From contig NC_069006.1 of assembly GCF_001194135.2 (NCBI RefSeq), forward strand, positions 5,852,536 to 5,898,702: 46,167 bases of DNA. The letters are read 5' to 3'. Below the pieces are notes generated by a model. That model was not told where the DNA came from. It ran no database searches and was given only the letters and a program-made list of their open reading frames with translations. The position numbers were made by a program, and so were the translations under genes. Source of the stretch: Octopus bimaculoides (lineage: Eukaryota). How positions within the stretch are numbered: the stretch's first letter is position 1; each line of letters begins with the position of its first letter. Below, in pieces: positions 1-46,167 of this stretch.

Positions 1-12134: not shown

Positions 12135-13748
12135 CATCATCATCGTTTAACGTCCGCTTTCCATGCTAGCATGATTGGACGATTTGACTGAGGACCGGCA
12201 AGCCAGAAGGCTGCACCAGGCTCCAATCTGATCTGGCAGAGTTTCTACAGCTGGATGCCCTTCCTAATGCCAACCACTCTGAGAGTGTAGTGGGTGCTTT
12301 TACATGCCACTGGCACGAGGGCCAGTCACACGGTACTGGCAACGGCCATGCTCAAAAAGGTGTTTTTTACGTGCCACCTGCACAGGAGCCAATCCAGCAG
12401 CACTGGCAACGACCTCGCTCGAATGATTTCCTAACGTGCCACCAGCACAAGTGCTAGAAGGCAACGCTGGTAATGATTACACTCAAATGGTGCTATTTAC
12501 GAGCCACTAGCACGGAAACCAGAAAACTGCTCAGGCAATGAACATGCTCGGACAGTGCTGTTAGTGCTTCACTGGTGCAGGTGCCAATCATCGAGTATGG
12601 TTCAATTATGATTTCGATTTCACTTGCCCCAACAGGTCTTAGCAAGCAGAATTTAGTGTCCAATGAAGGAGAGGTTGGCATGGATGCCAGTCGTCAGATT
12701 CGGTTCAATTTCGATTTCAAATTTCAAATTCCAAATCCCAAATTCACTTGCCTCAACAGGTCTTTGCAAGCAGAGTTTAGTGCCCAATGAAGTAAAGATA
12801 CAAATAAGTGAGTTGGCTACGCTTCTGGCAGGAATCACAGATTATGCTCTCACTTGCCTTGCCGGGTCTACTCACATATTGCATATTTCCAAAAGTCACG
12901 GTCAGAAGTCATTGCCTCGGTGAGGCCTCAAGTTTGAAGGTCGTGCTTCACCACCTCATCCCAGGTCTTCCTGGGTCTACCTCTTCCACAAGTTCCCTCA
13001 ACTGCTAGGGTGTGGCACTTTTTCACACACCTATCCTCATCCATTCTTGCCACATGACCATACCAGCGCAATCGTCTCTCTTGCATACCATAACTGATGC
13101 TTCTTAGGTTCAACTTTTTTCTCAAGGTACTTACACTCTGTCGAGTATGCACACTGACATTACACATCCATCGGAGCATACTGGCTTCGTTTCTTGCAAG
13201 CTTACACATGTCCTCAGCAGTTACAGCCCATGTTTCACTGCCATGTAGCATGGTTATTTGTACACATGCGTCATACAGTCTGCCTTTTACTCTGAGTGAG
13301 AGGCCCTTTGTCATCAGCAGAGGTAAGAGCTCTCTAAACTTTGCCCAGGTTATTCTTATTCTAGCAGCTACACTTTCAGTGCACCCTCCCCTGCTACANN
13401 NNNNNNNNNNNNNNNAGCGGAAGCTATCAACTACTTCTGGTTTTTCTCCCTGGTATGTGGCAAAAGTTGTTTTCTGCACATTTTCAGTGTTTATTGCTCC
13501 TGAGCATCTGCCACATACAAAAACTATCTTGCTAGTTAGTCTTCCTTTGATATTGCTGCACTTCTTATGTGTTCATGGCTTACACTGGGTACATCTTATG
13601 GAGTTTCTACCTATGCCTTTTCTACAGATCGAGCAGGGCCATCTACCTGAAGGGGTTTATGTTTTGTCTACCTTCCTACTTATTAGGACTTTGGTTTTAG
13701 CTAGGTTGACTCTAAGGCCTTTCGATTCTAGTCCTTGCTTCCACACCT
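12135..13748 (-). mobile_element. 5'-truncated RTE-clade LINE (end of ORF plus long 3' UTR and (GAT)n tail)
   Basis: ORF relic 13748-12868 with RTE C-terminal motifs (RIRITWAKFRELLPLL, HGSETW, RRLRWYGHVARM, GRGRPRKTW) and in-frame stops. The 3' end is ...GGACGTTAAACGATGATG. Confidence 0.95.
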
Positions 13749-13864
13749 GAAACTTCTCACGCATGTACACATATACATATATGTATATACACACACTCAT
13801 ATATATGTGTTTCTGTATGTATTATCACACCTGCACACGCTTGTACATATACCACACATACATA

Positions 13865-13899
<35 letters not shown>

Positions 13900-13901
<2 letters not shown>

Positions 13902-15335
13902 GAGAATATACAAATAATAACAACAGACGAGGACAGGTGGTGTAAATAACAAAAGGATATATTAGTATGACGCTCAGGAATACGGAAAGTCTTTGACGTT
14001 TCGAGCTACGCTCTTCAACAGAAAGAATACGGAGACAAACACTAATATAATTAAATGATTATGATATTCAAGTATGAAAGAAGAATTAGATAAGGATTAG
14101 GAGTTAAAATGTAGATTTATAAGATTATTGGGATTACCTAAGGGGTATTGTGGAAATATACTGTGTGGTTATATATTTGTGGTAGAATTTGAATGTGTGA
14201 AAAAAGCAATGGTTGCATGTGTTTAGAGCCTCATTATGTTTATTTAGCAGTGTTGAAGAGTTGTGCTCTAATATGTGAAGCGCCTCCTTCAGGCAAAGCT
14301 TGAGGGTAGAGCATTGACCTTGGTAGGGAAGCGCTGAATCCAATATGGACCATGATAGAATATAGGGTATATTTGTATTTTTGAGATGATGTATGTGGTT
14401 GGCGAGTGTTGTAGATTTACTGTTTATCATGTCTAAAAGAATGGAGGTGAGCGACATATCGTTGCTTAAAATATTTGGTTGATCCTATGTATATGGCTGT
14501 AGAGTTGTGTAATAGATTAAGGACAGTGCTTTTGTAAATTACATTATATCTTCTGCACTGGGTTTGTAATGGGCAGATGGTTTCAGGATGGCAGTTAAAA
14601 TTAGGTGAATTTTGGGGATTGTGTTCAGGAATGGAGGCGGTAATATTGTCAGAGGAGAGGTTAGAGAAGGGGCTAGAACGGCCTGAACTATTAGTATTAT
14701 TAATGTTATTATTACTATCATTGTTATTATTACTATTGTTGTTATTGATTGTACTATTTGTAAGAGTGGTAGAGATTGTGGTGGTGTTCCAGGTAGTGTC
14801 TGTAGGATGGGTTGTGGTTGTGGTCTAATGTAAGGGTATCTATGCTGGAGCTGTGTGCATGTTGAGCATTCATGTAGCTAGAGTTGTAATTATGTGAGTT
14901 TTGATAGTGAAGAGAAAGCTTTTGTTTATTAGAGGCTGCTATGATAGATTCGAAGTTTGATGGGGTAGAATAGGATAGTTTCAGGGTGGATCTGTTAAAG
15001 ATAGAATGATATTTTGTTGCCGAGAGAAGTTAGTCTAGTATTTTAAAGAAGGATTTAGCTAAGTTATTAATGTTAAGTGAGAAGTGGTGTGTGTAGCACA
15101 GAATAGAGCATCCGCTACTTATTTTAGGGGGCCTGGGAATAGTGCTGTCTATGTTTTTGGAGAATGGAGGTGGGTTGCAAGGCCTGTTGTTTTAGCTTTT
15201 GACCTAGTGTTAAATGTATGTGTGTGGGGTCTAGGTTGTCTAGGTGTAAGATCTTCTAGGGTTCAACAAGTGTGTGTGGTTGATTGTGATTGTGATGGTT
15301 GGTGCATCTTTGAGACGTGATTTGAGATATATATT
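13900..15335 (-). mobile_element. Penelope-like retroelement 3' part (RT-EN linker, GIY-YIG C-terminus, pLTR)
   Basis: Minus-strand IFNRSTLKLSYSTPSNFESII (PLE linker motif IFNRNTVK.SYS) and STTLANHIHHLK...WSIL..A.PY....LCLKEALHIL...LLNK..E....C.H (PLE endonuclease C-terminus), with a hammerhead motif downstream. Confidence 0.9.
13990..14026 (-). ncRNA. Penelope-type minimal type I hammerhead ribozyme motif (one core substitution)
   Basis: UCUUU-CUGUUGA-A-GAGC gua GCUC-GAAAC-GUC-AAAGA: stem I UCUUU/AAAGA, stem II GAGC/GCUC, palindromic ACGU stem III. The core reads CUGUUGA instead of CUGANGA. Confidence 0.75.
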
Positions 15336-15611
15336 GTTTGAGCCTGGTGGCCCCTCCTTAATTCTTCTGTCCCTCTGCCTCTACCTCTCTCTCTTCTCTT
15401 CCCACGTGACCAGTGTTTGGCCAAGCCTGATCTTTCTTTCTTGGTTCGGCCGTCATCCGTGCCACATCAATATTCCTCCCTGTGCCTGTGAAATCTTGTA
15501 TCCCTGCTGTAAAGCTTTATTTCCACACACGCCAGATATATATATATCTTCCTCCTCATTTATTGTTCATGTTCCATACTGGCATGAGTTTGATGATTTG
15601 ACAAGGATCTG

Positions 15612-15700
15612 ACGAGTTGAAGGACTCCATCATACTCCGGTGTCTGCTTTAGCATGGTTTCTATGGCTGGATGCCCTTCCTAATGCCAACCACTTTACAG
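15612..15700 (-). mobile_element. RTE-tail fragment
   Basis: GGCTGGATGCCCTTCCTAATGCCAACCAC is the reverse complement of the tail motif. Confidence 0.75.
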
Positions 15701-15724
15701 TGTGACCACTTTACTGTGTGTGTA

Positions 15725-15905
15725 AGGCAATGAGCTGGCAGAATTGTTACCATGTCTAGCAAAATGCTTGGCGGAATTTCATCTGTCATTATGTTCTGAG
15801 CTAAAATTCTGCTCAGGTTGATTTTTGCCTTTCATCCTTCTGGAGTTGATAAAATAAGCACTGGTAGAGAACTGGGGTCGATGTAACAACTTAAATTTGA
15901 AACCA
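15725..15905 (+). mobile_element. SINE family B
   Basis: GAGCTGGCAGAATTGTT...TTTGCCTTTCATCCTT...GGGGTCGATGTAA. Confidence 0.8.
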
Positions 15906-16430
15906 GTTTGTGTGTGTGTGTGCACGTGTTCATTAGTTTCTCCTGGGCTTGATATTCCATGATAGTTGTAAACAAATGCTACCATCATACAAGCGGTGTC
16001 CCTAAATATCAATGGACAAGTGGATTCAGTGCCTTACTGTCCCACTCTTACTATAGAATTATATGTTTACTTCTTTTGCAAGCATCATTTTAATTGGCTT
16101 ATTCATTTCATTTCCATGAAGAGAAAGGGGAAAAAAAATCAATTCCATAATAAATTACTTCAAAGCAATGATAATTAAACTTCAGCTGTAGAATTATATA
16201 TAATCTGTTTCATATTTATTTCATAATTAATGCAAACCAGCAAGCTTGCTTGCTGTGCTGCAGTGGGGGTAACATCACGAGTTATGTTAACTAATCTCCA
16301 AACTTTATTAATCCTCTCATATATATATATAATAGGAAAGAAACTGTGTTTAAATTGAAGCCTTAGTTATTTTGGAATCCTGCAAATTTAACTCTTTATG
16401 CTTTTTTTTCTACTTGTTTTGAATTAATTA

Positions 16431-16811
16431 TGCAGGAGTGGCTGTGTGGTAAGTAGCTTGCTTACCAACCACATGGTTCCGGGTTCAGTCCCACTGCGTG
16501 GCACCTTGGGCAAGTGTCTTCTACTATAGCCTCAGGCCGACCAAAGCTTTGTGAGTGGATTTGGTAGACGGAAACTGAAAGAAGCCTGCTGTATATATGA
16601 TTATATATATATATGTGTGTTTGTCCCCCCAACATCGCTTGACAACTGATGGTGGTGTGTTTACGTCCCCCGTAACTTAGCGGTTCGGCAAAAAGAGACC
16701 GATAGAATAAATACTAGGCTTACAAAGAATAAGTCCTGGGTTCGATTTGCTCGACTAAAGGCGGTGCTCCAGCATGGCCACAGTCAAATGACTGAAACAA
16801 GTAAAAGAGTA
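16431..16811 (+). mobile_element. SINE family A, full length
   Basis: Near-consensus copy with A/B boxes and tail. Confidence 0.9.
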
Positions 16812-16842
16812 TCTGGTAGCTTTGAGATTTCAGTGGTTTCGT

Positions 16843-17272
16843 TTATCTTTTATTTGTTTCAGTTGTTAAGATTATGTCCATGCTGGAGCACTGCCTTCAA
16901 GAATTTTAATCGGATCCCAGTATTAACCCCAGTATTTGTCACTTTTTTTTTTGGTTAATATTGGTACTTATTCTATCAGTTTCCTTTTGCCAAACCGCTA
17001 AGTTACAGGGATGTAAATACACCAACACTGGTTGTCAGGTGGTGGTGGAGGACAAACATGCACAAAGGTGTGCACACACACACTCACGCATACACATGTG
17101 CATGCGTGACATGCTTCTTTCAGTTTCCAACAACCAAATCCACTCACAAGGCTTTGGTTGGCCCAACGCCTTAGTAGAAGTCACTTACTGAAAGTGCCAA
17201 GTAGTGGCACTGAACTTGAAACCAATATGGTTGGGAAGCAAGCTTCTTACCACACAGCCACGCTTGCACCTA
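16843..17272 (-). mobile_element. SINE family A, full length, tail-to-tail with 16431-16811
   Basis: Reverse-complement copy starting ~30 nt after the preceding copy. Confidence 0.85.
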
Positions 17273-18777
17273 TATGTTAGTTTATTTTTAAACAGACATT
17301 GTAGGGTAGGTGTGAGAGGTCAGATCTGGCCAGTTTGAACTCAAAGCAAGTAAAATATTTGGTCTGGATATGGCTAGTTTAAATGCTATAGAGTTAAATA
17401 ATAAAATATACAATCATGCATTTAACCCTTGCCTCCTAATCTTCGTGGTTCTCTGCCAAAACTTAAAACCATTATCATTACTTTGATCTTAGTACAATTT
17501 ATTGTGATATTCTTATCGGGTCTGTTAGAGTGGCACAGATGGTATCATGTTGAGCAGTAATTAATTTCATTTACTAATGACTGGGTTCAAATCCTGCCAG
17601 TTAGCTTCGACATTGCATTTTATCCCATCATTGTTCTGCAGGAAATATTTACTATATCCAGTTCAATAGACACTTGCTGCTCCAACACAACATCAGTGTG
17701 TGTGTGTGTGTGTGTGTGCAAATTTTATTATGCAATAACCCATGCCAGCATGGACATGGATGATGAAATTTATTTCGAGCCAAGAAGTCATCAGCTGACT
17801 GTGGTACCTCAAAACCCGAATGACAGGCTGAACAGAGATGCCAACAGCAACTGGTCTTTTAGCTGAGTAAATAGGATAATAATATCCTTTTATTAATTTA
17901 GACTTCACCAGATAAATACAGTTGTTCAAATCACAAAGGCATACATCTTGCTTGGCCATGTGTTGTTGTTGGTTAATCCTGAGTCCATGACCTGTGATCT
18001 AAAGCATTCCAATTGTGGCCATTCCATGATTTTTTTCTAGATATAGTGCGTCACATACAGACTATATGTTATCTACTGTGTTCTTTGGTGATATGAGGGA
18101 GATTTGGTTGCTATTTCTTGCAGGTCAGGTGATAGCATAGTTGATCCCCCATTTTATTGGTTTAACATTTTTGTTGCTGTATTGCTATTTGGAATACCCT
18201 GCCATTGCTTTAATTAATTTTGAAAATAATGGAAGAATTTATTAAAATAACTATGTCATTAATTAAGCCAGTGTTTCGAATATAAACTAATATGAAATTT
18301 TAATGAAAGTTTTAGATCATTTTAAAACAGTGAATTAGTATCATAAGTGCAGTTTCAGGCAGGTTAATATTGCAAGGATTAAACAGAGAATTTAACATCT
18401 GCTCTCATACCCTTGCCATGGGATTTCTCATTGTAAAGGAAGTGAAGTAGCTTTCTACTGGGAATCAAAACCAAATTGCTAACTTGGATTCTTTTGGTGC
18501 CAGTCTCCACTTAGCCATATTCTACACTGTTGCACTGGTTACCTATTTTAATTAAACATAAGCATCTAATCAAAAATAACATTCAGATAAAATAAAATAA
18601 AATAAAACTGAATTAATTATATGTATCAGATTCCATCTAAAATAGTTTTCTTATCCACGTTTACTTTATGATAAAATACTTCATTCTATGTCTTGGTTGT
18701 TTTTTTAAACTTTTTCTCTGCTAACCATATTTCCAAGGAAATACACAGCAACACATTTTGAAAATGATTAACTATAT

Positions 18778-19530
18778 AGGCACAGGCATGGCTGTGTGGT
18801 AAGAAGCTTGCTTCCCAACCACAGGGTTCTCTGAAGTCACTCTCACTGCATGGCACCTTGGGCAAGTGTATTCTACTATGTTGGCACTCCATCGCTTACA
18901 ACGTCGAGGGTTCCAGTTGATCCGATCAACGGAACAGCCTGCTCGTGAAATTAACGTGCAAGTGGCTGAGCACTCCAGACACGAGTACCCTTAACGTAGT
19001 TCTCTGGGATATTCAGCGTGACACAGTGTGACAAGGCTGACCCTTTGAATTACAGGCACAACAGAAACAGGAAGTAAGAATGAGAGAAAGTTGTGGTGAA
19101 AGTGTACAGCAGGGTTCGCCACCATCCCCTGCCGGAGTCTCGTGGAGCTTTTTAAGTCCGCTGCCCTAACCACTGGGCCATTGCGCCTCCATGTATTCTA
19201 CTATAACCTAAGGCCAACCAAAATCTTGTGAGTGGATTTGGTAGAAGGAAACTGAAAGAATTCCGTCATGCATGTGTGTTTGTGTGTGTGTGTGGCTGTG
19301 TGTTAAGAAGCTTGCTTCCCAACCACATGGTTCTCTGAACTCTCTCTCACTGCATGGCACCTTGGGCAAGTGTCTTCTATAACCTAGGGCCAACCAAAAT
19401 CTTATGAGTGGATTTGGTAGAAGGAAACTGAAAGAATCCCGTCATGTGTGGCTGTGTGGTAACAAGCTTGCTTCCCAACCACAGGGTTCTGAATTCACTC
19501 CCGCTGCATGGCACATTGGGCAAGTGTAAG
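18778..19530. mobile_element. Cluster of SINE family A heads (+) with a nested SINE family C (-, ~18878-19190)
   Basis: Repeated GGCTGTGTGGTAAGAAGCTTGCTTCCCAACCAC heads. The family C copy (GTTGGCACTCCATCGCTTACAACGTCGAGG...GGGCCATTGCGCCTCCA) splits the first head. Confidence 0.8.
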
Positions 19531-19812
19531 TACTGGGGTTGATTAGTTTGACTAAAATTCCTGAAGGTGGTACTCCAGCATGGCCGCAGTCTAATGACCG
19601 AAACAAAACAAAAGATAAACTATAAAAGAGCTAGGTGGTTTGTCTGGAACATAACTTACCAAAAGACATGGGTACTAATTTATGAAGATATTGTTTGGAA
19701 CATACAATAGACATTGGTATATTAAGGTGGTGTGTGGAATATAAAAGACTAATATATATTGGTAGATGGTGTTTGGAACATTACATAAAAAAAACCCACA
19801 TATATTGGTCTT

Positions 19813-20172
19813 CCTTTTACTTGTTTCAGTCATTAGACTGCAGCCATGCGTGGGCACCGCCTTGAAGAATTTTTAGTCAAATGAATCGATTCCAGTACTG
19901 TTTTTAAAGCCTGGTACTTATTCTATTGGTCTCTTTCGCTGAACTGCTAAGTTACATGGACACTGGTTTTCAAGTAGTGGTAGTGGGACAAACATGCGCT
20001 TGCACATACGCGCACGATGAGCTTTTTTCAGTTTCTATCTACCAGATCCACTCACAAAGCTTTGGTTGGCCCAAGGCTATAGTAGAAAACACTTGCTTAA
20101 GGTGTCATGCAGTGGGACTGAACCTGGAACCATGTGGTTGGGAAGCAAGCTTCTTACCATACAGTCACATAT
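19813..20172 (-). mobile_element. SINE family A, full length
   Basis: Reverse-complement match to the family A consensus. Confidence 0.8.
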
Positions 20173-21560
20173 GCATTTATTGACTCTTTTACTGCGAAAA
20201 CCAGATATATCCACTCAAAATTTCATTACCCTCAACTGCAAAACCTGTTTTATATACCAATTGTTCAGGAATGTCATGTTTGAAACCGTTTTTTTTTTTG
20301 TTGAGATATGTCAAGTTTATTGATACAATGTGATTTGTAGAATAAAAGAAAAACAAACATACCATATTTTGGTAGATCTTTAACATCATTACTGGGAATA
20401 ACCTTGAAATTTAATTTAATAGTTAAAAGGTTAGAAATGGTGTTTGGAACAACAAACAAGAAAATTGCAGCAAAGCTGTGTGATAGTGGTGTAGACATGG
20501 CATGAAGACCATCATGTAACTTGTTTTATTTTGACATGTGCATTTCGTTTTTTCTCTTCTGTTTTATGAATCCAGTGTGCACATGTGCATTGCATGTTCA
20601 TACCTCTCTTTCCAATTCCTACACAAAACTGTTTACAGATCACAACCATCTCATAAACCTGTGGTTATGAGGAGCACTTTGTGCTCCAATGGTTGTGAAA
20701 AAACAAACAAATGTCTACTGGTATATTTAAGATGGGTTTTGGAAAAGACAATATTGGTATATTAACCTTTAGCATACTGTAGGTGCATCCTGTCACGGAA
20801 TGAATTTTCTCCCCTGTATTTGCAGGGAAGTGGTAGGTGAAACAATTCCAGAAAAAATGCAGTGTGTTAACAGTTAAAATGGCATCCAGAACATAACATA
20901 ACAACCACAAATATTCTTGCATAAAATACTGCACAGTTGTGATTTCAATACCATCATCATCATTTAATGTCCATGTTCCATGCTGGCATGGGTTAAATGG
21001 TTTCACTGGATCCTGTGTGTCAAAGGACTGCATTGAGCTCCAATGAACACTTAAAAAGATTTTTTTATTTTTTTTATTTTTTTTGTAATCTAGGACCAGA
21101 AGCAGTCTGCTCTCAGGTGGGTTGGTATTAAGTAGGTTAAACAAAGGGTCAGTTTACTCCTCCTTAATCTCTAAACTTTTTCTATATTTTTTTTCCTTTT
21201 AACTTTTCTCTTTTATTTAGATCTATTAACTTCGGTTTCATTTATAGAAAATTTAATTTCCCTCATGCATATAGCATTTCAATATGGTTATATCAAATAA
21301 CTAACGAATTTAAAATTTGTTTTGCTCTTCGCTAACATTTCAAATCTTGGCTAATAATAATAATAATAATAATAATGTAAAATTGCTTGATTCCAATTTG
21401 CTTTTTTAATTATAAAAATTACTTTAGTTTCATTTTTTTCTCTCCTTCTTCTTCATCCTGGTCTTCAAAAACCAATACCAATGTTGATATTTTTATTTGT
21501 TTGTACGAGTTTAAACTATATATGTGTATATATATATACACATATATATATGTGTGTGTA

Positions 21561-21626
<66 letters not shown>

Positions 21627-21925
21627 AGTAAAAATAAATACAAAAAAGGTGGTTTTTTTGTATGATTGTGTATAGAGGAATATATTATTTTGTTTAAAAG
21701 AGTTCCAACACTGTCTGTTTTTTATGTTTTATTTATATTCCTGCAGAACCAATGTGGGATATAGAATATGGAATATACAATATATAATATAATATACAAT
21801 ATATAATATAAAATAAGATAAAATAAAAATGGATGGCACCATGAAATAAAGTATTGAATGTAGATGAAATATTGAGTGTTCAATATAAAGGATCAAATAT
21901 ATAAATATAAATATAAATATATAAA

Positions 21926-21965
21926 GGCGACTCGAGTTTCAGGGCTATTTCCCTTCGTCATGGCC
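21926..21965 (-). ncRNA. Solo Penelope-type minimal hammerhead motif
   Basis: GGC-C(A)UGACGA-AGGG aaauag CCCU-GAAAC-UCGA-GUC-GCC: stems I and II, palindromic CUCGAG stem III and a GUC cleavage triplet, with one extra A in the core. Confidence 0.7.
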
Positions 21966-21970
21966 GGTAT

Positions 21971-22012
<42 letters not shown>

Positions 22013-22254
22013 ATAAAAAGGGATGGTATCGATATCTTTGCACTTATTTTTTTACCTTATGTTACATATTTTATGTTAACTTTTTCTTGTTTTATTATTG
22101 CTGTGTAATGGCAGTAAGTACTTCCCCCGCCGACAAGCTCCCACTTTTCAGCCTGCCACTGGTTTCCCAGTGGAATTACTTTATTTCACATAACCTCACT
22201 ACTACTGCAACCGCCATCATCACCACCTCCACCAATAATGGTTTCAAATTTTGG

Positions 22255-22445
22255 CCCATGGCCAGCAATTTTGGAGGAGGGGGATAAGTCGACTACATCG
22301 ACTCCAGGGTTCAACTGGTGCTTATGTTATTGACCTCGAAAAGATGAAATGCAAAGTTGACCTCAGTGGTATTTGAACTCAGAACACAAGACAGATGAAA
22401 CGCCTCTAGACATTTTGTTTGGTGTGTTAGTGATTCTGCCTGCTC
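22255..22445 (-). mobile_element. SINE family B
   Basis: Reverse-complement match to the family B copy at 31164-31397. Confidence 0.75.
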
Positions 22446-22624
22446 AGTGGTCATCATCAACATTGTCTATTATTTGAAGTCCACAAGGTCGGTTGCCTTG
22501 TGGATGTGAGCTTGCTGTTGAAAGTTCAGGGAAAAGGGAACGCTTATGGTGAACTAATAATGGAGCATATGGATCTTGTATCCTGGTTACAAATTTTCAT
22601 TTGTACCCATCATTTTAGGTGAAG

Positions 22625-22860
22625 CACAGGCATGGCTGTATGGTAAGAAGCATGCTTCCTGACCACATGGCTCTGGGTTCAATCTCACTGTGTGGTGGCT
22701 TAGGCAAGTATCTTCTACTATAGCCTTGGGCTAACCAAAGCCTTGTGAGTGAATTTGGGAGACGGAAACTGAAAGAAGTCCACATATATATATGTGTGTG
22801 TGTGTGTGTTTGTCCCACCACTGTTTGACGACTGGTTTTGGTTTGTTTACATCCCTATGC
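22625..22860 (+). mobile_element. SINE family A, 3'-truncated
   Basis: tRNA head, central domain and start of the tail. Confidence 0.8.
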
Positions 22861-22939
22861 ACATTTATAAACCCTGGGAAGTTTTGTTACTTGGTTAGCA
22901 GCTGGTTTGGGACTCCGGTCTCAAAGAAAATATATATAG

Positions 22940-23327
22940 GTGCAGGAGTGGCTGTGTGGTAAGTAGCTTGCTTACCAAACGCATGGTTCCGGGTTCATTC
23001 CCACTGCGTGGCACCTTGGGCAAGTGTCTTCTACTATAGCCCCGGGCCGACCAAAGCCTTGTGAGTGGATTTGGTAGACGGAAACTGAAAGAAGCCCATC
23101 GTATATATGTGTATATGTTTGTATGTCTGTGTTTGTCCCCCCAACATCACTTGACAACTGATGCTGGTGTGTTTATGTCCCTGTAACTTAGCGGTTTGGC
23201 AAGAGAGATCGATAGAATAAGTACTAGGCATCCAAAGAATAAGTCCTGGGGTCGATTTGCTCGACTAAAGGCGGTGCTCCAGCATGGCCGCAGTCAAATG
23301 ACTGAAACAAATAAAAGAGTAAAGAGT
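22940..23327 (+). mobile_element. SINE family A, full length
   Basis: Near-consensus copy. Confidence 0.9.
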
Positions 23328-24081
23328 ATACACACATATTCACACATACACATGCACATACACACACATACACACCACACACATACAGAGTGGGAGCTGC
23401 TTATAATATGGACAATGTTACCAGCTGATTGTTTTTATCAAAATCAGTGGGTCCTTTATTTGCTTAATGTTATCAGCTGGTTATTGTTATTGAAAAGGCT
23501 TCCAGCCACAGTGATCACAACAAGCAGCTTCCACACCTTTGTGGACATTTGGTAAAAATCTCCACAGCTTCATGTTTCTCTCTGCACCTGTTACATTACA
23601 TTTTTTTTTCTTTCTTTCATTCTTAATTACATTCGTTATTCTAAGTAGAAGAGATTGGACGGGAGATTACGACTCACCATCTTTTGTTTACTTTTACTGG
23701 GCTGCTGGTGAATGTGGCACTGTGGGTGGTGATGATGATGATGATGATGATGATAGTGGTAGTTGTTAAGCTTCCAGAGGAATTAAAAATGGGTGAAGCT
23801 GTAATGAAAACGATTTCAACCATGGCATTGCCTCTTTATTTTAGGTACAGTGTATCTAGAAGTATTTTTGTTAATGTCTCCTTTATTATTGTTGTTTAGC
23901 TCTATCTTGATCACATTCCATTTCAGTCCATTTTAGAGGCGGGGGGGGGGGATACCTAGGACATTATCTAATGTATGCTTTTGTTTTTTTATGTTTTTTG
24001 TGTATATATGCATAATAATAAAACTGAAGTGAAGAATGAATATATAATGTGTGTTTATTTAGGAAAAAAAGAAAAGATCAG

Positions 24082-24243
24082 GCACAGGAGTGGCTGTGTG
24101 GTAAGTAGCTTGCTTACCAACCACATGGTTCTGGGTTCAGTCCCACTGCGTGGCACCTTGGGTGAGTGTCTTCTGCTATAGCCTCGGGCCGACCAAAGCC
24201 TTGTGAGTGGATTTGGTAGACGGAAACTGAAAGAAGCCTGTTG

Positions 24244-24284
<41 letters not shown>

Positions 24285-24500
24285 ATATGTTGTGTATCTG
24301 TGTTTGTCCCCCCAACATCGCTTGACAACCGATGCTGGTGTGTTTAGGTCCCCGTAAACTTAGCGGTTCGGCAAAAGAGAACGATAGAATAAGTACTAGG
24401 CTTACAAAGAATAAGTCCTGGGGTCGATTTGATTCGACTAAAGGCGGTGCTCCAGCATGGCCGCAGTCAAATGACTGAAACAAGTAAAAGAATAAAATAG
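24082..24500 (+). mobile_element. SINE family A, full length
   Basis: Near-consensus copy. Confidence 0.9.
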
Positions 24501-25929
24501 AGTAGAGTATCATCCTGAAATATTGTTGAATGATGAGAATGAGTGCTTATCACTGCATTGGTGGATAGAATTTCTTTTATGTATTAAAGCTACCATTGGT
24601 TTGTATCCAAAATGGAGATGAACACCATTCCTCCATGTGATTGGCTTGACATATTAGGACATTAAGATATTTTTCTTCGTGAAACCAATGGTAACCTTAA
24701 TGCACACACACACACTGACGTACCTGGAATTCCCAGAAAAGTGGGGCTTACCCCTGGTCTCATTCTCATAATTGTTTTGCTCATCCAATTGCAACAATAC
24801 AAAGTATGTAACCCTTAAAACGGTTTTTGAATATTTACGGAGAATACCGAACCGGCTTACATAGGGATCTTGTTTTTAGGAAATCCCAATAAGTTATGAA
24901 TACCAAAATCCTGAAGTCAGTTACGTAATAACATGCAAATTAGTTACCCGATAGTACCAATACAAATAAAGTAGCCCCGAAAAGGGCTTTAATGCATTCC
25001 CAGAGTATACAGAACATAGAAGGAAATACGAATAAGGTATGTATACCAAATTCGTGAAGCATGTTACGTAATAACAGGCCAATTGGATATGAGATAATAG
25101 CAATTCAAAGTAACTCTGAAAAGTTCTTCATACAGCACCTGTTAATTGGCTGAAGTGACATGAAAGGAGGCATCGTCATTCATGGTATATTTGTGAATAA
25201 GTCACTAACCGAAATAAGTGGATCTATTGTTGAGGAAAATACTATTTACTTGTTTAAGGGTTGTTCTGGGTAAAGTACAAAAGTAACCCTAACAGTTCAA
25301 AAACTAAGAAATAAACATACTCAATTTGATTTATACCAAATAAAATGTAATATTTGGAAAAATTTTTGTACAGTTGCCTTGGAAACAGTATGTTAATGGT
25401 AAAATTTGCAATTAAGGTCTGGCGTTAATGTCTCCATAACCCATGGGGAGATATTACTCAAATTTGTTTTAAATGAAAAATCTTAGGTAGGTCTATGAAA
25501 TATTATTAAAATTTATATATTGACATAGGACAGGGGTTAGATTGGAAGTATCACTGACCTTGTCTGACAACTTCTTGTCAGAAAGTCCACTAGAACACAT
25601 GTATTTATACAATGTAACCATTGGCTACTGGTCACTCTAATGATACTGGAGGGAAAAATGACTAGTGGGCAAAAGAGAAAAATAAAAGGGTTATTTTCCC
25701 CTTGGCCATTAAAGGAAAATAGATGGGTTTTATCTGTATCCCTTCTAGGGGCCCGAGCTGCCCAATTATAGATTTTTATTAAACTGCAATGGGCCTAGTA
25801 ACAAACTAGATGTTGGTTTAACATGTATAAAAAGTTTCATGAAGATTCATTTAATGAGTGTAGATGGCAACTTGACACAAACAGACAGACAACCAAACAG
25901 ATTGCTGTTTATATATGTATAGATATATA

Positions 25930-26130
25930 TGAAGGTGTGTGGCCTAGTGGTTTGGCTGTTGCACTCATGATCGCCAGGTCACGGGTTCGATTGGGCAGCG
26001 TGTTGTGTTCTTGAGCAAAACATTTCATTTCATATTGCTCCAGTCCCCCTTCAGTCAGGAGGCAATGTTGGCTTGCTCGCCTAACCAGCGAGATGGCATC
26101 ATAACAATGCAAAAGTGCATTGTGGCCAAC
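25930..26130 (+). mobile_element. tRNA-derived SINE family D (V/CORE-like central domain), degenerate
   Basis: TGGCCTAGTGG...GGTTCGATT...GTGTTCTTGAGCAAAACA..TTGCTCCAGT; related to 42135-42475 and ~41096-41250. Confidence 0.7.
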
Positions 26131-26501
26131 ACTGTATAACACCTGACAGCTTGATCAGTCATGTGATCATGCGACATCATATACACAAAGGGCTTTCAGT
26201 TTCTGTGTTCCGCATCCATTCACAAGGCTTTGGTTGGCATCAGGCTATAGAAGAAGACACTTGATCAAGGTGCCACGCAGTGAGACTGAACCCAAAATCA
26301 TATAGTTTGGGAAGCAACTTCTTAGCACACACAACTACACCAGCCTGTGTCACCTTTTGAATTGCCTACCTGCTGTAACCTCTCATGTTGTCTCACTATT
26401 TGATTCTTATTTTCCTTGTTCCATTTGTGCTTTTTTTATCTACCTGGTATTTCATTTGTTGTTTGAATATTAATTTTGGCCCTTCTGTGATTTCTTTACA
26501 G

Positions 26502-26614
26502 TTGGTCCCCGCAGAGAGTAGTGATAACCAGTCCCAGTGTACAGATTCTCAAGCAGGAGATATACCCCCCGAACGATTAGGGGGCATCGGGGACAGCCGA
26601 CCACCTTCATTTCA
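26502..26614 (+). CDS. dsh/DVL: Internal coding exon of Dishevelled (segment immediately C-terminal to the DIX domain; equivalent to DVL exon 3)
   Basis: 113-nt exon with acceptor gtgatttctttacAG (AG 26500-26501) and donor TTTCA|GTAAGT (GT 26615-26616). It translates LVPAESSDNQSQCTDSQAGDIPPERLGGIGDSRPPSF+CA, matching the Dishevelled motif (W)LV.AE...ERTGGIGDSRPPSFH. Phase 0 start and phase 2 end agree with the vertebrate DVL exon as I recall it. Confidence 0.95.
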
Positions 26615-26666
26615 GTAAGTACATCAGTTTCCTCTTTACTTTTGAATGTTCATTCAATTCTCTGTT

Positions 26667-26712
<46 letters not shown>

Positions 26713-26769
26713 TTATACAAACACATCTCTCTTTATGTATCCATGTGTCTATAAACACATGTACACACA

Positions 26770-26880
26770 CAGGGGCAGACGGAGCCATCAGTCAATTGGG
26801 CACTGCCCGAGGGCCCGCACTCTACATGTTAACTCTACTAAAGCACACTGAGGGCCCATAATACTCTTAGTGTGCCCCTG
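26770..26880. mobile_element. hAT-like MITE (111 bp)
   Basis: TIRs CAGGGGCA / TGCCCCTG, internal GGGCCC motifs, and 8-bp flanks tacacaca / ttcagaca (6 of 8 match, a possible decayed TSD). Confidence 0.6.
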
Positions 26881-27239
26881 TTCAGACATATGTATGCACC
26901 TATCTTTCTCTATGTAACCATCTATCTATATGCATACATACATACATACCTACCTTCCTCTATATATTCCCCTATCCACACACATGCTCACATGCCACCC
27001 TGTACCCCAGATTTGTTTATTATTCTCGAGTTGATTTCAGTCATTGGATGAGGGCCACGCTAGGACACTGCTTTCCAGGGTTTTACCATATCATATTGGA
27101 CCCCCACCTCCAAGCATATATTTCAGTCTGGTTACTTACTTTGTTGACCCATTTTTAATTTATAGGATGTAAGGAGACCCCTGTAGCATAAACTACTTTG
27201 GTTCTTAGATCATTTCATTTCATATTCTGGCCAAGTCTG

Positions 27240-27520
27240 AACCAGAGACCTAAGGCATGTATATATTGGATGGAGAGAAACTTCTTGAGAATGTGGGCTG
27301 TTGATGTCAACACAATTTCTTGAGTCTCAAAGATTGTTGGTTTCCCAGGAATCTGGTCAAAACATTTGTCACTACTTTTCTTGATCATTCCCAGGGCACC
27401 TACAACAACAGGGATGGTTTTGGTTTTTAATTGCCATGACCTAGATATCTCAGTCTGAAGGTCTTTATGTTTCAACAGTGTGTCAAATTCCTTTGCTGAG
27501 ATTATTATTATTATCTCTAT
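27240..27520 (-). mobile_element. R4/Dong-clade non-LTR retrotransposon 3' fragment (restriction-like endonuclease)
   Basis: KHKDLQTEISRSWQLKTKTIPVVVGALGMIKK...QIPG.P....Q.IVLTSTAHIL is the typical RLE C-terminus. Confidence 0.85.
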
Positions 27521-27733
27521 TGTTTTGTTGTCATTATTATTATTATATTTTGAACTATTGCTTTGTATTTGTACACGTTGACTCCAAGTCTCACCCGCAG
27601 ATCTCAAGAGAGAAGTTAAAAGTTCAAGTTGGTGTTATGACTAGGGTGTCATATATTTGGTTCTGCACAAAGTATTGTTCGAGAGAATGTCTAAGAAAAC
27701 TAAGAAAATTATAAGTTTGTTTTAAAATTGGGA

Positions 27734-28186
27734 TTACATAGACAATATTTTATGTAGGATATGGGCAGTTCCCATGAGCACTATTTTTTGAATTTCTGCT
27801 ATTTTTGGATTTCCTGGTATCTGAGCTAGGTAGCAATCAACCCCTTTTGCTATCATTCTTAGGGCACCTATGACAACATGTATTGTTTTCCACATTTTGT
27901 CAATTTCTATTTCAAGATCCTTATTTTTGCTCAATTTTTTGGTGGGTCATGAAAGATACATTTATGTCGATTGGGACAGTCATATCGATGAGGAGGCATG
28001 ATTTTTGTCTGAAGTCCTTCAATATAACGTCTGGCCTATTTGCACCTATCTTTCTGTCAGTTTGAACGGTGAAGTTCCTGAGCAGTGAGATGTGATCATT
28101 TTGAAGCACTGGAAGTGGTTTGTCTTCTCACCAGTTTTTATCATGGCAGTGGGTCAGCAGAATCATTAGCAAGCTGGACCAAAATG
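27734..28186 (-). mobile_element. Second R4/Dong-clade RLE fragment (frameshifted)
   Basis: KNW*EDKPLPVLQNDHISLL.NFTVQTDRKIGANRPDVILKD....CLLIDMTVP.D.N...K..DLEIEIDKMW...VVIGAL...TAHIL contains the PD-(D/E)xK RLE motif RPD..D. Confidence 0.9.
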
Positions 28187-28671
28187 NNNNNNNNNNNNNN
28201 NNNNNNNNNNNNNNNNNNNNNNNNNNNNNNNNNNNNNNNNNNNNNNNNNNNNNNNNNNNNNNNNNNNNNNNNNNNNNNNNNNNNNNNNNNNNNNNNNNNN
28301 NNNNNNNNNNNNNNNNNNNNNNNNNNNNNNNNNNNNNNNNNNNNNNNNNNNNNNNNNNNNNNNNNNNNNNNNNNNNNNNNNNNNNNNNNNNNNNNNNNNN
28401 NNNNNNNNNNNNNNNNNNNNNNNNNNNNNNNNNNAATTAATTTCTAAGAATGTGAAAATAACAAGAAAAACATTAAAAAAAAAACAAATGCAACAGCGCC
28501 ATCGTCGCCACTCGGAATCGTTCAGATTTTGTAAAACACCATGATGTTTATATTGGCCTGCTTCAAGAGTTGATACGGTTTAGCTTTAAAGGGTTTCAAA
28601 TTACAATTTAATTTAAAATACATTAATGCCAAATTTCCTTTCTTCTTTTTTCATTAAATAATGATAGCAGC

Positions 28672-28702
<31 letters not shown>

Positions 28703-28711
28703 TTAATAATA

Positions 28712-28927
28712 ATCCTTTCTACTATAAGCACAAGACGTGAAATTTTTGGTGGGTGGACTAGTTGATTACATCAACCCCAGTGCTTCACTGGTCCTTAATT
28801 TATTGACCCCCCAAAAGGATGAAAGGCAACGTCAACCCCAGCAAGATTTGAGCTCAGAACATAAAGATGGATGAAATGCCACTAAGCATTTTACCCGGCA
28901 TGCTAATTATTCTGCCAGCTTGCCATC

Positions 28928-28959
<32 letters not shown>

Positions 28960-29115
28960 CCTTTCTACTATAGGCACAAGGCCTGAAATTTTGGAGGGAA
29001 GGGGCTAGTTGATTGCATTGACCCCAGTATTTCACCGGTATGTGTTTCATTGATTGTGAAAGGTAAAGCTAACTTAGCATTTTGTCCAGTTTGCTAACGA
29101 GTCTGCCATCTTACC
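28712..29115 (-). mobile_element. Two tandem SINE family B copies
   Basis: Both begin CCTTTCTACTATA.GCACAAG and are reverse complements of family B, separated by (TAA)n. Confidence 0.75.
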
Positions 29116-29506
29116 TCCTTAATAATAATAATAACAATGACAATAAGAATAATAATTATGATGACGACGACAATGATGGTTTCTTATATTCACTGTAGGN
29201 NNNNNNNNNNNNNNNNNNNNNNNNNNNNNNNNNNNNNNNNNNNNNNNNNNNNNNNNNNNNNNNNNNNNNNNNNNNNNNNNNNNNNNNNNNNNNNNNNNNN
29301 NNNNNNNNNNNNNNNNNNNNNNNNNNNNNNNNNNNNNNNNNNNNNNNNNNNNNNNNNNNNNNNNNNNNNNNNNNNNNNNNNNNNNNNNNNNNNNNNNNNN
29401 NNNNNNNNNNNNNNNNNNNNNNNNNNNNNNNNNNNNNNNNNNNNNNNNNNNNNNNNNNNNNNNNNNNNNNNNNNNNNNNNNNNNNNNNNNNNNNNNNNNN
29501 NNNNNN

Positions 29507-29547
<41 letters not shown>

Positions 29548-30154
29548 TATATACGACGGGCTTCTTTCAGTTTCCGTCTACCAAATCCACTCACAAGGCT
29601 TTGGTCGGCCCATGGCTATAGTAGAAGACACTTGCCCAAGGTGCCACGCAGTGGGACTGAACCCAGAACCAGAACCATAATAATAATAATAATAATAATG
29701 ATAATATGCATCAAGTTTTCAATTCTAGTTATATATGTTATAAGAATATTAATTGTACTGTATGGCATAAGCTATGTATATCCCAGTTTCCCTAGTTTTC
29801 CATTTAGCAAAAGGCGTATATTTACATTTCAAAATTAGCATCTAGATTATAATCTGGCCGAGGTGGTGGTGGTGGTGTCGTAGAACTAGCTCAAACAGTT
29901 AATTAATTTGTCGTTAACCTAGGATTATTCAAACATTTATTCTCAAGTATGTAATATAGTAATAATGATAATAATAATAATAATAATACTTTGTCAGGAG
30001 TAATTTATTTGACTTTGTCAACTTTTCATTAGTCACCAGTTGCCAATGTACTTGGGCCGTAGTTGTCATTAATTCCGTTAGCTTCTACCGTTTCACTGTG
30101 TAACAGAAGAATGTAGACATTAGATACATAAGCAGAGAGGGTAGACCTACAGAG

Positions 30155-30171
30155 AGTGCCACCTAGTGGCG
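30155..30171. promoter_or_regulatory. Putative CTCF-binding site
   Basis: AGTGCCACCTAGTGGCG closely matches the bilaterian CTCF core (GYGCCMCCTAGTGG / CCACYAGRKGGC), in non-repeat sequence. Confidence 0.5.
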
Positions 30172-30429
30172 TATTTGATTTTGTCTGTCTTTGTTGCCAT
30201 TTGTATTTATATTGGCTGTTTGATTGACGTCTCTTGGAATATTTTCCCTCTGCCACATTCTGGCATTTAGGGAGGAAAAGAAAGACAAAGCTGTATGGTT
30301 GCAGTCACAGGGTTTTAGGTTCAATCCCACTGCATAATGCCTTGGGCAAATGTCGTCTATAGCTTCAAGCCAACCAAGCCTTGTGAATGAACTTGCTTGA
30401 TAGAAACTGTGTGGAAGCTTGTTGAATAT

Positions 30430-30830
30430 ATATCATCGTCATCATTTAGCATTCATTTTCCATGCTGGCATGGGTTAGATGGTTTGACTGGAACTGGTAA
30501 GCCTGAGAGTTGCACCAGGCTCCAATCTGTTTTGGCTTGGTTTCTACGGCTGGATGCCCTTCCTAATGCCAATCACTTCATAGAGTGTACTGGGTGTCTT
30601 TTATGTGTCACCAACATGTGTGACTTATATGTGTCACGAGCACAGGTGAACTCTACATGTCACCAGCCTTTTACACATCACCAACACGGCTGTCTTTTAC
30701 AGCACGAGTGCCTTCCATGTGTCACTGGCACGAGTGCCTTTTATGTGTCACCAGTACAAATGCCTTTCACATTTCATCCGCTGGCCATGACTACGATTTC
30801 ATTTAGCTTGGTGTGTCTTCTCAAGCATGG
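30430..30830 (-). mobile_element. RTE 3'-tail element with degenerate internal repeats
   Basis: CATCATCATTTAGCATTC..TTCCATGCTGGCATGG..GGCTGGATGCCCTTCCTAATGCC followed by TTTTATGTGTCACC repeats. Confidence 0.8.
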
Positions 30831-31163
30831 CAAATCACCGTGTGTGTGTCTGTGCGTGTTTGTCATCATCACCCTCCACTGCTTGACATGTCTAACTTCC
30901 AATGTAAAAAGAAAAGGGGGAAACATCCCTTAGGGAAGTAGTAAGCAAAGAACTATTATTTTACTGAATGTTCAGAACCCCAAAAAGGAAAACAAATGTG
31001 GACAAGAAGAAATCATACAGCTCCACTGAGTATTCTTAAAAGATCCCCAAACAATAAAACAGGGGATATGGGATGACAAGGACATCTTGCTCCAGTTGTA
31101 GAAAGGACCATTGAAGAAGAAAACCAAGGGAATGATCTTGGTGGCAGCAGAAGAGTTTCTAGA

Positions 31164-31397
31164 AAGGCAGCGAGCTGGCAGAACCGTTAGCACGCCGGGC
31201 AAAATGCTTAGTGGTATTTCGTCTGCCGCTACGTTCTGAGTTCAAATTCCGCCGAGGTCGACTTTGCTTTTGCTTTCATCCTTTTGGGGCCGATAAATTA
31301 AGTACCAGTTATGCACTGGGGTCGATGTAATCGACTTAATACCTTTGTTTGTCCCCTCTATGCTTAGCCCCTTGTGGGCAATAAAGAAATAAGAAGA
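31164..31397 (+). mobile_element. tRNA-derived SINE family B, near full length
   Basis: GGCAGCGAGCTGGCAGAACCGTTAGC ... GAGTTCAAATTCCGCCGAGGTCGACTTTGC..TCATCC..GATAAATTAAGTACCAG ... A-rich tail. Confidence 0.85.
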
Positions 31398-33359
31398 GTT
31401 ACTAGAGATAAATTGGATCAAAAGAACAGATCAACAAAGACTGCTTACCCAAATGCAGAATGGGTGAGGATTCAGATGAGACTACAAATCACATAGCATC
31501 AGAATGGCCACAGTTATAAAGAATACTTAGCGGTTCGGCAAAAGAGACTGATAGAATAAGAACTAGGCTTACAAAGAATAAGTTCTGCGGTCGATTTGCT
31601 CGACTAAAGGCGGTGCTCCAGCATGGCCGCAGTCAAATGACTGAAACAAGTAAAAGAGTAAAGAGAGTATATGTGTATACCCTTCTCTAGACATCATTTG
31701 ATGGTTATAAATGAGCATCATCATCATTGTCATCATCATCATTGTCATCATCATCATCATACAAGCAAGGTTGTTCATTTCTAGTCTTTTGTGGAAAACA
31801 TAATCTAGCTATTGGAAAATATTACCTTGTTTGGAAACAGGTGAGGGTTAGTGACAGCAGAGGCATCTGACTGTCGAAAATCTGCCTCAGCAAATTCCTT
31901 CAGACCTATGTGAGCATGGAAAAGTGCACATTAGATGATGCTGTTGATGATGATGATGATGATGGGGATGATCTATATCTTCCCTCCCGCTATTATTTTT
32001 CCATTTTTCATGAACTGTTAATCTTTATTGTTCATTTATGTTTCTTGTTTCTTGTTGAAATAAATATAAAATAGAAAGTAATTATTGCAGAGATTTTTTT
32101 TAATTATTTTTCTTATGGATGACTATTGGATTAATGAGTTCATCAGATTCTCGTTAACTCTCTGTCACTGCAGTGTAGATTTAAACAACTCTGCTAACCT
32201 ATATTCTTGAGGCCTGCTTATGCTGCTGCTGGATGTTAACTGCAAAACTAGTAGAATTATTTTTAAGAATGGAAACGTATATCCATTAATGGTATGTTTA
32301 AAAAGTCAACGAGTGGAAAATAGTGAGGGGAGTGAGAAAAGAAATAAAAAGGTGAGAAAGAGGAAGAAACAAAAGCAATTAACCTTTTGTTGCGCTCTCC
32401 CTCACCTCAATTCTTCCCTGTAAAAGCACCGGCAATTGTTATTGTTAATCTGCATTTAGAAAAGAATTATGTCAGAAAATCTAAAAATAACTCGTCATGC
32501 TAATTTTAGATCCATTAAGTGTTTCCATTTCAATAGAGATCACAATGAGCTATTTGTGTAAGTGTGTAGCAACGATTTGACAGTAGGTAAATCGGTGCAC
32601 TTTCTTGGTATCTTTTATATCCTGGTGTTGGATAAATAATTTAATGAAGCAGTGGAGAAGAAAGTATTCACATGTTGCACTATTATTACCGTTACACAAG
32701 GTTAAATTGCTCTCTGCCAACGGCTCACAGTGAACTGCTTTCCCTCAATTGCTCACAATACTTTATTTTATGGCAATGTGTCAGTCCAGTTTTAGTTACT
32801 TGGGGGTGGTCAGAATCCTTCCACAACAGTATCACAATAGGCAAATCAGTACACTTTCTCTGATTTCACAATAGGTAAAAAGATGCTCTTTCTCAGTTAG
32901 CAATAAACACAGGCATGGCTTTGTGGTAAGAAATTTGCTTCCTAATCACATTGTTCCAGGTTCAGTCCCTCTGCATGGCACCTTGGGCAACTGACTTCTG
33001 CTATAGCCTTGGGGCTGACCAAAGCCATGCAAGTGAACTAGGTTGGTGTGTTTCCATCTCCATAACTTAGCAGTTTGGCAAAGGAAAATGATGGAATAAG
33101 TGCTAGGGCTTAAAAGAACAAATAAGTACTGAGGTTGGTTTGTTTGACTAAAATTCTTCAATGTGATGCTCCAGCATGGTCACAGTCTAATGACTGAAAG
33201 TAGGCAAAGGTAAAAGGTAAAGAGCTGAAAGAAATTTCTGCTAAGCATTGTATCTGACGTGCAATCATCAATCCAGCCGATTCACCATTTTACTTTCTGA
33301 TATCACAATGGCTAAAGTGGATATGCTTTCTGATTTAGCAATAGGTAAGCGAAATGGTG

Positions 33360-33710
33360 ATGGCACCTGTGCCCAGCGTCGCCTTCCTGGCACGTGTAAA
33401 GACATTCGAGCGAGATTGTTGCCAGTGCCGCTGGACTGGCTCCTGTGCAGGTGGCACATAAAATACAGCATTTTGAGCGTGGCCGTTGCCAGTACCACCT
33501 GACTGGCCGTCGTGCTGGTGGCACGTAAAAGTACCCACTACATTCTCAGAGTGGTTGGCATTAGGAAGGGCATCCAGCTGTAGAAACTCTGCCAGATCAG
33601 ACTGGAGCCTGGTGTAGCCATCTGGTTCACCAGTCCTCAGTCAAATCGTCCAACCCATGCTAGCATGGAAAGCGGACGTTAAATGATGATGATGATGATG
33701 ATGATGATGT
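33360..33710 (+). mobile_element. RTE 3'-tail element with ~67-bp internal repeats and (GAT)n
   Basis: Same tail as 1-157 and 12135-12500. Confidence 0.85.
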
Positions 33711-33821
33711 AAATGTATCTACTTCCTGATTTAGTAAAAGGAAGATAAGTATTCTGTCAGACTTAGCTAAGTCGGGTTAATCAGGAACATTTCCAACTTT
33801 TCTTTATATAGGAACATTGAA

Positions 33822-33932
33822 ATTTAGCTATGGGTACATCATAGATTTGGCTATAGGCACAGCACAGATTTATCTATATGCACGGGGGCAGCACTGATTT
33901 AGCTGTAGGCATAGCACAATTTAGCTACAGAA
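33822..33932. repeat. Degenerate ~23-bp minisatellite (ATTTAGCTATAGGCACAGCAC.G)
   Basis: About 4-5 imperfect units. Confidence 0.7.
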
Positions 33933-35016
33933 ACATTGCAAACATTGCAAATAGGAGCAAAGGTAAACTTCCAGATTTATCAGTTAGTGCACCCAAATTT
34001 GTTGTTACACTTTCAGATGTTTAAAAAAAAAAAAAACCTCTTTATTTGTTTTAGGATTACATTTAGCAGATTACCTTATTTATTTACTGGCAGGCGAGAG
34101 AGAGAGAGATAAATAAATAAAAATACAAGAACAAAATTCAAGAAGTTATTTTAGGAACTGGATAGATTACTGCCCAGAAAGCCATATGTTGGATAGAACT
34201 AAGATNNNNNNNNNNNNNNNNNNNNNNNNNNNNNNNNNNNNNNNNNNNNNNNNNNNNNNNNNNNNNNNNNNNNNNNNNNNNNNNNNNNNNNNNNNNNNNN
34301 NNNNNNNNNNNNNNNNNNNNNNNNNNNNNNNNNNNNNNNNNNNNNNNNNNNNNNNNNNNNNNNNNNNNNNNNNNNNNNNNNNNNNNNNNNNNNNNNNNNN
34401 NNNNNNNNNNNNNNNNNNNNNNNNNNNNNNNNNNNNNNNNNNNNNNNNNNNNNNNNNNNNNNNNNNNNNNNNNNNNNNNNNNNNNNNNNNNNNNNNNNNN
34501 NNNNNNNNNNNNNNNNNNNNNNNNNNNNNNNNNNNNNNNNNNNNNNNNNNNNNNNNNNNNNNNNNNNNNNNNNNNNNNNNNNNNNNNNNNNNNNNNNNNN
34601 NNNNNNNNNNNNNNNNNNNNNNNNNNNNNNNNNNNNNNNNNNNNNNNNNNNNNNNNNNNNNNNNNNNNNNNNNNNNNNNNNNNNNNNNNNNNNNNNNNNN
34701 NNNNNNNNNNNNNNAAAGCTCTGGTTGGCCTGGGTTTATATCAAAAGACATTTTTCCAGTGTACAATGCAGTGGGACTGAACTTGAAACCATGTGGTTGG
34801 GAAGCAAACTTCTTAACTACACAGCCACACCTGGGTAAAAAAAAAAAAACCTGTCTGAATATAGGTGTGTTTTTAATATATGTTTGTATGCTTTTCCTTA
34901 TTTACATCACACAAGCACACACATACATGTGCACACGCTCATATATACCTTACATGCATCCATATTACTGACCCAGAACAAAATAGAATTACACGTAATA
35001 TGTATGCATGCCTACA

Positions 35017-35047
<31 letters not shown>

Positions 35048-35369
35048 CTATTCATATCTGTGTGTGTGTGTGTGTGTAAATTCATATATTCATCAGTGTC
35101 AACATGATTTTAACTGACAAAATGTCAGACTTTTAGCATCATTGCAAATATAACCATAATTTTTTTTTTTGTTGCCCTGGCACTAGCTCTAGTTTGAGGA
35201 GGTGGTGGTGACGGTGGGGTTCCTATACCAATTATTAGTGGATGTGATGGTGGTGGTGGTGTGGGTTAGAATTATGGTGCTACACCGTTGATGCCAGAAG
35301 GCACTTATGAAGATAACGCTGGTGGAGGGGTTACAGGGGTTTATGGCCTTGCAATCTCCTACACACAAC

Positions 35370-35474
35370 ACTATATGCACATACATACACACAGACTGTC
35401 ACACTCACATACTTTCTTGGTCTGTCTGTCTCTCTCTTTCAAACACACACACACACTTTCTGACACTCATATAC

Positions 35475-35523
<49 letters not shown>

Positions 35524-35775
35524 TCCTCTCATATTCATACATTCTCTCACCTACACATACAAAATCTCTCTCTCCATCTCATACGCACATATGGACTCTC
35601 TCTCTCTCTCACACACACACACTCGTACAAACACATACACATACATACAGACACTTCCTCTCTCTCTCTCTCATGCACACACACATGCTCTCTCTCTCTC
35701 ACACACACACACACATGCCTCTTTCTCTCTCCTCCTTTTCCTCCTCTTTTTCCTCCTCCTCCTTCTCCTCCTCTA
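35370..35775. repeat. CA/CT compound microsatellite
   Basis: Alternating (CA)n, (CT)n and (CCT)n tracts. Confidence 0.9.
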
Positions 35776-36439
35776 AGAAAGAGCCTTCTATCTCAGGAAG
35801 AGATCAGTGTCAAGGGCTGCTGAGTGTCCTGTTCCTGTGTGAAACTGGTCCCTTCTACAAATTGCTTTTCATTCTTTTTAGATAGCCACTGTTGTTCTTG
35901 TTGTTGTTTAGCCGCAGGTCAGCCCTGCTGAAGCAAACACCTCTGATGAAAGGCTTTCCAGTCATGACCCCCACCTTCCTGTCATACTTTTGATAAATAC
36001 AGGCACAGATGCTGCTATGTGGTAAGAAGTTTACTTGCCAACTACATGGTTCCGGGTTCAGTCTTACTGCAAGTAAGACACTCAGGCAAGTGTCTTCTAC
36101 TATATAGCCTTCGACTGACCAAAGCTTTTTCAATGGAAAGCAAAGTCAGCCTTTGTAGAATTTAAGTTCAGAACAGCCCTGAAACATAGCGAAAGTGTCT
36201 TCAGCTACAGACTCAAACCAACCAAAGCTGTGATTATATTTCATTGATAGAAACTGAAAGAATCCCATCATATGTGAGTGTGCGATTATGTTGTAAATGA
36301 GTGCCAAATTGGTGCTGTTTGCTACCAGTATTCTGCGAAAACATATCCAACACCAGGGAAATATTACCTTGCTTAGAAACGTGGGGGTTGGTGACAGGAA
36401 AGGCATGTCACCATGGGCAATAAACTGTGCTCGTGAAGA

Positions 36440-36870
36440 CCTGTTGAGGCAAGTGAAGTCGTTGTCATATCTGATGACAGCATCACCTGATTGGCACCAG
36501 TGCCAGTGGCATGTAAAATGCACCATTCGAGCATGGTTGATGCCAGTGCCACCTGACTAGTCCTGTACCGGTGGCACATAAAAAGCACCACTCGAGCATA
36601 ATCGTTGCCAGTGCCGCCTGACTGGCTCCCATGCCGGTGGCACATAAGAAAGCACCATTCAAGCATGGCCCTTGTGTCGGTGGCACATAAAAAGCATCCA
36701 CTACACTCTTGGAGGGAGTTGACGTTAGGAAGGGCATCCAGCTGTAGAAACATTGCTAGATTGGATTGGAGCCTGGTGCAGCTTTTTGGCTCACCAGTCC
36801 TCAGTCAAAACGTACAACCCATACCAGCATGGGAAGCAGATGTTAAACGGCAATGATGATAATGATGATG

Positions 36871-36872
<2 letters not shown>
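36440..36872 (+). mobile_element. RTE 3'-tail element with ~67-bp internal repeats
   Basis: Repeats GCCAGTGCC.CCTGACT..; tail AGGAAGGGCATCCAGCTGTAGAAAC...GATGAT. Confidence 0.85.
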
Positions 36873-36948
<76 letters not shown>

Positions 36949-37694
36949 CTGTGTATGTATGTGCATTACATTAATCACTATGCCAGACTGGAAGAGTCTA
37001 GATGGCAAGGTAAGTGTATGAAGGAGGTGACAGAAGAGGGTACCTACCAGGAATGCTGCATATTCCTAATCATTGTCAAAGTTACGTGTTAGGGGTGCAA
37101 ATACTATAACATACATAAACCCCATCACACACACACACACACACACACCTTGTCCGAACTACAGGAAGCGAAATAAATAAAATAAAGTGTCTCCCTCTCT
37201 CCAAGCTGAATAAAATGTTTACATGTCAAACAGTGAAACTGCTCTGATAGAGAGTGAGTTCAGCCAGTGGTCTGTACAGTGTTACTATGGAGTCAGTTGG
37301 TGCAACATTGGCAGGAGTTCAACTGATCTATCCTCACCTACTCAGGTTTTACAACATAGCAACATAAAAATGTGTTTGTTGTTGCTATTTAGATTCCATG
37401 TCAGTCCCTGACAGGGGAAAAAAAGACTTAATGAGGAAAAGCATTCTTGTTATTCTTGCATTCTTTTATTGGTTATAGTCTGAGGCTGTGCCTATGCTGG
37501 TGCAGTCTTTGGTTTTCCTTTTGTTTTTGAAGCTGTATGTGGAGGTGTGGCTATGTGCTAAATTTGCTTCCCAACTACATGGCTGTGGGTTCAGTCCCAC
37601 TGTGTGACACCTTGGGCAAGTGTCTTCTACTTTAACCTTTGGCTGACCAAAGCCTTGTGAATGAATTTAGTAGATGGAAAATGAAGGAACCCCA

Positions 37695-37733
<39 letters not shown>

Positions 37734-37889
37734 GGTGTGGTTTTGTTGTAAGAAGTTTGCTTCCCAGCCACATGGTTTTGGGTTTACTTCCACTTCATGG
37801 TACCTTGAGCAGGTGTCTTCTACTATAGCGTCAGGCCAACCAAAGCTTAGTGAGTGGATTTGACACATGGAAACTGAAAGAAGCCCATT

Positions 37890-38235
37890 GAGAAGACCTG
37901 TTGAGTCAAGTGAAATCGTTGTCATGACTGATGCCAGTACTGCCTGACTTGCACCTGTGCCAGTGGCACGTAAAAAGCATCATTCAAGTGTGCTTGATGC
38001 CAGTACCCCTAGACTGGCTCCTGTGCTGGTGGCGCGTAAAAGGCACCATTCGAGCATGGTCATTGCCAGTGCCACCTGACTGGCCCCTCCATGCCAGTGG
38101 CACGTAAAAAGCATCATTCAAGTGTGCTTGATGCCAGTACCCCTAGACTGGCTCCTGTGCTGGTGGCGCGTAAAAGGCACCATTCGAGCATGGTCATTGC
38201 CAGTGCCACCTGACTGGCCCCTCCATGCCAGTGGC
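37890..38235 (+). repeat. Tandem array of RTE-3'UTR units; exact 134-bp (2x67) period running into a gap
   Basis: CAGTGGCACGTAAAAAGCATC.. starts at 37961, 38095 and (partial) 38229. Confidence 0.9.
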
Positions 38236-40221
38236 NNNNNNNNNNNNNNNNNNNNNNNNNNNNNNNNNNNNNNNNNNNNNNNNNNNNNNNNNNNNNNNNN
38301 NNNNNNNNNNNNNNNNNNNNNNNNNNNNNNNNNNNNNNNNNNNNNNNNNNNNNNNNNNNNNNNNNNNNNNNNNNNNNNNNNNNNNNNNNNNNNNNNNNNN
38401 NNNNNNNNNNNNNNNNNNNNNNNNNNNNNNNNNNNNNNNNNNNNNNNNNNNNNNNNNNNNNNNNNNNNNNNNNNNNNNNNNNNNNNNNNNNNNNNNNNNN
38501 NNNNNNNNNNNNNNNNNNNNNNNNNNNNNNNNNNNNNNNNNNNNNNNNNNNNNNNNNNNNNNNNNNNNNNNNNNNNNNNNNNNNNNNNNNNNNNNNNNNN
38601 NNNNNNNNNNNNNNNNNNNNNNNNNNNNNNNNNNNNNNNNNNNNNNNNNNNNNNNNNNNNNNNNNNNNNNNNNNNNNNNNNNNNNNNNNNNNNNNNNNNN
38701 NNNNNNNNNNNNNNNNNNNNNNNNNNNNNNNNNNNNNNNNNNNNNNNNNNNNNNNNNNNNNNNNNNNNNNNNNNNNNNNNNNNNNNNNNNNNNNNNNNNN
38801 NNNNNNNNNNNNNNNNNNNNNNNNNNNNNNNNNNNNNNNNNNNNNNNNNNNNNNNNNNNNNNNNNNNNNNNNNNNNNNNNNNNNNNNNNNNNNNNNNNNN
38901 NNNNNNNNNNNNNNNNNNNNNNNNNNNNNNNNNNTATATATATATAGAAAGAGAGATGCACACACATGCAAAAAACAATGAGTATTCAGGCACCCATTCC
39001 CCCTTTCATGCCTGTTCCCTCATACAGGCACTTGTGTGCGTGCGTGGGTGTGCACATGAATTTAAAGAATGGTAGAAACAACACATGTACCAACACCAAA
39101 TTGAAGCAGCTGCAGTCTGGTGTTGGTGGATTAAATAATTCTCCAGTAAAAGTGTCTGAAGCAAATTGCAATATGTTCGTGCATTGCACATGTGTTAAAG
39201 AAATTACACTGGAAATTCTTTGTGTACGTGTGTGTATGTGTGTGGATATTATATGAACGTGTGCTTGTGTGTGTGTGTGTATATATATGTGTGTGTACAC
39301 ATACAAAGACACATATACATATATGAGCAAAATGAGTGTGTGCTTTATGTGCAAGAGCATTTTTATATTTTGTAGATGTATTTATATTATTTAATTTCTC
39401 CCCACCCCATCTCTCGCTCTCTCTTGACTACTCTTTCTCTTTTACTCATATCTTTGTCATCTTCCTCCCTCTCTCTCTCTCTCTGTATTATACCTTCTCT
39501 TGCCTACTGTTCAGTCTCTCTCTCTCTCTCACATTCTTATTTCTCTTTATCAATCAACTCCCAAAATCGTACACCAAACTAATACTCAAAATTTACATTT
39601 CTAGTAATATGTATGGGAAAGAAATAATTGTTTTCTATAGACATTGTGTAATATTACTAGTGTATGTGTGTGTGTGTGTGCGCATGTGTGTATTACTAGA
39701 GTGTGTATGTGTAAGCATTTGGTTATTTGTATTTATGGTATATGTTCCTTCTTATCATGGAAGGACACTAAGTTTATCTCTCTGAGGGCAGAGAAGTGTC
39801 TCTTGAGTGTTCTCAGGATACCCTCTGTCCTTGTTTGTTACAGACCCTTTTTATTAACTTTGAATAACAATGTCAACATTCTGAGGAGAGGCATTCGGGT
39901 CTTCACATCTTAGTCATAATCCCTTTGTCATCATAAGTTGATTGATTGAGAAATACTTGAGTAGGGCAAATGCAATTGTTGCCACTAGGCATTTGTTTAC
40001 CTTATTTTGAAGTGAAGATAATTTCTGTAAACCAAGAATACACACACTTGCATGTTTGCATATATGTATATAAGGTATTGGTATCTAGAAGACCCAAAGA
40101 GTGGCAGGTAATGCTAAGTAAGTGCTATAGACAGACCGTAGTTAAACTCTTGGTTCGATAGTGATACAAGAGAGGAGTCTAATGTGGGTCTCGTATTAGC
40201 ATGTATATATATATATATTTA

Positions 40222-40522
40222 TATTAGACAAAAAGAGATAACAAAGCCAAGGCTGTGAAGAGTTTTCAGGACATTTATAAGCGAAAAGATATTGATATAC
40301 TCTTACAGCTATTTCTGATATATTAGGGATATCCCTTCGTCAGAGACGATGTGAGATGGTTAGATAGAAGTAATTATCTGAGGTACCTCTATTTAACCAT
40401 CTCACATTGTCTCTACTGAAAGGATATCCATAATATCCCAGAAACAGCTGTAAGACTATATCCATGTCTCTTTCCTGAAAACTCCTCACAGCCTTGGCTT
40501 CGTTATCTCTTTTTGTCTAATA
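40222..40522. mobile_element. ~300-bp foldback (palindromic) element in a (TA)n tract containing two inverted hammerhead-like motifs
   Basis: Arms 40222-~40370 and ~40385-40522 are imperfect reverse complements (TATTAGACAAAAAGAGATAAC.AAGCCAAGGCTGTGA.GAGTTTTCAGGA...). Each arm carries a CUGANGA...GAAA-type motif. Confidence 0.85.
40300..40347 (-). ncRNA. Hammerhead motif with intact catalytic core (left arm of the foldback)
   Basis: GUCU-CUGACGA-AGGGAUAUCCCUAAUAUAUCA-GAAAU-AGCU-GUA-AGAG: palindromic AGCU stem III and GUA triplet; stems I and II are partly eroded. Confidence 0.6.
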
Positions 40523-41343
40523 TATATATATATATATATATATAGCCAAATCAAAGAACAAATAATTATACACGTAGCACCTTTGACCATTTTGGGGTCT
40601 CGGAGACTGGCAAATGATGTTATGTTCAAAAGGGAGAATCTAGTCTTAATGCCTACAATTGATTGGACTCTGCTAAAAAGACTTAGAAGGCAGAGTGTGG
40701 AGTTAAATTTGGCAATGGAGTAGGCCCATGATTAAGACCAAGAATTGCCTCAACTTAGAGTAAACTAGCTGCTTTCATTTCCGAAATATTCAAAGCACTT
40801 CCCAGTATCTAAGTGAATAATGATATCACTAGCCTTAGTTTGAAAACAAAGTGTTCTGGTTCAAATCCAGTTAGGGACCATAAAATCCTGTCCAGGATTA
40901 CCGGATGACAATCCGTGACCAAACTTATTTGATTGCAGTGGAAATATAAATATTGTAAATATCTGGTGTAATGTTGTGATTAATTGTCCAAAAATTTATT
41001 AACTGTATCCAGTTTTATTAAGTGTTACATATTGCAATTTACCTGATGGACTGGAGTCCAGTGAATCTTTATCAATATCTGTGTGTGTGTATAATGAGGG
41101 TGCATGGCCTAGTGGTTAGAGTGTTGCTTGTACTCTGGATTGTGAGATTGTGGTTTCATTCCTGGACCAAGTGGTGGATTGTATTCTTTGCTTACATGGT
41201 TCCTGACATGTGGCACACTTTGCGCCTGTTCAGGTGATATTGCATTGATGGATGGAGCAAACAAATATACCACACAACAAACATTTGATCACTATAAACA
41301 AATCATTTGTGCTGGTCATTCAGCAAAAAATGAACACTCATAC

Positions 41344-41430
41344 GTTGTCTTTGATGGGCTATTCCATCATGTGTTGTCTTTGATGGGCTATTCCATCATA
41401 TGTTGTCTTTGATGGGCTATTCCATCATGT
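41344..41430. repeat. 29-bp tandem repeat x3 with internal hairpin
   Basis: GTTGTCTTTGATGGGCTATTCCATCAT(G/A)T; each unit has a TGATGG/CCATCA stem; no spacers. Confidence 0.95.
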
Positions 41431-41764
41431 GTGTGTATGTTGTAGTTCAAGTGAAACAAACAAGTGGCATCACACGTACAACAATAATTAATATGAGAAA
41501 TATTCCTTGCACCATCAGTGGAAGGAAGTCAATCTGTCCTTCATGAATTGAAGAATGTTTGGCCCAGATCTTTGAGAATGTTATCAAATGTGGTAGGCAT
41601 CTATGGATGGTCAAAAGGTATTATAGTTAAAACATTGTGACTGTAACAACCAAGATGAAGACATCATTTGGAATATATCAGAGTATAATTCTACTGCAGT
41701 AACCTAAGACTTGTAACTTCTCCCACTGTTAAATTATAAAGCCCTACCGATTCATTCGTGTTAC

Positions 41765-42130
41765 TATCCATCCATCCATCCATTTCCGCTGCCTGCTATT
41801 CCTGCAAGGGTTGTGGGAGTAGAGTCCTCTGGCACCACCTCCTCCATAGGGTCCTATCAAAAGCAACCGTCATTGCACTTTCCTGCTGAGACTGTAGATA
41901 CTATCAAACCATCTCATTCTTGGTCTGTTCTTGGCTCTCCTGCTGGTTGACTCAGTAGGAAGAATTTATCTTGTGATCCTTTACTGCGACATTGTAATCA
42001 CATGTCTGCTGCACTGGGACTATGACCCCTTCAGTTTGGAGAAATAGTGGCTAGACCTGGAGGAGATCCACCTGATCTCCAAGCTCTGCATGCTGTTGAG
42101 TAGCATTACCTCAGAGATCGTTTGGAGGAA
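41765..42130 (-). mobile_element. Old RTE-like LINE 3' end (different family) with (GGAT)n tail
   Basis: Minus-strand RRAKNRPRMRWFDSIYSLSR..AMTVAFDRTLWRR resembles the RTE C-terminal R.GRP..RW...DR..WR motif; tandem-repeat tail. Confidence 0.6.
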
Positions 42131-42134
42131 CCCC

Positions 42135-42475
42135 GAGGTGCATGTCTCAGTGGTTAGAGTATCGGGCTCAATATCATGAGGTAGTAAGTTTGAGTCCCAG
42201 ACTGGAATGTGTGTTGTGTTCTTAAGCAAGACACTTTATTTCATGATTGCTCCAGTTCACTCAGCTGTTGAAATGAGTTGTGACATCACTGATGCCAAGC
42301 TGTATCGGCCCCTTTGCCTTTTCCCTTGGATATCATCAGTGGCGTAGAGAGGGGAGGCTGGTGTGCATGGGTGATTGCTGGCCTTCCATAAACAACCTTG
42401 CCTGGACTTGTGCCTCAGAGGGTAACTTTCTAGGTGCAAGCCTATGGTCATTCATGATTGAAGGGGGGTCTTTTT
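42135..42475 (+). mobile_element. SINE family D, near full length
   Basis: tRNA-like head, GTGTTCTTAAGCAAGACACTTTATTTC..TTGCTCCAGTTCACTCAGCTG domain and T-rich end. Confidence 0.75.
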
Positions 42476-43203
42476 GCTATAGAAAGAAAAGTTAGAAAAT
42501 AGCACACCAACATGTCAGATATTTGGATAGCTAATGGCTGTTTTGTTTTATTTTGATATACAAGCAAACCTCAACTTATGTTGTTTTAAGATATACCTTC
42601 TTTGATTTTATATTGTTTTCCCAAGAAGTTAATGGGAAAAAAAAAAAAAAAAAACTCAACTTCAGTTGATTTATTCAACTTTATGTCAGTCAAAGTGAAC
42701 TTATTTAAAAGCAACAAGTTTTTCTTTTTAAAAAAAACCTACTTAAAAACCAATACTGATGTAGAAAATCATATAAAATACACATGAAAACCCATTTATT
42801 CAGACATGTGAGATTTGAAATTTTTAAAAATGTTTTTTTTATGTGAAGTCAGTTTTTGAGTTAAGTCACATGTCTTGGAACTGGAGCCAATGACTGCTGA
42901 GAAATGAGATTTGGCTGTGTATTATTCAGATTATTATAAATGGTTTTACGTAAATGCTCTTCTTATGCCTTTACTATCTGCTTTGAAAAGACAAAAAAAA
43001 CTAAAACNNNNNNNNNNAATAATAACTGTGTAACAAACATCCTTGTTTTTCTCTCTCTTTGTTTTTTTTTTTGTTTTTTTTTTGTTTAATTAATTAAGCA
43101 ATTAATTAACCAATTGAAGATTGAAATTGTAATATTTTGTGATACTAACATATAGACTTCTCTCTTTCTTTCTTTCTTTCTCTTTACCATTTGCTTCTTG
43201 AAG

Positions 43204-43248
43204 GAAAAAGTCACTGGAAGGAGGTCATGATCTCAGGCATAAATGCAG
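43204..43248 (+). CDS. Candidate 45-nt cassette microexon (phase 2-2), possibly of Dvl: (Q)KKSLEGGHDLRHKC(S)
   Basis: Perfect branch point TACTAAC at 43143-43149, a ~45-nt polypyrimidine tract, acceptor AAG at 43201-43203 and donor TGCAG|GTATAA. Length is divisible by 3 and it is open in the phase-2 frame left by the Dvl exon. No protein homology recognised. Confidence 0.45.
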
Positions 43249-43602
43249 GTATAATATCATTATAATATCATTATAATATCAATATAAACTACTCTCATTT
43301 TATTTTCCTTTTGTTACTCCGTCTCTTGTTAAAAGTTGCTGTTGTTTGAGAGTGTTGGAAAAAAATACCTTGTTATTACTATTGCTTCCATCACCAACTC
43401 CACAACCAGCTGAGATGGCATTATTTATCTTGTCTGTGTGTCCTATCTTGCTCTGTTTACTTGTTACATCAGCTCTCTCCTCCACCTCTTCTTTATATCC
43501 ACCCCTAATTATACTAGAGAGAGAGAGAGAGACTGTTCATGGCACTAACTGTTGTCTCATTACCACCCCTGCTTAGCTCTCACTTGTACCATTGACCTCC
43601 AG

Positions 43603-43644
43603 TTTAGCATTTAAACGTGAACGACAACGGCAGCAACAAAAATG
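43603..43644 (+). CDS. Candidate 42-nt cassette microexon (phase 2-2), possibly of Dvl: (H/S)LAFKRERQRQQQK(W/C)
   Basis: Acceptor gacctccAG (43601-43602), donor AAATG|GTGAGC, branch-point candidates CACTAAC (43543-43549) and CTCAC (~43579-43583). Only the phase-2 frame is open. No homology recognised. Confidence 0.4.
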
Positions 43645-43777
43645 GTGAGCCTATTGTGAAGAGCCTCTATGTAATCACTCAATTTGCTAGAAATAGCTGC
43701 CAAACTCATTACCCTGTGTAACACAATTTTTTGTCCTTGGGTTGCTGCTGTTATTTTTCTGTTTACTTTACCCCTAG

Positions 43778-44047
43778 AAAGTATGAAAAATGGCTTCAAA
43801 CTTTGCTTTTGCAACAACATTTATTCAGACTCCAAAATCCCTTTCAACACGTGGCTATTATGCCACCTCACTACTCTTGCTCAAGATCAGAGATGCACAT
43901 ATTGTCAGCCACTAAGGGACATGCTCAACCGGTTAAGATCAAGCAACTGACAAGCAGATCTGTGGTATTGAGCAGAATATTTGCTATAATGATATTTCTG
44001 CTTCAGCAACTCAGAGCTGAATCTCTCTGAAATGTAATGGAAAACAG
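43778..44047 (+). other. Candidate 270-nt exon carrying in-frame stops (poison or terminal exon?)
   Basis: Strong acceptor ttatttttctgtttactttacccctAG (43776-43777) and donor AAACAG|GTCAGT (GT 44048-44049). All three frames contain stops. Confidence 0.25.
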
Positions 44048-44207
44048 GTCAGTTTCAAAACATTGATGTCCAGGTGACAAAAGCAAAGGGAATAATAGTC
44101 ATTCCCTTTGATTTCAAGATATAAGCAAATAGGAAATAACACCTACTACTGCCCCCCCCCCCAATTCATTACACAGTGTTAATTCTATTTTCATTATTGA
44201 AAGTTGA

Positions 44208-44421
44208 AAGGCAACAGGCTAGCAGAATCATTAGTATGTTGGGCAAAATGCTTAGCAATATTTCTTCTAGCTCTTTAGGTTCTGAGTTCAAATTCTGGTT
44301 AGGTTCACTTTGCCTGTTGTCATCAAGGGGATCAATAAAGTATGTACCAGTTGAACTCTGTGGTCAGTGTAATCAACTAGCTCCGTCCCCCCAAAATTCT
44401 GAGTTTTGTGCTAATAGTAGA

Positions 44422-44454
<33 letters not shown>

Positions 44455-45285
44455 CATAATAATTATCAACCTCAGTGGAATTTGAACTCAGAAAGTAACG
44501 GCAGACTAAATATAATAATGATAATTATAATTATTATGAGTTGATGAGCTAGCAGACTCATTAACATGTGGGACAAAAATGCTTAGCAGCATTTCTTCTG
44601 TTGTCCTCTACTGGGGGTCAATAAAATATGTACCAGTTGAACTCTGGGGTCAATGTAATCAACTAGCTCCCTCCACCAAAATTCCAAGCCTTGAGCTAAT
44701 AGTAAAAATAATAATACTTTGCCTGTCACCCTTTCGGGGTCGATGAATTAAGTACCAGTTGCGTACTGGGTTAATCTAATCGACTGGCCCCCTCTCCACA
44801 AATTTCAGGCTTTGTGCCTATAGTGGAACGGTTCGTCGTCGTCGTTGTCAAGGTAATGAACTGGCAGAATCGTTAGCATGCCGGCAAGATGCTTAGTGAC
44901 ATTTCATGTGTCTTTAACGTTCTGAGTTCAAATTCCGCCAATAAAATACCTTTCCTCCATTAGGTACCAATAAAATTAGTCCCAGCTGGGCACTGAGATC
45001 AATGTATGTCCCCCACTCCCTAAATTTGCTGACCTTCTGCCAAAATTTGGATGCGTTATCATTAAAGTGGTGAGATGGCAGAATTGTTAGATCATTGAAT
45101 GAAATGTTTAATAATATTTCTTCCAACTCAATAAATTCTGAGTTCAAATTCTGCTGAGGCTAACTTTGCCTTTCATCCATTTGGCAGGTTGATAAAATAA
45201 GTACTAGTTCCATTCTGGGGCTGATGTAATCGACTTACGCCCCACCCTGGGGCCAATGTAATTCACTTACCCACTCCCTGCAAAT
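44208..45285. mobile_element. Cluster of at least 5 SINE family B copies or fragments
   Basis: Repeated (G)CTGGCAGAAT.GTTAG..ATGCTTAG..TTCTGAGTTCAAATT..GTACCAGTT motifs. Confidence 0.8.
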
Positions 45286-45287
45286 TT

Positions 45288-45672
45288 GTTGTTGTTGGCA
45301 CTCTGTTGCTTATGACGTCGAGGGTTCCAGTTGATCCGATCAATGGAACAGCCTGCTCGTGAAATTAACGTGCAAGTGGCTGAGCACTCCACAGACACGT
45401 GTACCCCTAATGTAGTTCTCGGGGATATTCAGTGTGACACAGTGTAACAAGGCTGACCCTTTGAATTACAGGCACAACAGAAACAGGAAGTAAGAGTGAG
45501 AGAAAGTTGTGGTGAAAGAGTACAGCAAGGCTCGCCACCATCCCCTGCCGGAGCCTCGTGGAGCTTTGGGTGTTTTCGCTCAATAAACACTTACAACGGC
45601 CGGTCTGGGAATCGAAACCGTGATCCTATGACCGCGAGTCTGCTGCCCTAACCACTGGGCCATTGCGCCTTC
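45288..45672 (-). mobile_element. tRNA-derived SINE family C, full length
   Basis: Minus strand GAAGGCGCAATGGCCCAGTGGTTAGGGCAGCAGACTCGCGGTCATAGGATCACGGTTTCGATTCCCAGACC (A/B boxes) through to a (CAA)n tail. Confidence 0.9.
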
Positions 45673-46167
45673 ACTCCCTGCAAATTACTTACCTTCTTTC
45701 AAAACTTGAAACCACTATTGTTAGTATTGATTTTTCGCATAGATACATGTCCCACTTATCTGCAGTTGCACAGGGATTGAACCATGAGCCATGTGGTTAG
45801 AAGAAAGCATCTTAACTATGTATCTATGTCTGCTCCTAACGATTTATGCAAGCGTTTCAGTTTCACAGTTGCACCTAATTCAAGTACAGGTGAATGTGGA
45901 GTTGGATGGATGAGGCAGTTATTGATGACATGTCATTAGGTTTTTTCTTTTTTTTTTTTTTTCTGATAAAGAAATTCCGATTTTATTGATTAATATTTTC
46001 AAATTAGCTAAGCGCTTAATTGTTGTTGTTTCTTTTTTGCATACAAAATAAAATAAAAAAGGCAAATTGAAAGGGAGAGGTAGAGAGAGGGGGAGAGAAA
46101 GAGAGAGAGGTAGAGAGAGAGAATGAATGTGTAAGAGTGTGTGGGAGGGAGGGAGAGAGAGAGAGAG

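What the first reader, a model, noticed from the sequence alone, without database searches (positions are those of the whole stretch)
43140..43650. Tandem frame-preserving microexon candidates that would insert a basic/Gln-rich peptide into the Dishevelled DIX-PDZ linker
Seen in sequence: inside a ~1-kb island free of SINEs lie a 45-nt exon (43204-43248) and a 42-nt exon (43603-43644). The first has a perfect TACTAAC branch point ~55 nt upstream, a long CU-rich tract and a CAG|GT donor; the second has a CAG acceptor and an ATG|GTGAG donor. Both are multiples of 3 and open in the phase-2 frame left by the Dvl exon (TTT CA|), and the second is open only in that frame. Spliced together they give ...RPPSF-QKKSLEGGHDLRHKCSLAFKRERQRQQQK(W/C). 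Established knowledge: the DIX-PDZ linker is a disordered, basic, phospho-regulated part of Dvl, and distal branch points with UCUU-rich tracts are typical of PTB-regulated, often neural, cassette exons. Inference: a lineage-specific, tissue-regulated Dvl isoform switch in Wnt/PCP signalling that I do not recognise from other animals.
Basis: partly seen in the sequence, partly recalled or inferred. Interest (0 to 1): 0.72.

Follow-up and report, generated by a model that had tools for sequence, protein, structure and literature searches.

The report
One real Dishevelled mini-exon, one false
Of the two small candidate exons, the 45-base one is a genuine, already annotated coding exon of the cephalopod Dishevelled gene that squid-like relatives include or skip, while the 42-base one appears in no known transcript and is probably a chance look-alike.

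Summary
The two candidates have different fates.

**45-nt exon (43204-43248): real.**
- Its peptide (Q)KKSLEGGHDLRHKC(S) sits exactly between ...GGIGDSRPPSF and ANPPHH... in all five Octopus sinensis DVL-3 RefSeq isoforms, in an O. vulgaris model and in an Argonauta hians model.
- Cuttlefish-type RNA-seq contigs differ only by presence or absence of this exact 45-nt block. This holds in two decapodiform species, so it is an alternative cassette there.
- It is 93% identical in DNA between this window and Sepia.
- It is absent from the 91 other Dvl proteins retrieved, which include 20 or more non-cephalopod mollusc species.
- Its 3' splice region (CUAAC branch site, 46-nt AG-free CU-rich tract, UGC at -12, weak AAG acceptor) matches the published cis code of eMIC/Srrm-dependent neural microexons. 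Tissue regulation was not tested.

**42-nt exon (43603-43644): unsupported.**
- It is found in no protein or transcript.
- A competing AG lies upstream of its acceptor.
- Equally good candidates arise in more than half of shuffled introns.

The real exon splices straight to canonical exon 4, which lies outside the window. Verdict: partly supported. The genuine part is already in public gene models, so interest is modest.

The parts
26502..26614 (+). Dishevelled coding exon ('exon 3'). It encodes LVPAESSDNQSQCTDSQAGDIPPERLGGIGDSRPPSF plus CA (phase 2) and has donor GTAAGT.
   Evidence: tblastn. Pfam PF02377, 34 bits. The peptide is 100% identical to O. sinensis, O. vulgaris and Argonauta Dvl. 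blastn of Sepia transcripts ends at 26614.
43143..43149 (+). TACTAAC, containing CUAAC. This is the probable branch site of the 45-nt exon, with the branch A 55 nt from the acceptor.
   Evidence: only 3 copies in the window against about 7 expected, so the motif alone is not enriched; its position at the head of the AG-free zone is rare. The function is inferred.
43156..43201 (+). AG-free, 93% pyrimidine tract with (TTCT)n and UCUC motifs, and UGC at 43192-43194 (-12 to -10).
   Evidence: It matches the eMIC-exon cis code described in PMC8797185. It also fits PTB-type motifs. Regulation is inferred.
43204..43248 (+). Genuine 45-nt Dishevelled cassette exon. With the CA of exon 3 and the T of exon 4 it encodes Q-KKSLEGGHDLRHKC-S. 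Inclusion replaces His with Gln and adds 15 residues net.
   Evidence: Its peptide is present in O. sinensis X1-X5, O. vulgaris and Argonauta. It is 93% nt-identical to the 45-nt block that is the only difference between the include and skip contigs of species B, and the only junction difference in Sepia esculenta.
43249..43287 (+). Weak donor GTATAA, running into an 11-nt tandem repeat (TATAATATCAT x3.5, 43250-43287).
   Evidence: (donor score 0.07). Any role of the repeat is unknown.
43603..43644 (+). 42-nt candidate (LAFKRERQRQQQK). It is most likely a chance pseudo-exon and not part of any known Dvl mRNA.
   Evidence: It is absent from 118 proteins and 18 transcript contigs. A competing AG lies at 43575-43576 between the CUAAC at 43545-43549 and its acceptor. 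Its score is typical of the best candidate in a shuffle. A Pfam gain equal to that of a shuffled control shows no homology signal. Its first 14 nt equal a MITE terminus.

Best explanation
**What it is.** The window is an intron-rich piece of an Octopus-type Dishevelled (DVL-3-like) gene.

- The segment 43204-43248 is a real 45-nt internal coding exon, 16.6 kb downstream of the exon that ends ...GGIGDSRPPSF.
- When it is included, the mRNA reads ...PPSF-QKKSLEGGHDLRHKCS-ANPPHH....
- When it is skipped, exon 3 joins exon 4 directly and the mRNA reads ...PPSF-H-ANPPHH....
- Exon 4 is not in the window.
- The exon arose in the coleoid cephalopod lineage and has since been under strong purifying selection.
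- In decapodiforms it is a regulated cassette.
- In octopods every gene model seen includes it.
- The segment 43603-43644 is not an exon of any known Dvl mRNA. It is best read as one of the many chance AG...GT open segments of a long intron.

**How it works (inferred).**
- Recognition of the weak AAG acceptor and weak GUAUAA donor depends on a strong distal CUAAC branch site, a long UCUC-rich tract and a UGC at -12. That is the cis code of Srrm/eMIC-dependent, typically neuronal, short exons.
- The 15 extra residues lie in the unstructured hinge just after the DIX domain.
- They add five basic residues, a KKS site and a Cys two residues after the conserved Ser that is phosphorylated in human DVL3 (Ser-116).
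- The insert therefore most likely retunes phosphorylation or partner binding of this hinge. It is unlikely to create a new fold.
For: **Shown**
- The peptide is identical in XP_029651529-32, XP_036369721 (O. sinensis X1-X5) and CAI9741160 (O. vulgaris). Argonauta GAB1602178 has one G>V change.
- Transcript contig L006 (includes the exon) differs from L007/L008 (skip it) by 1 mismatch, a 6-nt repeat indel and exactly the 45-nt block between TCATTTCA and TGCCAATCC. L007/L008 come from SRR31864754/59, Sepia esculenta larvae (PMC11917092).
- L009-13 differ from L014-23 by 0 mismatches and the same block.
- blastn places the transcript junctions at window 26614 and at 43204-43248.
- Window versus Sepia: exon 3 is 90% identical and the microexon 93% (3 changes: 2 synonymous and 1 Gly>Ala). 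Window versus the second species: 86% and 93%.
- 91 other Dvl proteins read PPSF-HAN... with no insert, including all isoforms from 20 or more bivalve and gastropod species.
- Bivalve genomic loci show exon 3 joined to exon 4 across introns of about 260 nt and 2.2 kb.
- The 3' splice architecture is rare in the window: 2 of 5051 AG sites.

**From the literature**
- The eMIC cis code is described in PMC8797185.
- Dvl linkers are unstructured, and Ser-116 in GIGDSRPPSFHP is phosphorylated with a PKC-type motif (PMC4156093).

**Against candidate 2**
-.
Against: - No RNA-seq reads from the window's own species could be mapped.
- No cephalopod genomic ortholog could be fetched. Splice-site conservation is therefore inferred from mRNAs only.
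- Skipping is not shown in any octopod. All octopod models include the exon, and exact look-ups of hypothetical skipped octopod proteins found nothing (a weak negative).
- Tissue or neural specificity, Srrm/eMIC or PTB dependence, and any effect on phosphorylation are inference only.
- The run metadata were not available.
- At 45 nt the exon is longer than the strict microexon class of 27 nt or less.
- A simple splice matrix did not separate the real exon from the false one. Sequence-only arguments against candidate 2 are therefore weak, and a rare octopus-specific use of it cannot be excluded.
Confidence: 0.85

Rival explanations
1. One reading: both segments are cassette exons used in tandem. 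Together they would insert QKKSLEGGHDLRHKCSLAFKRERQRQQQK(C) into the linker.
For: - Both are frame-compatible with each other and with exon 4. TG| plus T gives Cys, followed by ANPP.
- Candidate 2 has the best simple splice-matrix score in the intron.
- A CUAAC lies 53 nt upstream of its acceptor.
Against: - The peptide or DNA occurs in none of 118 proteins (10 of them cephalopod Dvl forms carrying candidate 1) or 18 transcript contigs.
- Exact look-up of three hypothetical O. sinensis candidate 1 + candidate 2 proteins found nothing.
- An AG at 43575-43576 lies between the branch site and the proposed acceptor.
- 54% of shuffles contain an equally good candidate.
- The Pfam score gain equals that of a shuffled control.
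Confidence: 0.05
2. In octopods the 45-nt exon is constitutive. It would be an ordinary fixed coding exon with no isoform switch, and alternative use would be confined to decapodiforms.
For: - All five O. sinensis RefSeq isoforms, the O. vulgaris model and the Argonauta model include it.
- No skipped octopod protein is in the collection.
Against: - Skipping is frequent in two decapodiform species, with 16 or more contigs.
- The octopus exon keeps weak splice sites and the regulated-exon architecture.
- The look-up needs an exact full-length match, so it is a weak test.
- Gene models under-report minor isoforms.
Confidence: 0.35
3. Inclusion is controlled mainly by PTB-type repression of the CU-rich tract, rather than by Srrm/eMIC-type activation.
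For: The tract 43156-43201 is full of UCUU and CUCUCU motifs, and the branch site is distal.
Against: - Any strong polypyrimidine tract carries such motifs.
- CT-rich simple repeats are common in this window. There are 11 tracts on the + strand.
- The additional UGC at -12, the strong CUAAC and the weak AAG acceptor fit the eMIC code better.
- The two mechanisms are not exclusive.
Confidence: 0.25
4. Candidate 2 is a relic of the piggyBac-like MITE whose terminus shares its first 14 nt.
For: - There is an exact 14-mer at the end of the element at 10942-10955, and a 13/14 match at 17377-17390.
- 0.02 matches are expected by chance.
Against: - The similarity stops after the 14-mer.
- No TTAA lies next to it at 43603.
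- The region is unique within the window.
Confidence: 0.15

Closest known systems
Annotated DVL-3 isoforms of Octopus sinensis (XP_029651529.1-32.1, XP_036369721.1), O. vulgaris CAI9741160.1 and Argonauta hians GAB1602178.1
   Same: They contain exactly the peptide encoded by 43204-43248, at exactly this junction. The flanking exon-3 peptide is 100% identical.
   Different: These are gene models without comment. None lists a skipped form, and no paper in the searchable library describes the exon.
eMIC/Srrm(nSR100)-dependent neuronal microexons (PMC8797185)
   Same: - Short, frame-preserving exon in a disordered region of a signalling scaffold.
- Weak 3' and 5' splice sites.
- Long AG-free zone.
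- UCUC-rich long pyrimidine tract.
- UGC close to the acceptor.
- Strong CUAAY branch site.
   Different: - At 45 nt it is longer than the strict class of 27 nt or less.
- Neural inclusion and Srrm dependence are untested.
- The exon is lineage-specific, whereas many neural microexons are ancient.
Neuronal microexon of DAAM1, the Dishevelled-associated formin (PMC12056172, title and abstract only)
   Same: It is a short alternative exon that lengthens a linker in a Wnt/PCP pathway component.
   Different: It is a different gene and is vertebrate-conserved rather than cephalopod-specific. I read only its abstract.
Alternative basic cassette of bivalve and gastropod Dvl between exon 4 and ...PRINGH
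   Same: It is an optional Arg/His/Ser-rich insert in the same DIX-PDZ linker. Examples are Haliotis +/- DRPSSRSSRHNHSSQYRDRHTAHL and Crassostrea +/- DGRSRHYRNHHRLNNDPN.
   Different: It is a different exon at a different position, one exon downstream. It has no sequence similarity. The cephalopod forms seen lack it.

Membership tests
Coding exon of Dishevelled (candidate 1, 43204-43248) | The encoded peptide is present in Dvl proteins or mRNAs at the predicted junction. | tested here: met
   There are 10 cephalopod Dvl sequences with PPSF-QKKSLE[GA][GV]HDLRHKCS-ANPP. blastn of the transcripts maps to 43204-43248.
Coding exon of Dishevelled (candidate 1, 43204-43248) | AG/GT boundaries, and the reading frame is kept with the flanking exons. 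| tested here: met
   Acceptor AAG|G, donor CAG|GT, 45 nt, open in the phase-2 frame.
Coding exon of Dishevelled (candidate 1, 43204-43248) | Junction reads from the same species as the window. | not testable with these tools
   No read-level RNA-seq is available. The window's genome is not in the contig collection.
Alternatively spliced cassette exon | Both the included and the skipped mRNA occur in one species. | tested here: met
   This holds for Sepia esculenta (L006 versus L007/8) and a second decapodiform (L009-13 versus L014-23). The transcripts are identical except for the 45-nt block. For octopods the test is inconclusive.
Microexon | Length of 27 nt or less (strict), or 51 nt or less (broad). 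| tested here: inconclusive
   At 45 nt it fails the strict limit and meets the broad one. The limits are from my own knowledge of the field's usage.
eMIC/Srrm-dependent neural exon | Cis code: weak 3' splice site, long AG-free zone, UGC near the acceptor, UCUC-rich long pyrimidine tract, strong CUAAY branch site. | tested here: met
   All five features are present. The code is as described in PMC8797185. Only 2 of 5051 AG sites in the window share it.
eMIC/Srrm-dependent neural exon | Neuron-enriched inclusion and dependence on the Srrm eMIC domain. | not testable with these tools
   Tissue metadata for the runs were not found. No perturbation data are available.
PTB-repressed exon | UCUU/CUCUCU clusters around the 3' splice site, plus de-repression when PTB is lost. 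| tested here: inconclusive
   The motifs are present but are not specific. Dependence is not testable here.
Coding exon of Dishevelled (candidate 2, 43603-43644) | The encoded peptide or DNA is present in any Dvl protein or mRNA. | tested here: not met
   There is no LAFKR or KRERQR in 118 proteins, and no blast hit in 18 transcripts. Three hypothetical isoforms are absent from the collection.
Coding exon of Dishevelled (candidate 2, 43603-43644) | Homology to the Dishevelled-specific domain (PF02377) beyond composition. | tested here: not met
   Adding it raises the score by 6 bits. A shuffled version raises it by 7.7 bits, and an unrelated decoy by 5.2 bits.
piggyBac-type MITE remnant (candidate 2) | Similarity to the element extends beyond the terminal 14-mer, with an adjacent TTAA. 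| tested here: not met
   Only the 14-mer matches. No TTAA lies next to 43603.

The most novel reading that the evidence does not exclude
The 45-nt exon is a coleoid-cephalopod innovation recruited into the ancestral Srrm/eMIC neural splicing programme. Nervous tissue would then make a Dishevelled with an extra basic, phosphorylatable hinge segment next to the DIX domain and the conserved Ser (human DVL3 Ser-116). This would retune Wnt/PCP signalling in the expanded cephalopod nervous system. On this reading octopods have shifted towards near-constitutive inclusion, while decapodiforms keep the switch.
Probability: 0.3. Interest if true: 0.55.

Novelty: already known. Interest (0 to 1): 0.33.

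Why it matters
**Biology.** Dishevelled is the hub of Wnt and planar-polarity signalling, and its DIX-PDZ hinge is a regulated, phosphorylated region. The 15-residue insert is restricted to coleoid cephalopods. It has been almost invariant since octopus and cuttlefish lineages split, and it is still switched on and off in cuttlefish-type species. That makes it a small but concrete example of lineage-specific rewiring of a core pathway by alternative splicing. It is directly testable with existing RNA-seq and simple reporter assays. It is not a new kind of mechanism, and the exon is already in public gene models.

**Method.** The case is also instructive.
- A reader working from raw sequence correctly called one real exon from its branch site and tract architecture.
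- The same reader also called a false one.
- A simple splice-site null model could not tell them apart.

Tried and rejected
1. A first protein search with the 66-aa exon 3 + candidate peptide returned only four short ORFs and no cephalopod Dvl. This was a false negative. Hit lengths track query length, so the tool seems to favour proteins about as long as the query. A 595-aa concatenated query then retrieved full-length Dvl proteins.
2. I fetched genomic loci for the four short ORFs. They turned out to be bivalve or gastropod: L004 is from the Acesta excavata gill metagenome (PMC8755941), L003 is abalone-like and L001/2 are clam-like. Their introns do not align to the window. They were useful only for defining canonical exon 4, HANAS..CDTCTETDSV.SSRR.
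3. A 'SIAFKR' hit in L002 is part of a palindromic repeat, not an ortholog.
4. I asked whether candidate 2's KRERQRQQ is homologous to the vertebrate RRERxRRR patch. The Pfam test with shuffled and decoy controls showed no specific gain.
5. The splice weight-matrix null is informative about candidate 2. It wrongly suggested that candidate 1 was also unremarkable.
6. No genomic DNA of O. vulgaris or Argonauta could be fetched because the gene ranges exceed 100 kb, and the Acanthosepion model is not on record. A look-up of a window ORF also failed. Intron conservation therefore could not be tested.
7. Exact look-ups of hypothetical skipped and candidate 1 + candidate 2 octopod isoforms found nothing.
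8. Run accessions for the second decapodiform and for SRR25158151 were not found in the paper library.
9. An AlphaFold model of O. sinensis X5 with a 25-sequence alignment had mean pLDDT 32. That is too poor to say anything about the insert.
10. Rfam, tRNA and Pfam scans of the window and of seven large ORFs found nothing.
Full report
**1. Observation**

- The Dishevelled exon runs 26502-26614. It encodes LVPAESSDNQSQCTDSQAGDIPPERLGGIGDSRPPSF and ends TTT CA|GTAAGT, which is phase 2.
- It hits human DVL1 by tblastn and Pfam PF02377 at 34 bits.
- Candidate 1 is 43204-43248 (45 nt). It lies between ttgAAG| and |GTATAA.
- TACTAAC sits at 43143-43149, with the branch A 55 nt from the acceptor. A CU-rich tract covers 43156-43201.
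- Candidate 2 is 43603-43644 (42 nt). It lies between ctcCAG| and |GTGAGC, and it is open only in the needed frame.
- The 14-mer TTTAGCATTTAAAC recurs at the terminus of a repeated TTAA-flanked element at 10942-10955. A 13/14 match lies at 17377-17390.
- The window has eight N gaps. The only Dvl exon found by homology is exon 3.

**2. Chance**

I built a generic donor/acceptor weight matrix and scanned the intron stretch.

- The 19.5 kb from 26615 to the window end hold 733 AG...GT segments of 24-150 nt that are multiples of three and open in the phase-2 frame.
- Candidate 2 ranks first and candidate 1 fourth.
- In 300 dinucleotide-preserving shuffles, the count is 659 +/- 45.
- 54% of shuffles contain a candidate at least as good as number 2.
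- In 57% of shuffles the fourth-best candidate scores at least as well as number 1.
- TACTAAC alone is not enriched: 3 copies against about 7 expected.
- CT-rich tracts are common: 11 on the + strand.

On this test neither candidate exceeds chance.

A later, fuller test of 3' splice architecture gave a different picture. It required an AG-free zone of 40 nt or more, at least 80% pyrimidines, CUAAY at the head of that zone, and UGC within -22 to -3. Only 2 of 5051 AG sites in the window qualify, on both strands together. One of them is 43204.

**3. External evidence**

The first protein search used a 66-aa query and returned only four short ORFs from other molluscs.

- Their loci are bivalve or gastropod. 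L004 is from the Acesta excavata gill metagenome (PMC8755941).
- They share only exon 3 with the window.
- They did reveal canonical exon 4. In L004 and L001, cag|TGCYAATGC... encodes (H)ANAS..SRD..CDTCTETDSV.SSRR.
- That exon lies about 260 nt (L004) and 2.2 kb (L001) downstream of exon 3.
- Nothing like it is in the window.

A longer, 595-aa query then retrieved annotated Dvl proteins. These results settle the matter.

- O. sinensis DVL-3 isoforms X1-X5, O. vulgaris CAI9741160 and Argonauta hians GAB1602178 all read ...GGIGDSRPPSF-QKKSLEGGHDLRHKCS-ANPPHHGRENEPCDTCTETESILSSRRG... Argonauta has GV in place of GG.
- That is precisely exon 3 + candidate 1 + exon 4.
- RNA-seq-derived contigs from decapodiforms exist in two forms. 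One has QKKSLEAGHDLRHKCS (P0009-11). The other has PPSF-H-ANPP (P0012-14, P0108, P0109).
- L006 versus L007/L008 shows 1 mismatch in 2.4 kb, a 6-nt repeat indel and exactly the 45-nt block inserted between TCATTTCA and TGCCAATCC. L007/L008 are Sepia esculenta larvae (accessions listed in PMC11917092).
- L009-13 versus L014-23 shows 0 mismatches and the same block. This second species is 90.7% identical to S. esculenta.
- In that second species, the inclusion contigs come from 5 runs. The skipping contigs shown come from 10 other runs, out of 16 contigs carrying the skipped form.
- blastn of these transcripts against the window aligns exon 3 to 26501-26614/5 and the block to 43204-43248. Nothing else in the window aligns apart from a simple repeat.

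**4. Conservation and distribution**

- Window versus Sepia: exon 3 is 90% identical (11 of 115 positions differ). The 45-nt exon is 93% identical, with 3 changes: AAA>AAG and CTG>TTG are synonymous, and GGA>GCA gives Gly>Ala.
- Window versus the second species: 86% and 93%.
- Across Octopus, Argonauta, Sepia and the second decapodiform, 14 of 16 residues are invariant. Variation is confined to the two glycines.
- Of 118 proteins fetched, the 10 with the insert are all cephalopod. The other 91 with a readable junction read PPSF-HAN... directly.
- Those 91 include every isoform retrieved from Pinctada, Mytilus (5 species), Haliotis (4), pectinids, oysters, unionids, venerids, Patella, Pomacea, Physella, Batillaria and Gigantopelta, plus fish.
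- The exon is therefore a coleoid-lineage addition, as far as this sampling goes. Nautilus was not sampled.

**5. Candidate 2**

- No protein contains LAFKR or KRERQR, and no transcript contig matches its DNA or peptide.
- Three hypothetical O. sinensis proteins carrying candidate 1 + candidate 2 are absent from a 15-billion-sequence collection. That test requires an exact full-length match, so it is a weak negative.
- Adding the candidate 2 peptide to exon 3 raises the PF02377 score from 34.4 to 40.4 bits. A shuffled version gives 42.1 and an unrelated decoy 39.6. There is no homology signal.
- An AG at 43575-43576 lies between the only good branch site (CUAAC, 43545-43549) and the proposed acceptor. 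Using that AG would shift the frame.
- The MITE-end match is exact for 14 nt but does not extend, and there is no adjacent TTAA.
- I read candidate 2 as a chance pseudo-exon.
- The simple matrix also failed to flag the real exon. My rejection therefore rests mainly on the candidate's absence from mRNAs and gene models of five cephalopod species. I leave about 5% for a rare octopus-specific use.

**6. Mechanism**

What is shown:
- Inclusion replaces His with Gln and adds KKSLEGGHDLRHKCS immediately after the conserved GGIGDSRPPSF.
- This position lies between the DIX and PDZ domains.

What is inferred about regulation:
- The exon has a weak AAG acceptor and a weak GUAUAA donor (scores).
- It also has a 46-nt AG-free zone, a UCUC/UUCU-rich tract, UGC at -12 to -10 and a perfect CUAAC branch site.
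- This is the motif architecture reported for eMIC (Srrm)-dependent neuronal exons (PMC8797185).
The two are not exclusive.

What is inferred about function:
- Dvl inter-domain linkers are intrinsically unstructured.
- In human DVL3 the serine of GIGDSRPPSFHP (Ser-116) is a detected phosphosite with a PKC-type motif (PMC4156093).
- The insert places Lys-Lys at +3/+4 of that serine. It adds a second basophilic site (KKS) and a cysteine.
- The most likely effect is altered phosphorylation or partner binding of the hinge next to the polymerising DIX domain.
- An AlphaFold model was too poor to add anything (mean pLDDT 32).

**7. Comparison and novelty**

- The exon is already present in RefSeq and GenBank gene models, so as a sequence feature it is known.
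- I found no paper describing it.
- The following were assembled here from public data: its cassette behaviour in decapodiforms, its restriction to coleoids, its strong conservation and its eMIC-like architecture.
- It is an ordinary kind of thing, a lineage-specific alternative short exon in a disordered linker of a signalling scaffold.
- The same linker carries a different optional basic cassette in bivalves and gastropods.

**8. Verdict**

- One of the two exons is real and conserved.
- The tandem model and the Gln-rich peptide are not supported.
- Tissue regulation is untested.
- Interest is modest (0.33).
- The most novel reading still open is neural, Srrm-driven inclusion that retunes a conserved phospho-hinge of Dishevelled in cephalopods. 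I rate it at about 0.3 probability and 0.55 interest if true.

Noticed in passing
Proteins P0017/P0018 vs P0046/P0047 (Haliotis); P0115 vs P0079 (Crassostrea): Bivalve and gastropod Dvl isoforms differ by an optional Arg/His/Ser-rich cassette between ...SSRR and ...PRINGH. This lies one exon downstream of the cephalopod insert. All cephalopod forms seen lack it. The DIX-PDZ linker looks like a recurrent site of alternative splicing in molluscs.
   Followed up: partly
window 43250-43287: An 11-nt tandem repeat (TATAATATCAT, 3.5 copies, 96% matches) begins at position +2 of the real exon's weak donor. I do not know whether it affects splicing.
   Followed up: no
window 10738-10957, 10315-10535, 17280-17397 (- strand): There are three copies of a short element whose end follows a TTAA and starts (T/C)(C/T)CT(T/A)TAGCATTTAAAC. 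It looks like a piggyBac-type MITE. At 10958 it abuts another repeat that is also present at 18897-18994 and 45325-45411.
   Followed up: partly
window 681 (first base after an AG), within 521-1113: This is the only other AG site in the window with the same four-feature 3' splice architecture as 43204. It sits in a long CT-rich low-complexity stretch about 26 kb upstream of exon 3. It is probably meaningless but was not checked against transcripts.
   Followed up: no
window 44205-45567: A cluster of elements is repeated 2-6 times elsewhere in the window. By contrast, 40000-44204 carries no within-window repeat of 50 nt or more. The repeat-free zone around the exon is therefore about 4 kb, not 1 kb.
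   Followed up: partly
Proteins P0008/P0103/P0104 vs P0006/P0007 (O. sinensis); also Mytilus, Haliotis, Patella, pectinids: A C-terminal optional segment...KDCTC[IL].STYN[HQ]L[RK]KLWENK[DN]KQ..., is present in some isoforms and absent in others across cephalopods, bivalves and gastropods. It is an apparently ancient alternative exon of mollusc Dvl.
   Followed up: no
Proteins P0101, P0102, P0105, P0114 (Acanthosepion pharaonis CAE1280464-68): These cuttlefish Dvl gene models begin with about 480 residues of SLSLSLFPLS... (a translated CT-rich repeat) and join exon 4 directly. They lack DIX, exon 3 and the 45-nt exon. This is very likely a mis-annotated 5' end.
   Followed up: no
window 12928-13479 (-) and 27215-27607 (-): These ORFs look to me like C-terminal tails of retrotransposon proteins (e.g. 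...RRLRWYGHVARMDEDRCVKK...). Pfam gives no hit, so this rests on memory only.
   Followed up: partly
tool behaviour: the search for homologous proteins returned hits whose lengths tracked the query length. A 66-aa query gave hits of 48-100 aa, a 217-aa query gave 222-332 aa, and a 595-aa query gave 494-899 aa. Short queries therefore missed full-length proteins that contain them at 100% identity. Negative results from short queries should not be trusted.
   Followed up: partly
window 1695-1935, 4593-5160, 13399-13415, 28187-28434, 29200-29506, 34206-34714, 38236-38934, 43008-43017: There are eight assembly gaps (N runs). One of them, 10 nt long, lies 190 nt upstream of the real exon. Exon 2 and exon 4 are not in the window, so both flanking introns are long: more than 26 kb upstream of exon 3 and more than 2.9 kb downstream of the 45-nt exon.
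   Followed up: yes
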